From: an uncultured Microthrixaceae bacterium
GTDB lineage: Bacteria; Actinomycetota; Acidimicrobiia; Acidimicrobiales; DATDAH01
Reading direction: 5' to 3'
NCBI GenBank assembly: GCA_963823495.1
Contig: CAWGLV010000001.1
Coordinates: 1,283,878-1,347,877, forward strand
DNA length: 64,000 bases
Numbering within the stretch: the first letter of the stretch is position 1; each line of letters begins with the position of its first letter. A model generated the notes under the pieces. The model saw only the letters and a program-made list of their open reading frames with translations, made no database searches and was not told the origin of the DNA. Shown here in pieces: positions 1 to 64,000 of the stretch. The position numbers and the translations under genes were made by a program.

Positions 1-684
1 GGTCCACCCCGTCAGGAGGGTGAGGATCAGGAAGGTGCCGAGCACGGCCCCGATGCCCACCACCAGCGGGAGGAAGGCGGCGACGAGGGATCCGAACACG
101 ATGATCAGGGCGATGAAGGTGATCGGGGCGCTGAGCAGCTCGGCCTTCTGGAGGTCGGCTTCGGACTGCTCGCTGACCTGACGGGTGACCTCACCCCGCC
201 CGGTGACCGCCACCGTGAGGCCGTCCCGCTCCCCGGAGTAGGTCTCCGACAGGTCGCCGGAGATCTCGACGACCTCGGTCTCGTCGCCCTCGAGGGTCGC
301 GAACACCAGGGCCTGGGTCCCGTCCTCGCTGCGCAGCGGCGAGGCCTCGCCCAGGCCGATCGACCAGTGGGAGGTCACCGCCTCGACGTGGGGCTCGGCG
401 GCCAGGTCCTCGCCCAGGGCGACGCCCGCCTCGACGACGGCCGGGTCGTCCACATCGGCGCCGTCGGTGGTCACCACCAGGACCAGATCGGGCGTGCTGG
501 CGGGGAACTGCTCGTCGAGCCGCTCCTGGGCCTGGGTGGACTCGGCGTCGGGGTCGGCGAAGCCGCCCAGGGACAGCTTCTCGGCCACGCCGGCCCCGAA
601 CACCGCGGCGAGCACGACCGCAGCACCGGCGGTGGCGATGACGATCCAGCGGCGCAGGACGACGAAGCGGGCCAAACGTCGCAT
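1..684 (-). CDS. MMPL/RND-superfamily lipid transporter, first 228 codons (3' end runs off the window)
   Basis: My own reverse-strand translation from ATG 684-682: MRRLARFVVLRRWIVIATAGAAVVLAAVFGAGVAEKLSLGGFADPDAES...EADLQKAELLSAPITFIALIIVFGSLVAAFLPLVVGIGAVLGTF. TM1, an extracytoplasmic loop and the start of the TM bundle match MmpL-type proteins. It is missing from the ORF track because it is open at the window edge. Confidence 0.75.
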   Translation of the reverse strand, partial: MRRLARFVVLRRWIVIATAGAAVVLAAVFGAGVAEKLSLGGFADPDAESTQAQERLDEQFPASTPDLVLVVTTDGADVDDPAVVEAGVALGEDLAAEPHVEAVTSHWSIGLGEASPLRSEDGTQALVFATLEGDETEVVEISGDLSETYSGERDGLTVAVTGRGEVTRQVSEQSEADLQKAELLSAPITFIALIIVFGSLVAAFLPLVVGIGAVLGTFLILTLLTGWT

Positions 685-726
685 CGGGCAGACCCTAGGC
701 GCAGCGACCGACTACCTTCGGCGGAC

Positions 727-1149
727 GTGCGCTCCAAGCGGGAACTGACCGAGCTCATCGGGGGTGTGGACCTCTTCTCCCGCTGCACCAGGAGCGAGCT
801 GAAGACCGTCGCCCGTCACATCGAGACCGTGCGCCTCGAGCCAGGGGCCGAGCTGACCCGCCAGGGGGCGGAGGGCGACGCCTTCTTCGTGATCATCGAC
901 GGCACCGCCCGGGTGATCGTGGACGGCGAGGTGGCCGACACCCTCGGTCCGGGGCAGTACTTCGGCGAGCTGGCCCTCCTCGACGGGGCACCGCGGTCGG
1001 CCAGCGTCCACGCGGAGGACGAGGTCGAGGTGGCGGTGCTCGGCGTGCGCATGTTCCGCACCCTGCTGCGGGAGTTCCCCGAGATCAGCATCCAGTTGCT
1101 GGCCGGCCTCACCGGCGCCCTCCGCGAGGCGCGGGCGGCCGTCGACTAG
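727..1149 (+). CDS. stand-alone cyclic-nucleotide-binding (cNMP/CAP effector) domain protein
   Basis: C-terminal part of ORF 367..1149: GVDLFSRCTRSELKTVARHIETVRLEPGAELTRQGAEGDAFFVIIDGTARV...GQYFGELALLDGAPRSASV (FGELAL...RSA motif). An in-frame GTG at 727 is chosen as the start because upstream sequence overlaps the divergent MMPL gene. The start is uncertain. Confidence 0.75.
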   Translation: MRSKRELTELIGGVDLFSRCTRSELKTVARHIETVRLEPGAELTRQGAEGDAFFVIIDGTARVIVDGEVADTLGPGQYFGELALLDGAPRSASVHAEDEVEVAVLGVRMFRTLLREFPEISIQLLAGLTGALREARAAVD

Positions 1150-1202
1150 GGGCGACCCCGAACGGTCCGGAAGCGGGGGTCAGGGGCGGTGGGCGCGCCG
1201 GG

Positions 1203-2870
1203 TCAGCCCCGGCGGGCGGCCCGCCCTGCCGCTCGGCGTTCCCGGAGGACCTCGCCCCGGCAGAACTCGACGGGGTCGAAGTCCGGGGGGTCGGGGGGGA
1301 TGTCGTCGGGCCGGGCCAGGGCCTGGCCCAGCATCATCTCGATCAGCAGCGGGCGGTCGAGGATCTGGCCGGCGGCGTTCACCCCGCCCACCATCGTCCC
1401 CGCGATGCCGTGACCGGCGGTGGTGTTGGCCCCGACCAGCCAGAGGCCGTCGATCTCGGTGCGGTGCTGGGGCCGGCGCTCGCCGCTCTGGTCCGGGGAG
1501 TGCAGGTAGCCGTAGCTGGTCCCGCCGCTGGAGTGGGTGTAGCGCTCCTGGGTGATGGGGGTGGCGGTCTCCAGGTGGACGATGTGGTCCCGGAAGGGGC
1601 CGAGGACCTCCTCGGCGGCCACGAGCAGGCGTGCGGTGAGATCGGCCTTCTGGGCCCGGTAGCGCTCGGTCCGCCGGTAGCGCTCGCCGTGGGCGGGGCC
1701 GTCCTCGAGACCCCAGTAGCCATAGCCGCGGGGGGCCAGGGTCATGATCTGGAAGTTGGTGTGACCGGGCGGGCAGAGGTGGGGGTTGTCGGGGTCCTTG
1801 CGGGAGGCGAGGGCGACGTAGGCGAAGACGCCGTCCGCGGGCAGGTCCCCGTCCTCGAGTCGGTCATAGAAGGCGTCCGTCGCGTAGCTCGGGAAGACGA
1901 AGTAGTTGGTGTTGGGCCGGTCGGTGAGGTCGATGTCCACGACCACGTAGACACAGACCAGGCCGAGGGTCATGGTCGCCTCCTCGACCCAGCGGCGGGT
2001 GGCGGGGTCCCACTGGTCGGCGGCCACCAGCTCGGTCACGGTGCGAGCGTGGTCGACGTTGGAGACGACCACCGGGGCGTGGACCTCGGTCCCGTCGCCG
2101 AGGCGGACGCCCCGGACCCTTCGGCCCTCGACGAGGATCTCCTCGACCGGGGTGAGGGTGCGGACCTCGCCACCGAAGGCCTCGATGACCTGCACGAGGC
2201 GGGCGGGCAGGACCTGCCCGCCGCCCTCGGGGTAGTAGGCGCCGCGCATGTAGTGGTCGATGATCCCGGCGTGCATGGCCACGGCGGTCTGCCGGGGACC
2301 GCCCGCGTAGAGCCCGGACCAGTGGTCCAGCACCGCCGCGGCCCGCTCGGAGAGCTCGCCCTCCTCGAAGAGCTCGCTGAGGGGCCGGAACGCCCAGTGG
2401 TCGAAGGTCGGGGTCTCGGCGCCGGGCATGAGACGGTCCCGGCTCTCGGAGGCCACGCCCTGGAGGACGTCGACCACCCGCTCCAGGCCGGCCCGGTCAT
2501 CGGGGAACGCCGCCGTCAACCGGTCGCGGTACCCATCCCAGGAGGCGGGCACGACGAAGGTCAGGTCGGGGAACCGGAGGGTGTCGAAGCCCCCGGGGTC
2601 GAGGGGCCGGAACCGGAGCCGTTCGCCCACGCCCAGGGCGGCGAAGATCGAGGGGAACAGCCCCCCTGGCCCGCAGTCGCCGATGTAGTGCACGCCGACG
2701 TCGAACTCGTACTCGGTGCCTTCGTGGTGGCGGCGGAAGACCTGGGCGTTGCCTCCGGCCAGGTCGTGGCGCTCCAGGACCAGCACCCGGCGACCGGCAG
2801 CGGCCAGGCAGGCCGCCGCCGTCAGCCCCCCGGGCCCCGAGCCGACCACCACCACGTCGGTGTCCATCAT
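1203..2870 (-). CDS. FAD/NAD(P)-dependent oxidoreductase, phytoene-desaturase (CrtI)-like family
   Basis: ORF 1203..2915. N-terminal dinucleotide fold [37 protein letters not shown]; C-terminal [29 protein letters not shown]. Start placed at MMDTD (2870), preceded by a GGGAGGG Shine-Dalgarno. Confidence 0.85.
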
Positions 2871-2974
2871 CGCACCCTCCCACGCCCGGGGCAGCCGGTG
2901 AAGGGACCTTTGCACCTGTCCGCCGCCCCTCCACCGTGTGAGAGTGGCCTGATGATTCGCGTACCGATGGCCCC

Positions 2975-4639
2975 ATGAGCACCGGTCTCGACACCGACGC
3001 GCTGGAGATGGTGCTCGACGCCATCGGCATGTTCGCGGCGGGCGAGTTGCCCGAGCGCCGATTGCTCGAGCTCGATGCGGCCGACGAGTTCCCCGAGGAC
3101 GTCGTGCGAGGCATGTGCGGGGAGCAACTCGGCATCTCGCTGCTCTTCATCCCCGAGGAGTTCGGCGGCATGGGCGGAGGGGCATTCGACATCTACCGTG
3201 TCTGTGAGCTCATGGCGTCCGTCGACGTCGGTGTCGCCACCGGCGTGCTGGCCACCTTCCTCGGCTCGGACCCGATCGTCTTCGGCGGCACCGAGGCGCA
3301 ACGAGAGCACTGGCTCACCCGCCTCGCCGAGGAGGGCCTGCTCATGGCCTACGGAGCGACCGAGCCCGAAGCGGGCAGCGATCTCGCCGCCATGAAGACC
3401 ACCGCCGAGCGGGTCGTGGAGGACGGCGCGGTCGTTGCCTATGAGATCACCGGCAACAAGCAGTGGATCTCCAACGGCGGCTATGCCGACCTCTACACGG
3501 TCCTCGCCCTCGCTCCTGACGGGCCCACCTGGTTCATCGTCGACCGGGACACGCCCGGGTTCACCAAGGGCAAGCCCGAGGACAAGCACGGCATCCGAGC
3601 CAGCAACACCGCGGCCCTCTCCCTCCAGGAGGTGCGCGTCGACGCCGACCGGGTCGTCGGCGGCGTCGAGGGGCAGGGACTGGCCCAGGCCCAGGCCGTG
3701 TTCGGTTACACGCGGCTCATGGTCGCCGCCTTCGGTCTCGGTGCCGGTTGGGCCGCGCTGGAACGCGCCGTCCGGTACTCGGCCGAGCGCATCCAGGCCG
3801 GTGGGCCGCTCTCGGAGAAGCAGGGCTTCACCCACAAGCTGATCGTCCCCCACGCCGCTCGCCTCGAGGCGGCCCGGGCCTACATCGAGGAGACCGCCAC
3901 CCGGATCGACGCGGGCGAGGAGCAACTCAACACCGAAGGGGCGATCGCCAAGTACACCGCCACCGAGGCGGGCAATGCCGCCGCCGAGGCGGCCATCCAG
4001 GCCCACGGCGGCTACGGGTACACCAAGGAGTACATGGTCGAGAAGATCAAGCGGGACGTTCGCATCACCACGATCTACGAGGGCACCTCGGAGATCATGG
4101 AGATGACGATCAGCCGGGATCGCTGGCAGCAGCACCTGAAGTCCCGGGGTCGCTACTACCACGACGCCGCCGACGCCCTCGACCTCCTGGCCGCCCGTGC
4201 CCCCGACGTCGGCGCCGAGACCGCGGCCCTGGCCCACCGGGCCCTGGCCGAGGTCATGGAGACCTCACGGATCCACCGCCTCACCCGCAACCAGCACCTG
4301 CTGTTCCGGCTCGGCGAGCTGGTGGCGGCCGTCGAGTGCGCGGCCGCGTTCTGCCGTCGGGCCGCGACCGCGGCCACGGGCCTGCCCGACAAGGCCGACC
4401 CGCGCTTCGCCGCCGAGGAGCTGGCCGCCCTGGCCCGGGTGTTCGCCCGGGAGGCGGCGAGTCGGGTGGCCGAGGAAGGCGTCCGTTGGGTCGTCGGCGC
4501 GGCCGACCCGGCGACCATCGACCTCGCCGCCCTCGAGGCCACCGCCGGGCTCGGCGCCATCCGGGCCGCCCAGGGCGGCCTGTTGGCCGACATGGACGCC
4601 GCGGCCCGGGCCGTCTACGCCCGGGTCGGTGAGGCCTGA
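2975..4639 (+). CDS. acyl-CoA dehydrogenase with ~170-aa C-terminal extension
   Basis: ORF 2975..4639. Motifs [63 protein letters not shown] (catalytic-Glu region). An extra helical Ala/Arg-rich tail follows residue ~385. Confidence 0.9.
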
Positions 4640-4701
4640 GATGACGGCGCCGCCCATGAAGTCCCGATCCGCCCGCCCCCGTCCCGCTCCCCGAGGTCAC
4701 C

Positions 4702-18520
<13,819 letters not shown>

Positions 18521-18543
<23 letters not shown>

Positions 18544-19303
18544 GCCCAGCGGTGCGCCGCTGGTCCGCTTCCACGCGGCCGGCCAGGCCGACGTCCCGGA
18601 CCACGACGACTGGCTGACCCCGCCGGAGGCGGAGCGGCTCAACGGCATGCGCTACACCAAGCGACGCGACGAGGCCCGCCTCGGCCGGTGGACCGCCAAG
18701 CACGCCGTCGCCCGCGCCCTGGGCCGGCCGCTGGCGTCCGCGGCGCTGGCCGCAGTGGTGATCCGCAACGCCTCGGACGGGGCACCCGAGGTGTTCGTCG
18801 GTGACGAGCCCGCGGGCATCTCCATCTCGATGACCGATCGGGCGGGCTGGGGCGTGTGCACCGTGGCCACCGGAGCGGGAGCGCTGGGGTGTGATCTCGA
18901 GCTCGTCGAGCCTCGGACCGAGCGGTTCGTCGCCGACTACTTCACCCCGGCGGAGCGGGCACTGGTCGCCGCCGCGCCCGGAGACCACGCGCTGCTGGCC
19001 AACCTCATCTGGTCGGCCAAGGAGAGCGCCCTCAAGGTGCTGCGCGAGGGGCTCCGTCTGGACACCCGCTCCGTCGAAGTCGAGCTCCGGGACGAGCCCG
19101 GACCGGGCTGGCGGCGGCTGGCGGTCTCCACCACCGCGGGCCGGCGGTTCCCCGGCTGGTGGCGGCGCTTCGATGACTTCGTGATGACGGCGTGTGCCGA
19201 GGTCGCGACCGGCGCCCCCCTGGCCCTGGACACCCCGTCTCCTCTGGAGAGCGCGGTACCAGCCCACACCTGGATGGCCCAACCGGTCCGCCGCACTCGG
19301 TAG
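18521..19303 (+). CDS. Sfp-type 4'-phosphopantetheinyl transferase
   Basis: ORF 18155..19303. WLTPPEAERLNGMRYTKRRDEARLGRWTAKHAVARAL; ISISMTDRAGWGVC; GCDLELVE; WSAKESALKVLREGL. An in-frame GTG at 18521 overlaps the carboxylase stop (18541-18543). Confidence 0.85.
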
Positions 19304-19381
19304 CCGTCGGCGCTGGAGGGCGGCGGCCGGAAGGGACCTTCGCACCTGCCCACGACGGCTCACCGGTGCCAGAGTGGGGAG

Positions 19382-19750
19382 ATGAGCAGCAACAGGGGTG
19401 CGGCGAGGCTCGGGGTCGTCTTGGCCGCCCTCGGGTTCACCGTGGCCCTGATCGTGGTCGCCGTCGTGGCCTCCGGCGGCGACGAAGGCGGGGAAGCCCC
19501 GGACACCCAGGAGACCCTCACGGCCGTCGAGGTGTTCCTGGAGGGCGAGGGGATCGAGAACTATGACCTGGCCACCCTCGACCTGGCCGTCGAGGCCATG
19601 AACGATTCCTGCGCCAACGACGACACGGTCGGGTTCCAGCTCACCTACGCCCTGACCCTCCAGGGCGCCGGCAGCGACGACGACCTGGCCCGAGCCGTCG
19701 TGGAGGCCATCTGCCCGGAGCGACTGGACGAGCTCGACGGGACGCCCTGA
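19382..19750 (+). CDS. hypothetical protein with N-terminal signal/anchor helix
   Basis: ORF 19382..19750. AARLGVVLAALGFTVALIVVAVVASGG followed by an acidic soluble domain with two Cys. No family recognised. Confidence 0.5.
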   Translation: MSSNRGAARLGVVLAALGFTVALIVVAVVASGGDEGGEAPDTQETLTAVEVFLEGEGIENYDLATLDLAVEAMNDSCANDDTVGFQLTYALTLQGAGSDDDLARAVVEAICPERLDELDGTP

Positions 19751-19856
19751 GGGGCGCCCCCGGCCGGCCCGACGGCCGTTGTCGTGACCTTCGACCCTGG
19801 CCCGGGACGCCGATTCGGCGGACGATCGTCGTCATCGAGTCGTCTCGGGCACGGAG

Positions 19857-20066
19857 GTGCTGATCGTGCAGGCTGAAGTGGGTGATCGCATCGTGATCCG
19901 GGGTCACCACGTCGGTGAACCCGATCGGGACTGCAGGATCGTCGAGGTCCAGGGGGAGGACGGAGGTCCTCCCTACCTCGTCGAGTGGGCCGAGGACGGC
20001 CACGAGAGCCTGTTCTTCCCCGGCTCCGACGCCGAGGTGGAACACCATCCGCAGGCGTCGGGCTGA
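19857..20066 (+). CDS. DUF1918-like small protein
   Basis: QAEVGDRIVIRGHHVGEPDRDCRIVEVQGEDGGPPYLVEWAEDGHESLFFPGSDAEV matches the DUF1918 pattern as I remember it. The start could instead be GTG 19866. Confidence 0.65.
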   Translation: MLIVQAEVGDRIVIRGHHVGEPDRDCRIVEVQGEDGGPPYLVEWAEDGHESLFFPGSDAEVEHHPQASG

Positions 20067-20093
20067 GCCGGCTCGGCGGGAGAGGAGGGCCCC

Positions 20094-20540
20094 ATGCGGG
20101 TCATAGACGCGGTTCGTCGATCCGGACTGGGGGTGGCGCCCGACCGGACGATCACCGAAGCGGCGGTGATCATGGACAAGGCCGGGGTCGGGTCGCTCGC
20201 GGTGATCGACGGCGAGGAGTTGGTCGGGATCGTCACCGATCGTGACCTGGTGCGGCGGGCGATGGCCGGCCGCCTCTCGAGCGAGGCCCGGATCGACGCG
20301 GTGATGAGCACACCGGTGGTGACCATCGACGCCGAGGCCGACCTGCACGGGGCCTTCGCGCTGTTCCGGCGGCACGCGGTGCGCCGGCTGGCCATCGTGC
20401 GCGAGGGCCGCTTCGTCGGGATGATCACGATCGACGACCTGCTCATCGATCTCGCGGCCGATCTCGCCGATCTGGCCCGGCCGATCACCGCCGAGGTCCT
20501 CTTCGCCCATCGGGACAGCCCGGTCCCCGCCGTTCCCTGA
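20094..20540 (+). CDS. CBS-pair domain protein
   Basis: Two CBS repeats: ITEAAVIMDKAGVGSLAVIDGEELVGIVTDRDLV and LHGAFALFRRHAVRRLAIVREGRFVGMITIDDLL. Confidence 0.85.
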   Translation: MRVIDAVRRSGLGVAPDRTITEAAVIMDKAGVGSLAVIDGEELVGIVTDRDLVRRAMAGRLSSEARIDAVMSTPVVTIDAEADLHGAFALFRRHAVRRLAIVREGRFVGMITIDDLLIDLAADLADLARPITAEVLFAHRDSPVPAVP

Positions 20541-20675
20541 GCGAGCCGGTCCGCCGGCCCCGACGGGCATCGCCCCCGTGGTCGCATTGCCCACCCCGTC
20601 GGTGTCTGCAAGTATCCATTCCCGTCGCCTTGCGACCGATCCGGGTCCCTCCCGGATCGAGGGGAACACCGGGGG

Positions 20676-20957
20676 GTGTCATTGACGATGGCCGTGGAGT
20701 CCAGTGGTCACAGCCGGGGCAACCCCCGCCTGTACGAGGTCATCGAGGGCACGCCCAAGACCGGCTCCAGCCCGACCGTCTGGGCGTGGCCCGAGCTGAT
20801 CGACTACCTGAAGGTCGCCGGCCAACCGGTCCAGGGGCCGTGGCCCCCGCACCAGGAGCCCCGTCCGGACCCCTCCGAGGACACCCTGCCCGTCGCCGTG
20901 CCCGACCCACAGTCGACCCGACCCGATCCGGGGGCACCGACCCCCGCCGGGCCGTAG
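20676..20957 (+). CDS. hypothetical protein with Pro-rich tail, directly upstream of coxM
   Basis: ORF 20676..20957. High third-position GC and a 15-nt gap to coxM. No motif recognised. It could be a shadow ORF. Confidence 0.35.
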   Translation: MSLTMAVESSGHSRGNPRLYEVIEGTPKTGSSPTVWAWPELIDYLKVAGQPVQGPWPPHQEPRPDPSEDTLPVAVPDPQSTRPDPGAPTPAGP

Positions 20958-20972
20958 GCCGGGAGGTCCGCC

Positions 20973-21848
20973 GTGTACCCGTCCCGCTTCGGCTACGAGG
21001 CCCCGACCGACATCGACACGGCCATCGGCCTGCTCGCCGACGGCCAGGGGGAGGCCAAGGTGCTGGCCGGCGGCCAGAGCCTGGTGCCCATGTTGAAGCT
21101 CCGGTTCGCCTCCCCCGACCTCCTCGTCGACATCAACGGCCTCCCCGGCCTCGACCACCTCCGGGTGGAGGACGACGGCTCGATCCGCATCGGGGCGCTC
21201 TGCCGCCACGCCGACCTGGAGCGCTCCCCGCTCCTCGCGGCCAAGCAGCCGACCATGGCCGCGGTCGCGCCCCTGGTGGCCGACCCGCTGGTGCGCACCC
21301 GGGGCACCCTCGTCGGCTCGCTCTGTCACGCCGATCCCCAGGGCGACTGGGCGTCGGTCGTCACCGCCCTCGACGGCCACGTCGTGGCCCAGGGCGCCGA
21401 GGGTCGGCGGACCATCGCCATCAAGGACTTCGTGAGCGGGCCGTTCCAGACCACCCTCAGCCACGACGAGATCGCCGTCGAGGCGGTCATCCCGGCGCCG
21501 GTCAACACCCCCGCGGGCGGCTACCTGAAGCTGGAGCGCCGCGTCGGCGACTTCGCCACCGCGGGTGTGGCCGTGGCCCTGGAGACCTCGGGCGCCACGG
21601 TGAGCAAGGCCGGGATCGCCCTCACCGGCGTCGGGGGCTCCACCATCGACGCGGCCGCCGCCGCCGAGTCCCTGGTCGGCGGGCCCCTGACCGCGGCGAG
21701 CATCGAACGAGCCGCGGACCTCGCGGCCGAGGCGGCCCGACCCAACAGCGACCACCGCGGCAGCGCCGAGTACAAGCGCCACATCGTGCACACCTTCGTG
21801 GTCCGCCTGCTGGGGCGCATCGTCGAGTCCGAAGAGAAGGCGGCGTGA
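20973..21848 (+). CDS. coxM: CO dehydrogenase medium (FAD-binding) subunit
   Basis: [43 protein letters not shown]...[11 protein letters not shown], the molybdopterin-dehydrogenase FAD-binding family. First gene of the M-S-L order. Confidence 0.9.
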
Positions 21849-21849
21849 C

Positions 21850-22401
21850 ATGACCAGCCTGTTCACCGAGGTCAGCCCGGAACCCGGGTCCGGGGTGGTG
21901 ACCCGACGGGTCACCCTCACCGTCAACGGGGAGCGCCGGGCGGCCGACATCGAGCCCCGTCTCCTGCTGGCGCACCTCCTGCGTCAGGGCTTCGGGCTCA
22001 CCGGTACCCACACCGGCTGTGACACCACCAACTGCGGCGCCTGCACGGTCCTCTACGACGGACAGCCGGTGAAGAGCTGCACGATGCTCGCCGTCCAGGC
22101 CGACGGCCACGACGTCAGGACCGTCGAGGGCCTGGCCACGGCCAGCGAGCTGCACCCGGTACAGGAGGGCTTCAAGCAGGAGCACGGGCTCCAGTGCGGG
22201 TTCTGCACGCCGGGGATGATGATGGCGGCGACCGCCCTGCTGGCCGAGAACCCGGACCCGACCGAGGACGAGGTGCGTTGGGCCCTGTCGGGGAACCTCT
22301 GTCGCTGCACGGGCTACCAGAACATCGTCAAGGCCGTCCTGTGGGCGGCCGCCAAGTTGCGGGGCGAAGCGGTCGAGACCGAGGACGGGAGCGTGCCATG
22401 A
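21850..22401 (+). CDS. coxS: CO dehydrogenase small ([2Fe-2S]x2) subunit
   Basis: [12 protein letters not shown] and [11 protein letters not shown]...CRCTGYQNI cysteine motifs. The stop overlaps the coxL ATG (ATGA at 22398-22401). Confidence 0.92.
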
Positions 22402-24782
22402 CGGCCGTCGACGAGATCAAGATCGGGGGCATGGGCGCCAACCGGCGTCGCGTCGAGGACGATCGCTTCATCCGGGGCCGGGGCAACTACGTCGATGACA
22501 TCGTGCTACCCGGGATGCTCCACATGGAGATCCTGCGCAGCCCCTTGGCCCATGCCCGCATCACCTCGATCGACACCAGCAGGGCCTGGGAGATCCCCGG
22601 GGTCCGCCTGGTCCTGACCGGCGAGATGATGGCCAGCCGCAACCTGGCCTGGATGCCCACGCTCTCCTATGACACCCAGGCGGTCCTCGCCACCGACAAG
22701 GTCCGGTTCCAGGGCCAGGAGGTCGCCGCGGTCGTCGCCGACGACCCGTACATCGCCAAGGACGCCTGCGAGGCCATCGTCGTCGAGTACGAGCCCCTCC
22801 CGCCCATCGTCAACCCCACCCAGGCGTTGGCCGAGGGTGCCCCGGTCATCCGGGACGACAAGGAGAACCAGCACGACAACGTGACCTTCGACTGGGAGGT
22901 CGGCGATCGGGACGGTACCGACCGGGCCTTCGCCGACGCCGACGTGGTCTCCAGGATCGCGATGCACTACCCGCGCTCGCACCCGTCGCCGATCGAGTGC
23001 TGCGGGTCGATCGCCGACTTCGACCGGTCGACCTCGAAGCTCACCGTCTACATGACCTCGCAGGCGCCCCACATCATCCGGGCCGCCGTGGCGCTCGTGG
23101 CCGAGCTGCCCGAGCACATGATCCGGGTGATCTCGCCCGACCTGGGCGGGGGCTTCGGCAACAAGGTGCCGGTGTATCCCGGCTACGTCATCTCGATCCT
23201 GGCCTCGATCCTGCTGGAACAGCCGGTGAAGTGGATCGAGGACAAGACCGGCAACCTCATCTCGACCGGGTTCGGCCGTGACGTCTACCTCGAGGGCGAG
23301 CTGGCCCTGCGCCAGGACGGCCGGATCCTCGGCGTGCGGATGAACACCCTCTCGGACCACGGGGCCTTCTTCTCCGATGCCCAGCCCAGCAAGTTCAAGA
23401 TCGGGCTGATGCACTCGGCCTTCGCCTGTTATGACATCCCGGCCGCCCACCTCACCGCCCGCGGCGTCTACACGAACAAGGCACCGGGTGGGGTGGCCTA
23501 CCGGTGCTCCTTCCGGGTCACCGAGGCCATGTACTTCCAGGAGCGCATGGTCCAGGCCGCGGCGGACGACCTCGGGATGGACCAGGCCGCGTTCCGCCGG
23601 GTCAACCTCGTCCGCGACGACGACTTCCCGCACCGAACGGCCTTCGGCTTCCTCACCGACTCGGGCCAGTACGCCAAGTGCCTCGACATCGGGCTGGCGG
23701 CCATCGACTACGAGGGCTTCCTGAAGCGCAAGGAGGAGGCCAAGGCCAAGGGCCGCCTCCTGGGCATCGGCATCTCGACCATGACCGAGCCGCTCGGCGC
23801 CGGCAACAGCCGGGAGTACGACATCCTCGGCATCAAGATGTTCGACTCGGCCGAGCTGCGGGTCCACATGACCGGCAAGGCGATCCTGCGCACCGGGGCC
23901 AAGACCCAGGGCCAGGGCCATGAGACGACCTGGGCCCAGATCGTCGCCCACGAGCTGGGGATCCCCGCCGAGGACATCACCGTGGAGGAGGGCGACACCG
24001 ACACCGCGCCGTTCGGCATGGGCACCTACGCCTCCCGCAGCACCCCCGTGGCGGGGGCCGCGGTGGCCATGGTGTCCCGCAAGATCAAGGCCAAGGCCCG
24101 CAAGCTGGCCGCCCACCTGCTCGAGGTCTCCGAGGAGGACGTCGAGTGGGAGCTGGGCCGCTTCTACGTGCGCAGCGCCCCCGACCAGGGCGTGACCATC
24201 CAGGAGTGCGCCATGGCGGCCTACAGCAACATGCCCGACGGCATGGAGCCGGGCCTCGAGAACAACGCCTACTACGACCCGCCCAACCTCACCTGGCCCT
24301 TCGCCTGCTACATCGCCACCGTCGAGGTGGACCCGGGCACCGGGGTCTGGGACGTGCTCGACGTCGTCGCCGTGGACGACTGCGGGGTGCGCATCAACCC
24401 GATGATCGTCGAGGGCCAGATCATGGGCGGGCTGACCGAGGCCTACGCCATGTCCAGCATGCAGTTCATCACCTTCGACGCCGAGGGCAACTGCATCGGG
24501 TCCAACTACATGGACTACCTCCTGCCGACGGCGTGGGAGACCCCCGGGTTCCAGCTCCACGAGGTCGTCACCCCCTGTCCGCACCACCCCATCGGGGCCA
24601 AGGGCATCGGCGAGTGCGCCACGGTCGGCGGTCCGGCGGCCTTCGTCAACGCGGTGATGGACGCGCTGAAGGGCTCCGGGGTGCGCAACATCGACATGCC
24701 CCTGCTGCCCGACCGGGTGTACGCCGCCCTTCAGGACGGCCAGGACGTCTCCGGCGCCCCGCCGGTGAGGACGGAGCCGTGA
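22398..24782 (+). CDS. coxL: form I Mo-Cu CO dehydrogenase large subunit
   Basis: Inner part of ORF 22194..24782, starting [34 protein letters not shown]. Contains the form-I active-site signature VAYRCSFR (23493-23516; Cys codon 23505-23507). Confidence 0.92.
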
Positions 24783-24792
24783 GGGAGGCCCG

Positions 24793-25377
24793 ATGCTGAT
24801 CACGACCGACTTCGAGGTCGGCCAGCCGGTCGACGCGGTCTGGGCGTTCTTCGACGACATCCCCCAGGTGGCGGCCTGCCTCCCCGGGGCGGAGCTGACC
24901 GAGGCGATCGGCCCCGACGCGTACCACGGCGCGGTCGCCATCCGCATGGGCCCGGTGAAGCTGCAGTTCGCGGGCACGGCGACGATCACCGAGCGCGACG
25001 ACGAGGCCAAGCGGCTCGTGGTCGACGCCGCCGGCGCGGACGAGAAGGGTCGGGGCCAGGCCGCCATGTTGCTGACCGCCGTGTTGTCGGCGGCGGGCGG
25101 CGGCACCCGGGTCGAGGTGACCCAGGACCTCCAGCTCTCCGGCGCCGCGGCCCAGTACGGGCGGGGCATGGTCAGCGACGTCACCGCCGTGCTGATGCGG
25201 GACTTCGCCGGCAACCTGCACGACCGGATGACCGCCCTCCAACAGGGCCGTTCCGCCGACGAGATCGCCGCCGCCGCTCCCGCCGGCGGGTTCTCCATCG
25301 GGCTGGCCGCCCTGCGCCTGGCCCTGGCCCGGGTCTTCCGGCGCTTCTTCCTGCCCTACCGACCGAGCCCGAGCTGA
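24793..25377 (+). CDS. coxG: CoxG-like SRPBCC protein with hydrophobic C-terminus
   Basis: FEVGQPVDAVWAFFDDIPQVAACLPGAE...GTRVEVTQDLQLSGAAAQYGRGMVSDV. It sits right after coxL. The tail GGFSIGLAALRLALARVFRRFF looks membrane-active. Confidence 0.78.
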   Translation: MLITTDFEVGQPVDAVWAFFDDIPQVAACLPGAELTEAIGPDAYHGAVAIRMGPVKLQFAGTATITERDDEAKRLVVDAAGADEKGRGQAAMLLTAVLSAAGGGTRVEVTQDLQLSGAAAQYGRGMVSDVTAVLMRDFAGNLHDRMTALQQGRSADEIAAAAPAGGFSIGLAALRLALARVFRRFFLPYRPSPS

Positions 25378-25389
25378 GGAGGACGACCG

Positions 25390-25656
25390 ATGACGCTCTG
25401 GTGGATCGGCAACGCCGTGCTGTTGCTGGTGATCGTCCCCGTGCTGGTGGCCCTGCTCAACCGGGTGCTGGCCGCCCTCGAACGCATCCGCGGGGCCTCC
25501 GACGACATCCTGGCCGGCGGTGTCGCCCTCGTGGGCGAGCTGGATGCGGCCCCCGACCTGTTGGCCACGACCGACCGGACCATCCACGACGTCTCGGTCG
25601 GCGCGGTGCGCTACGCCGGCTCCGTGGCCAAGCTGCTGCCCCCGAAGGAGGCGTGA
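25390..25656 (+). CDS. small single-pass membrane protein 1 of 5 (88 aa)
   Basis: MTLWWIGNAVLLLVIVPVLVALLNRVL followed by a helical tail. Lies 12 nt after coxG. Its stop shares a base with the next ATG (TGATG, 25654-25658). Confidence 0.6.
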   Translation: MTLWWIGNAVLLLVIVPVLVALLNRVLAALERIRGASDDILAGGVALVGELDAAPDLLATTDRTIHDVSVGAVRYAGSVAKLLPPKEA

Positions 25657-25883
25657 TGCCGGCTGTCGCCATCGTCACCCTGGTGCTCGCCACCCTGATC
25701 ATCGCGGCCGCGGCGTTGGGCCTGGTGCGGGTGATCCTGCACCTCGTGGCCGTCTCCCGCACCCTCGACGGGGTGGTCGGCGGCGTGCAGGCCGTGGCCG
25801 ACAAGACCGAACCCGTACCCGGGGCGCTGGCCTCGGTGAACGCCAACCTCGCGCCCGTGCGCGACTTCTGCGACTCGATCTGA
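25656..25883 (+). CDS. small single-pass membrane protein 2 of 5 (75 aa)
   Basis: MPAVAIVTLVLATLIIAAAALGLVRVILHLV plus a tail. This is the inner start of ORF 25401..25883, coupled to the upstream stop. Confidence 0.58.
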   Translation: MPAVAIVTLVLATLIIAAAALGLVRVILHLVAVSRTLDGVVGGVQAVADKTEPVPGALASVNANLAPVRDFCDSI

Positions 25884-25884
25884 G

Positions 25885-26169
25885 GTGGTGACCGCCATGC
25901 TCCCCGTCCTCGCCGCCGTCAGCGACTCCACCGTGAGTTGGGACATCGGCTACGCCATAGGCGTCATCGTCGTGCTGGTGGTCGTCGCCCTGGTCGTGCC
26001 GATCCTGGTCCTGGCCCACCGGATCGGGAACCAGGCCGAGGCCATCGACGACGCCCTGACCGACGCCGTCGAGAACACCTCGGCCCTGGCCGAGCTCAAC
26101 ACCACGATCGATTCGGCCACGGCCATCGTGGCCGGGCTCGAGCGGGGCCGGACCCGGTTGGGAGGATGA
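25885..26169 (+). CDS. small single-pass membrane protein 3 of 5 (94 aa)
   Basis: IGYAIGVIVVLVVVALVVPILVLAHRIG plus the tail NQAEAIDDALTDAVENTSALAELNTTIDSATAIV. Starts 1 nt after the previous stop. Confidence 0.58.
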   Translation: MVTAMLPVLAAVSDSTVSWDIGYAIGVIVVLVVVALVVPILVLAHRIGNQAEAIDDALTDAVENTSALAELNTTIDSATAIVAGLERGRTRLGG

Positions 26170-26456
26170 CCTTGCTGGCACTGACCGAGACCCAGGAAGA
26201 CCTGTGGTGGGGAGCGATCATCGGGGGGTTCGTGGTCGTCTTGGCCGTGGCCGCGCTGCTGACGATCCTCGTGCTGCTGGTGCGGCGCATCGACCGACGG
26301 GTCGTGGCCGTCCGTGACTCGCTGAAGGCGGCCGCGGCCAACACCGACGACACCGCCCTCATCGGCCAGACCGCCGCCGGGGTCGAAGCGGTCCTCTCCG
26401 AGGGGCTCAAGCACCACCTGTTCCTCGGCCGGGTGCGACAGCAGGTGCGGTCGTGA
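26166..26456 (+). CDS. small single-pass membrane protein 4 of 5 (96 aa)
   Basis: WWGAIIGGFVVVLAVAALLTILVLLVRRIDRR plus a tail. ATGA overlap at 26166-26169. Inner start of ORF 25938..26456. Confidence 0.58.
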   Translation: MTLLALTETQEDLWWGAIIGGFVVVLAVAALLTILVLLVRRIDRRVVAVRDSLKAAAANTDDTALIGQTAAGVEAVLSEGLKHHLFLGRVRQQVRS

Positions 26457-26812
26457 CCGATCTCGTCGTCTTCACCGTCATCGACATCGTCCTGCTCATC
26501 GCCGGTCTGGCGATCTACCTCTGGATCGTCGGCGGCCAACTGCAGCGCGTCGCCACCACCCTCGAGGAGTGCTCGGAGATCGTCCAGGAGATCGTGGCCG
26601 ACGCCGAGAAGATCGGGCCCGGGGTGGAGAGCATCAACCACACCGGCGGCATCGTGGCCGGCGCCCTGCCCCTGCTCTACGGCATGGCCGAGGACATCGT
26701 GGTCGGCGCCACCTACGAGCCCGCGCCCGACGCCGAGCGCCCGCCGGCCCGCCCCGCCTCGGGCCGCCGCCGCTCCCGGCTCACCGAAGCCGTGGGCTAC
26801 GACGCCGGCTGA
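26453..26812 (+). CDS. small single-pass membrane protein 5 of 5 (119 aa)
   Basis: LVVFTVIDIVLLIAGLAIYLWIVGG plus a helical tail and a basic/Pro-rich end. GTGA overlap at 26453-26456. Confidence 0.58.
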   Translation: MTDLVVFTVIDIVLLIAGLAIYLWIVGGQLQRVATTLEECSEIVQEIVADAEKIGPGVESINHTGGIVAGALPLLYGMAEDIVVGATYEPAPDAERPPARPASGRRRSRLTEAVGYDAG

Positions 26813-26827
26813 GCCCACCCTGCCTTG

Positions 26828-26879
26828 CGTTCTGGCGCCTGATTGAGGGGCCAGAGCACCGCAATCAGGCGCCAGAACG
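26828..26879. terminator. 18-bp perfect inverted repeat (16-nt loop) between convergent operons
   Basis: CGTTCTGGCGCCTGATTG (26828-26845) pairs perfectly with CAATCAGGCGCCAGAACG (26862-26879). There is no U-tract. The right arm overlaps the last codons and stop of the minus-strand gene. Confidence 0.5.
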
Positions 26880-27329
26880 ACCCGCGCCAGAACGAGGGGG
26901 TCCGGGGTCGCGGGTGGTGGTGAGGGGGCCGGTGGTGGGGGCGGAGTACTCGCCGATCCACTCGTCCTTCCACGCCGGGTCGAAGTGCTCGGTGTTGCAG
27001 CCGGGCCGGTAGACGGCGGTCAGTTCCTGGGCGATCTGCTGGCGGTGCGAGCGCAGGCCGCCCGGGACCTCGTAGGTGCAGATGAACACCTTCCAGCGGC
27101 TCCCGGCCCGCTCGATCCAGCAGGGCGCCTGGGGGTGGTGGAAGGGGAAGCCCTCGGTGGACAGGTCGTCGCTGTGGCCGATGTAGATCACGGCGTGCTG
27201 GTCCGGCTTCTGTTCGGGCTCGGACCGGTAGCAGATGGCGTAGACGGCGGGCCGCTCCGGGGCGGTCCAGCCCCCGAGGGCCCGAGGCCCCTCGAAGGGG
27301 TAACCGGCCAGGGAGCCGAGGCGGATCAC
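26865..27329 (-). CDS. hypothetical protein (154 aa), possible GIY-YIG-like core
   Basis: Inner part of ORF 26865..27782, starting from a GTG that overlaps the upstream stop (GTGA). PAVYAICYRSEPEQKPDQHAVIYIGHSDDL ... GGLRSHRQQIAQELTAVYRPGCN resembles the GIY / YIG / R / E / N spacing. This family call is weak. Confidence 0.5.
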   Translation of the reverse strand: MIRLGSLAGYPFEGPRALGGWTAPERPAVYAICYRSEPEQKPDQHAVIYIGHSDDLSTEGFPFHHPQAPCWIERAGSRWKVFICTYEVPGGLRSHRQQIAQELTAVYRPGCNTEHFDPAWKDEWIGEYSAPTTGPLTTTRDPGPPRSGAGRSGA

Positions 27330-27607
27330 CCCCCACCCCAGTCGTCGTCCTCGCCGATGACCTCGGCCCGGGCGACGGGCCAGTCGGGCAGGCCCGCCTG
27401 GCGGGCGGCGACCTCCAGGGCCGCCACCGCCGCCTCGACCGCGGCCTCCTCGGTCGCCGCCGCGATGACCAGTTGGGCCCCATAGGTCGTGGTCCCGATG
27501 CCCGAGGCGATGCCCTGGTGGACCGCGACGGCGTCGGCCAGCTCGACGATCTCCTCCCGGGTCAGCACCCGGTCGCCCTCGGCCACGACGGTCACGCTCC
27601 AGCGCAC
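27326..27607 (-). CDS. hypothetical small protein (93 aa), acidic C-terminus
   Basis: ORF 27326..27607: MRWSVTVVAEGDRVLTREEIVELADAVAVHQGIASGIGTTTYGAQLVIAAATEEAAVEAAVAALEVAARQAGLPDWPVARAEV. Starts 12 nt after the coxE stop. Confidence 0.55.
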   Translation of the reverse strand: MRWSVTVVAEGDRVLTREEIVELADAVAVHQGIASGIGTTTYGAQLVIAAATEEAAVEAAVAALEVAARQAGLPDWPVARAEVIGEDDDWGGG

Positions 27608-27619
27608 GGCTCGATCCTC

Positions 27620-28759
27620 TCAGCCCAGGGCCGGGAGCCGCTCGACGAAGCGCTCGAGGGCGACCAGGTCGTGGCCCGACAGCAGCTCGTCGACGTGGGG
27701 GGCGGCCACCGCCATCCCCAGGGTGTCGGGCCGCTGCCCGCCCTCGCCCAGGTTCGGGTTGATCCAGACGATCCGGTGGCACAACCGGGCCAGGCGCTCC
27801 ATCGCCTTGGCCAGGACGTCGGGGTCGCCGCGGTCGAGGCCGTCCGAGCAGACGACCACGATGCCGCCGCGACAGGTGCCCCGGGCGGCCCAGTCCCGGA
27901 CGAAGGTGGTCAGGGAGTCCCCGATGCGGGTGCCGCCGTCCCAGTCGAAGACCGTCGCCGCGGCCTGCTCGATCGCCTCGTCCGGCCGGCGGCGCTCCAG
28001 GGCCCGGGTGATGCGGGTCAGCCGGGTCCCGAAGCAGAAGACCTCGACCCGGGTGTTGGCCCGCCGGGCCGAGTAGGCGAACTGCAGCAGGTTGCGGGAG
28101 TGGTCCGACATGGAGCCGGACACGTCGAGGATGAGGATCAGCGGGCGCCGGCGCAGGCGGCGGCGCCGCCAGAACAGGGCGGAGGGCTCCCCGTGGGTGC
28201 GCAGGGTCTCCCGGACCGTGCGCCGCAGGTCGGGGCGGGGGCCGCGCTCTGCTCTGGTGGTGCGTCGGGTGCGGCGCCGGGGCGGGGTGAGGCGGACCTG
28301 GGCCATGATCCGCCGCAGCGCCGCCAGCTCCTCGGGGGTGCAGGCGGCGAAGGACTTCTCGCGCAGGAGCTCGGCATCGGAGGCCATGAGGCCCAGCCGG
28401 GCCTCCTCCTCGTCCCGTTGCTCGGCGTCGGGTCCGGGGTCGGGGATCTGCAGGGTCGACTGCGTGAGGGCCTTGGCCCGGACGGTGCGCCGCAGCGGAT
28501 CGGCCTCGTCGGCGCCCTCGTCGAGGTAGAAGCGCCGGAACACCCGGTCATAGGTCGGGATCTGCTCCCGGCGGGTCACCAGGGTGGTCCGGCCGCCCCA
28601 GTAGAGGTCGACGACGTCGGTCGGGTCGAGGGGCTCCATCGCCGCGCAGTAGGTGAGCAGGTCCCCCGATCCCACCGGGATGCCGCCCTCCCGCAGGGCC
28701 TGGCCGAAGTCGACCAGCATCCCGACGAAGGGGGCGTCCTCGACGACGGCCTCAGCCAT
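27620..28759 (-). CDS. coxE: VWA-domain CoxE-like CODH maturation protein
   Basis: PLILILDVSGSMSDHSR (MIDAS DxSxS) ... VVVCSDGLDRGDP. The N-terminal FGQALREGGIPVGSGDLLTY is typical of CoxE/VWA_CoxE. Overlaps coxD by 8 nt. Confidence 0.85.
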   Translation of the reverse strand: MAEAVVEDAPFVGMLVDFGQALREGGIPVGSGDLLTYCAAMEPLDPTDVVDLYWGGRTTLVTRREQIPTYDRVFRRFYLDEGADEADPLRRTVRAKALTQSTLQIPDPGPDAEQRDEEEARLGLMASDAELLREKSFAACTPEELAALRRIMAQVRLTPPRRRTRRTTRAERGPRPDLRRTVRETLRTHGEPSALFWRRRRLRRRPLILILDVSGSMSDHSRNLLQFAYSARRANTRVEVFCFGTRLTRITRALERRRPDEAIEQAAATVFDWDGGTRIGDSLTTFVRDWAARGTCRGGIVVVCSDGLDRGDPDVLAKAMERLARLCHRIVWINPNLGEGGQRPDTLGMAVAAPHVDELLSGHDLVALERFVERLPALG

Positions 28760-29672
28760 CGACGGCGAGCTCGTCGAGGTGGTCCCGGACCACCTCGAGG
28801 TCGTCGCGCGCCTTGACCACCGCGCCCAGGGAGTCCTCCACCGTCGCCCGGTCGAGGTCGTCGACCTCCAGCACGGTGAGGGTCTGGACCCAGTCGATGG
28901 TCTCGGCCACCCCCGGCGGCTTGTCCAGGTCGAGGTCCCGGAGCCGGTTCACGGCGGACACGACCTTGCGGGCCAGGGCCTCGGTGATGCCGGGCAGCCG
29001 GGCCAGCACGATCTCCACCTCGCGCTCGGGGCCCGGGTAGCCGACCCAGTGGTAGAGGCAGCGGCGCTTGAGGGCGTCGTGGAGCTCCCGGGTGCGGTTG
29101 GAGGTGAGGACCACGAGGGGGCGGGTCTCGGCGCCGATGGTGCCGATCTCGGGGATGGTGATCTGGAAGTCCGACAGCAGTTCGAGCAGGAAGGCCTCGA
29201 ACTCGTCGTCGGCCCGGTCGACCTCGTCGACCAGCAGCACCGCCCCGTCGCCGGCGCGCACGGCGTCGAGGAGGGGGCGTTCGAGCAGGAACTTGGGGCC
29301 GAACAGGGCGTCGACGGCGTCCTCGTCGGCGAGCTGGTGTTCGGAGAGGGCCCGGATCTGCAGCATCTGGCGGGCGTAGTCCCACTCATAGAGCGCCTGG
29401 TTGGTGTCGATGCCCTCGTAGCACTGGAGCCGGATCAGCCGGCGCCCCGACACGGTGGCCAGCGCCTTGGCCACCTCGGTCTTGCCCACCCCCACCTCCC
29501 CCTCGAGCAGCAGTGGGCGGCCGAGGGACCAGGCGACGAAGACGGCGGTGGCCAGGCCCCGGTCGGCGAGGTACCCGTCGGTGGCCAGGAGCTCGGTGAG
29601 CTCGCGGACACTCCCTGGGCCGGCACTGCCTGGGCCGGCACTGCTTGGGCCGACGTCTGGGGGTGGGGCCAC
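28752..29672 (-). CDS. coxD: MoxR-type AAA+ ATPase, CoxD-like
   Basis: Walker A LLLEGEVGVGKTEVAKALA; Walker B AVLLVDEVDRADDEFEAFLLELL; TSNRTRELHDALKRRC. Confidence 0.9.
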   Translation of the reverse strand: MAPPPDVGPSSAGPGSAGPGSVRELTELLATDGYLADRGLATAVFVAWSLGRPLLLEGEVGVGKTEVAKALATVSGRRLIRLQCYEGIDTNQALYEWDYARQMLQIRALSEHQLADEDAVDALFGPKFLLERPLLDAVRAGDGAVLLVDEVDRADDEFEAFLLELLSDFQITIPEIGTIGAETRPLVVLTSNRTRELHDALKRRCLYHWVGYPGPEREVEIVLARLPGITEALARKVVSAVNRLRDLDLDKPPGVAETIDWVQTLTVLEVDDLDRATVEDSLGAVVKARDDLEVVRDHLDELAVDG

Positions 29673-29675
29673 GGA

Positions 29676-29939
29676 CTACCGGTCGTCGTCGGTGTCGGGG
29701 CCGAGGACCAGGTCCCGGATCGAGCCCTCCGAGGTGCTGAGCTTGCCCTCCCGGGCCAGGCGATCCCGCCAGGCCGAGGTCAGGTCGCTGCCCGGCTCGG
29801 CCAGGCCGTCGAAGGTGACGTCCTTCATGTTCCGGCAGGCCTTCGTGGGGCTGACGTCCTCGTCGACGTCGAGCCGCTGGCCCTCGGCGGCCCAGATGGA
29901 ACGCAGCACCTGGCGTTCGTCGGTGGCGTCGTCGGTCAT
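29676..29939 (-). CDS. hypothetical acidic protein (87 aa) upstream of coxD
   Basis: Inner ATG of ORF 29676..30218 (MTDDATDERQVLRSIWAAEGQRLDVDEDV...), preceded by a GGGAGGG SD. Ends 3 nt before the coxD start. Confidence 0.45.
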   Translation of the reverse strand: MTDDATDERQVLRSIWAAEGQRLDVDEDVSPTKACRNMKDVTFDGLAEPGSDLTSAWRDRLAREGKLSTSEGSIRDLVLGPDTDDDR

Positions 29940-30033
29940 GGCCTGCCCTCCCGGAGCGGTGGGGTCGGTGGGCCTCCACGGTACCGGGGCGGTGGGGTCG
30001 GCCGGGCTCGGCGGGGCGGGACGCGGCGGCCGT

Positions 30034-30936
30034 TCACGGGCCGGTGGCCAGGGCCTGGGCCAGGATGGACACGGCGATCTCCGGGGGGGTGGTCGCGCCG
30101 ATGTCGAGTCCGGCGGGGCCGTGGATCCGCTCGAGGTCGGTGATGCCGCGGTAGGCGAGCCATTCGGCCCGCGCCTGCTGGGTCCGGCGGGAGCCGAGGG
30201 CGCCGATGTAGCCCACATCGCCGTCCAGGGCGGCCGCGAGGACGGGACCGGCGACCTCGAGGTCGTGGGCGATGACCACCAGCTTGTCCATCGGGGCCAT
30301 CGCCGCGACCAGGCCGGTCCCCGTGGCGGTGTCGGTGACGGTCCGGACCTGCCAGCCGAGGAGCCCCGCCGCGGCCTCGAGGGCCTCGGCGTGGGGGCCC
30401 CCGCCCACGATGACCAGCTTGGGCACCGGGAAGAGCACGGTCAGGACCCGGTCCTGGTGCACCTGGCTGGCGCTGGCCCCGCGCCCGACGGCCTGGGCCA
30501 GGTCTCCGTCGGTCTCGGCCAGGGCGTCGGTGGTCACGAGGGTCGTGCCCGTGACCCGGTCGCCGTCGACCCGGGTCTCCAAGCCGATCGGCCGGCGGGC
30601 CAGGAGGAGGTCCCAGAGCTCGTCGGGGAGCTGGTCGGCGGGGACCACCAGGCACCGGGCGGTCCCGCCCGAGGGCAGGCCGGCGACCGCGGCCTCGTAG
30701 TCGGCCACCTCGAGGGTCACGAAACGTCCGGTGTCCCCCATCGGCCCGGCGACGTCGGCCAACTGGTCGTCGAGGCAGCCGGCGAGCAGCGCGCCGACCC
30801 GGCCCCCGCCCGGGGTGAGGGCCACCGCCTCGGTGGGGTCGCGGTCGCCGAAGCCCTCGGCGTCGACCAGCCACGCCACGTCGACCCGGGTGTCGGCCCG
30901 ACGGCAGGCGGCGACGGTGAGGGCGATCTCGTACAC
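30034..30936 (-). CDS. XdhC/CoxI-family molybdoenzyme maturation protein
   Basis: N-terminal XdhC_CoxI-like region, then the Rossmann-like KLVIVGGGPHAEAL...YIGALGSRRTQQAR...GPAGLDIGATTPPEIAVSILA. Confidence 0.85.
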   Translation of the reverse strand: MYEIALTVAACRRADTRVDVAWLVDAEGFGDRDPTEAVALTPGGGRVGALLAGCLDDQLADVAGPMGDTGRFVTLEVADYEAAVAGLPSGGTARCLVVPADQLPDELWDLLLARRPIGLETRVDGDRVTGTTLVTTDALAETDGDLAQAVGRGASASQVHQDRVLTVLFPVPKLVIVGGGPHAEALEAAAGLLGWQVRTVTDTATGTGLVAAMAPMDKLVVIAHDLEVAGPVLAAALDGDVGYIGALGSRRTQQARAEWLAYRGITDLERIHGPAGLDIGATTPPEIAVSILAQALATGP

Positions 30937-30942
30937 GGCGGG

Positions 30943-31545
30943 CTAGGCGGGGGCCGCGGCCCGGCACAGGGCTTCGTAGTCGTCCCAGGTGTCGACGTCG
31001 AGCGGGATGGTCCGTCCGGGGAGGGCCATCTCGCGGACGTCGAGGTCGTCCGCCTCCAGCAGCTTCCACACGGCCTTGTCGCCGCGGAGGCGGCGGAGGT
31101 CATCGAAGCGCCGGCGGGACAGCCACAGCGGGTGGCCGGGACCGTCGTCGTACCCGGTGACCACGGCGTCGGGTGGGGTCACCGACCCGGCGACGAGGTC
31201 ACCCAGGGCCCCGATCTGGCCGGGGTCGACCCCGGGCTGGTCACCCAGCAGGAGGACGAAGCCGTCGGCGGCGGGATCGATCCGGTCGACGGCGGCCACG
31301 ATCGACGCGGCGCAGCCCTCTCCGTGGTCCTCGACCTCCACGACCTCGAAGCCGCCGAGGTCGACTTCGGCCCGGACCGGGGTGGCGGCCCCGCCGAGGG
31401 TCACGATCGCCTGGTCGACGCCGGCGGCGCGGACGACGTCGAGGGTCGCCCCGAGGAGGGTGGTGTCCCGGAAGGGGAGGGTCTGCTTGGGCCGACCGAG
31501 TCGGCGCGACGAGCCCGCGGCGAGGACCACGGCGCTGCGGAACAC
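30943..31545 (-). CDS. MobA/MocA-like molybdenum cofactor nucleotidyltransferase
   Basis: Inner GTG of ORF 30943..32304: VFRSAVVLAAGSSRRLGRPKQTLPF...VLLLGDQPGV. The start lies 2 nt after the upstream stop. Confidence 0.8.
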   Translation of the reverse strand: MFRSAVVLAAGSSRRLGRPKQTLPFRDTTLLGATLDVVRAAGVDQAIVTLGGAATPVRAEVDLGGFEVVEVEDHGEGCAASIVAAVDRIDPAADGFVLLLGDQPGVDPGQIGALGDLVAGSVTPPDAVVTGYDDGPGHPLWLSRRRFDDLRRLRGDKAVWKLLEADDLDVREMALPGRTIPLDVDTWDDYEALCRAAAPA

Positions 31546-31547
31546 GC

Positions 31548-32510
31548 TCAACCGGCGGTCTGGTCGGCGAACTGCGCCTGACAGCCCGGGTTGCAGAACC
31601 AGACGATGCCGCCGTCCACCTCGAGGGAGAGGGTCGGCGGGGCGGCGACGACGGTCATGCCGCAGATGGGGTCGACCGCGGTGGGCGGCGGGGTCGCCGG
31701 TGCGGCGTCGGCGTCGGGGGCGGGGTCCTCGCCCGGTGGGGCGACGAGGCCGTCGACCCGGACGGCTCGCACCACCTCGGCCACGATGGACAGAGCGATC
31801 TCCTCGGGCGTACGGGCGCCGATGTCGAGGCCGACCGGGCTGTGGACCCGGGCCCGCTCGTCGCCCTCCAGGCCGAGCTCGTCGAGGACGGCGGTGCCCC
31901 GTCGGTTGCTGGCGACGAGTCCGATGAAGCCGACCCCGGCGTCGAGGGCGGCCCGGATGGCCTCGCCCTCCCCGTGCCCGTGGCTGGACACCACCACCGC
32001 GAGAGCACCGCCCGGGGCTGCCGCGGCCTCGTCGGAGCGGACGGCCCGGAAGCCCACCGTCTCGGCCAGCCCCGCCAGCGCGTCGGCGATCGGCGTGTGG
32101 CCGACCACGACCATGCGGCGGGGAGGAAGGTGGGGTGCGAGGAACAACTCGATGGCTCCGCCCGACAGGCAGGGGTTCACGACGGTACGGGCGCCGGGTG
32201 CCTCGGGGAAGTCCTCGTCGCCCTCGGGCAGGATACGCAGCAGCACGGGCTCGCCCGTGTCCAGCGCCTCCAGGGCCATGGCTCGCACCGAGCTCTCGGC
32301 ACACTGGCCGCCGACGAAGCCCTCCATGGTCCCGTCCCCCAGGATCAGGGCGGTGGCGCCGGGCCAGGTGGACGTGGGTGGCTGGGCCCGCACCACGGTG
32401 GCGTGGACATAGGGCTGGGCGGCCGCGTCGAGGGCACCCATGCGCTGGGTGAGCCGGGCCCCGGCACTCATCGGCCCCTCGACTTCCCGTGGCGGTCCAT
32501 CGTCCCCCAA
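31548..32510 (-). CDS. XdhC-family protein fused to a C-terminal TRASH/YHS metal-binding motif
   Basis: XdhC core (ATVVRAQPPTS..., RMVVVGHTPIADAL, GFIGLVASNRRG, GLDIGARTPEEIALSI). The C-terminus DPICGMTVVAAPPTLSLEVDGGIVWFCNPGCQAQF fits C-x22-C-x3-C. The start may be an internal Met. Confidence 0.8.
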   Translation of the reverse strand: MGDDGPPREVEGPMSAGARLTQRMGALDAAAQPYVHATVVRAQPPTSTWPGATALILGDGTMEGFVGGQCAESSVRAMALEALDTGEPVLLRILPEGDEDFPEAPGARTVVNPCLSGGAIELFLAPHLPPRRMVVVGHTPIADALAGLAETVGFRAVRSDEAAAAPGGALAVVVSSHGHGEGEAIRAALDAGVGFIGLVASNRRGTAVLDELGLEGDERARVHSPVGLDIGARTPEEIALSIVAEVVRAVRVDGLVAPPGEDPAPDADAAPATPPPTAVDPICGMTVVAAPPTLSLEVDGGIVWFCNPGCQAQFADQTAG

Positions 32511-32569
32511 CCGGGACCGGTCATCTCCCCCGTCGCGGCGACGGTGACCGTGTCCTTGCCTGGTCGCGA

Positions 32570-33424
32570 TCAGCCTAGCGACGGGCCCTCTCCGGGTCTC
32601 CGTCCCGGCGACGACCGCCCCGAGGGGCGTTCCCAGAGGACCGGGAACAGGGGGTGGTCCAGGGGGGCGCCGTCGGCCAGTTCGTCCTCGAGGCCGGGGA
32701 AGGGGGGTGAGGTCGTCCAGGGACGAGGGGCATGGACCATGTCGTCGCCGAGGAAGCGGACCGAGAGCACCCGCCGCCGAGGACCCGACCCCGGGGCGCC
32801 GCCGGCACCGTGGAGCATCAGCATGTGGAAGTAGACGGCGTCACCCGGCTCCAGCGCCCAGGCCAGGATCGGGTGGCGGTCGGGGTCCCCTTCGATGTCG
32901 GGCAGCTCGGCCAGGGCGCCGTCGGGGAACCACTTGGCCTCACCGTCGAGGAAGGTGCGAGGCATGTACCAGGGGCCCCGGTGGGAGCCGGCGACCAGTT
33001 CGAGGGTCGAGGCCCGGGGCACGGGGTCGACGGGGAGCCAGAGGCTGACGTTCTGGTCGCCGGCGACGTTGTAGTAGGGCAGGTCCTGGTGCCAGGGGGT
33101 GCGCTGCTGGGTGCCGGGCTCCTTGACCAGGACGTGGTCGTGGAACAACCGCACCGTCGTGGCCCCCATCAGCTCGCCGGCGACGGCCGCGGCGGGGGAG
33201 TCACGGATGAAGGCCTCCAGGGCCGGGATCCGGTCCCAGGAGCGGAAGTCCTCGACGAAGGCCCCGTCCTCGGGATGGCTGGCCCGTTTGGCCAGCGGTG
33301 AGAGGTCGGCCAGGTTGGCCTCGATCGCGGCCCGGGCCAGCGCGATGTCGGCGGGGGAGAAGGCCCCGCGCACGCAGACCGCACCGTCCCGCTCGAAGTC
33401 ACCCTCGATCTGCACTGCCCCCAT
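32570..33424 (-). CDS. phytanoyl-CoA dioxygenase (PhyH) family Fe(II)/2OG oxygenase
   Basis: FERDGAVCVRGAFS...TPWHQDLPYY...VSLWLPVDPV...GDAVYFHMLMLHGAGG. Confidence 0.85.
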   Translation of the reverse strand: MGAVQIEGDFERDGAVCVRGAFSPADIALARAAIEANLADLSPLAKRASHPEDGAFVEDFRSWDRIPALEAFIRDSPAAAVAGELMGATTVRLFHDHVLVKEPGTQQRTPWHQDLPYYNVAGDQNVSLWLPVDPVPRASTLELVAGSHRGPWYMPRTFLDGEAKWFPDGALAELPDIEGDPDRHPILAWALEPGDAVYFHMLMLHGAGGAPGSGPRRRVLSVRFLGDDMVHAPRPWTTSPPFPGLEDELADGAPLDHPLFPVLWERPSGRSSPGRRPGEGPSLG

Positions 33425-33478
33425 CCTCGCCCAGGATGCTCGTGGGTCGCCGAATCGCCGACCACTCGCCGGCCGGGA

Positions 33479-33787
33479 TCAGAACGCCAGCAGGCCCCGG
33501 AGCACGATCCCGCACCCGAGCACGCCCAACAGGCGCCGCCACGGGTTCACCCCTCGAATCAGCTCGTCGACGGCCCACCAGCCGAGCGCGACCAGGGCCA
33601 CGACCCGCAGCGCGGTGAAGGCCTCGCTGTCGTCCGGTGCGAACCACCGGGCGACGACGGTGCCCAGGAAGATCCACAACGGCGGGTTCGGGAACTGGGC
33701 GATGGTGATCCCGCCGGTCGCCCGGTCCCGGAACACCCAGTCCACCGCCCGTGCCGCCCGCCCGGCGGAGGCGGCGTCGTCGGGCAC
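33479..33787 (-). CDS. hypothetical small membrane protein
   Basis: C-terminal part of ORF 33479..34021: ITIAQFPNPPLWIFLGTVVARWF...ALRVVALVALGWWAVDELIRGVNPWRRLLGVLGCGIVL (3 predicted TM). GTG 33787 is a guess. Confidence 0.5.
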   Translation of the reverse strand: MPDDAASAGRAARAVDWVFRDRATGGITIAQFPNPPLWIFLGTVVARWFAPDDSEAFTALRVVALVALGWWAVDELIRGVNPWRRLLGVLGCGIVLRGLLAF

Positions 33788-33873
33788 GGGGCGAAGTGTG
33801 CCACCGCTCGCCCGGGTGCGATCGCCGGTCGCGGGTACGGTGAGCTTCGCCCGCGACCGGAAGAGGTGTGCTG

Positions 33874-33999
33874 ATGAACCCGACCGATGTCCTCGCCCAG
33901 TCCCAGGACGTGGCCCGCCGTGTGTTGGCCGATGTGACCGCCGATCAGCTCGAGCGCGACACCCCCTGTGGCGAGTGGCAGGATCGACGGCCGCGATGA
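33874..33999 (+). pseudogene. 41-codon N-terminal relic of a TIGR03086/DinB-like gene (paralog of 61151..61711)
   Basis: My translation MNPTDVLAQSQDVARRVLADVTADQLERDTPCGEWQDRRPR* aligns with MTFTDVLAQSQDVARTVLTNVSPDQLELETPCSEWN of the intact gene, then terminates. The shared stretch ACCGATGTCCTCGCCCAGTCCCA is nearly identical at DNA level. Confidence 0.55.
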
Positions 34000-34719
34000 C
34001 CGCGGGTGGGGACGCCCTCACCGGGCCCGACGACCGCCACCTCGAGGGCCACGACCCCTATGACCTCCTCGACCGCGAGGCGGCTCGCGTCGAGGCCTAC
34101 CTCGCCGGGCTGGACGAGGACGCGTGGGCGGCACCGTCGGCCTGTGCCGGTTGGTCCGTGGGTGATGTCGCGGCCCACCTGGCTGCCGTCGAGCAGTACC
34201 ACCACGCGTGCCTGGACGGTCGGGTGGCGGCGATGATCGAGGAGGGCATGGCTGCCGGGATGACCAGCCTCGACGACTTCACCCAGGCCGGCGTCGACGA
34301 GCGGGCCGGGCGGTCGCTCCGCCGAGGTGATCGCCGAGTTCGCCGCGGAGGACGCCGTGACCCGCCGCCGGTTGCGGGAGCGCGACGGGGGAGAGACGGA
34401 CAGCTCCGTTGGCCCCTACCCCGTGCGGTGGCAGGCCTTCCACGTCGCCAGCGAACTGGCCACCCACGCCGACGACATCGGCATGCCGGTACCCGAGGAC
34501 GAAGCCGCCGACCGCCTGGCGTGGCGCACGGCCTTCAGCCGCTTCGCCCTGAGCGAACGGCACCCAGGGGCGGTGATCGAGGCCGCCCCCGGCGGCACTC
34601 GGGTGCAGGTCGACGACCGTGACGTCGTGGTCGACGACGAGACCCTGGTCGCCGGATTGATGGACCGGCTCCTCGACGACGTCGCCCCCGAGGTCCGGGC
34701 CGTCCTGGCCGCGGGCTGA
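33996..34719 (+). pseudogene. mycothiol-maleylpyruvate-isomerase-N (DinB-like) domain protein with apparent +1 frameshift near 34315-34320
   Basis: N-terminal half lies in the frame of ORF 33099..34622 (MTAGGDALTG...WAAPSACAGWSVGDVAAHLAA...DERAGRS). The C-terminal half is ORF 34327..34719 (AEVIAEFAAEDAVTRRRL...). Removing one base from TCGCTCCGCC gives the typical GRSPAEVIAEF. Confidence 0.65.
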
Positions 34720-34753
34720 AGCGCCGCCGGGGCCGGCCGGGTCCCGGCGATCC

Positions 34754-35203
34754 TCAGAACCGGATCATCTGTGCCGCGGTGGGGGTGACGTCGATCACGC
34801 AGGCCCCGCCCTGGCCGAGGTGGCGGCGCATGGGTCGCCACTGGCGGGGGTGGGCGAGGAGGTTCCACAGGCCGCGAGGGGTGACGACGTACTTGGCGGC
34901 GTCGCGGCGCGCGTAGCGGCGCTGCCGCTGGGGATCGGTGGTGACCACGGCGGTGCCGTCCACCCGCAGCAGGCGGTGGTCGGCGGGGTCGGACTCCACC
35001 TCGAAGAGGACCTGCACCTCGGGGTGGGCCCGGACGTTGCGGGCGGCGAGGGTGGAGGTGGCCGTCCCGAGGTGGAGGTGGTCGCCCTCGGTGATGAAGT
35101 AGATCGGGTTCACGTGCGGGCGACCGCCCGAGGAGAGGGTGGCCAGGCGGGCGACCATGGCCCGGTCGAGGAGGTCGCGGGCCTCCTGGTCAAGCACCGG
35201 CAT
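34754..35203 (-). CDS. pyridoxamine 5'-phosphate oxidase (PPOX)-family flavin/deazaflavin protein
   Basis: Inner ATG of ORF 34754..35434: MPVLDQEARDLLDRAMVARLATLSSGGRPHVNPIYFITEGDHLHLGTA. Confidence 0.75.
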   Translation of the reverse strand: MPVLDQEARDLLDRAMVARLATLSSGGRPHVNPIYFITEGDHLHLGTATSTLAARNVRAHPEVQVLFEVESDPADHRLLRVDGTAVVTTDPQRQRRYARRDAAKYVVTPRGLWNLLAHPRQWRPMRRHLGQGGACVIDVTPTAAQMIRF

Positions 35204-35558
35204 CGTCGGCCCGCAGTCGGCCGTAGTCCCAGCAGCTGACCAGCTCGGGCGTGACCTCGTACCAGGTGTGGTCGGTGTCACCGGCGTCCTCGGCGGTGCT
35301 CGCCGCGCCCCGCACGTACACCGCTCGCAGGTCGAAGAACAGCACCCCTTCGTCGACGACGAGCACCACCTCCGCCGCCGGGTCCGGCTGGGCCGCGTCG
35401 TGGGCGAGCCCGATGAGGAACCGACCGTCGCCATGGCGGACCACGCCGGGCTCGATGTGGGCCCGGCCGTCCACCACGAAGCTGAGGCACGCCCGGCCCG
35501 GTCGGGTCAGCAGATCACTGGCCTCTTCGAGGGGGATCCGGTTGGTGACCTCGGCCAT
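35190..35558 (-). CDS. PPOX-family protein (second, adjacent)
   Basis: ORF 35190..35588, start taken at MAEVTNRIPLEEASDLLTRPGRACLSFVVDGRAHIEPG. Overlaps the downstream PPOX gene by 14 nt. Confidence 0.65.
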   Translation of the reverse strand: MAEVTNRIPLEEASDLLTRPGRACLSFVVDGRAHIEPGVVRHGDGRFLIGLAHDAAQPDPAAEVVLVVDEGVLFFDLRAVYVRGAASTAEDAGDTDHTWYEVTPELVSCWDYGRLRADDAGA

Positions 35559-35722
35559 GGTGGTGCTCCGGCGTCGTGCTGGGGTCACGGTAGGACGCCC
35601 CCGCGACCTGCGCCCGGGTCAGAGGTCCCGAATCCCGGGTCGCGAAGGCGCGGGCCGGTGGCTCGTTCCCGCCCCGACCCCGGCATGCTGAACCCCATGG
35701 TCAGTGACGATCGGCCCAGGCG

Positions 35723-37063
35723 ATGAGGGCCCGGGCGCGGCGGAGCTCCGCCGAACGGGACCGGCGGGTGGGGCGGGCCTTCCTGGCGGGCAGCGTGCTC
35801 GGCGCGGCGCGGACGCTCAACGCCTGGCACCCCGTGAGCCGCACCGGTCAGAGCTCGGTCCTGGCGTTCTCCGGCGGCCTGACCGTGTCCGAGATGCCTC
35901 TGCACTCGCTGGCCTGGCAGGCCCTCGCCACCACGGGCTTCGTCGCGGGCGGGAGCCTCCGGTCGCGCGCCGGTCGAGCCGGGCTGGCGCTCACGGCCGC
36001 CTCGTGGGTCGGACTCGTCGCTCTGGCGCGCGCTGCGGCCCGGGCCGACGAGGAACTCGAGGCGGCCCTCGTCGAGGGGCTCGGTCGGGACTACCGGAGC
36101 CGGATGGCGGCCGCCTTCGCGCCCCCCGAGGAGGCCCGCATCACGCGCCGCGAGGTCACCAACCCCCTGCCCCGGCTGCGCCGCCGCTACGCGGCGACCC
36201 GCGACGTCCCCTACGGCGAGTTCGGGCGGCGGAACCACCTCGACATCTGGCGCCGGTCCGACCTGCCCGACGACGCCGGCGCGCCGGTGCTCATCCAGGT
36301 GCACGGCGGGGCGTGGATGACCGGCAGCAAGGAGCGCCAGGGCGGCCCGCTCATGGGCCACCTCGCCGAGCGCGGCTGGGTGAGCGTGGCGCTCAACTAC
36401 CGCCTCGCCCCCCGCAGCACCTGGCCCGACCAGATCGTCGACGTGAAGCGGGCGATCGCCTGGGTGAAGGAGCACATCGCCGAGTACGGGGGCGATCCCG
36501 GCTTCGTCGTCGTCACCGGCGGCTCGGCCGGCGGGCACCTGTCGGCGCTCGCCGCGCTCACGGCGGGCGTCGGCGCCTTCCAGCCGGGCTTCGAGGACGC
36601 CGACACCCGTGTCCAGGCCGCGGTGCCCATGTACGGGATCTACGACTTCACCAACCGTGACCGCACCGGCCGGGCCGACATGGAGGAGATGCTGTCCCGG
36701 CTCGTTCTCAAGTCGAGTCTCGCCGCCGCCCGCGAGACCTGGGAGCAGGCGAGCCCGCTGAGCTGGGTCGGTCCCGATGCCCCACCGTTCTTCATCACCC
36801 ACGGGGCGAACGACAGCCTGATACCCGCCGCCCAGGCCCGATCGTTCGCCCGGATGCTGCGGGAGGCCTCCGACCAACCCGTGGTCTACGCGGAGCTGGC
36901 CCGCGCCCAGCACGGCTTCGACGTGTTCTCCTCGGTGCGGACCCTCCACACCCTGCGGGCCATCGACCGGTTCCTCGCGGTCGTCCGCACCGCCCACGGC
37001 GCCCGTGGCCCCTCGGCCACGGCCGGCGGAGATCCGGGGCATGGCACCGGTGTGCAGGGTTAG
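35723..37063 (+). CDS. alpha/beta hydrolase (esterase/lipase type) with N-terminal membrane region
   Basis: VLIQVHGGAWMTGS oxyanion motif, VVTGGSAGGHLSA nucleophile elbow, HGANDSLIP. Confidence 0.8.
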   Translation: MRARARRSSAERDRRVGRAFLAGSVLGAARTLNAWHPVSRTGQSSVLAFSGGLTVSEMPLHSLAWQALATTGFVAGGSLRSRAGRAGLALTAASWVGLVALARAAARADEELEAALVEGLGRDYRSRMAAAFAPPEEARITRREVTNPLPRLRRRYAATRDVPYGEFGRRNHLDIWRRSDLPDDAGAPVLIQVHGGAWMTGSKERQGGPLMGHLAERGWVSVALNYRLAPRSTWPDQIVDVKRAIAWVKEHIAEYGGDPGFVVVTGGSAGGHLSALAALTAGVGAFQPGFEDADTRVQAAVPMYGIYDFTNRDRTGRADMEEMLSRLVLKSSLAAARETWEQASPLSWVGPDAPPFFITHGANDSLIPAAQARSFARMLREASDQPVVYAELARAQHGFDVFSSVRTLHTLRAIDRFLAVVRTAHGARGPSATAGGDPGHGTGVQG

Positions 37064-37072
37064 GGTCCGGCC

Positions 37073-37547
37073 ATGAGCATTGATGTGCGCGTGGACCGGG
37101 AGATCGGCGCGCCGGCCGAGGACGTGTGGGCCATGGTGTCCGACCTCCGCCGGATGGGTGAGTGGTCACCCGAGAACGTGGGGGGCGAGTGGATGGGTGA
37201 CGCCACCGGCCCCGAGCCCGGGGCGAAGTTCCGCGGGGCGAACGAGAACGGCAGCGAAGAAGTGGAAGTCGGTGGTGACCGTCGTCGACGCCGAGCCGGG
37301 CCGGCGGTTCTCGTTTCGGGTGACCGCGTTCGGCCTGAAGATCGCCGACTGGGCCTACGACTTCGAGCCGACCCCGACCGGGTGCCGGGTCACCGAGACC
37401 TGGACCGATCTCCGTCCGGGCTGGTTCAAGCCGATCGCCGGTGTGGCCACGGGAGTGGCCGATCGCGAGAGCCACAACCGAGCCGGTGCCGAGGAGACCC
37501 TCGAACGCCTGGCCGCCGCCGCCGAGGCGAGCCCGGCCGAGGGCTGA
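37073..37547 (+). pseudogene. SRPBCC (polyketide cyclase/START-like) protein with apparent +1 frameshift near 37250-37257
   Basis: N-terminus from ORF 37073 (MSIDVRVDREIGAPAEDVWAMVSDLRRMGEWSPE...GAKFRGANENGS). Continuation lies in ORF 37080's frame (KKWKSVVTVVDAEPGRRFSFRVTAFGLKIADWAYDFEP...). Joined length of ~157 aa is typical for the family. Confidence 0.65.
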
Positions 37548-37570
37548 TCCTCCGCTGCCCCACCCTCCGG

Positions 37571-40375
37571 TCAGCCCGATCGGACGGGAGGTCCGACCGG
37601 ATCCTCGGGGTGGTCACGGTGGCGCACGGGCGCCGGGCTGCGGCGGGCCTGCCCCAGGCCCACCCCCAGAGCGGCCAGGAAGAGCGTGACGAAGGCCGCG
37701 AGGGGGACCCACTCGCCGAGCCCGGCATAGGGCGTGCGGCCGGAGGCGAGCGGCAGATCGACGATCCAGCGGCCCGTCTCGTCGTGGTCCATCCACACCT
37801 GCCGCTCGCCGTCGGCGTCGAAGACGGCGGTCGTCCCCGACAGAGCGGTGTGCACCATCGGCCGACCGGCTTCCACCGCCCGTAGCGCGGCCAGGCTGGC
37901 GTGCTGGTCGTGGGCCCAGCTTCCCTGGAAGGTCGTCGTCGCGGTCTGGAGCACGATGAGGTCCGCTCCCCGCTCGGCGAGGCGGCGGCTCAGGTCGGGA
38001 AACGTCGACTCGAAGCACACGAGCGGACCGATCCGGAACCCCGCCGTGTCCATCACCACCAGTTCGTCGCCTCGGCGCCGGTTCTCGTCGGCCGCCGGCG
38101 TGAGGGAGGTGATCCACCCGAGCGCGGGGCGCAGGGGGATGGCCTCACCGAAGGGCACCAGGCGGGTCTTGTCGTAGCGGCTCCGCACACCGTCGGGGCC
38201 GACCAGCAGAGCCGACTTGAAGATGCCCCCCTCGCCTCGGCGGGCGTCGACGTTGACCAGCAGGTCGGTGCCCAGCGCGGTCGACAGGTCCGCGAGCCGG
38301 GCCAGGCGGGCCGGGTCGTCCTCGAGGTCGAACCCGACGCTGGACTCGGGCCAGACGACGAGGTCGAGATCCTCGCCGACGAGGTCCCGGGTGGCGTCGA
38401 CGTGGGCGTCGAAGCGGGCGGCCGGACCCTCGATCGGTCCGGTCTGGACGCCCGCCACGGTGACCTCCCTCCCGGCGTCGGGTGAGGGGACCACCGAGCC
38501 GGCCGCGACCACGAGCAGGACCAGGCCCGCGGCCAGAGCCAGGGACCGCATCCGCTGGGGGCCGGCCCGCCCGGGCGACAGGGCCAGGGCGACGGCGACG
38601 TTCACGGCCATGAGCGCGGCCGAGACGAGCCACACGCCGCCCACTGCGGCCAGGGCCCGGGGGAGGGGGTTGTCCCACTGGGAGGCGCCCAGCACCCCCC
38701 ACGGTCCGCCCAGCCGATCCCACGAGCGGATGTACTCGGCCGCCACCCACGCGGCCGGCACCAGGACCACCGCCGCGCCGGCCCGGTGGCGGGTTCCCAT
38801 GGTGGCGTGGGCGATCCGGGCCCACGGCATCCACAGCAGGCCCAGCGCCAGGCTCAGGGCCACGAGGAACACGCCCACCGAGCCGAGGAGCCAGTGGTGC
38901 ATGGCCACGAAGAAGCCGGTCCCGCCCAGCCAGCCGAGCACGCCGGCCTCGCGCCCCGACGGGGCCCGGACGACGGCCACCAGGAGCGGGACCAGGCCGA
39001 CGAAGCCGAGCGGCCACCAGCCGGCCTCGGGAAAGGCGAGCACCGGCAGCGCCCCGAGGACCACCGCGGCCGACCGCGCCGGCCATCGCCGCCCCGGCCG
39101 GGCGCGGCCCTCGCGGCCGAGGTCGGGCGCGCCGGCCGACCACGGCCAGACGGCCAGCGAGCGGGCGAAGAGCAGTCCGGCGGCCGTGAACCCGCCGGCC
39201 AGGAGCCACAGGAGGGCCTGCTCGCGATCGGGCTCCCAGAGTGGCACCAGGGCCAGGCCGGCCAGGACGAAGGCGACGTTGTAGCCGGTGTCGTAGATCG
39301 ACACCACGCGCCCCCGCACCACATCGGGTGCGGCCCGCTGGATGAGGGCGTCGGCGAGGATCTTGAGGATCTGGAAGGCCAGGGCCACCAGGCCGACGCC
39401 GGCGACGAGGACACCGAACTCGGGCTGGAAGCCGGCCACGGTGGCGACCAGGCCGGCGGCCAGGAAGGTCAGGGGGATCAGGCCGGCGGGGTGGAAGCGC
39501 CGCCCGAGCACCGGAGCGCTCCCCGTGCCGATGAACGCCCCGGCGCCGGTGACGGCCAGGGCCAGCCCGTAGCCCGAGGCCTCGAAGCGGTAGCGGCTGT
39601 CGGCGATCAAGACCAGCAGGATGAAACCGAAGCCGAGGAGCAGCCGGTGGGTCCAGACGGCGAGCAGGGGCCGACGGACATCGGCGTTCTCGGTCACGGC
39701 CCGGATCTGCTCGACGACCTCCCGGCGCAGTCGGACCCAACCGGCGGACACCGCTTCCCGCTCGCCGCCGCCCACCGCGGGCAGGCGGGCGAAGGCGACA
39801 GCGGCCGCCGCGTAGAGGCCGGCCGCGGCGATGAACCCCGCTGGTGGGGCGGCCTCGACGAAGGTCGCCCCGATGACCGCGGCGCCGAACGCCGCCACCA
39901 TCCCGCCGATCGAGGCCAGCGCGTTGGCGGCGACGAGGTCGGCGGGGCCGACGGTGCGGGGCAGGGCCGCCCCCTTGGCCGCTACGACGAAGCGGGAGGC
40001 CGAGAGCAGCACGAGCACGCCGACGAGGGCCAGGGGCTGGGAATCCAGGATGAGCACCCCGAGGGCGGAGAGGGCGACCGCCACCCGGGCGACCGAGACG
40101 AGCACCATGGTCCGCCGTCGGTCCCACCGGTCGATCAGGATCCCGGCCAGCGGCCCCACCAGCGAGAACGGCAGGAGGGTGACGGCCAGCAGCTTGGTCA
40201 GCTCCCAGGGGCTGGCCCCCGAGCCCACTTCGAACAACGCCACCTGGGCGAAGGTGATCTGGGCCAGTCCGTCGCCCGCCTGGCCGAACCACTGGCCTCC
40301 GACCAGAGCCCGCAACGGGCCGTGCAGGAGCCGACGCCACTCGCTCCACCCGGTCGGTCGCTCGTCCTCGGCCAC
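37571..40375 (-). CDS. lnt: in-frame fusion of an MFS transporter (N-terminal ~430 aa) and apolipoprotein N-acyltransferase Lnt (C-terminal ~500 aa)
   Basis: Part of ORF 37571..41257; upstream of 40375 it overlaps the ABC permease gene. MFS: LVGGQWFGQAGDGLAQITFAQVALF, IDRWDRRRTMVLVSVARV. Lnt: LAFPEAGWWPLGFVGLVPLL, catalytic triad context VVWPESS / YDKTRLVPFGE / GPLVCFES. No stop codon between the two halves. Confidence 0.8.
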   Translation of the reverse strand: MAEDERPTGWSEWRRLLHGPLRALVGGQWFGQAGDGLAQITFAQVALFEVGSGASPWELTKLLAVTLLPFSLVGPLAGILIDRWDRRRTMVLVSVARVAVALSALGVLILDSQPLALVGVLVLLSASRFVVAAKGAALPRTVGPADLVAANALASIGGMVAAFGAAVIGATFVEAAPPAGFIAAAGLYAAAAVAFARLPAVGGGEREAVSAGWVRLRREVVEQIRAVTENADVRRPLLAVWTHRLLLGFGFILLVLIADSRYRFEASGYGLALAVTGAGAFIGTGSAPVLGRRFHPAGLIPLTFLAAGLVATVAGFQPEFGVLVAGVGLVALAFQILKILADALIQRAAPDVVRGRVVSIYDTGYNVAFVLAGLALVPLWEPDREQALLWLLAGGFTAAGLLFARSLAVWPWSAGAPDLGREGRARPGRRWPARSAAVVLGALPVLAFPEAGWWPLGFVGLVPLLVAVVRAPSGREAGVLGWLGGTGFFVAMHHWLLGSVGVFLVALSLALGLLWMPWARIAHATMGTRHRAGAAVVLVPAAWVAAEYIRSWDRLGGPWGVLGASQWDNPLPRALAAVGGVWLVSAALMAVNVAVALALSPGRAGPQRMRSLALAAGLVLLVVAAGSVVPSPDAGREVTVAGVQTGPIEGPAARFDAHVDATRDLVGEDLDLVVWPESSVGFDLEDDPARLARLADLSTALGTDLLVNVDARRGEGGIFKSALLVGPDGVRSRYDKTRLVPFGEAIPLRPALGWITSLTPAADENRRRGDELVVMDTAGFRIGPLVCFESTFPDLSRRLAERGADLIVLQTATTTFQGSWAHDQHASLAALRAVEAGRPMVHTALSGTTAVFDADGERQVWMDHDETGRWIVDLPLASGRTPYAGLGEWVPLAAFVTLFLAALGVGLGQARRSPAPVRHRDHPEDPVGPPVRSG

Positions 40376-40485
40376 CGTCCCAGTCTCGCCCGCCCGGGCC
40401 CGGCGGACCCGGCCCGGGTGGGCGTCGGCGATCCCCGAGGTGTCCGCCCGCCGCGGCGGGCTCCTGGGGCCTGGTGGTCCGGCCG

Positions 40486-41292
40486 CTACGAGAGGCGGGT
40501 GATCCAGCCCTGCTCGCGGAAGCGGCGGAGCTGGCGGAGCACGAACCAGAACGCCAGGGCGACGCACGCCAGCGAGCCGGCCATGCCGACCACGAGGTCG
40601 GCGACCTGCACGGCCTCGCCTTCGACGCCGGCCCGGGTGGCCTCGAAGATCCGGGTGAGGGGGATGACCGCGGCCACGGGCTGGAGCACGCCGGGCAGGG
40701 CCTCGGGTGGGTAGAAGATCCCCGACAGGGGCATGAGCAGGACCAGCAGCCCCCACGAGAACACCTCGGCGGTCTCGCCGAACTGCAGGGTCAGGCCGAT
40801 CACCAGCAGCGAGACCGCCCAGCCGAACAGCAGGAGGGCGGCGGCGCCCACGGCCAGGATCCAGCCCGCGCCGGACGGGTCGACCGAGTAGAGGCCCAGG
40901 GCCACGGCTCCGACCAGCACGACCGACACCACCGCCCGGGCGAAGCCGATGACGAGCAGGGCCAAGCCGTACTCGAGCTCGGTCAGGGGGGTGGTCCACA
41001 GGTTGAGGACGTTGCGGGACCAGACCTCCTCGAGGAACCCGAGGGAGCCGGCCAGGGTGAGCTGCCACACCACGTGGAACAGCAGGATGCCCGTGACCAG
41101 GATCTCGACGCTGCGCTCGCCGTCGCTGAAGGCCACCCCGATCGAGCTGAACAGCAGGGCGTCGACCACCGGCAGGGCGATGAGCAGGAACCAGTGCCCG
41201 GGGTTGCGGGACTGCGCGAGGGAGAGGCGGCGGACCACGGCCCTGACGTGGTGCCACTGCACGCCGGGCCGCATCTCGACAGGGGTGCTCAC
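40486..41292 (-). CDS. ABC-2 type transporter permease
   Basis: Inner GTG of ORF 40486..42045 (VSTPVEMRPGVQWHHVRAVVRRLSLAQSRNPGHWF...), six hydrophobic segments. GTGA overlap with the ATPase stop. Confidence 0.8.
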   Translation of the reverse strand: MSTPVEMRPGVQWHHVRAVVRRLSLAQSRNPGHWFLLIALPVVDALLFSSIGVAFSDGERSVEILVTGILLFHVVWQLTLAGSLGFLEEVWSRNVLNLWTTPLTELEYGLALLVIGFARAVVSVVLVGAVALGLYSVDPSGAGWILAVGAAALLLFGWAVSLLVIGLTLQFGETAEVFSWGLLVLLMPLSGIFYPPEALPGVLQPVAAVIPLTRIFEATRAGVEGEAVQVADLVVGMAGSLACVALAFWFVLRQLRRFREQGWITRLS

Positions 41293-42029
41293 AGCTGCTG
41301 GCTCCGCTTGCGCTGGGCCTCGGCGAGGAACATGGCCTCGAGGCTGGTGTGGCCCGCCTCGCCCACGACGACCTCGGCCGGGCCGTCGGCCAGCACCCGG
41401 CCCGCCCGCAGGAACACGACCCGCTCGGTCAGGGTCTCGACCTCGCGCATGTCGTGGCTGGTGAGCAGCAGGGTGGTGGCGTGGTCCCGGTTGAGGGCCA
41501 CGAGCTGGTCCCGCACCCGGAGGGCGACATCGGGGTCGAGCGACGCCGTGGGTTCGTCGAGCACGACCAGCCGGGGCCGGTGTAGCACCGCCTTGGCGAT
41601 GCCGACGAGGGTCTTCTGCCCCGACGAGAGGCTCTCGCAGCGCTGGCCGGCCACGTGGCCGATGTGCAGTTCGGCCAGGATCCGCTCGACGTCGGCGGCC
41701 GGGTCGGTCCGGTCGGCCAGTTCGGCGAAGAAGCCCAACGCCTCCCGGACACGGAGCTTGCCGGGCAGGGGCAGGTAGCCGGCGGCGAAGCCGACCTGGG
41801 TCATGGCCCGGCTGCGGCCCTCGGGCAGGCGGTGGCCGAGCAGTTCGACCGAGCCCGTGTCGGGGGCGATGGCGCCGAGGACCATGAGCAGCGTCGTCGT
41901 CTTGCCCGCGCCGTTCGGCCCCACGATCCCGACCCGCTGCCCGGCGGGCACGGTCAGGTCCACGTGGTCGACGGCGCGGGTCGAGCCGAAGGTCTTCGAC
42001 AGATCGCGGGCGACCACGTGGTCCGGCAC
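41289..42029 (-). CDS. ABC transporter ATP-binding protein
   Basis: Walker A GPNGAGKTT, signature LSSGQK, Walker B LVVLDEPTASLD, H-loop TSHDM. Confidence 0.92.
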   Translation of the reverse strand: MPDHVVARDLSKTFGSTRAVDHVDLTVPAGQRVGIVGPNGAGKTTTLLMVLGAIAPDTGSVELLGHRLPEGRSRAMTQVGFAAGYLPLPGKLRVREALGFFAELADRTDPAADVERILAELHIGHVAGQRCESLSSGQKTLVGIAKAVLHRPRLVVLDEPTASLDPDVALRVRDQLVALNRDHATTLLLTSHDMREVETLTERVVFLRAGRVLADGPAEVVVGEAGHTSLEAMFLAEAQRKRSQQL

Positions 42030-42220
42030 CCGGTGATGCTGGCACCCGGCGGGTCCCCGCGCACGTGCATTCCGGCCGCCGCCCAGGGGGGAGGGACCCG
42101 ACGTCAGGGCCGGACGTCGAGGCCGGGACCGGGACGGGCCATCGGCGGGCCGGTCATCGAGGTCGACGCCCCGACGTCGTAGCGTGCGGTCGGCGACCAG
42201 GGCGGGTGAACGGCAAGGGG

Positions 42221-42856
42221 GTGCTCGGCGTGCGGATCCACGGCCACCGGCTTCCCGCCCTCACCCTGGCGGCCGGCGCGGGGTACCTGCTCGGCAGCAT
42301 CCCGTGGGCCGACGTCGCGGCCCGCCGGGCCGCCGGAGGACGGATCGACCTGCGGGCGGTGGGTTCGCGCAACCCGGGCGCCCGCAACGCGATCGACGTG
42401 CTCGGCAAGCGGTGGGGGTACGCCGTCGGAGTCGCGGACATCGCCAAGGGCGCGGTGGCCAGTGTCGTCGGGCGGGCCGTCGCCGGCGACGTCGGGGCTC
42501 ACGTCGGTGGGACCGCGGCCGTGGTCGGCCACTGCTATCCCGTCTGGAGTGGGTTCCGGGGGGGCAAGGGCGTGGCCTGCGCGGTCGGACAGGTGCTCGT
42601 GACCTTCCCGGCGGCGGCTCCCGTCGAGGTCGCGGCCGGTGTGCTGGGTGCGGTTGCCCCGGCCGAGGACCGGGCCGCGGCGATCACCGTGTCCCTGGCC
42701 GCGGGGTGGGTGGTCGGCGGCCTGGTCTGGTGGCGCCAGGGGCGCTCGAACGGGTGGGGCCCCGCTCCCACCGCCGCCCTGCCGGTCGCCGCCGCCGTGT
42801 CCTCCGCGGTCGTCCTGGGCCGCTTCGCCCAGGAGCGGGTGGTCACCTCGCGCTGA
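42221..42856 (+). CDS. plsY: glycerol-3-phosphate acyltransferase PlsY
   Basis: Inner GTG of ORF 42065..42856: GYLLGSIPWADV, GSRNPGARNA, DIAKG, GHCYPVWSGFRGGKGVA. The start may be 42230. Confidence 0.8.
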   Translation: MLGVRIHGHRLPALTLAAGAGYLLGSIPWADVAARRAAGGRIDLRAVGSRNPGARNAIDVLGKRWGYAVGVADIAKGAVASVVGRAVAGDVGAHVGGTAAVVGHCYPVWSGFRGGKGVACAVGQVLVTFPAAAPVEVAAGVLGAVAPAEDRAAAITVSLAAGWVVGGLVWWRQGRSNGWGPAPTAALPVAAAVSSAVVLGRFAQERVVTSR

Positions 42857-42952
42857 ACGCCTCGGCCGAGTCGCCTCCGTCGACGGGTCCACGGCGGTCT
42901 GCCGGGCGCCACCGGCCCGCCGGAGCCGACGCCGGGTGGGAGGGCGGGACGA

Positions 42953-43798
42953 TCAGGGCGTCGGCTCCCACCACCAGGCGAGGCCGGTGATGCCGGGCCC
43001 GACGTGGACGACCATGACCGGCCCGAACGACCCGATGAACCAGTCCGCGTCGGGCACCTCGGCGAGGACCTCGTCGAGGAGGAGTCGGGCCCGGTCGGGG
43101 GCCTCGGCCTCCAACACGGCCAGGTGGAGGCGCCCGGCTCCCTCGGCCGGCCGGTCGGCGAGGCACCGCTCGACGATGTGGCGGCGGGCGGCGCGCTCGC
43201 CGTGCGCCGGTGCCAAGCCATGGGCGGCGCCGTCGTGGAACTCGAAGAGCGGCTTGGCGTTGAGGGCGTTCGCGGCTCGGCGGGCGAGGTTCGGGACCCG
43301 ACCGCTGCGCACGAGGTGTTCGAGGTCGTCGAGCGTGGCGACGAGGTGGACGCGCTCGATGACGGTCCGGACGGTCTCCTCGACCTCGTCGATGTCGGCG
43401 CCGTCGAGCCCCCGCCGCGCCGCCGCGAGGGCCACGAGCCCTTCACCGCCCGCCGCGGTGCGCGTGTCGATGACGCGCACGGAGCCCGGTTCGAGCCCGG
43501 CGGCCATCTCGGCGGCCGAGTAGGTGCTGCTCATCTCCGCCGAGAGCGTGAGGACGACCACGTCGTCGGCCATCCGGCGGGCCTCGTCGATGGCGGCCGC
43601 GAAGGCACCGGGGGCCGGTCCCGAGGTCGAGACGCGCCCGGACGGCAGCTGTTCCAGGAGCTCCGGCATCGGTACCGACGTGTCGGGGCGGATCTCGCCG
43701 TCGATGACCAGCGCCATCGGGACCACGACGATCCGGTGCTGTTCCACCAGCTCCATCGGCAGGGACGCGGCGCTGTCGGTGACGACGGCGACGGTCAT
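42953..43798 (-). CDS. DegV-family fatty-acid-binding protein
   Basis: MTVAVVTDSAASLP...STSGPAPGAFAAA...LSAEMSSTY...GPVMVVHVGPG. Confidence 0.85.
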   Translation of the reverse strand: MTVAVVTDSAASLPMELVEQHRIVVVPMALVIDGEIRPDTSVPMPELLEQLPSGRVSTSGPAPGAFAAAIDEARRMADDVVVLTLSAEMSSTYSAAEMAAGLEPGSVRVIDTRTAAGGEGLVALAAARRGLDGADIDEVEETVRTVIERVHLVATLDDLEHLVRSGRVPNLARRAANALNAKPLFEFHDGAAHGLAPAHGERAARRHIVERCLADRPAEGAGRLHLAVLEAEAPDRARLLLDEVLAEVPDADWFIGSFGPVMVVHVGPGITGLAWWWEPTP

Positions 43799-43914
43799 CG
43801 GCCCCGAGGCGCGGGCGAGTCGGACCCGGGCGGTCGCCATCGCCGAGGTGCTCCCACGCGTGGGACCCTACGGGGCGCGTCTCGGGTCGAGGGCACACGA
43901 CGGGTGTCGGTCGC

Positions 43915-44712
43915 GTGTCCCACCCGTACCGTCAGGTGATGGTCGACGAGGAGTGGACGACGACGAGCGACGGCGTGCGTCTCGCGGTGCGCCGCTGGGA
44001 GCCCGCGGCCGACCAGGGGACAGCGGTCGTGGTGGTCCACGGGTTCGGGGCGACCAAGGACAGCGCGAGCGTCGGCGGCGTCGCCGACGCGTTGACCGCC
44101 GACGGCCACCAGGTCCTCTCCTACACCGCACGCGGCCACGGCGAGTCCGAGGGCCACTGCACCCTCGGTGATCTCGAGCACCTCGACGTCGAGGCGGCTG
44201 TCGGCCTCGCCCGTCGATCGGCCGACCGGGTCGTGCTGGTCGGCGCGTCGATGGGCGCGATCTCGGTGCTCCGTCACGCGTCGAAGCAGGCAGCCGACGG
44301 TGTGGTCACCGTCTCGAGCCCGGCGGAGTGGAACCTCCCACGCACGGTGCAGAGCGCCGGTGCGGCGGTGCTCACCCAGACGCGACCCGGGCGGTGGCTC
44401 GCCCGCCGCGCCCTGCGGGTCCGGCTCGCGGCCCACTGGACCGACGCGGCCCCCCCGGTCGACCTGGCCCGCCGGATCGACGCGCCGCTGGCGGTCATCC
44501 ACGGCCACAAGGACGCCTTCATCAAGAGCGACGAGGCCCACAAGCTCCATGCCGCCTCCCCCGATCCGTGCCGGATCGAACTGGTCGAGCGGATGGGCCA
44601 CGCCTACGTGAGCGAATCGATCCCGGTCATCCGCGAGTGCGTGGGTTGGACCCTGTCGACGCCCTGGTCCAGCCGGGTGGATCCGGTGCCGGCCACCGCG
44701 GTGGCCGGCTGA
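43915..44712 (+). CDS. alpha/beta hydrolase
   Basis: VVVVHGFGATKDS, LVGASMGA nucleophile elbow, VIHGHKDAF, RMGHAY. Confidence 0.75.
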   Translation: MSHPYRQVMVDEEWTTTSDGVRLAVRRWEPAADQGTAVVVVHGFGATKDSASVGGVADALTADGHQVLSYTARGHGESEGHCTLGDLEHLDVEAAVGLARRSADRVVLVGASMGAISVLRHASKQAADGVVTVSSPAEWNLPRTVQSAGAAVLTQTRPGRWLARRALRVRLAAHWTDAAPPVDLARRIDAPLAVIHGHKDAFIKSDEAHKLHAASPDPCRIELVERMGHAYVSESIPVIRECVGWTLSTPWSSRVDPVPATAVAG

Positions 44713-44733
44713 CCGTCCTGGGGCGCCGCTCGC

Positions 44734-46698
44734 TCAAGCGCCGTCCGCCACCACGACCTCCGGGCCGTAGAGGAGATGGGCGTGCCGGGCGGCCCGGGCG
44801 AGCTGGAGACGAGTGACCTCCTCCGCTCCCCGGAACGTGCCGTCGGGGTACCCCGTCATGATCCCGTTGGCCACGACCCATCGCACCGCCGACTTCGAGC
44901 CCTCGGTCAGGTCGCTGATGCCGACGTTCCCGCTCCTCACCGCCGGGTCGCCGGCCAGGTGGTACAGAAGCTGAGCGAGTCGATTCCGGGTCACCGGGCG
45001 CGTCGCGCTGCCCACACCGGCGACGACGCCGGGGATCTTCCGGTCCTCCAGGATCCACCGCAGAGCTGGATCGGCGGTCTCGGTCGCGCCGCTGAGACCG
45101 TGATCCGGGGCGGACGGGATCTCGGGGGCTCCCCATGCCTGGTAGAGCGTCTGTGCCACTTCGGTGAGCGTCGCCGGCTGCTCGGGCTTGAACCTGTCGC
45201 CCACCGCCGTGATGCCCCCGATGTCGACCGCCCACCGGGCCGCCGTCTCGCCTCGGGGACCAACGTCGGCCAGATCGGCGGGCGAGGTGCGCTCGGCCTC
45301 TTCGGCCTGTTTGATCTCGCCCGCGCGCTTCGGTCCCACTCCGGCCGCCACGGTCGCCGCGCCAAGGAACGAGGCGGCGGTGGCCCCGATGAGGGCGAAG
45401 ACCTCGCCGGTGCGGCCCGACCACACCGGATCGGCGAGGTACTGATTGGTGAACACGGCGACGGCCGCGACGACGCCGGTGCCGATGGCCACCGGATTGC
45501 TGATGATCCAGTTGCCGAATTCCCGGACGGTCGACGGTCGCAGGCTCGCCGTCCGGCCTCCGAGCTGCTTGACGCCGTTGAAGAGCACGAAGGTGGCGAC
45601 GATGAGGGTTCCGATGAGGAGCGTCACGAGGACCGGCCACCGGTTGAACTGCAGCTCGACCGCCACGGGCAGGTCGATGGGCGTCACTCGCGCCCCGTTC
45701 ACCGAGATCGTTCCTCGGTACCGGCCTGCGTGCATCTCGGCGTACTGGTCCGAGAGCGGCTGGACGCACAGGCCGACGACGAGGGTCCGCCCGCGGTCGA
45801 TGATCTGGCCGGTGGCCTTGACCAGGTTCCGGTTGAGGCGGGTTCCGTCGTCCCGGCGGAGGTCGCTGAGGTACACCGGGACCGGGCCGACCCTCGCCCG
45901 GGGCGAGTCGGCCTCGAGTACGAGGCGCTGCCTCGCCCTGTCCGTGGCGGGTCGGGTTCGTCCGAGCTGGACCGTGAGACCGAGCGCTTCGTCGGACTCC
46001 TCGGGGAGGACGAAGGTCGAGGTGGTGGCGCGCGGCCTGGGGCGACCGGCGCTGGGTGGCGACGGCCCCGTCGGCCCGCTCTGGGGGGGCTGCGCCGTCT
46101 GGTCGTCGTCGATCCGGCAGGCGACGAGCGGGCCACCCTCACGATTGGTGAATGCGTCGACGAGGGTGAGGCAGGAGAGCCCGACGAAGAGCGCGACCAA
46201 GGCCACGAGGATGACGGTGCCTGCGGTGGGCGGGGTCGGCCCTCGCGGTCGTTGTGAACGCACGGCGGTCAGCAGCAGGAGAACGGCCAAGGTCAGCAGC
46301 GCGAGGCCGAGGATCAGCTTCGTCGCGTCTGCCGGGTCGAACCGCCGAGCGGCTACCGCGCTCGTCGACCCGGCGATGAGCAGGGCCAGGCTGCCTCCGA
46401 GGAGCACGAGAGCGGCCAGGGTCAGTCCGCCCGCCGCGGACCAGGACTCGGCGTCAGTCGTCTTCGGTCGCTTGGGGGGCTGTCGGCAGAGCGCCTCGGC
46501 GATCAGGCAGGCCCCGGTGAGGAGTCCGGCACCGACGAAGACCAGGCCGAGGGCCACGGCGGTCTGCTCGTCGCCGAAGTCCTGTCGTTCCCGCCAGGCC
46601 AACACGGCCCCGGCGACCATGCCTCCGAGCCCCGCGAGCAGGAGGCCCCCCGCAGCCATGGCGGCCCGCACCCGCGAGCACTCTCTGGAGCTCCCCAT
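44734..46698 (-). CDS. polytopic membrane protein with three C-terminal SLH-like repeats
   Basis: Inner ATG of ORF 44734..47010 (MGSSRECSRV...), several TM segments. The C-terminus has three repeats: ARWAVDIGGITAVGDRFKPEQPATLTEVAQTLY; ALRWILEDRKIPG...RPVTRNRLAQLLYHL; AVRWVVANGIMTGYPDGTFRGAEEVTRLQLARA. Confidence 0.6.
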   Translation of the reverse strand: MGSSRECSRVRAAMAAGGLLLAGLGGMVAGAVLAWRERQDFGDEQTAVALGLVFVGAGLLTGACLIAEALCRQPPKRPKTTDAESWSAAGGLTLAALVLLGGSLALLIAGSTSAVAARRFDPADATKLILGLALLTLAVLLLLTAVRSQRPRGPTPPTAGTVILVALVALFVGLSCLTLVDAFTNREGGPLVACRIDDDQTAQPPQSGPTGPSPPSAGRPRPRATTSTFVLPEESDEALGLTVQLGRTRPATDRARQRLVLEADSPRARVGPVPVYLSDLRRDDGTRLNRNLVKATGQIIDRGRTLVVGLCVQPLSDQYAEMHAGRYRGTISVNGARVTPIDLPVAVELQFNRWPVLVTLLIGTLIVATFVLFNGVKQLGGRTASLRPSTVREFGNWIISNPVAIGTGVVAAVAVFTNQYLADPVWSGRTGEVFALIGATAASFLGAATVAAGVGPKRAGEIKQAEEAERTSPADLADVGPRGETAARWAVDIGGITAVGDRFKPEQPATLTEVAQTLYQAWGAPEIPSAPDHGLSGATETADPALRWILEDRKIPGVVAGVGSATRPVTRNRLAQLLYHLAGDPAVRSGNVGISDLTEGSKSAVRWVVANGIMTGYPDGTFRGAEEVTRLQLARAARHAHLLYGPEVVVADGA

Positions 46699-47158
46699 GT
46701 GGTGATTCCCCCCGGTGAGACCTTGTCGAGATACTGGCAGACGGTTGCGCCGAGGCCTTCGATCCGGGCGCGAAGGCACTCGGGATCGAGCACGTCCGAA
46801 GGCACCGAGGCCCGGGTCCGGGCCGTGTGTCACCCGGGGCGACGGCCTTCGGCCCGGAGCACGGGGTCCAGTCATCGACGGAGGGCGCCCGCTCATGTTC
46901 GACCCGTGGCCGACTTCGGGCCCAAGTGCATGCGAGCGGTCTTCTCGCTGACCGGAGCCGTGCCGAGGAGGGTCCAGCCGCGCGGGTCTGCGCCACGACC
47001 GAGGGCGCACGGTCCGTCGGCCGGGGACTCACGGCGATCCGCCGACGAGGCAGCCGGCGTATCGCCGTGCCGTCGGCGCTGGCGATGGCCCTCGGCCTGA
47101 CCGTGCGGGGGCGCCGCTCGCCGACTGGGCCGGGGCCGGTGAGGCCTACGATCGTCCG

Positions 47159-48040
47159 GTGCTCCCGCTCGCGCCGTTCGGACGCACCGGCCACCACAGC
47201 AGCCGGGTGATCTTCGGCGCCGCGGCTCTCGGACGCATGCGCCAGGAGCGGGCCGACGAGCTGCTCGAGATCCTCCTGGCCGAAGGGGTGAACCACCTCG
47301 ACGTGGCCGCCTCCTACGGCGACGCCGAGCTGCGCCTGGCCCCCTGGCTCGCCGGGTACCGGGACCGGTTCTTCCTGGCCACCAAGACCGGCGAGCGCAC
47401 GGGCGAGGGGGCCCGGGCCGAGCTGGAGCGTTCCCTCGATCGCCTGGGGGTCGATCACGTCGACCTGATCCAGGCCCACAACCTGGTCGAGCCCGACGAG
47501 TGGGAGGTGGCCCACGGACCCGGCGGCGCCCTCGAGGCCCTGCAGCAGGCCCGGGACGAGGGACTCGTGCGCTTCATCGGTGTGACGGGCCACGGGCTCC
47601 GGATCCCGACCGCGCACCTGCGCAGCCTCGAGCGCTTCGACTACGACTCGGTCCTGCTGCCCTACAACCACGCTCTGTTGCGTGAGGACGGGTACCGGGC
47701 CGACGTGGAGCGGCTGCTGGGCCTCTGCGCAGACCGGGGGGTGGCCGTCCAGACGATCAAGTCCGTCGCCCGCCGGCGCTGGCCGGCCGCCGACGACGGC
47801 CCGCACTTCAGCTGGTACGAGCCCCTCCGCGATCCCGACGCCCTGGCCCGGGCCGTCCGGTTCGTCCTCGCCCGGCCGGGCCTGTTCCTGAACACCTCCA
47901 GCGACGCCCGGCTGCTCGGGCCCACCCTCGAGGCGGCCGCGGCCGGCGGCCCGGCCCCCAGCACCGAGGAGATGGAGGCCGATCTCGTCGCGCAGGGGAT
48001 CCGCCCCCTGTTCGACGGCGCCGACCTCGAGCGCATCTGA
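47159..48040 (+). CDS. aldo/keto reductase
   Basis: GVNHLDVAASYGDAE, LATKTG, LGVDHVDLIQAHN, FIGVTGH. Confidence 0.85.
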   Translation: MLPLAPFGRTGHHSSRVIFGAAALGRMRQERADELLEILLAEGVNHLDVAASYGDAELRLAPWLAGYRDRFFLATKTGERTGEGARAELERSLDRLGVDHVDLIQAHNLVEPDEWEVAHGPGGALEALQQARDEGLVRFIGVTGHGLRIPTAHLRSLERFDYDSVLLPYNHALLREDGYRADVERLLGLCADRGVAVQTIKSVARRRWPAADDGPHFSWYEPLRDPDALARAVRFVLARPGLFLNTSSDARLLGPTLEAAAAGGPAPSTEEMEADLVAQGIRPLFDGADLERI

Positions 48041-48109
48041 GGCCGGCGGAGTCCGTCGGCGCTGCGGTGGGCCCGCAGCGGGGTCGGCGGCGTGCTGCGA
48101 AGATGGGAC

Positions 48110-48799
48110 ATGGACGACCCGGACGCTGAGCACTCCTACGCCGCCGTGGCGGGGGGCCTGGACATGCCGCTGCAGGAGGCCATGCTCACCCAGCGGGCGG
48201 TGCGCCGGGTGCGGCCCGATCCCGTCGACGACGAGATCGTCCTGCGCTGCATCGAGTTGGCCCTGAAGGCGCCCACCGGCAGCAACGGCCAGAACTGGGA
48301 GTTCGTCGTCGTCAAGGACGCCGAGGTGAAGGCGGCCCTGGCCGCCCGCTACCGGCAGGCCTGGAAGATCTACGGCGGCATCGGTCACCGCGTCACCAAG
48401 GGCGACGAGTCGATGGCCAAGGTCCTGCGGGCCGTCGAGTGGCAGGTCGACCACTTCGAGGAGATCCCGGTCCTGGTCGTGGCCTGCCTCCGCGGCTCCC
48501 GGGTGCCGTTGCTGCCGACGCCACCGATCGCCGGCGCCTCGTACTACGGCTCGATCTTCCCGAGCGTGCAGAACCTGCTCCTCGCGGCCCGGGCCATGGG
48601 CCTGGGGGCGTCGCTCATCACCCTGCCCCTGTGGAGCACGACCTCGGCCCGCCGCATCCTGGGCCTGCCGATCTCGGTCCAGCCCGCCTGCGTCGTCCCC
48701 CTCGGCTGGCCCCAGGGCCGCTACGGCCCGACCACCCGCCGCCCGGTCGGCGACGTGGTGCACGTGGATCGCTTCGGCAACCGGCCCTTCAAGGACTGA
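48110..48799 (+). CDS. nitroreductase-family protein
   Basis: QRAVRRVRPDPVDDEIVLRCIELALKAPTGSNGQNWEFVVV...SIFPSVQNLLLAARAMGLGA. ORF 48092..48799, with ATG 48110 preferred. Confidence 0.8.
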   Translation: MDDPDAEHSYAAVAGGLDMPLQEAMLTQRAVRRVRPDPVDDEIVLRCIELALKAPTGSNGQNWEFVVVKDAEVKAALAARYRQAWKIYGGIGHRVTKGDESMAKVLRAVEWQVDHFEEIPVLVVACLRGSRVPLLPTPPIAGASYYGSIFPSVQNLLLAARAMGLGASLITLPLWSTTSARRILGLPISVQPACVVPLGWPQGRYGPTTRRPVGDVVHVDRFGNRPFKD

Positions 48800-48846
48800 C
48801 CCGCGGCGGCCGGGGTCGGGCCGACTGGAAGGGCGCCGCCCGTACG

Positions 48847-49476
48847 ATGCTCGGGGTGTCGACGGCCGACTTCACCATCCTGGGCCTGGCCGGGAGCCTC
48901 CGGCAGGGGTCCTACAACCGGCTCCTCCTCCGCCACACCGCCGAGGCCGCCCCCGCCGGCGTCAGCTTCGACCACTTCGACGGCCTCGGAGCGCTGCCCC
49001 ACTTCGACCAGGACCTCGAAGACGGTCCGCTGCCCGCCGCCGTGGCGGACCTGAACGACCGCATCGGTCGGGCCGACGCCCTCCTCGTGGCCACGCCGGA
49101 GTACAACGGCGCGGCACCCGGGGTTCTCAAGAACGCCCTCGACTGGGCGTCACGACCGGCGGGGGAGAGCGTGCTGGCCGGCCTGCCGGCGGCGGTGATG
49201 GGCGCCAGCCCCGGTCGCTTCGGCGCCGTCCGGGCCCAGCAGCAGGTCCGCGCCGTGCTGACCGCCATCGGCGCCGACGTGCTCGACCAGGAACTGCCCG
49301 TGGCCAAGGTCCACGAAGTCCTGGATGCCGAGGGCCGGTTGACGGACCCGGACACGGCGGCGGCGCTCAGCCACCTGGTCGCCGCCCTCGTCGCTCACGC
49401 TGGTGGCCCGGCCCCCGCCGCGGTGGCCCGGTCGGCGTCCTACAGCCGGGCCTGTCAGCTGCGCCGAGCCGGCTGA
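48847..49476 (+). CDS. NADPH-dependent FMN reductase
   Basis: Inner start of ORF 48439..49476: ILGLAGSLRQGSYNRLL...LLVATPEYNGAAPGVLKNALDWASRP. Confidence 0.8.
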   Translation: MLGVSTADFTILGLAGSLRQGSYNRLLLRHTAEAAPAGVSFDHFDGLGALPHFDQDLEDGPLPAAVADLNDRIGRADALLVATPEYNGAAPGVLKNALDWASRPAGESVLAGLPAAVMGASPGRFGAVRAQQQVRAVLTAIGADVLDQELPVAKVHEVLDAEGRLTDPDTAAALSHLVAALVAHAGGPAPAAVARSASYSRACQLRRAG

Positions 49477-49519
49477 CTGCCGTCGGCCCTGAGCGGGTGA
49501 TGTCGGCTACAACTCCGCC

Positions 49520-49735
49520 ATGGCCGAGCATCGGATCACTGTCCATCCTTCCAAGCCCCTCCGGGTCGACAACACCGACCTGGTCATCGAGGTGTTCGCC
49601 GACGACAGGAAGTACGGCGAGGTGCGAGTGAGCAGGGGCACCATCGACTGGGCGCCTCGGAACCACCACTACGGCAAGCGCTTGGCCTGGGAGGAGTTCA
49701 ACGATCTGATGGTCGAACACGGCCACGACTACTAG
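49520..49735 (+). CDS. hypothetical small protein (71 aa)
   Basis: ORF 49520..49735 in a locally less GC-rich patch. No motif recognised. Confidence 0.4.
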   Translation: MAEHRITVHPSKPLRVDNTDLVIEVFADDRKYGEVRVSRGTIDWAPRNHHYGKRLAWEEFNDLMVEHGHDY

Positions 49736-49890
49736 CCCGGGCCGGTCTGCGGCGCGAGGTCAACGCGGGTACGAAGGCGTTCTTGGGTTGGCGCCCGCCT
49801 GATCACCCGACACTTCGGCCACATGGACCTCCTCGACCTGATCGTCCGGCTCCGGGGAGGCCCACCCCGTGGGTGCTAACCTGCCGCTCG

Positions 49891-51267
49891 GTGGGCACCG
49901 GTAGACACTTCGTCGGCAGCGTCGCCGTGGCCGTGCTGGTGGGTGGTGCCGTCACGGTTGCCGGGCTCGGGTTCGGCGCTTCCGCGGCCGGCGCCGTGAT
50001 CGTCGGTGACGAGACGGCGCTGCGCGTCGCTCTGGCCGACCTGACCGAGACGTCGATCGTGCTGAGCGCCGACGTGACGGTCACCTGTGACCCCGGCGAG
50101 CTGTTGCGCCCGGCCGCGGCCGCGGACCTGATCATCGACGGCGCCGGCTTCACCATCACCCAGACGTGCGCCGGCTCGCGGGTGCTCCACACCGAGTCGC
50201 CGGTCGAGCTGAGTGACGTGACCATCACCGGTGGTGACGACACGACGGTGGGCGTGGGCGGGGGAGTGTTCGCCAACGCGTCGATCACGCTCACCGGCGT
50301 CACGATCACCGGGAACCAGACTCGCCGGCTCCCGGATATCGGCGGGAACGGTGGCGGCATGTTCTCCAACGGGACCACCGTCATCCGTTCCTCGACGATC
50401 AGTGGCAACACCGCCGCGGGCGGCACCGGCATCTTCGGCGGCCTCGGGGGCGGCATCGCCGGGAACGGCAGCTACACGGTCACTGATTCGACGATCAGCG
50501 GCAACACCGCCGGGGGCGCCGCGACCGGGGGCGGAACGGGCGGAGCCGTGTTCGGCAACGGCAGCTTCACGTTCATCCGCTCCACGATCAGCGGCAACAG
50601 TGCCGCGGCCGGGTCGACCAGCGACGGTGGGCTTGGTGGCGCCATGGCCACCAACAACGACATCACCCTGATCAGCTCCACGGTCGAGGGCAACGTGGCC
50701 CAGGGCGCGGGTTCCGCCATCGGCGGAGTCGCTGCCGGTGGCGAGCTCCTCGTGGTCAACTCGACCGTGGCCCGCAACTCCTCCGCGGTCGGCGGGGCCA
50801 ACCTCGACGGGGGGAGCTCGGCCGGTCAACCGGCCCACCTCGTCAACTCCGTCATCGCGCTGCCGCTGGGCGGGTCGTCCAACTGTGGCAACGACAACCC
50901 CGCGGCCAACACGTCCGGAGGCCACAACTACTCCGATGACGACTCCTGCGCGCTCGATGCCCCGACCGACATCGAAGAGGTCGGCGGCGACCCCGCGCTC
51001 GGCGGTCTGGCGGCGAACGGCGGGCCCACCCCGACGCTGTTGCCCGCCGCAGGCAGCCCTCTGCTCGACGCGATCCCTCCCGCTGCCTGCGAGGGTGGTC
51101 AGGCGGCCGCCACGCCGACCGATCAGCGGGGCATCGCCCGACCCCAGGGCACCGGCTGTGACATCGGCGCCGTCGAGGTCGAAGTCGCCGGACCGGGCTC
51201 CGAGCCCCAGGGCCCTGCCCCGACAGGTGCCGGGCCGCTGAGAGCCGCGCCCACCTTCACCGGCTGA
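49891..51267 (+). CDS. secreted parallel beta-helix repeat protein (choice-of-anchor-Q-like C-terminal region)
   Basis: Signal-like VGSVAVAVLVGGAVTVAGLGFGASAAGA. Repeats of the form ITLTGVTITGN / IRSSTISGNTA / VTDSTISGNTA / IRSTISGNSA / LISSTVEGN. Then DQRGIARPQGTGCDIGAVEVE. Ends in AAPTFTG. Confidence 0.7.
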   Translation: MGTGRHFVGSVAVAVLVGGAVTVAGLGFGASAAGAVIVGDETALRVALADLTETSIVLSADVTVTCDPGELLRPAAAADLIIDGAGFTITQTCAGSRVLHTESPVELSDVTITGGDDTTVGVGGGVFANASITLTGVTITGNQTRRLPDIGGNGGGMFSNGTTVIRSSTISGNTAAGGTGIFGGLGGGIAGNGSYTVTDSTISGNTAGGAATGGGTGGAVFGNGSFTFIRSTISGNSAAAGSTSDGGLGGAMATNNDITLISSTVEGNVAQGAGSAIGGVAAGGELLVVNSTVARNSSAVGGANLDGGSSAGQPAHLVNSVIALPLGGSSNCGNDNPAANTSGGHNYSDDDSCALDAPTDIEEVGGDPALGGLAANGGPTPTLLPAAGSPLLDAIPPAACEGGQAAATPTDQRGIARPQGTGCDIGAVEVEVAGPGSEPQGPAPTGAGPLRAAPTFTG

Positions 51268-51273
51268 GGTCCA

Positions 51274-51291
51274 GCCGAGCCTGTGCTCGGC
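51274..51291 (+). terminator. short GC hairpin after the beta-helix protein gene
   Basis: GCCGAGC-CTGT-GCTCGGC, a 7-bp stem located 7 nt after the stop. No U-tract. Confidence 0.3.
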
Positions 51292-51605
51292 CGCTTCGAC
51301 AGGCGGGGGGCGCGTCGGTTCGCGACGGCCCGGCGTCGTCGACCGACGTCCTACAGCGGGCGGTGGCCCAATGGGAGGCTCTCGACGTGTCCTACGAGGT
51401 GGCTACGACGCTCACGCTCCTGGGCCAGGCCCTCGTGGCCACCGGCGATGAGGCCGGGGGTCAGGCCTCGTTCGCGGCCGCCTCACCCGACAGGTCCTGG
51501 TTCTCGGTGTCGTCGCCCTCGCCCTCGCACAGGTCGCCGCGCTCACCCAAGGCTGAGGGGGCGGCGCTCGGACCGGCGGCTCGTCGAGTAGGTACGGTCG
51601 CGGCC

Positions 51606-52244
51606 ATGGCCTTCGAGGGGTGGTCGTCCGCGGCGATCGAGTTCTACGAGGGGCTGGAGGCCGACAACTCCAAGGCGTACTGGACCGAGCACAAGTCGGT
51701 GTACGAGGACGAGGTGCGGGCGCCCATGGAGGCGCTGCTCGAGAACCTGGCGCCCGAGTACGGCGAGGCCAAGGTGTTCCGGCCCTACCGGGACGTGCGC
51801 TTCAGCGCGGACAAGTCGCCCTACAAGACCGCCATCGCCGCCTCGCTCGCGGGTGGCGGGTACGTGGGGCTGTCGGCCGCCGGCCTGGGCGCCGGCCTCG
51901 GCACCTACGACATGGCCAAGGACCAACTCGAGCGTTACCGGGAGGCGGTCGACGACGAGGGGACGGGCCGGGAGCTGGAGGCGATCGTCGACGCGCTCGG
52001 GTCCGAGGGGATCGAGGTCACCAGCCGGGAGTCGCTGAAGATCGCGCCTCGCGGCTACCCCAAGGACCACCCTCGCATCGAGCTGCTGCGCCACAAGAGT
52101 CTCTACGCCTTCCGGGAGTGGGCGCCCGGCGACTGGCTCGCCACTGCTGAGGCGAAGAAGCGGGTCGTCGGTCTCCTGCGTCGAGCCCGGCCGCTCGGTG
52201 ACTGGCTGGCGACGAACGTGGGCGACTCCGAGCTGGAGCGGTAG
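51606..52244 (+). CDS. DUF2461 (TIGR02453) family protein
   Basis: Inner ATG of ORF 51363..52244: MAFEGWSSAAIEFYEGLEADNSKAYWTEHKSVYE...FRPYRDVRFSADKSPYKT. Confidence 0.8.
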   Translation: MAFEGWSSAAIEFYEGLEADNSKAYWTEHKSVYEDEVRAPMEALLENLAPEYGEAKVFRPYRDVRFSADKSPYKTAIAASLAGGGYVGLSAAGLGAGLGTYDMAKDQLERYREAVDDEGTGRELEAIVDALGSEGIEVTSRESLKIAPRGYPKDHPRIELLRHKSLYAFREWAPGDWLATAEAKKRVVGLLRRARPLGDWLATNVGDSELER

Positions 52245-52654
52245 CCCGAGCTCGGACCCATCCGGCGACCCCGGGCATCCGGAGCCGACGCCGCCAGGCC
52301 CGAGCTCCACGGCTCGTCCGAGCCGGCCAGGACGCGTAGTGGGACCGGTCCTCGGTCCGAGGCGCTGGCCGGCGCTTCTCGGCACAGGACGAGTTCCTGG
52401 TCGCCTCTTCAGCGGCGAGACCCACGAGTCGACCGACACGAACTCGGCGATGATCATGAGATGGCCGGGTCCCCACGGTCGGCGAGGAGCCGTGTCCCCC
52501 GGTGCCCATGGTGTCCAGTCGGTCAGACCGGCCGGCGCCGTCGCCGAAGGAGGGCGGGTCGGCGCAGACGGCGCGCCGCTAGCGTCGTCGCCAGGTCCCT
52601 GTGCTGGAGCGGCACCTCTCCGCTGCTGTGATCGCGGGGGCAAGGAGTGCGTCG

Positions 52655-53935
52655 ATGTCTGAGCCGATCATCACGTGGGGCGCCTGGGACCCGATCACCC
52701 AGAACGATCCGTATCCGCTGTTCGAGGCGACGCGCGCCGAATGCCCGGTCCGTCAGGTCCGGCTGGCCGACGGTCACGACGCCTGGCTGGTCCTCAGCCA
52801 CGAGGCGGCGCGCCAGGCGCTGAAGGACGACCGGCTCTCGAAGGACATCGCCGCTGCGCTCGAGGAGGATCCGGAGGTGGCGGATCCCGGGCTTCCGGGC
52901 CCGGCTCTGGCCCGACACATGATGAACCTCGATCCCCCCGACCACGAGCGCCTGCGCCGCCTCGTGTCGCGGGCGTTCGTGCCCTCGCGGATCAACGCCC
53001 TCGAACCGTCGATCGAGCGCATCGCCGAGGAGTTGCTCGACGAGTTGGAACGGGCCGGGCCGGACGCGGTGGTGGATCTCGTCGCCGGGTTCGCCTACCC
53101 CTTGCCGTTCCGGGTGATCAGCGAGCTACTCGGTGTCCCCGAGGAGGATCGCGGCCCTCTGCGCGAGGCGTTCAGGACCCTGTTCCAGCCGTGGAGCGGC
53201 TCGCCGCCACCCGAGGCCGTCGCCGCGTCCGACATGATCGTGGCGACCCTCGTGCGCCTCGTCGCGATCCACCGGGAGCATCCCCAGGACGATCTCGTCG
53301 GGGTGCTCGTGACCGCCAGCGACGACGACGACCGCCTGAGCGAGCAGGAGCTCCTCGGAAGCCTGTTCCAGTTGATCGTCGCCGGTCACGACACGACCAC
53401 GAGCCTGATCGGCAACGGGGTCGTCGACCTCCTCGAGCACCCGGAACAGTGGCGCCTCCTGGGCGAGGACCCCGATCGGTTGCCCGCGGCGATCGAGGAG
53501 CTGATCCGGTTCTCCGCGCCCGTGCCCCACGCCACCTTCCGTGTGACCACCGAGCCGATGGAGCTCGCGGGCGTGGAGATCCCGGCCCGCGAGCAGGTGC
53601 TGGTCTGCCTCGGTGCGGCCAATCACGATCCGGAGTTCTTCGAGGCCCCCGAGGTGCTCGACATCAGCCGGGAGTCGCGACCGCATCTGGGGTTCGGACA
53701 CGGCATCCACTTCTGCCTGGGTGCGCCGCTTGCTCGTCTCGAGGCACGCGTCGCGTTCGCCGCCCTCCTCGAGCGCTTCCCTGATCTCGGTCTCGGTGTG
53801 GACCGCCGCGAACTGCGTTGGACCCACGGCGACGGACTCGTGCTCCGCGGCCTCGATGAACTCCCGGTCCGCTTGGGTGCCCCTCGGACCACCCGAGTGC
53901 GGACGAGGGCCCCGAACGCCGACCGGCATCGGTGA
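52655..53935 (+). CDS. cytochrome P450
   Basis: AGHDTT (I-helix), ELIR (ExxR), heme loop FGHGIHFCLGAPLAR. AAGGAG SD lies 8 nt upstream of ATG 52655. Confidence 0.92.
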   Translation: MSEPIITWGAWDPITQNDPYPLFEATRAECPVRQVRLADGHDAWLVLSHEAARQALKDDRLSKDIAAALEEDPEVADPGLPGPALARHMMNLDPPDHERLRRLVSRAFVPSRINALEPSIERIAEELLDELERAGPDAVVDLVAGFAYPLPFRVISELLGVPEEDRGPLREAFRTLFQPWSGSPPPEAVAASDMIVATLVRLVAIHREHPQDDLVGVLVTASDDDDRLSEQELLGSLFQLIVAGHDTTTSLIGNGVVDLLEHPEQWRLLGEDPDRLPAAIEELIRFSAPVPHATFRVTTEPMELAGVEIPAREQVLVCLGAANHDPEFFEAPEVLDISRESRPHLGFGHGIHFCLGAPLARLEARVAFAALLERFPDLGLGVDRRELRWTHGDGLVLRGLDELPVRLGAPRTTRVRTRAPNADRHR

Positions 53936-54172
53936 CGGCTCGTCCTTGTCGGGCCCACCTTCGGAGGTGGTCGCGTACGAGGCTGACGGGCCCACCGCGG
54001 GCCAGGACCACGACAACACGCGGACCGCGGTGGACTCGGCCATCGACAGGGCTGGCGGCGAGGTCCGGTGGGCCAGTGAGTCGAGCGGGCTCAACAGCGC
54101 GGCTGGAGCGCGGCGGCGGCAACGGCTGGAGGGTCAACCCTGAGCTCTGCGGCCAACGAGGACGGAGACACG

Positions 54173-56035
54173 GTGAACGCGATAGGTGACTACGGCGTCA
54201 TCGGCGACTGCCACTCGCTGGCCCTGGTCGGTCGCGACGGCTCCATCGACTGGTGCTGCTTCCCCCGTTTCGACTCGCCGTCGGTCCTGGGCCGGGTTCT
54301 GGACGACGAGCGGGGCGGTCACTTCTCCATCGCGCCCCGTGAGCCGGTGGTGGGAGTCGAGCGGTCGTACCTGCCCGCCACCAACGTGCTCGCCACCTGC
54401 TTCGAGGTGGCCTCGGGCCTGCTGGAGGTCACCGATTGCATGCCCGTGGCCCGGTTCGACGCCGAGCGGCCCGCCGAGGTGACCACCCGTCACTCGGTGC
54501 TGCGCCGGGTCCGCTGCCTGGAGGGGCGGGTCACCGCCGAGATCCACCTCGAGCCCCGCCCCGAATACGGGGTGGTCCGGGCTCGCTTCACCCGGAGGTC
54601 GGACACGTCCTGGTCGATCGTCGGCGGACCGGACGCACTATGGGTGCGGGCCACCCGCCCCGTCGAGGGCGACGAGGACCGCGTCGCCTCGGCCTGGTCA
54701 CTGGTCGCGGGCGAGGAGGAGTTCATCGAGATGGCCTGGACGCCGGCCGCCGGGCCGCCGCCGGAGGGGTCGGTCGACCCTCGCTCCGCCCTCGGGACCC
54801 GGTTCACCGACACCGTGGCGTTCTGGCAGGAGTGGTTCGCCAACTGCTGCTCATACGACGGGGAGCACGCCCGCAAGGTCCACCGCTCGGCCCTCGTGCT
54901 CAAGGCGCTCACCTACGCTCCCACCGGGGCCGTGGTCGCGGCCGGGACGACGTCGCTGCCCGAGTGGATCGGCGAGGGTCGCAACTGGGACTACCGCTTC
55001 ACGTGGATCCGAGACGCCACGCTCACGTTGGCGTCCCTGGTGATCCTCGGGTCGCTGGGCGAGGCCGCCGCCTTCAAGGGATGGTTGGAGCGCACCGCGG
55101 CGGGCCGGCCCGAGGACCTGCAGATCATGTACCGGGTCACCGGGGAGCGGCTCCTCGCCGAAGTCGAGTTGGACCACCTGGCCGGCTATCGGGGGTCGCG
55201 ACCCGCGAGGGTGGGCAACGGGGCCGCCGGGCAGGTGCAGCTCGATTCCTATGGTCAGCTCTTCGAAGCGGCCCAGGGCTTCGTCGCGGCCGGAGGCGAG
55301 CTGACGGCCTCCAACGGCGAGTTCCTGGCCCGGCTCGCAGAACTGACGGTGATGTCGTGGCGTCAGCCCGACCACGGCATCTGGGAGATCCGCGACGAGC
55401 CCCGCCACTTCGTGCACTCCAAGCTGAACTGCTGGGTCGCTCTCGACCGGGCCGTGCGTATGGCTCGGGCGGGCCACCTGTCGGGCCCGGTTGACCGGTG
55501 GGCGCACGAACGGGACCTGGTGGCCGACTGGCTCATGACCGAGGGCTCGCCCGACGGCTGGTTCGTGCAGGCCGGGGGCCGGTCCGTAGCCGACGCCGCC
55601 ACCCTGCTGGTCCCCGCCCTCGGCTTCCTGCCCGTCGGCCATCCCGAGGTGGCCCGGACCGTCGAGACGGTCACCCGCGACCTGAGCGACGGCACCCTCG
55701 TTCACCGCTACCTGGACCCCGACGGCCTGGAGGGCCGGGAGGGGGCCTTCTTGTTGTGCTCGTTCTGGTTGGCCGACTGCCTGATCCACGCCGGTCGCCT
55801 GGACGAGGCCGACGAGCTGATCGAGTCGCTGCTGGGGCTGGCGAACGACGTCGGCGTCTTCTCCGAGATGATCGACCCCGCGACGGGCGAGGCCCTGGGC
55901 AACACGCCGCAGGCCTTCACCCACATGGCCGTCGTCACGTCCTCCGACGCTCTCACGGCCGCCCGCCGGGGGCGCCTCCCTCCGCCCGACGAGCCCTATT
56001 CCTTCGCCATGGCCGCGCTCGAACGACGCCGATGA
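54173..56035 (+). CDS. glycoside hydrolase family 15 (glucoamylase/trehalase-like)
   Basis: IGDYGVIGDCHSLALVGRDGSIDWCCFPRFDSPSVLGRVL...NWDYRFTWIRDA...FLLCSFWLADCL. Confidence 0.88.
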   Translation: MNAIGDYGVIGDCHSLALVGRDGSIDWCCFPRFDSPSVLGRVLDDERGGHFSIAPREPVVGVERSYLPATNVLATCFEVASGLLEVTDCMPVARFDAERPAEVTTRHSVLRRVRCLEGRVTAEIHLEPRPEYGVVRARFTRRSDTSWSIVGGPDALWVRATRPVEGDEDRVASAWSLVAGEEEFIEMAWTPAAGPPPEGSVDPRSALGTRFTDTVAFWQEWFANCCSYDGEHARKVHRSALVLKALTYAPTGAVVAAGTTSLPEWIGEGRNWDYRFTWIRDATLTLASLVILGSLGEAAAFKGWLERTAAGRPEDLQIMYRVTGERLLAEVELDHLAGYRGSRPARVGNGAAGQVQLDSYGQLFEAAQGFVAAGGELTASNGEFLARLAELTVMSWRQPDHGIWEIRDEPRHFVHSKLNCWVALDRAVRMARAGHLSGPVDRWAHERDLVADWLMTEGSPDGWFVQAGGRSVADAATLLVPALGFLPVGHPEVARTVETVTRDLSDGTLVHRYLDPDGLEGREGAFLLCSFWLADCLIHAGRLDEADELIESLLGLANDVGVFSEMIDPATGEALGNTPQAFTHMAVVTSSDALTAARRGRLPPPDEPYSFAMAALERRR

Positions 56036-56243
56036 CAGAGGCCGTCGAGCGCTCGACCGTCGCCGGTTCGCCGTCGACCATGCCCCATGGTCCTGTGGGG
56101 CGCGGGCTGGTCGATGGCCGAGCCGGTGCCTGCATGTGCCGTGCGGGAGTAGGGGGGGTCGACCGGACACGGTCCAGGCAAGCGGACCGCCAGTCGGATG
56201 GATGACCCGACGTGCTGTCCGCCGTGGGCTCGAGACCCGGCGC

Positions 56244-56267
56244 CTGCTCTCAGCCGGCTGAGAGCAG
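56244..56267. terminator. 24-nt perfect palindrome spanning the stop codon of the nucleotidyltransferase gene
   Basis: CTGCTCTCAGCC/GGCTGAGAGCAG, between convergent genes (GH15 ends 56035; the NTase stop is at 56250-56252). Confidence 0.35.
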
Positions 56268-56831
56268 CGCTTCCAGGGCGGCAACGAGATCTCGGCCCCG
56301 AGCAAACCCGCGGTCCTCGATGAGAGCCACGGCCTGTCGGGCCCGAGTGACCTCGACGTCGGAAGCGACACCGGCCAGCGCGCGTAGGTCACCGGCATCT
56401 TGAGGCCGGGTTGCGTCGTCGCGGGCCAGCAGCTTGAGAGCGATGAGGTGACCGACCCGGGCAACCGGGATGTCCAGGCCCGGGAGCACCTCGATCGCCT
56501 CGGCGGCGTCGGCGACCTCGTGCTCGATGCCCGACGATGCGAACAGCACGTCGACGAGCTCACCGCCGGTCAGCCGGATGCGCGATGTCGCCAACCGGCC
56601 GACGGACTCCTGTTCGACGTTGGCGACCAACGTGTGGCCGTCATCGAGCAGGAGGCGAACCAGTGACTCCGCAGTCTTGTCGTCATCAACGGCGACCACG
56701 AGATCGATGTCGCGGGTGAACCGGGGCTCGGTACGGACCGAGACCGCGAAGCCCCCGACGAGTGCACACCTCAGGCCGAGTGAGTCGGCTGCATGGCGAA
56801 CGACCGAACAGCCGACGGAGAGGTCGCTCAA
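56250..56831 (-). CDS. nucleotidyltransferase-fold protein (AbiEii/MNT-like), putative toxin or antitoxin component
   Basis: ORF 56250..56831: ALVGGFAVSVRTEPRFTRDIDLVVAVDDD (GG...R.T.DIDL NTase-type motif). The family assignment is approximate. Confidence 0.55.
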   Translation of the reverse strand: MSDLSVGCSVVRHAADSLGLRCALVGGFAVSVRTEPRFTRDIDLVVAVDDDKTAESLVRLLLDDGHTLVANVEQESVGRLATSRIRLTGGELVDVLFASSGIEHEVADAAEAIEVLPGLDIPVARVGHLIALKLLARDDATRPQDAGDLRALAGVASDVEVTRARQAVALIEDRGFARGRDLVAALEALLSAG

Positions 56832-56835
56832 GGAG

Positions 56836-57027
56836 TCACGGGCCGATGACGACGTGGCCGGGGGCGTCCAAGGGCCGATCGATCAGCCAGCCCTCGAGTC
56901 GCCCATCGATCTCCTGGTCGGTTTCATCGGGGTGACGGCGCCGAAGGTTCGAACGCATCATCTCGATGCCCTCTTCGGCCATGGCGACGGCCTGAGCGAA
57001 ACGGCGGGCCTCAGGTGAGTCAGCCAT
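56836..57027 (-). CDS. small helical partner protein (63 aa) upstream of the nucleotidyltransferase
   Basis: Inner ATG of ORF 56836..57285: MADSPEARRFAQAVAMAEEGIEMMRSNLRRRHPDETDQEIDGRLEGWL. Ends 4 nt before the NTase start. Confidence 0.45.
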   Translation of the reverse strand: MADSPEARRFAQAVAMAEEGIEMMRSNLRRRHPDETDQEIDGRLEGWLIDRPLDAPGHVVIGP

Positions 57028-57589
57028 GACCCAATTGTATGGCGCTCGGGACGCTCGTCTCGGACCCCACTGGTCCAAGTCGACCTGCGACCGGTCGGGC
57101 CGGCCCCTTCCTGTCGACGACAACACGGTGGTCGTCGAGAAGGTCGTCGACGGCCCGGTACCCCCGGGCGCCGTCTTCGAGGTCGAGGTCACCTGCCAGG
57201 GCCTCCCCAACGGCGACGCGGCCACCGAGGGGGTCGGCGTGGAGATCTTCCGCTTCGATGAGAACGGCGATCCGATCGGCGTCAACAGCCTCAGCCTGGG
57301 TCAGGGCAACGTGTGCACCGTGGTCGAGACCGTCACCAACGGGGCGTCGGTGAGCTACGCCTGCGACACCCGGGTCGTCAACGGCATACCCGCCGGCGCT
57401 GAGGGGCCGCCACCGGCGCCGGTCTTCGTCGAGTGCGTCGACTCGCAGACGGTGCACTTCTACGACATCTCGGGGGCCGAGGCCACCTTCACCGTCACCA
57501 ACACCTTCGAGGAACCGCCGCCCCCCGATGTGGCTCCCGACGACGTCGCCGCCGACGTGGTGGCCGCCACACCCCCCTTCACGGGCTGA
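57026..57589 (+). pseudogene. probable 3' remnant of a surface protein (DUF5979/Cna-B-like fold), no signal peptide
   Basis: ORF 57026..57589: VVVEKVVDGPVPPGAVFEVEVTC...VCTVVETV...ATFTVTNTF, then a Pro-rich linker ending ATPPFTG. The N-terminal 40 aa look non-native, and the ATG overlaps the divergent gene's start. Confidence 0.4.
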
Positions 57590-57756
57590 GACCCCGGGCT
57601 GACCTCGACTCTCGCCCGTCTCGAGCCGAGCGCACGCGGATGCGGGACGCGGCCGCCATTCGGGGGGCCAGTCCGGATGTTCTTTGAGGGGCCGGTCCGA
57701 ATGTGGCTGCCGGGGCGCAGCCGCCCCCTGGGCAGGTCGGGCGCGGCCCCGGCGGC

Positions 57757-59301
57757 TCAGGCGTCGTAGGCCGGGGGCGTCATCTGGCTGGTGCAGGTGT
57801 CGTCGGGTGGGCCCGTGGGGTCGTCGACGAACTCGCCGAGCATGGCCGTGGGGCAGGGGTGCGCGCCGACCGACCCGTGACCGATGCCGGGGAAGGAGAA
57901 GAACGAGGCCGTTGGGCCGAGGCGCTGGGCGGTCTCCTCCCCGTCGGCGGGGTCGAGGCGAGGGTCGTTGTCGCTGCCGAAGACCAGGACCGGCACATCC
58001 GTGCTCCCCACGGTGTCGAAGGCGTCCTCGACGGCGTCGGTGTCGATGGCAACGCAGATCTCGGGGAACTGGGGGTCGTCGAGGAGCACCGAGCTGTAGA
58101 GCGGTTCATCGGCGCGGAGCCGGGCCAGGTCGGTGGGCTCGGTTCGCGCCCGGTCGGCACAGGTGACCGCCGCGTAGACCCCTTCGGCTCGGGCAAGATC
58201 GGCCGCATCTGCCAGTTGGCCGAGGAACAGGTCGATCGGCGACGAGTCCCCGGAGGCCAGTCCGTCGATGAACCCCGGAAGAGCAGGGAGCAGGCTGGTG
58301 AGGTATTGACCCTTGTAGAGCGCCCACACCACGTCCTCGCCGGTGATCTGCAGACGCCGTTCGGCGCCGGAGGGGTCGGTGACCGTGGTCTCGTAGGGAG
58401 CATCGTCGAAGCGGGAACGGGCGGCGGCCAGGTTGGCTTCGAGGTCGGGGTGGGCCTCAGCGCAGGCCGGGTCGTCATCGCAGGTGTCGTAGAGGACGTT
58501 GAAGGCCCGCTCGGCGTCGACGACGATCCCGGCCGGGCCGACGTTGTCGGCGAACGGTGGCGCCGCGGCGTCCAGGGTGACCGAGCGCAGGCTCTCGGGA
58601 CCCGAACGCACGGCCTCGAGGCCGACCGTGGTCCCGTACGAGTAGCCATAGAGGTTCCACTCGTCGACACCGAGAGTGGTCCGCAGATCCTCCAGGTCGG
58701 CGACGGTGACGGGCGTGTTGTACTGGTCGAGCGCGACGCCCTCGTCGCGCAGTCGGTCGAAGCAGGATCCGTAGGCGTCCTGGAGCCGCTGCTTCTCCTC
58801 CGCCGCCGGATCGACCGTCTCGAGCAGCGAATGGAGGACGTCTTCCACCTCGGGGCAGTCCAGCGACGGGTCGGCCAGCCCCGTCCCCCGCTGATCGAAC
58901 AGGATCACGTCCCGGTTCGTGAACAGGTCGCCGAGGGTCGCCGTGTACGCCGGGTCGAACCCGGACCCGCCCGGACCACCCTGGAGGAACACGACCGGGT
59001 CCGGTTCGGGATCGGGGTCGGTCGCCTTGAGGACGGCAACGGGCAAGACGACCTGTGCGCCGGTCGGGTCTTGACGATCTTCTGGCACCGTCAAGGTGCC
59101 GCACTCGATGTCCGACCGGTCCTCGGGCAGGCGGGGCGGGGCGAACAACTCGCCCTCGCACGGCATTGCCTCGAACTCCGGCTGATACGCCACGGCCGTG
59201 GAGGGCGAGGTGATCGAGGGGGTCGTGGGGGTCGCCGACCCACCGTCGTCTCCAGCACATCCAGTGGCGACCAGCGCCAGGATGCCGAGTAGGCCCGGCA
59301 T
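57757..59301 (-). CDS. secreted lipoprotein, alpha/beta hydrolase (tripeptidyl-aminopeptidase-like)
   Basis: ORF 57757..59358. Lipobox at MPGLLGILALVATGCAG. VVFLQGGPGGSG; the predicted nucleophile-elbow motif GYSYGT was not confirmed letter by letter. Confidence 0.78.
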   Translation of the reverse strand: MPGLLGILALVATGCAGDDGGSATPTTPSITSPSTAVAYQPEFEAMPCEGELFAPPRLPEDRSDIECGTLTVPEDRQDPTGAQVVLPVAVLKATDPDPEPDPVVFLQGGPGGSGFDPAYTATLGDLFTNRDVILFDQRGTGLADPSLDCPEVEDVLHSLLETVDPAAEEKQRLQDAYGSCFDRLRDEGVALDQYNTPVTVADLEDLRTTLGVDEWNLYGYSYGTTVGLEAVRSGPESLRSVTLDAAAPPFADNVGPAGIVVDAERAFNVLYDTCDDDPACAEAHPDLEANLAAARSRFDDAPYETTVTDPSGAERRLQITGEDVVWALYKGQYLTSLLPALPGFIDGLASGDSSPIDLFLGQLADAADLARAEGVYAAVTCADRARTEPTDLARLRADEPLYSSVLLDDPQFPEICVAIDTDAVEDAFDTVGSTDVPVLVFGSDNDPRLDPADGEETAQRLGPTASFFSFPGIGHGSVGAHPCPTAMLGEFVDDPTGPPDDTCTSQMTPPAYDA

Positions 59302-59508
59302 CCGCCGGAGAGACGCGCCCACCTGCGCCGTCAGCGTTCCTGCCTTCGCGTCTCGCATGATCCACCTCGTGTCGGAGTCACCGGACTCGACGGTGGCCCC
59401 GGGAGGGTGATCACGTCAGAGGCGAACGTCCTCCATCCGGAAGCAGGTCGAAGGGGGTCCTTGGGCTCTGACCGAACGCCTGCGACGCGGCGTCCGCCCC
59501 AGGTCGCG

Positions 59509-60966
59509 CTAGAGACTGGAGGCCAGGTCGGCCGGGGACTTGCCCGACCAGCGGGGGCCGAAGCTCCAGTCCGGCTGCTTGTCCCGGTGGGCCTCGTCCA
59601 GGTGGGCCACCGTGCCCTCGAGCGAGGCGATCGAGGCGATCAGTTCCGGCCCGGCGGGGGCGGCGTGGCCGCCCACGTGGGCGGCGAGGGCGTCGCCGAA
59701 GCGGTCGAGGACGCTGCTCAGCACCAACTCGAACTGGACGGCCAGGTTGCAGCGGGCGCCGTTGGTCACGGTGCCCAACCGGTCGCGGATGGCGGCCAGG
59801 TCCCGCTCGTCGGCCTCGGAGCGGCGCACCCGCCCGAAGAGGTCGGCCAGGGCGAGGCCGTCCTCCTTGCAGGGCACGCAGAGGCCGCAGGACTCGACGG
59901 CCAGGAAGCGGGCCACGCCTTCGGCCACCGCCGCGATGTCGGCCCGCTCGTCGAAGGCGATGAAGGCCCCCGCCCCCAGCATCCCACCGATCGCGGCCAT
60001 GCCTTCGAAGCTCACCGGGGTGTCGAGCTGCTCGGCGGTCAGCAGGGGGGTGGCGGCGCCGCCGAGGACCGCGAGGATCTCGTGGCCGGGCTCGGGACCG
60101 CCACCGATGAGGTCCAGCACCTCCCGCAGCGGCGTGCCCATCGGGACCTCGCCCACACCCGCCCGCTGGGTCGCGCCGGTGACCGTGCACACGATCGTGC
60201 CGGCCGACTCGGCGGTGCCCACCGAGCGGAACCAGTCGGAGCCCTGGAGGATGATCCCGCGGACGTTGGCCAGGGTCTCGACGTTGTTGACCAGCGCCGG
60301 CGAGCCCACCGCCCCGGCCCCGGCGCCGGCCAACTCGATGTGGGCGGCGGAGGCGGTGGCCAGCTCGGGGCCGACGGACCGGTCGAGCACGTCGTGGACG
60401 CCCCGTCGGTAGGGCGGGGCGATGCGGGGGAACGGCGGGCGCCCGTCGATCGCCTCCAGCATCGCCGTCTCCTCGCCGTAGAGGTAGGAGTCGGGCCCGG
60501 CGAACACGCTGACGGTGACGCCGTCGCACCAGCCCGCCTCCGTGGCCTCGGCGATGGCGGCCTCGACCCGCTCCCGCAGGTCGGAGTACCGCTCCTTCAT
60601 GGCGACGAGCACGTCACCCGCGCCCACCGCGACGGCGGCCACCAGGGCGCCTTCGAGGACGAGGTAGGGGTTGCGCATCAGGATGGCCCGGTCCTTGAAG
60701 GAGCCGGGCTCCCCCTCGGCGGCGTTGACCACGGTCGTCGGCGCCACCGCGGCGCCCACCCCGTGGTCCCGCACCTGCCGCCACTTGGCCCCCGCGGGCA
60801 CGCCCGTGCCGCCCCGGGACCGCAGGCGGGCCGCCTCGATCTCCTCGATCACCGCCTCGGGCTCGGCGGCCCGGACCGCAGCCAGTGCCCGCCCTCCGCC
60901 GTCGTCGAGGTAGGACGCGAGATCTGGGACCGGCGCGGGGGCAAGGGTTCGCGTGAGGGTCGGCAT
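59509..60966 (-). CDS. NuoF-like (complex I 51-kDa family) FMN/[4Fe-4S] protein, orphan
   Basis: SRGGTGVPAGAKW, NAAEGEPGSFKDR, ESCGLCVPCKEDG. No NuoE/NuoG neighbours in the window. Confidence 0.75.
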   Translation of the reverse strand: MPTLTRTLAPAPVPDLASYLDDGGGRALAAVRAAEPEAVIEEIEAARLRSRGGTGVPAGAKWRQVRDHGVGAAVAPTTVVNAAEGEPGSFKDRAILMRNPYLVLEGALVAAVAVGAGDVLVAMKERYSDLRERVEAAIAEATEAGWCDGVTVSVFAGPDSYLYGEETAMLEAIDGRPPFPRIAPPYRRGVHDVLDRSVGPELATASAAHIELAGAGAGAVGSPALVNNVETLANVRGIILQGSDWFRSVGTAESAGTIVCTVTGATQRAGVGEVPMGTPLREVLDLIGGGPEPGHEILAVLGGAATPLLTAEQLDTPVSFEGMAAIGGMLGAGAFIAFDERADIAAVAEGVARFLAVESCGLCVPCKEDGLALADLFGRVRRSEADERDLAAIRDRLGTVTNGARCNLAVQFELVLSSVLDRFGDALAAHVGGHAAPAGPELIASIASLEGTVAHLDEAHRDKQPDWSFGPRWSGKSPADLASSL

Positions 60967-61150
60967 GACTGCTCCTCTCCGGTTGTCAGCCCCAGCATCG
61001 GGTCGACCCCGTCGACCGGCCAGGGCCGAAGGACCCGACTACCCCCGACCCCCACCACCTGCGACCACCCCCGACGGCGGCCGGGGTCCCCCGGGCGGCG
61101 CCGACGGGCCGTGACTAGCCTGATGACCCCGCGACCTGAAGAGGTGTGTC

Positions 61151-61711
61151 ATGACCTTCACCGATGTCCTCGCCCAGTCCCAAGACGTCGCCCGGACCGT
61201 GCTGACCAACGTGTCGCCCGATCAGCTCGAGCTCGAAACCCCGTGCAGCGAATGGAACGTGGCCCAGCTCATCGACCACCTGGTCGGTGGCCAGCACTGG
61301 GCCCGCTGTGGCGTGCAGGGCGTCGAGGTGTCGGACACGGGCGAGGGTGCAGCCCAGGGGGACTTCGTCGCCACCTTCGACCAAGCCGCCCAGGACAACC
61401 TCGCTGCCTTCTCCGAGGAGGGGGCGCTGGGCCGCACGGTCAACCCCGGTTTCGGGGACATGCCCGCGTCGGCCCTGATGGGCCTGTCGGCCACCGACAC
61501 CTTCACCCACGCGTGGGACCTCGCCCGGGCGACCGGTCAGGACACCGACCTCGCCCCCGGCCTGGCCGCCATGCTGCTCGAGCAGTCCCGCCAGGCGATC
61601 CAGCCCGCCTTCCGCAGTGAGGAGGGCACCATCTTCGGCATGGAGCAGGCTGCGCCCGACGGCGCCCCGCCGGCCGACCAGCTGGCCGCCTTCCTGGGCC
61701 GCTCCGTCTGA
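61151..61711 (+). CDS. TIGR03086-like DinB-superfamily metal-binding protein
   Basis: MTFTDVLAQSQDVARTVLTNVSPDQLELETPCSEWNVAQLIDHLVGG...THAWDLARATGQ. Confidence 0.78.
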   Translation: MTFTDVLAQSQDVARTVLTNVSPDQLELETPCSEWNVAQLIDHLVGGQHWARCGVQGVEVSDTGEGAAQGDFVATFDQAAQDNLAAFSEEGALGRTVNPGFGDMPASALMGLSATDTFTHAWDLARATGQDTDLAPGLAAMLLEQSRQAIQPAFRSEEGTIFGMEQAAPDGAPPADQLAAFLGRSV

Positions 61712-61765
61712 GGCCCTCTCCGGTGACCGCCCGGTCGGTCCGCCACCGGTCGGTACGGTGGGCCG

Positions 61766-62515
61766 ATGGCCAAGACGGTTCTCATCACGGGTGCGGGTTC
61801 GGGGTTCGGCAAGGGCGCGGCGGTCGAGTTGGCGGCCCGGGGCCACCGGGTGATCGCCACGACCGAGACCACAGCGCAGGCCGAGGCGCTCGGCGCCGAG
61901 CACCCCGACCTGACGGCGAGGAAGCTGGATGTCACCGACGCCGCCGACGTGGCCGGCGCCGGTGAGCTCGATCTCGACGTGCTCGTCAACAACGCCGGGT
62001 TCGGGGTCATGGCGCCCCTGACCACCGTTCCCCTCGAGCGACTGAAGGCCGGCTTCGAGGTCAACGTCTTCGGGATGGTGGCCATGTGCCAGGCGGTGAT
62101 CCCGGCCATGAAGGCCAAGGGGGCGGGCCGGATCATCAACATGTCCTCCATCGCCGGGGTGCTCTCGGGGCCGATGACTGCGCCCTACGCCATGACCAAG
62201 CACGCGGTGGAGGCCTTCACCGTCGCCCTCCGGGACGAGCTGTCGCCCTACGGGATCGACGTGACCAAGCTCAACCCGGGTCCCTACGCCACGGGCTTCA
62301 ACGACACCATGGTCAACGGCATCGCCGGCTACATCGACGAGGGCGACGCCCCGGCCGCGGCGGCCGAGGAGTTCATCCGCGCCATCGTGCTCACCGACCA
62401 GGCCGACCCCGACGAGGTCGTGCAGGCGGTGGCGGACCTGGCCGAAGCGGAGACGACCCCGCTCGAGACCTTCCTGCCCCCCGGCATCCGGGAGCTGATC
62501 GCCCCCGCCGACTGA
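61766..62515 (+). CDS. short-chain dehydrogenase/reductase (SDR)
   Basis: TGAGSGFGKG, NNAG, SSIAG...YAMTKHAVEA (YxxxK). Confidence 0.9.
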   Translation: MAKTVLITGAGSGFGKGAAVELAARGHRVIATTETTAQAEALGAEHPDLTARKLDVTDAADVAGAGELDLDVLVNNAGFGVMAPLTTVPLERLKAGFEVNVFGMVAMCQAVIPAMKAKGAGRIINMSSIAGVLSGPMTAPYAMTKHAVEAFTVALRDELSPYGIDVTKLNPGPYATGFNDTMVNGIAGYIDEGDAPAAAAEEFIRAIVLTDQADPDEVVQAVADLAEAETTPLETFLPPGIRELIAPAD

Positions 62516-62534
62516 TCCCCGTGCCGACGCGGGT

Positions 62535-62666
62535 GTCACCGCTCGGTCCCGCGCTCACAGGGTCAGCCAGAGCCGCAGGAGCTGGCGGCGGTGGTCCGGC
62601 GTCACCGCTCGGTCCCGCGCTCACAGGGTCAGCCAGAGCCGCAGGAGGTGGCGGCGGTGGTCCGGG
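62535..62666. repeat. two tandem 66-bp copies duplicating the 3' end (last ~15 codons, stop and ~20 nt downstream) of the TauD-like gene
   Basis: GTCACCGCTCGGTCCCGCGCTCACAGGGTCAGCCAGAGCCGCAGGAG[C/G]TGGCGGCGGTGGTCCGG[C/G] occurs at 62535-62600 and 62601-62666, with 2 mismatches. Confidence 0.85.
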
Positions 62667-63601
62667 GCGTCGACGTAGGCCCGGCGGGCGTGGGCCACCG
62701 TGTGGTTCGAGCACAGCTGGATGTCGCCGGGGCCCAGCACCATGTCGAGGTGGAGGGTGGGGTCGGCGGCGATGGCCGACCACTCGTCGAGCGCGGCCAC
62801 CAGGTCGTCGTCCAGCTCGACGTCGTCGTGGCGGGCCGCGGTGCGGAAGTAGCCGAGGTGCATGAAGGTCCGCAGGCGCTCGCCGTCGAAGCAGACGGGC
62901 TGGACGGGCACGTGCTCGAAGCCGGCTCCGTCGCTGCGCGTGTCGAGCTCGACGGTCCGGCACAGGCGCTCGGCCAGGTCGGGCCGACGGGCCAGCAGCT
63001 CGTTGAACACCGTGACCGAGGACACGAGGCGGGACTCGCCTCCCGAGGCGGCCTCGGCCAGGCACATCAGTCCCACCGCATCGGCCGCGTCGCAGTGGAA
63101 GTCGATGTCGACCGTCGTCCGGTACTCACGGCGCAGCAGGGCGTCGGGGCCCTCCCGGTAGTCGGTCACGTGACCGAGGAGGTCCCCCTCGCCGTTCTGG
63201 GCCCCCGGCCGGCCCAGCAGGAGGCCGAGGGCCCAGAAGGCGGCTTCGACCTGGGGACCGGACATGATGTCGACCGGCACGCCGCGGGCCACCACGAAGC
63301 CCCGACCCCGGTCCAGGTCGGCCCGGCACCGCGCCACGAGCCCCTCGACGGGTTCGGCCTGGACGCGGTCGGCGGTGAGCTCGCCGAGCGGTCGTCCCGT
63401 GGCGACGACCGCATCGCCGGTCTCGACGAACCACGCCCGCTGGCGGTCGTCGAGGTCCACCGACCAGACGGCGGGGTCCAGCTCGCTCGACCGCCACGCC
63501 GCGGCGTCGGTCACCGCCGCGTCGGGCACGCCCCGGTGCGGGCGCTCGAAGTAGCCCAGCGTCTGGTCCATGTAGGACCGGTAGGGCGAGGCCGGGCTCA
63601 T
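62621..63601 (-). CDS. TauD/TfdA-family Fe(II)/2-oxoglutarate dioxygenase
   Basis: ORF 62621..63628, start taken at MSPASPYRS. FHCDAADAVGLMCL (HxD), SNHTVAHAR. Confidence 0.78.
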   Translation of the reverse strand: MSPASPYRSYMDQTLGYFERPHRGVPDAAVTDAAAWRSSELDPAVWSVDLDDRQRAWFVETGDAVVATGRPLGELTADRVQAEPVEGLVARCRADLDRGRGFVVARGVPVDIMSGPQVEAAFWALGLLLGRPGAQNGEGDLLGHVTDYREGPDALLRREYRTTVDIDFHCDAADAVGLMCLAEAASGGESRLVSSVTVFNELLARRPDLAERLCRTVELDTRSDGAGFEHVPVQPVCFDGERLRTFMHLGYFRTAARHDDVELDDDLVAALDEWSAIAADPTLHLDMVLGPGDIQLCSNHTVAHARRAYVDAPDHRRHLLRLWLTL

Positions 63602-63693
63602 CGTCCCGACCCTACGGCCACGGGCCATCGGTTGACGGGGGCCCCGGCGCTACCTGGCCGACCTGGCCGGGCAAGCCGACGCGCTCCCTGGAG

Positions 63694-63951
63694 GTGTCAG
63701 TGGCCGACAAGCTCCAGAACGCCGAGACCACCCTCGCCGACCGGGGCCGCATCGGGGTCGCCCTCGGGCAGGACTTCAACGAGAAGCGCCCGGATTCGCG
63801 GCACCGCAGCAGCCCGACCGCGGCCCGAAGCCGCCCTGGGCTGCGTTGGGTCTCGGCGCCGGGTCGGGACGGGGACCCGCGGTGGCGTTCACGGACCGGG
63901 ACCTTGGTCTCTGGTGGACGGGCGGGCACCGCTGAAGGCTGGGTTCCATGA
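63694..63951 (+). CDS. doubtful ORF
   Basis: Only the first ~35 codons (ADKLQNAETTLADRGRIGVALGQDFNEKRP) show coding-like third-position GC. The remainder is Arg/Ser/Pro-rich. May be a fragment or frameshifted. Confidence 0.2.
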   Translation: MSVADKLQNAETTLADRGRIGVALGQDFNEKRPDSRHRSSPTAARSRPGLRWVSAPGRDGDPRWRSRTGTLVSGGRAGTAEGWVP

Positions 63952-64000
63952 CTCGGGGTCTGACGGGGGGCGTGGTGGCGGGCCGTTGTCTGGTGCGGGG

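Follow-up and report, generated by a model that had tools for sequence, protein, structure and literature searches.

Oxidation of atmospheric CO and H2 by soil and marine bacteria is a major sink of both gases. How the enzymes gain access to the membrane quinone has been solved only for the hydrogenase Huc, through HucM, and partly for CO dehydrogenase (CODH), through CoxG. The locus described here bears on this question: five consecutive genes for small membrane proteins follow coxG in a window of 64,000 nucleotides from an uncultured Microthrixaceae bacterium (contig CAWGLV010000001.1). What do these proteins do? The first-pass annotation of the window offered two readings, a docking or anchor complex for CODH and a DUF948-like envelope module co-transcribed with the cox genes.

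Five small genes at the end of a CODH operon

The operon starts with coxM (20973..21848), which encodes the medium FAD subunit of CODH, followed on the same, forward strand by coxS (21850..22401; small 2x[2Fe-2S] subunit, conserved synteny), coxL (22398..24782; large subunit of form I Mo-CODH) and coxG (24793..25377). The cluster is that of a form I Mo-CODH operon, with coxM-coxS-coxL and coxG (PF06240, E 2.6e-15) together and the active-site loop AYXCSFR in CoxL (AYRCSFR, nt 23496). A second coxMSL paralog also carries AYxCSFR, which made it invalid as an internal negative control, as did its 3' side, which falls beyond the retrieved flank. CoxG consists of an SRPBCC domain and an Arg-rich amphipathic C-terminal helix (…RVFRRFFLPY), and matches the CoxG of M. 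smegmatis (PDB 8UDS, E 2.4e-27).

The five genes, here called S1 (25390..25656, 88 aa), S2 (25656..25883, 75 aa), S3 (25897..26169, 90 aa), S4 (26166..26456, 96 aa) and S5 (26453..26812, 119 aa), are all on the forward strand and each encodes a single-pass membrane protein. The ORFs spanning 25390-26812 were found as first described, except for the start codon of S3, which is more likely ATG 25897 than GTG 25885 (94 aa), since the ATG is preceded by a GAGGTGG Shine-Dalgarno sequence and was chosen by a gene caller on an identical ENA contig. The junctions were read directly as TGATG (25654-25658), a 1-nt gap (25883/25885), ATGA (26166-26169) and GTGA (26453-26456), and S1 starts 12 nt past the coxG stop codon. 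High third-position GC was also recovered (0.92-0.96 for all five; 0.93-0.97 for coxM, coxS and coxG), as was the single N-terminal hydrophobic helix (one strong 19-mer per protein, KD 2.65-3.49). The dN/dS values relative to the nearest relative were 0.05-0.24, and at 90% identity the S1 family falls into more than 5,000 clusters. On the basis of GC3, dN/dS and family size, S1-S5 are real genes under selection.

A hairpin with 24-nt arms and a 4-nt loop (26828..26879) is located 16 nt past the S5 stop codon (centroid -41.6 kcal/mol, z -4.9; 0 of 200 shuffles folded equally well). It is probably a terminator common to two convergent transcription units. The consensus terminator scan missed it because it has no T-run; the scan for sigma-70 promoters and T-run terminators gave no useful information in this 72% GC genome. 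The convergent accessory unit (27326..29672, reverse strand) contains coxD (28752-29672; MoxR AAA+), coxE (27620-28759; vWA) and a gene for a conserved 93-aa protein with no Pfam match (27326-27607). Neither hydrogenase nor hyp genes nor DUF1059 occur near the array in the window. The tight junctions and the hairpin after S5 suggest that the array is co-transcribed and translationally coupled with coxMSLG.

Conservation of the array next to coxG

We collected cox-type loci from 80 genomes of Actinomycetota, every locus being retrieved via S1. In this dataset, S1 was located directly 3' of coxG in 79/79 loci and was followed by S2-S5 in order in 70/72, so that the array is found beside the cox genes in relatives as well. 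Orthologs of coxL (77-98% identical) were present in all 66 loci with enough flank, coxM orthologs upstream of S1 were 61-98% identical, and the convergent coxE and coxD genes were present in 47 of the 49 loci with enough flank. The linkage spans Acidimicrobiia, Streptosporangiales, Micromonosporales, Pseudonocardia, Angustibacter and others, and a metagenome scan with P0243 returned three further cox-type loci and no other kind. The spacing between coxG and S1 is mostly 9-13 nt across species and the 4-nt overlap of S4 and S5 is kept in 64 of 70 loci, while S1-S5 are at least as well conserved as CoxG and CoxM. We conclude that S1-S5 are a conserved part of S1-bearing actinobacterial CODH operons.

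Outside these operons, S1 and S4 were undetectable in the canonical cluster of O. carboxidovorans, and the layout around coxG differs in M. smegmatis (PMC6794299), which indicates that CoxG function does not in general require the module. A Nonomuraea replicon, considered as an actinomycete case of a cox cluster that lacks the array, was rejected, as it contains an orphan coxL-like gene and no cluster. Searches with S1 and S4 by tblastn against 72,556 plasmids gave no match, which also disposed of a lead from pAO1, where a nicotine-induced DUF948 protein is encoded near a Mo-hydroxylase (PMC6214936).

In the window, coxG and S1 are in one frame, and many "fusion" proteins of the two are present in the databases. 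Programmed read-through or a natural fusion was rejected because the frame relation is random (30/25/22 in 77 orthologous pairs). Read-through occurred in only 1/80 loci, from a frameshifted long-read MAG, and most database fusions contain Arg/Pro-rich out-of-frame stretches. A single case, P0016, may be a genuine in-frame fusion; its model had pLDDT <50 for the CoxG C-terminal helix and much of S1, and is uninformative on contact between the two.

Family assignment

No Pfam or NCBIfam family fits any of the five proteins, and the original statement that they belong to no known family holds for the curated libraries. The suggested membership in DUF948 (PF06103) was rejected, since no member reached the Pfam gathering threshold of 37.2 bits or even approached it. 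S2 of the window scored 14.5 bits, and its orthologs had sub-threshold matches in 11/46 cases (best E 0.0079); S5 orthologs yielded one match (E 0.39), S1 orthologs none (0/46), DUF948 was absent from the top families of the S4 orthologs, and for S3, of which the window copy was compared with Pfam, there was no DUF948 match. An N-terminal transmembrane (TM) helix followed by a helical tail is what the two have in common. One S1 ortholog is labelled "DUF948 domain-containing" in UniRef. For S4, matches to ATP synthase b, OAD gamma and VirB8 (best E 0.0011-0.0046) were confined to the TM and helix region, and these families were rejected as the scores fell short of the gathering threshold.

Homologous sets in [NiFe]-hydrogenase clusters

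Profile comparisons point to a connection with hydrogenases, which we consider the main new result. Each of S1-S5 has a one-to-one homolog in actinobacterial [NiFe]-hydrogenase clusters (hhalign 98.8-99.8%, E 6e-17 to 9e-30), including S2 (99.0%, E 3e-18) and S3 (99.4%, E 6.6e-22), and hmmsearch recovered the hydrogenase-type counterparts with E 1e-9 to 1e-25. All five families were present in hydrogenase clusters of 7/7 non-cox lineages with informative flanks. The gene order there is S3-S4-S5-S1-S2, usually followed by DUF1059, and the hydrogenase is nearest to the group 1h structure 5AA5 (E 8.8e-148), the sets that were compared being those of group 1h/1m-like clusters. The neighbours include HypA-F, HycI, NifU-like proteins and CooC-type ATPases, PadR and sigma/anti-sigma genes, and proteins of about 240 aa with weak DUF948-like signals. 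The array of the window is set apart from these sets by its location 3' of coxG rather than in a hydrogenase cluster.

Given the hydrogenase-linked homologs, the module is not CODH-specific, and since CoxG is absent from the hydrogenase clusters that carry the five-protein sets, it cannot be the universal partner of the module. We found no published link of such small TM proteins to cox in the literature.

The hydrogenase-type profiles also bear on the distant paralogy first suggested for all five proteins, which was borne out only in part. S3 and S4 matched significantly from cox-type profiles alone (97%, E 9.5e-11), suggesting that S3 is a paralog of S4, whereas S2 matched S5 (~95%) and S1 matched S3 and S4 (~90%) only with hydrogenase-type profiles in the comparison.

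Conserved residues and predicted topology

The best conserved of the five is S1, with the motif LWWIGN…LLNRVLAALERIR…GAVRYAGSVAKLL. Its AF2 model (pLDDT 86) contains helices at residues 2-52 and 54-82, and Foldseek returned no matches to it in the PDB. S3 has the C-terminal motif GLxRGRxRLGG. The motif EGLxHHLFLGRV is invariant in S4 and the motif NxTGGxVAGALPLLYGMAE in S5, where the C-terminal tail RPASGRRRSRL…VGY is cox-specific. The S5 TM helix carries an acidic residue. Among the 67 cox-type sequences it is D or E in 48 and replaced by Val in 15, and it is E in all 8 hydrogenase-type sequences. The statement that Cys/His cofactor motifs are lacking was too strong: there is no canonical motif, but several of these residues are invariant or nearly so, namely His29 (78/78 aligned sequences) and Cys72 (72/78) in S2, the latter in the C-terminal …VRDFC, and His83 and His84 in S4 (both 73/73). 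His83 is also kept in 7/7 aligned hydrogenase-type S4 sequences.

In all five families there are zero K/R residues on the N-terminal side of the TM helix and 1.1-4.1 on the C-terminal side. The predicted topology is N-out/C-in, which would place the helical tails in the cytoplasm, on the CODH side. The tails have 17-25% charged residues and 55-67% A/G/V/L/I/T, a composition as expected of helices buried in a bundle.

A candidate membrane scaffold and its alternatives

The synteny with coxG, the predicted topology and the homologous five-protein sets linked to hydrogenases, where proteins of this kind have been modelled as a scaffold in the membrane (bioRxiv 10.1101/2025.11.03.686391), argue for the first of the two original readings, docking or anchoring, while the DUF948-like envelope option fails. 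With moderate confidence, we infer that S1-S5 act as a scaffold in the membrane, through which cytoplasmic Mo-CODH/CoxG is coupled to the bilayer and to the menaquinone pool. The five proteins would be subunits of a small hetero-oligomeric complex of the inner membrane, each inserted with the N-terminus outside and the helical tail in the cytoplasm, where the tails may pack together as a stalk or scaffold on the face of the membrane. This structure would keep soluble Mo-CODH/CoxG at the membrane and let the electrons taken from CO pass to menaquinone. The likeliest contact would be the Arg-rich C-terminal helix of CoxG, which appears too polar to span the membrane alone. Its motif RVFRRFF..PY is invariant in 73-75 of 75 orthologs, and judged by hydropathy only, the last 45 residues have a maximum KD19 of 0.55-1.64 (median 1.09) with 4-5 conserved Arg.

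For high-affinity [NiFe]-hydrogenases, the homologous sets would play the same part, and together with S1-S5 they probably represent a common means of coupling both enzymes to the membrane. The core of the complex would be common, and specificity would come from C-terminal tails that differ between the enzymes, of which the cox-only tail of S5 is an example. We counted against the scaffold that the hydrogenase clusters lack CoxG and that the O. carboxidovorans cluster lacks detectable S1 and S4.

An assembly role fits the surroundings of the arrays too, which lie among maturation genes (hyp, HycI, NifU-like and CooC in hydrogenase clusters; coxD, coxE and XdhC-like here). The complex would then deliver metal cofactors or chaperone metalloenzyme assembly at the membrane instead of anchoring the enzyme, in line with the conserved His and Cys residues of S2 and S4 and with DUF1059, a small Cys-containing protein, as a frequent sixth partner. 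However, the cofactors are unrelated (MoCu-MCD versus NiFe(CN)2CO), so that one common metal-delivery device is hard to picture, and His83 of S4 is the only one of these residues that is kept in both contexts, His29 and Cys72 of S2 being cox-specific in the aligned sequences. In the window, moreover, it is the structural coxMSLG to which the genes are coupled, rather than the convergent coxD/E unit, and we regard this role as unlikely. Somewhat less doubtful, though still improbable in our view, is that the bundled helices, besides anchoring the enzyme, form a hydrophobic tube through which menaquinone moves between the bilayer and the enzyme, or to CoxG. The low charge and small aliphatic residues of the tails would suit a conduit, and there are precedents in the Huc stalk, which extracts menaquinone (Grinter et al. 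2023, PMC10017518), and in the AlphaFold models of HylTM1-5, described as a tube-like membrane scaffold with possible electron transfer to quinone (bioRxiv 10.1101/2025.11.03.686391). Against this, no quinone-binding motif was identified in S1-S5, and CoxG, a menaquinone shuttle for CODH (Kropp et al. 2025, PMC12202499), already supplies quinone transport, so that a second conduit may be redundant.

The acidic residue in the TM helix of S5 and His29 of S2 at the membrane boundary could instead belong to an element that carries or senses protons or ions and thereby ties the activity of the enzyme to the energy state of the membrane, the more so as the activities of Hhy and Huc respond to PMF collapse (bioRxiv 769216). 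We consider this very unlikely, since subunits that cross the membrane once and have few polar TM residues are ill-suited to form a channel, the replacement of the S5 acid by Val recurs among cox-type sequences, and neither the Pfam scans nor the Foldseek search with the S1 model revealed similarity to known ion-conducting families. The least credible reading is that of a generic envelope or stress module, DUF948-like and regulated by PadR or sigma/anti-sigma factors, that is a passenger and takes no direct part in the oxidation of CO or H2. In its favour are the weak resemblance of S2 and of the ~240-aa neighbours to DUF948 and the PadR and sigma/anti-sigma genes near hydrogenase-type arrays, but no Pfam threshold was reached, the linkage to coxG and, in the non-cox lineages, to hydrogenase is essentially absolute, and the array is translationally coupled to coxG and at least as conserved as CoxG and CoxM.

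The scaffold reading can be extended to a universal trace-gas coupling module, in which a five-subunit stalk, possibly a menaquinone conduit, would serve two unrelated oxidoreductases of atmospheric gases, Mo-CODH via CoxG and high-affinity [NiFe]-hydrogenase via its small subunit. We offer this only tentatively and think it doubtful; if true, it would account for the membrane association of enzymes without TM regions and for how they feed the respiratory chain. Hhy-type hydrogenases, for example, are described as membrane-associated, yet have no predicted TM regions. Both CODH and hydrogenase pass electrons to menaquinone in the membrane (Kropp 2025, PMC12202499; Cordero 2019, bioRxiv 769216), and the common five-protein set is a concrete candidate for their link to the quinone pool. 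The data suggest that, in many Actinomycetota, a dedicated partner in the membrane acts together with CoxG. S1-S5 also represent five unannotated families that can be used in annotation resources and are potential markers for trace-gas oxidation gene clusters in metagenomes.

Comparison with known systems

Mo-CODH is known to reach the membrane and menaquinone through CoxG (Kropp et al. 2025, PMC12202499; Pelzmann et al. 2014, PMC4240915). S1-S5 are encoded immediately 3' of CoxG but are separate proteins and do not feature in the published work on the CoxG anchor. The C-terminus of CoxG is a predicted TM helix in M. smegmatis, whereas it is Arg-rich and amphipathic in CoxG of the window type. 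HucM may be seen as an analogue, as a small accessory protein through which a soluble enzyme that oxidises an atmospheric gas is tied to the membrane and has access to menaquinone; it is one protein that forms a homo-oligomeric stalk, whereas S1-S5 are five proteins, and the likeness is functional only.

Group 1m hydrogenase clusters have been reported to encode two small single-TM proteins (82-92 aa) and DUF1059 (Ray et al. 2022, PMC9561532). Eight of our loci (L090-L095, L099 and L100) reproduce the content of such clusters, with HycI/HybD, NifU-like, CooC, TPR, BirA and DUF1059 proteins, and the two small proteins encoded there resemble S1 and S2 (E 1e-13 to 1e-25). The published description stops at two small proteins, whereas we found homologs of S3-S5 in these clusters too, where they are either transcribed divergently, upstream of the small subunit, or located directly before S1. 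The window differs in having neither DUF1059 nor a hydrogenase.

Group 1l hydrogenase clusters contain "five short TM proteins HylTM1-5" (Ortiz et al., bioRxiv 10.1101/2020.08.06.239558). Compared by description only, the likeness lies in five consecutive short single-TM proteins in the gene cluster of a trace-gas oxidoreductase. HylTM1-5 of Hymenobacter roseosalivarius belong to group 1l, whereas the hydrogenase sets matched to S1-S5 are 1h/1m-like, and the HylTM genes are located between HylS and HylL, whereas S1-S5 are located between coxG and the terminator-like hairpin.

Five small membrane protein genes in a form I cox operon

On its plus strand the window (GC content ~72%) contains a form I Mo-CODH operon with coxM (20973-21848), coxS (21850-22401), coxL (22398-24782, AYRCSFR at nt 23496) and coxG (24793-25377; PF06240, E 2.6e-15; M. 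smegmatis CoxG, PDB 8UDS, E 2.4e-27). On the same strand follow S1 (25390-25656, 88 aa), S2 (25656-25883, 75 aa), S3 (25885-26169, 94 aa), S4 (26166-26456, 96 aa) and S5 (26453-26812, 119 aa). All five ORFs were confirmed at the positions given in the first-pass annotation, and its junctions (TGATG, a 1-nt gap, ATGA and GTGA, with S1 12 nt past coxG) were all correct. The start of S3 is more likely the ATG at 25897 (25897-26169, 90 aa), since a GAGGTGG Shine-Dalgarno sequence lies 5' of it and the same start was called on an identical ENA contig. The high GC3 noted earlier amounts to 0.92-0.96, equal to that of the cox genes, and dN/dS values against the nearest relative were 0.05-0.24.

Folding identified a hairpin with 24-nt arms (26828-26879), 16 nt past the S5 stop, with a centroid energy of -41.6 kcal/mol (z = -4.9; 0 of 200 shuffles as stable). 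It parts the cox operon from a convergent unit of a 154-aa ORF (26865-27329, minus strand), a 93-aa ORF (27326-27607, minus strand), coxE, coxD and an XdhC-like gene. The 93-aa non-membrane protein, just downstream of coxE, is kept in most related loci at 51-89% identity; neither it nor the adjacent 154-aa ORF gave a match in a Pfam search.

Anatomy and family assignment

Each protein has the single N-terminal hydrophobic helix that had been described, with best 19-residue Kyte-Doolittle values of 2.65-3.49. In every family there are almost no Lys or Arg residues before this helix and 1.1-4.1 on average after it, which by the positive-inside rule gives an N-out/C-in orientation; the tails are thus predicted to lie in the cytoplasm, on the same side as CODH and CoxG. 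Charged residues make up 17-25% of the tails and A/G/V/L/I/T 55-67%, a composition more like that of bundle-packed helices than of solvent-exposed coiled coils. The AlphaFold2 model of S1 from a diverse alignment (pLDDT 86) has a continuous helix at 2-52, comprising the transmembrane segment and an extension, a break at a conserved Val-Pro and a second helix at 54-82; a Foldseek search of the PDB with this model returned nothing similar.

Near-invariant motifs are LLNRVLAALERIR…GG…GAVRYAGSVAKLL in S1, His29 (78/78) and VRDFC with Cys72 (72/78) in S2, GLxRGRxRLGG in S3, EGLxHHLFLGRV in S4 (each His 73/73), and NxTGGxVAGALPLLYGMAE and RPASGRRRSRL in S5. The statement that Cys/His cofactor motifs are missing is therefore softened: there is no canonical cofactor site, but His and Cys residues in the tails of S2 and S4 are conserved. 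The suggested paralogy was clear for S3 and S4 (97%, E 9.5e-11), while S2 and S5 (~95%) and S1 and S3/S4 (~90%) were linked only with broader profiles.

That the proteins could not be assigned to a known family still holds for curated libraries: no Pfam or NCBIfam model reached threshold for the window copies, nor for 46 orthologs each of S1, S2, S4 and S5 scanned singly (S3 being represented by the window copy). DUF948, to which the array had been likened, matched 11 of the 46 S2 orthologs, all below threshold (best E 0.0079; cutoff 37.2 bits), and no S1 ortholog. Weak matches of S4 to ATP-synt_B, OAD_gamma and VirB8 reflect a common architecture of a transmembrane segment plus a long helix, nothing more.

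Conservation of the array beside cox genes

Of the 5,174 clusters (90% identity) that a search with S1 yielded, the top 120 were 78-100% identical and named "hypothetical" or, in one case, "DUF948 domain-containing". Scanning one genome per species gave 80 loci, the nearest (91-94%) in Acidimicrobiales/Microthrixaceae and others in Streptosporangiaceae, Micromonosporaceae, Trebonia, Pseudonocardia, Angustibacter, Rhizocola, Nocardiopsaceae, and Micrococcales and Mycobacteriales MAGs. We mapped the window proteins onto these loci, using those with enough flank as denominators. The first-pass annotation had named lack of conservation beside cox genes in relatives as evidence against its proposal; coxG was found directly 5' of S1 in 79/79 loci and coxL upstream in 66/66. 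S2-S5 were complete and in order in 70/72 (the exceptions, L053 and L006, are uncultured-bacterium MAGs), and convergent coxE and coxD were present in 47/49. Three more metagenome loci had the same layout. Since all cox-type loci were fetched through S1, these counts measure the cox linkage of S1, which among such loci is invariable, rather than the frequency of the array among cox clusters. S1 and S4 were not detected in the canonical O. carboxidovorans plasmid or in ~18 further form I cox clusters located on plasmids.

Median identities to the window were 77% (S1), 60% (S2), 61% (S3) and 66% (S4 and S5 alike); CoxG stood at 66% and CoxM at 71%. Spacing across species was mostly 9-13 nt for coxG-S1 and 1-2 nt for S3-S4, and S4 and S5 overlapped by 4 nt in 64/70. 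The array, we conclude, is widespread and unannotated, and belongs to the conserved make-up of actinobacterial form I cox operons.

The loci varied in other respects. Most Actinomycetes loci (e.g. L008, L023, L031) have an XdhC-like gene between coxL and coxG; the window and its Microthrixaceae relatives have no such insert, and their coxG comes next after coxL. In M. smegmatis coxG (MSMEG_0749) is three locus tags past coxL (MSMEG_0746) (PMC6794299). L006, L009, L010 and ~28 other cox-type loci carry a second divergent coxMSL set on the opposite strand, 6-10 kb upstream of S1, with a CoxL 53-61% identical and also bearing the form I AYxCSFR motif (two such motifs in 31/83 loci). The chromosome-sized Nonomuraea gerenzanensis replicon NZ_LT559118.1 (L101, 11.85 Mb), filed in PLSDB as a plasmid, has an orphan coxL-like gene with AYACSFR; coxM/S/G and S1-S5 are absent nearby. 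Many database proteins of 250-550 aa (among P0001-P0031) are frameshift read-throughs fusing coxG and S1-S5, or XdhC-YHS-CoxG-S1. They probably stem from assemblies of long-read MAGs and could lead analyses of domain architecture astray; only P0016 looks like a clean in-frame CoxG-S1 fusion.

Homologous sets in [NiFe]-hydrogenase clusters

In an exhaustive search of 1.84 billion representatives S1 proved to be a compact family, with 224 hits and a single core cluster at 50% identity; a second tier consisted of full-length proteins of ~82 aa with 35-46% identity and the N-terminus LWW(I/L)GN…P retained. A profile of this tier found at least 802 clusters, with Actinomycetota MAGs as their only source, and we read their genomic contexts with HMMs built from the S1-S5 ortholog sets. 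One distant lineage (L086) had the order coxL-coxG-S1-S2-DUF1059-S3. In 7/7 other lineages with informative flanks the S1 homolog lay inside a [NiFe]-hydrogenase cluster with genes for large and small subunits, HycI, HypA-F, NifU-like, CooC-type ATPase, TPR and PadR proteins. All five families occur in these clusters. Their order is in most cases a circular permutation, S3-S4-S5-S1-S2, and DUF1059 usually comes next; in L092 and L094 the array is split, with S3-S4-S5 divergent from the small-subunit gene and S1-S2-DUF1059 at the operon end. The L092 large subunit matched the group 1h structure 5AA5 at E 8.8e-148, as against 4e-52 or weaker for other classes.

The cox-type and hydrogenase-type profiles paired one-to-one (98.8-99.8% probability, E 6e-17 to 9e-30). 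Among the residues common to both contexts are the S1 N-terminal motif, His83 of S4, "AL-P" of S5 and an acidic residue in the S5 transmembrane helix (Glu in 8/8 hydrogenase-type, Asp/Glu in 48/67 cox-type proteins). Cox-type S5 has a ~35-residue C-terminal tail that hydrogenase-type S5 lacks, and hydrogenase-type S2 has its own extension, differences of the kind expected of enzyme-specific adaptors on a common core.

Three paralogous ~240-aa proteins directly precede the hydrogenase-type array at L087 (2116-4337) and L089 (5466-7604), accompanied by a conserved 210-aa protein. With an N-terminal transmembrane helix, long "INGTA…"-type repeats and sub-threshold DUF948/Laminin_II/DUF1664 matches only, they may represent the same helical-stalk theme in longer, related proteins. 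At L090 (18209-20249), MoxR-type AAA+ and VWA_CoxE genes, a coxD/coxE-like pair, adjoin the hydrogenase structural genes, which hints at further accessory parts common to CODH and hydrogenase systems.

A possible scaffold for quinone coupling

The best-supported reading is that S1-S5 would form a membrane scaffold of five subunits, by which a cytoplasmic enzyme is coupled to the membrane and to the quinone pool. The module is shared by two metalloenzymes that are unrelated; common to them are the electron acceptor and where it is located, but not the cofactors. A maturation role would fit the hyp and coxD/E genes neighbouring the arrays, but the unrelated cofactors of the two enzymes argue against it. 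An ion- or PMF-linked role is another alternative; a passenger stress module is at odds with the near-absolute linkage.

For CODH, the obvious contact of such a scaffold would be CoxG through its C-terminal helix. This Arg-rich, amphipathic helix is almost invariant in the clade (G-L-R-A-A-R-M-A-L-x-R-V-F-R-R-F-F-L-P-Y, key positions kept in 73-75 of 75 orthologs), and "RRFF" persists in the distant L086 CoxG. Its median maximal 19-residue Kyte-Doolittle value of 1.09 appears too low for a lone transmembrane helix. The small subunits of the S-linked hydrogenase clusters also finish with an amphipathic stretch of basic and aromatic residues, but it resembles the end of CoxG only loosely. We infer here the formation of a complex, its binding partner and any role as a quinone conduit. 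The earlier proposal of a membrane docking or anchor complex, or a DUF948-like module, is partly supported and extended: the cox linkage is conserved, and the DUF948 likeness falls away.

Other features of the window

By inspection of its sequence, a minus-strand membrane-protein ORF of 1,228 aa (37571-41257) appears to join an MFS-like domain to one resembling apolipoprotein N-acyltransferase; it coincides with the strongly positive AT skew seen between 38 and 41 kb, for which it is an ordinary explanation. Inspected in the same way, a very long plus-strand ORF (12877-18543, 1,888 aa) appears to combine regions for biotin carboxylase, biotin carrier and carboxyltransferase, like a single-chain acyl-CoA carboxylase. 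The XdhC-like protein at 31548-32510 (minus strand) has a C-terminal Cys-rich stretch (…DPICGMTV…FCNPGCQ…) that looks like a YHS/TRASH-type metal-binding domain; annotations on the related read-throughs P0015 and P0022 include PF04945 (YHS) and PF13478.

Comparison with known systems

A full-text literature search found no paper tying such small proteins to cox clusters or CoxG. CoxG shuttles menaquinone and is said to be tethered through a C-terminal helix (PMC12202499). The hydrogenases Hhy and Huc are membrane-associated without transmembrane regions (bioRxiv 769216), and Huc reaches menaquinone through the HucM stalk (PMC10017518). Judged by sequence, the array is the CODH-linked variant of the small transmembrane protein sets of high-affinity hydrogenase clusters, which have been noticed before but not characterised. 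By description rather than by sequence, S1-S5 resemble HylTM1-5, the five short transmembrane proteins of the group 1l hydrogenase cluster of Hymenobacter (Ortiz et al.). The group 1m clusters of Ray et al., with two small single-TM proteins and DUF1059, fit L090-L095, L099 and L100, where the two small proteins are S1- and S2-like.
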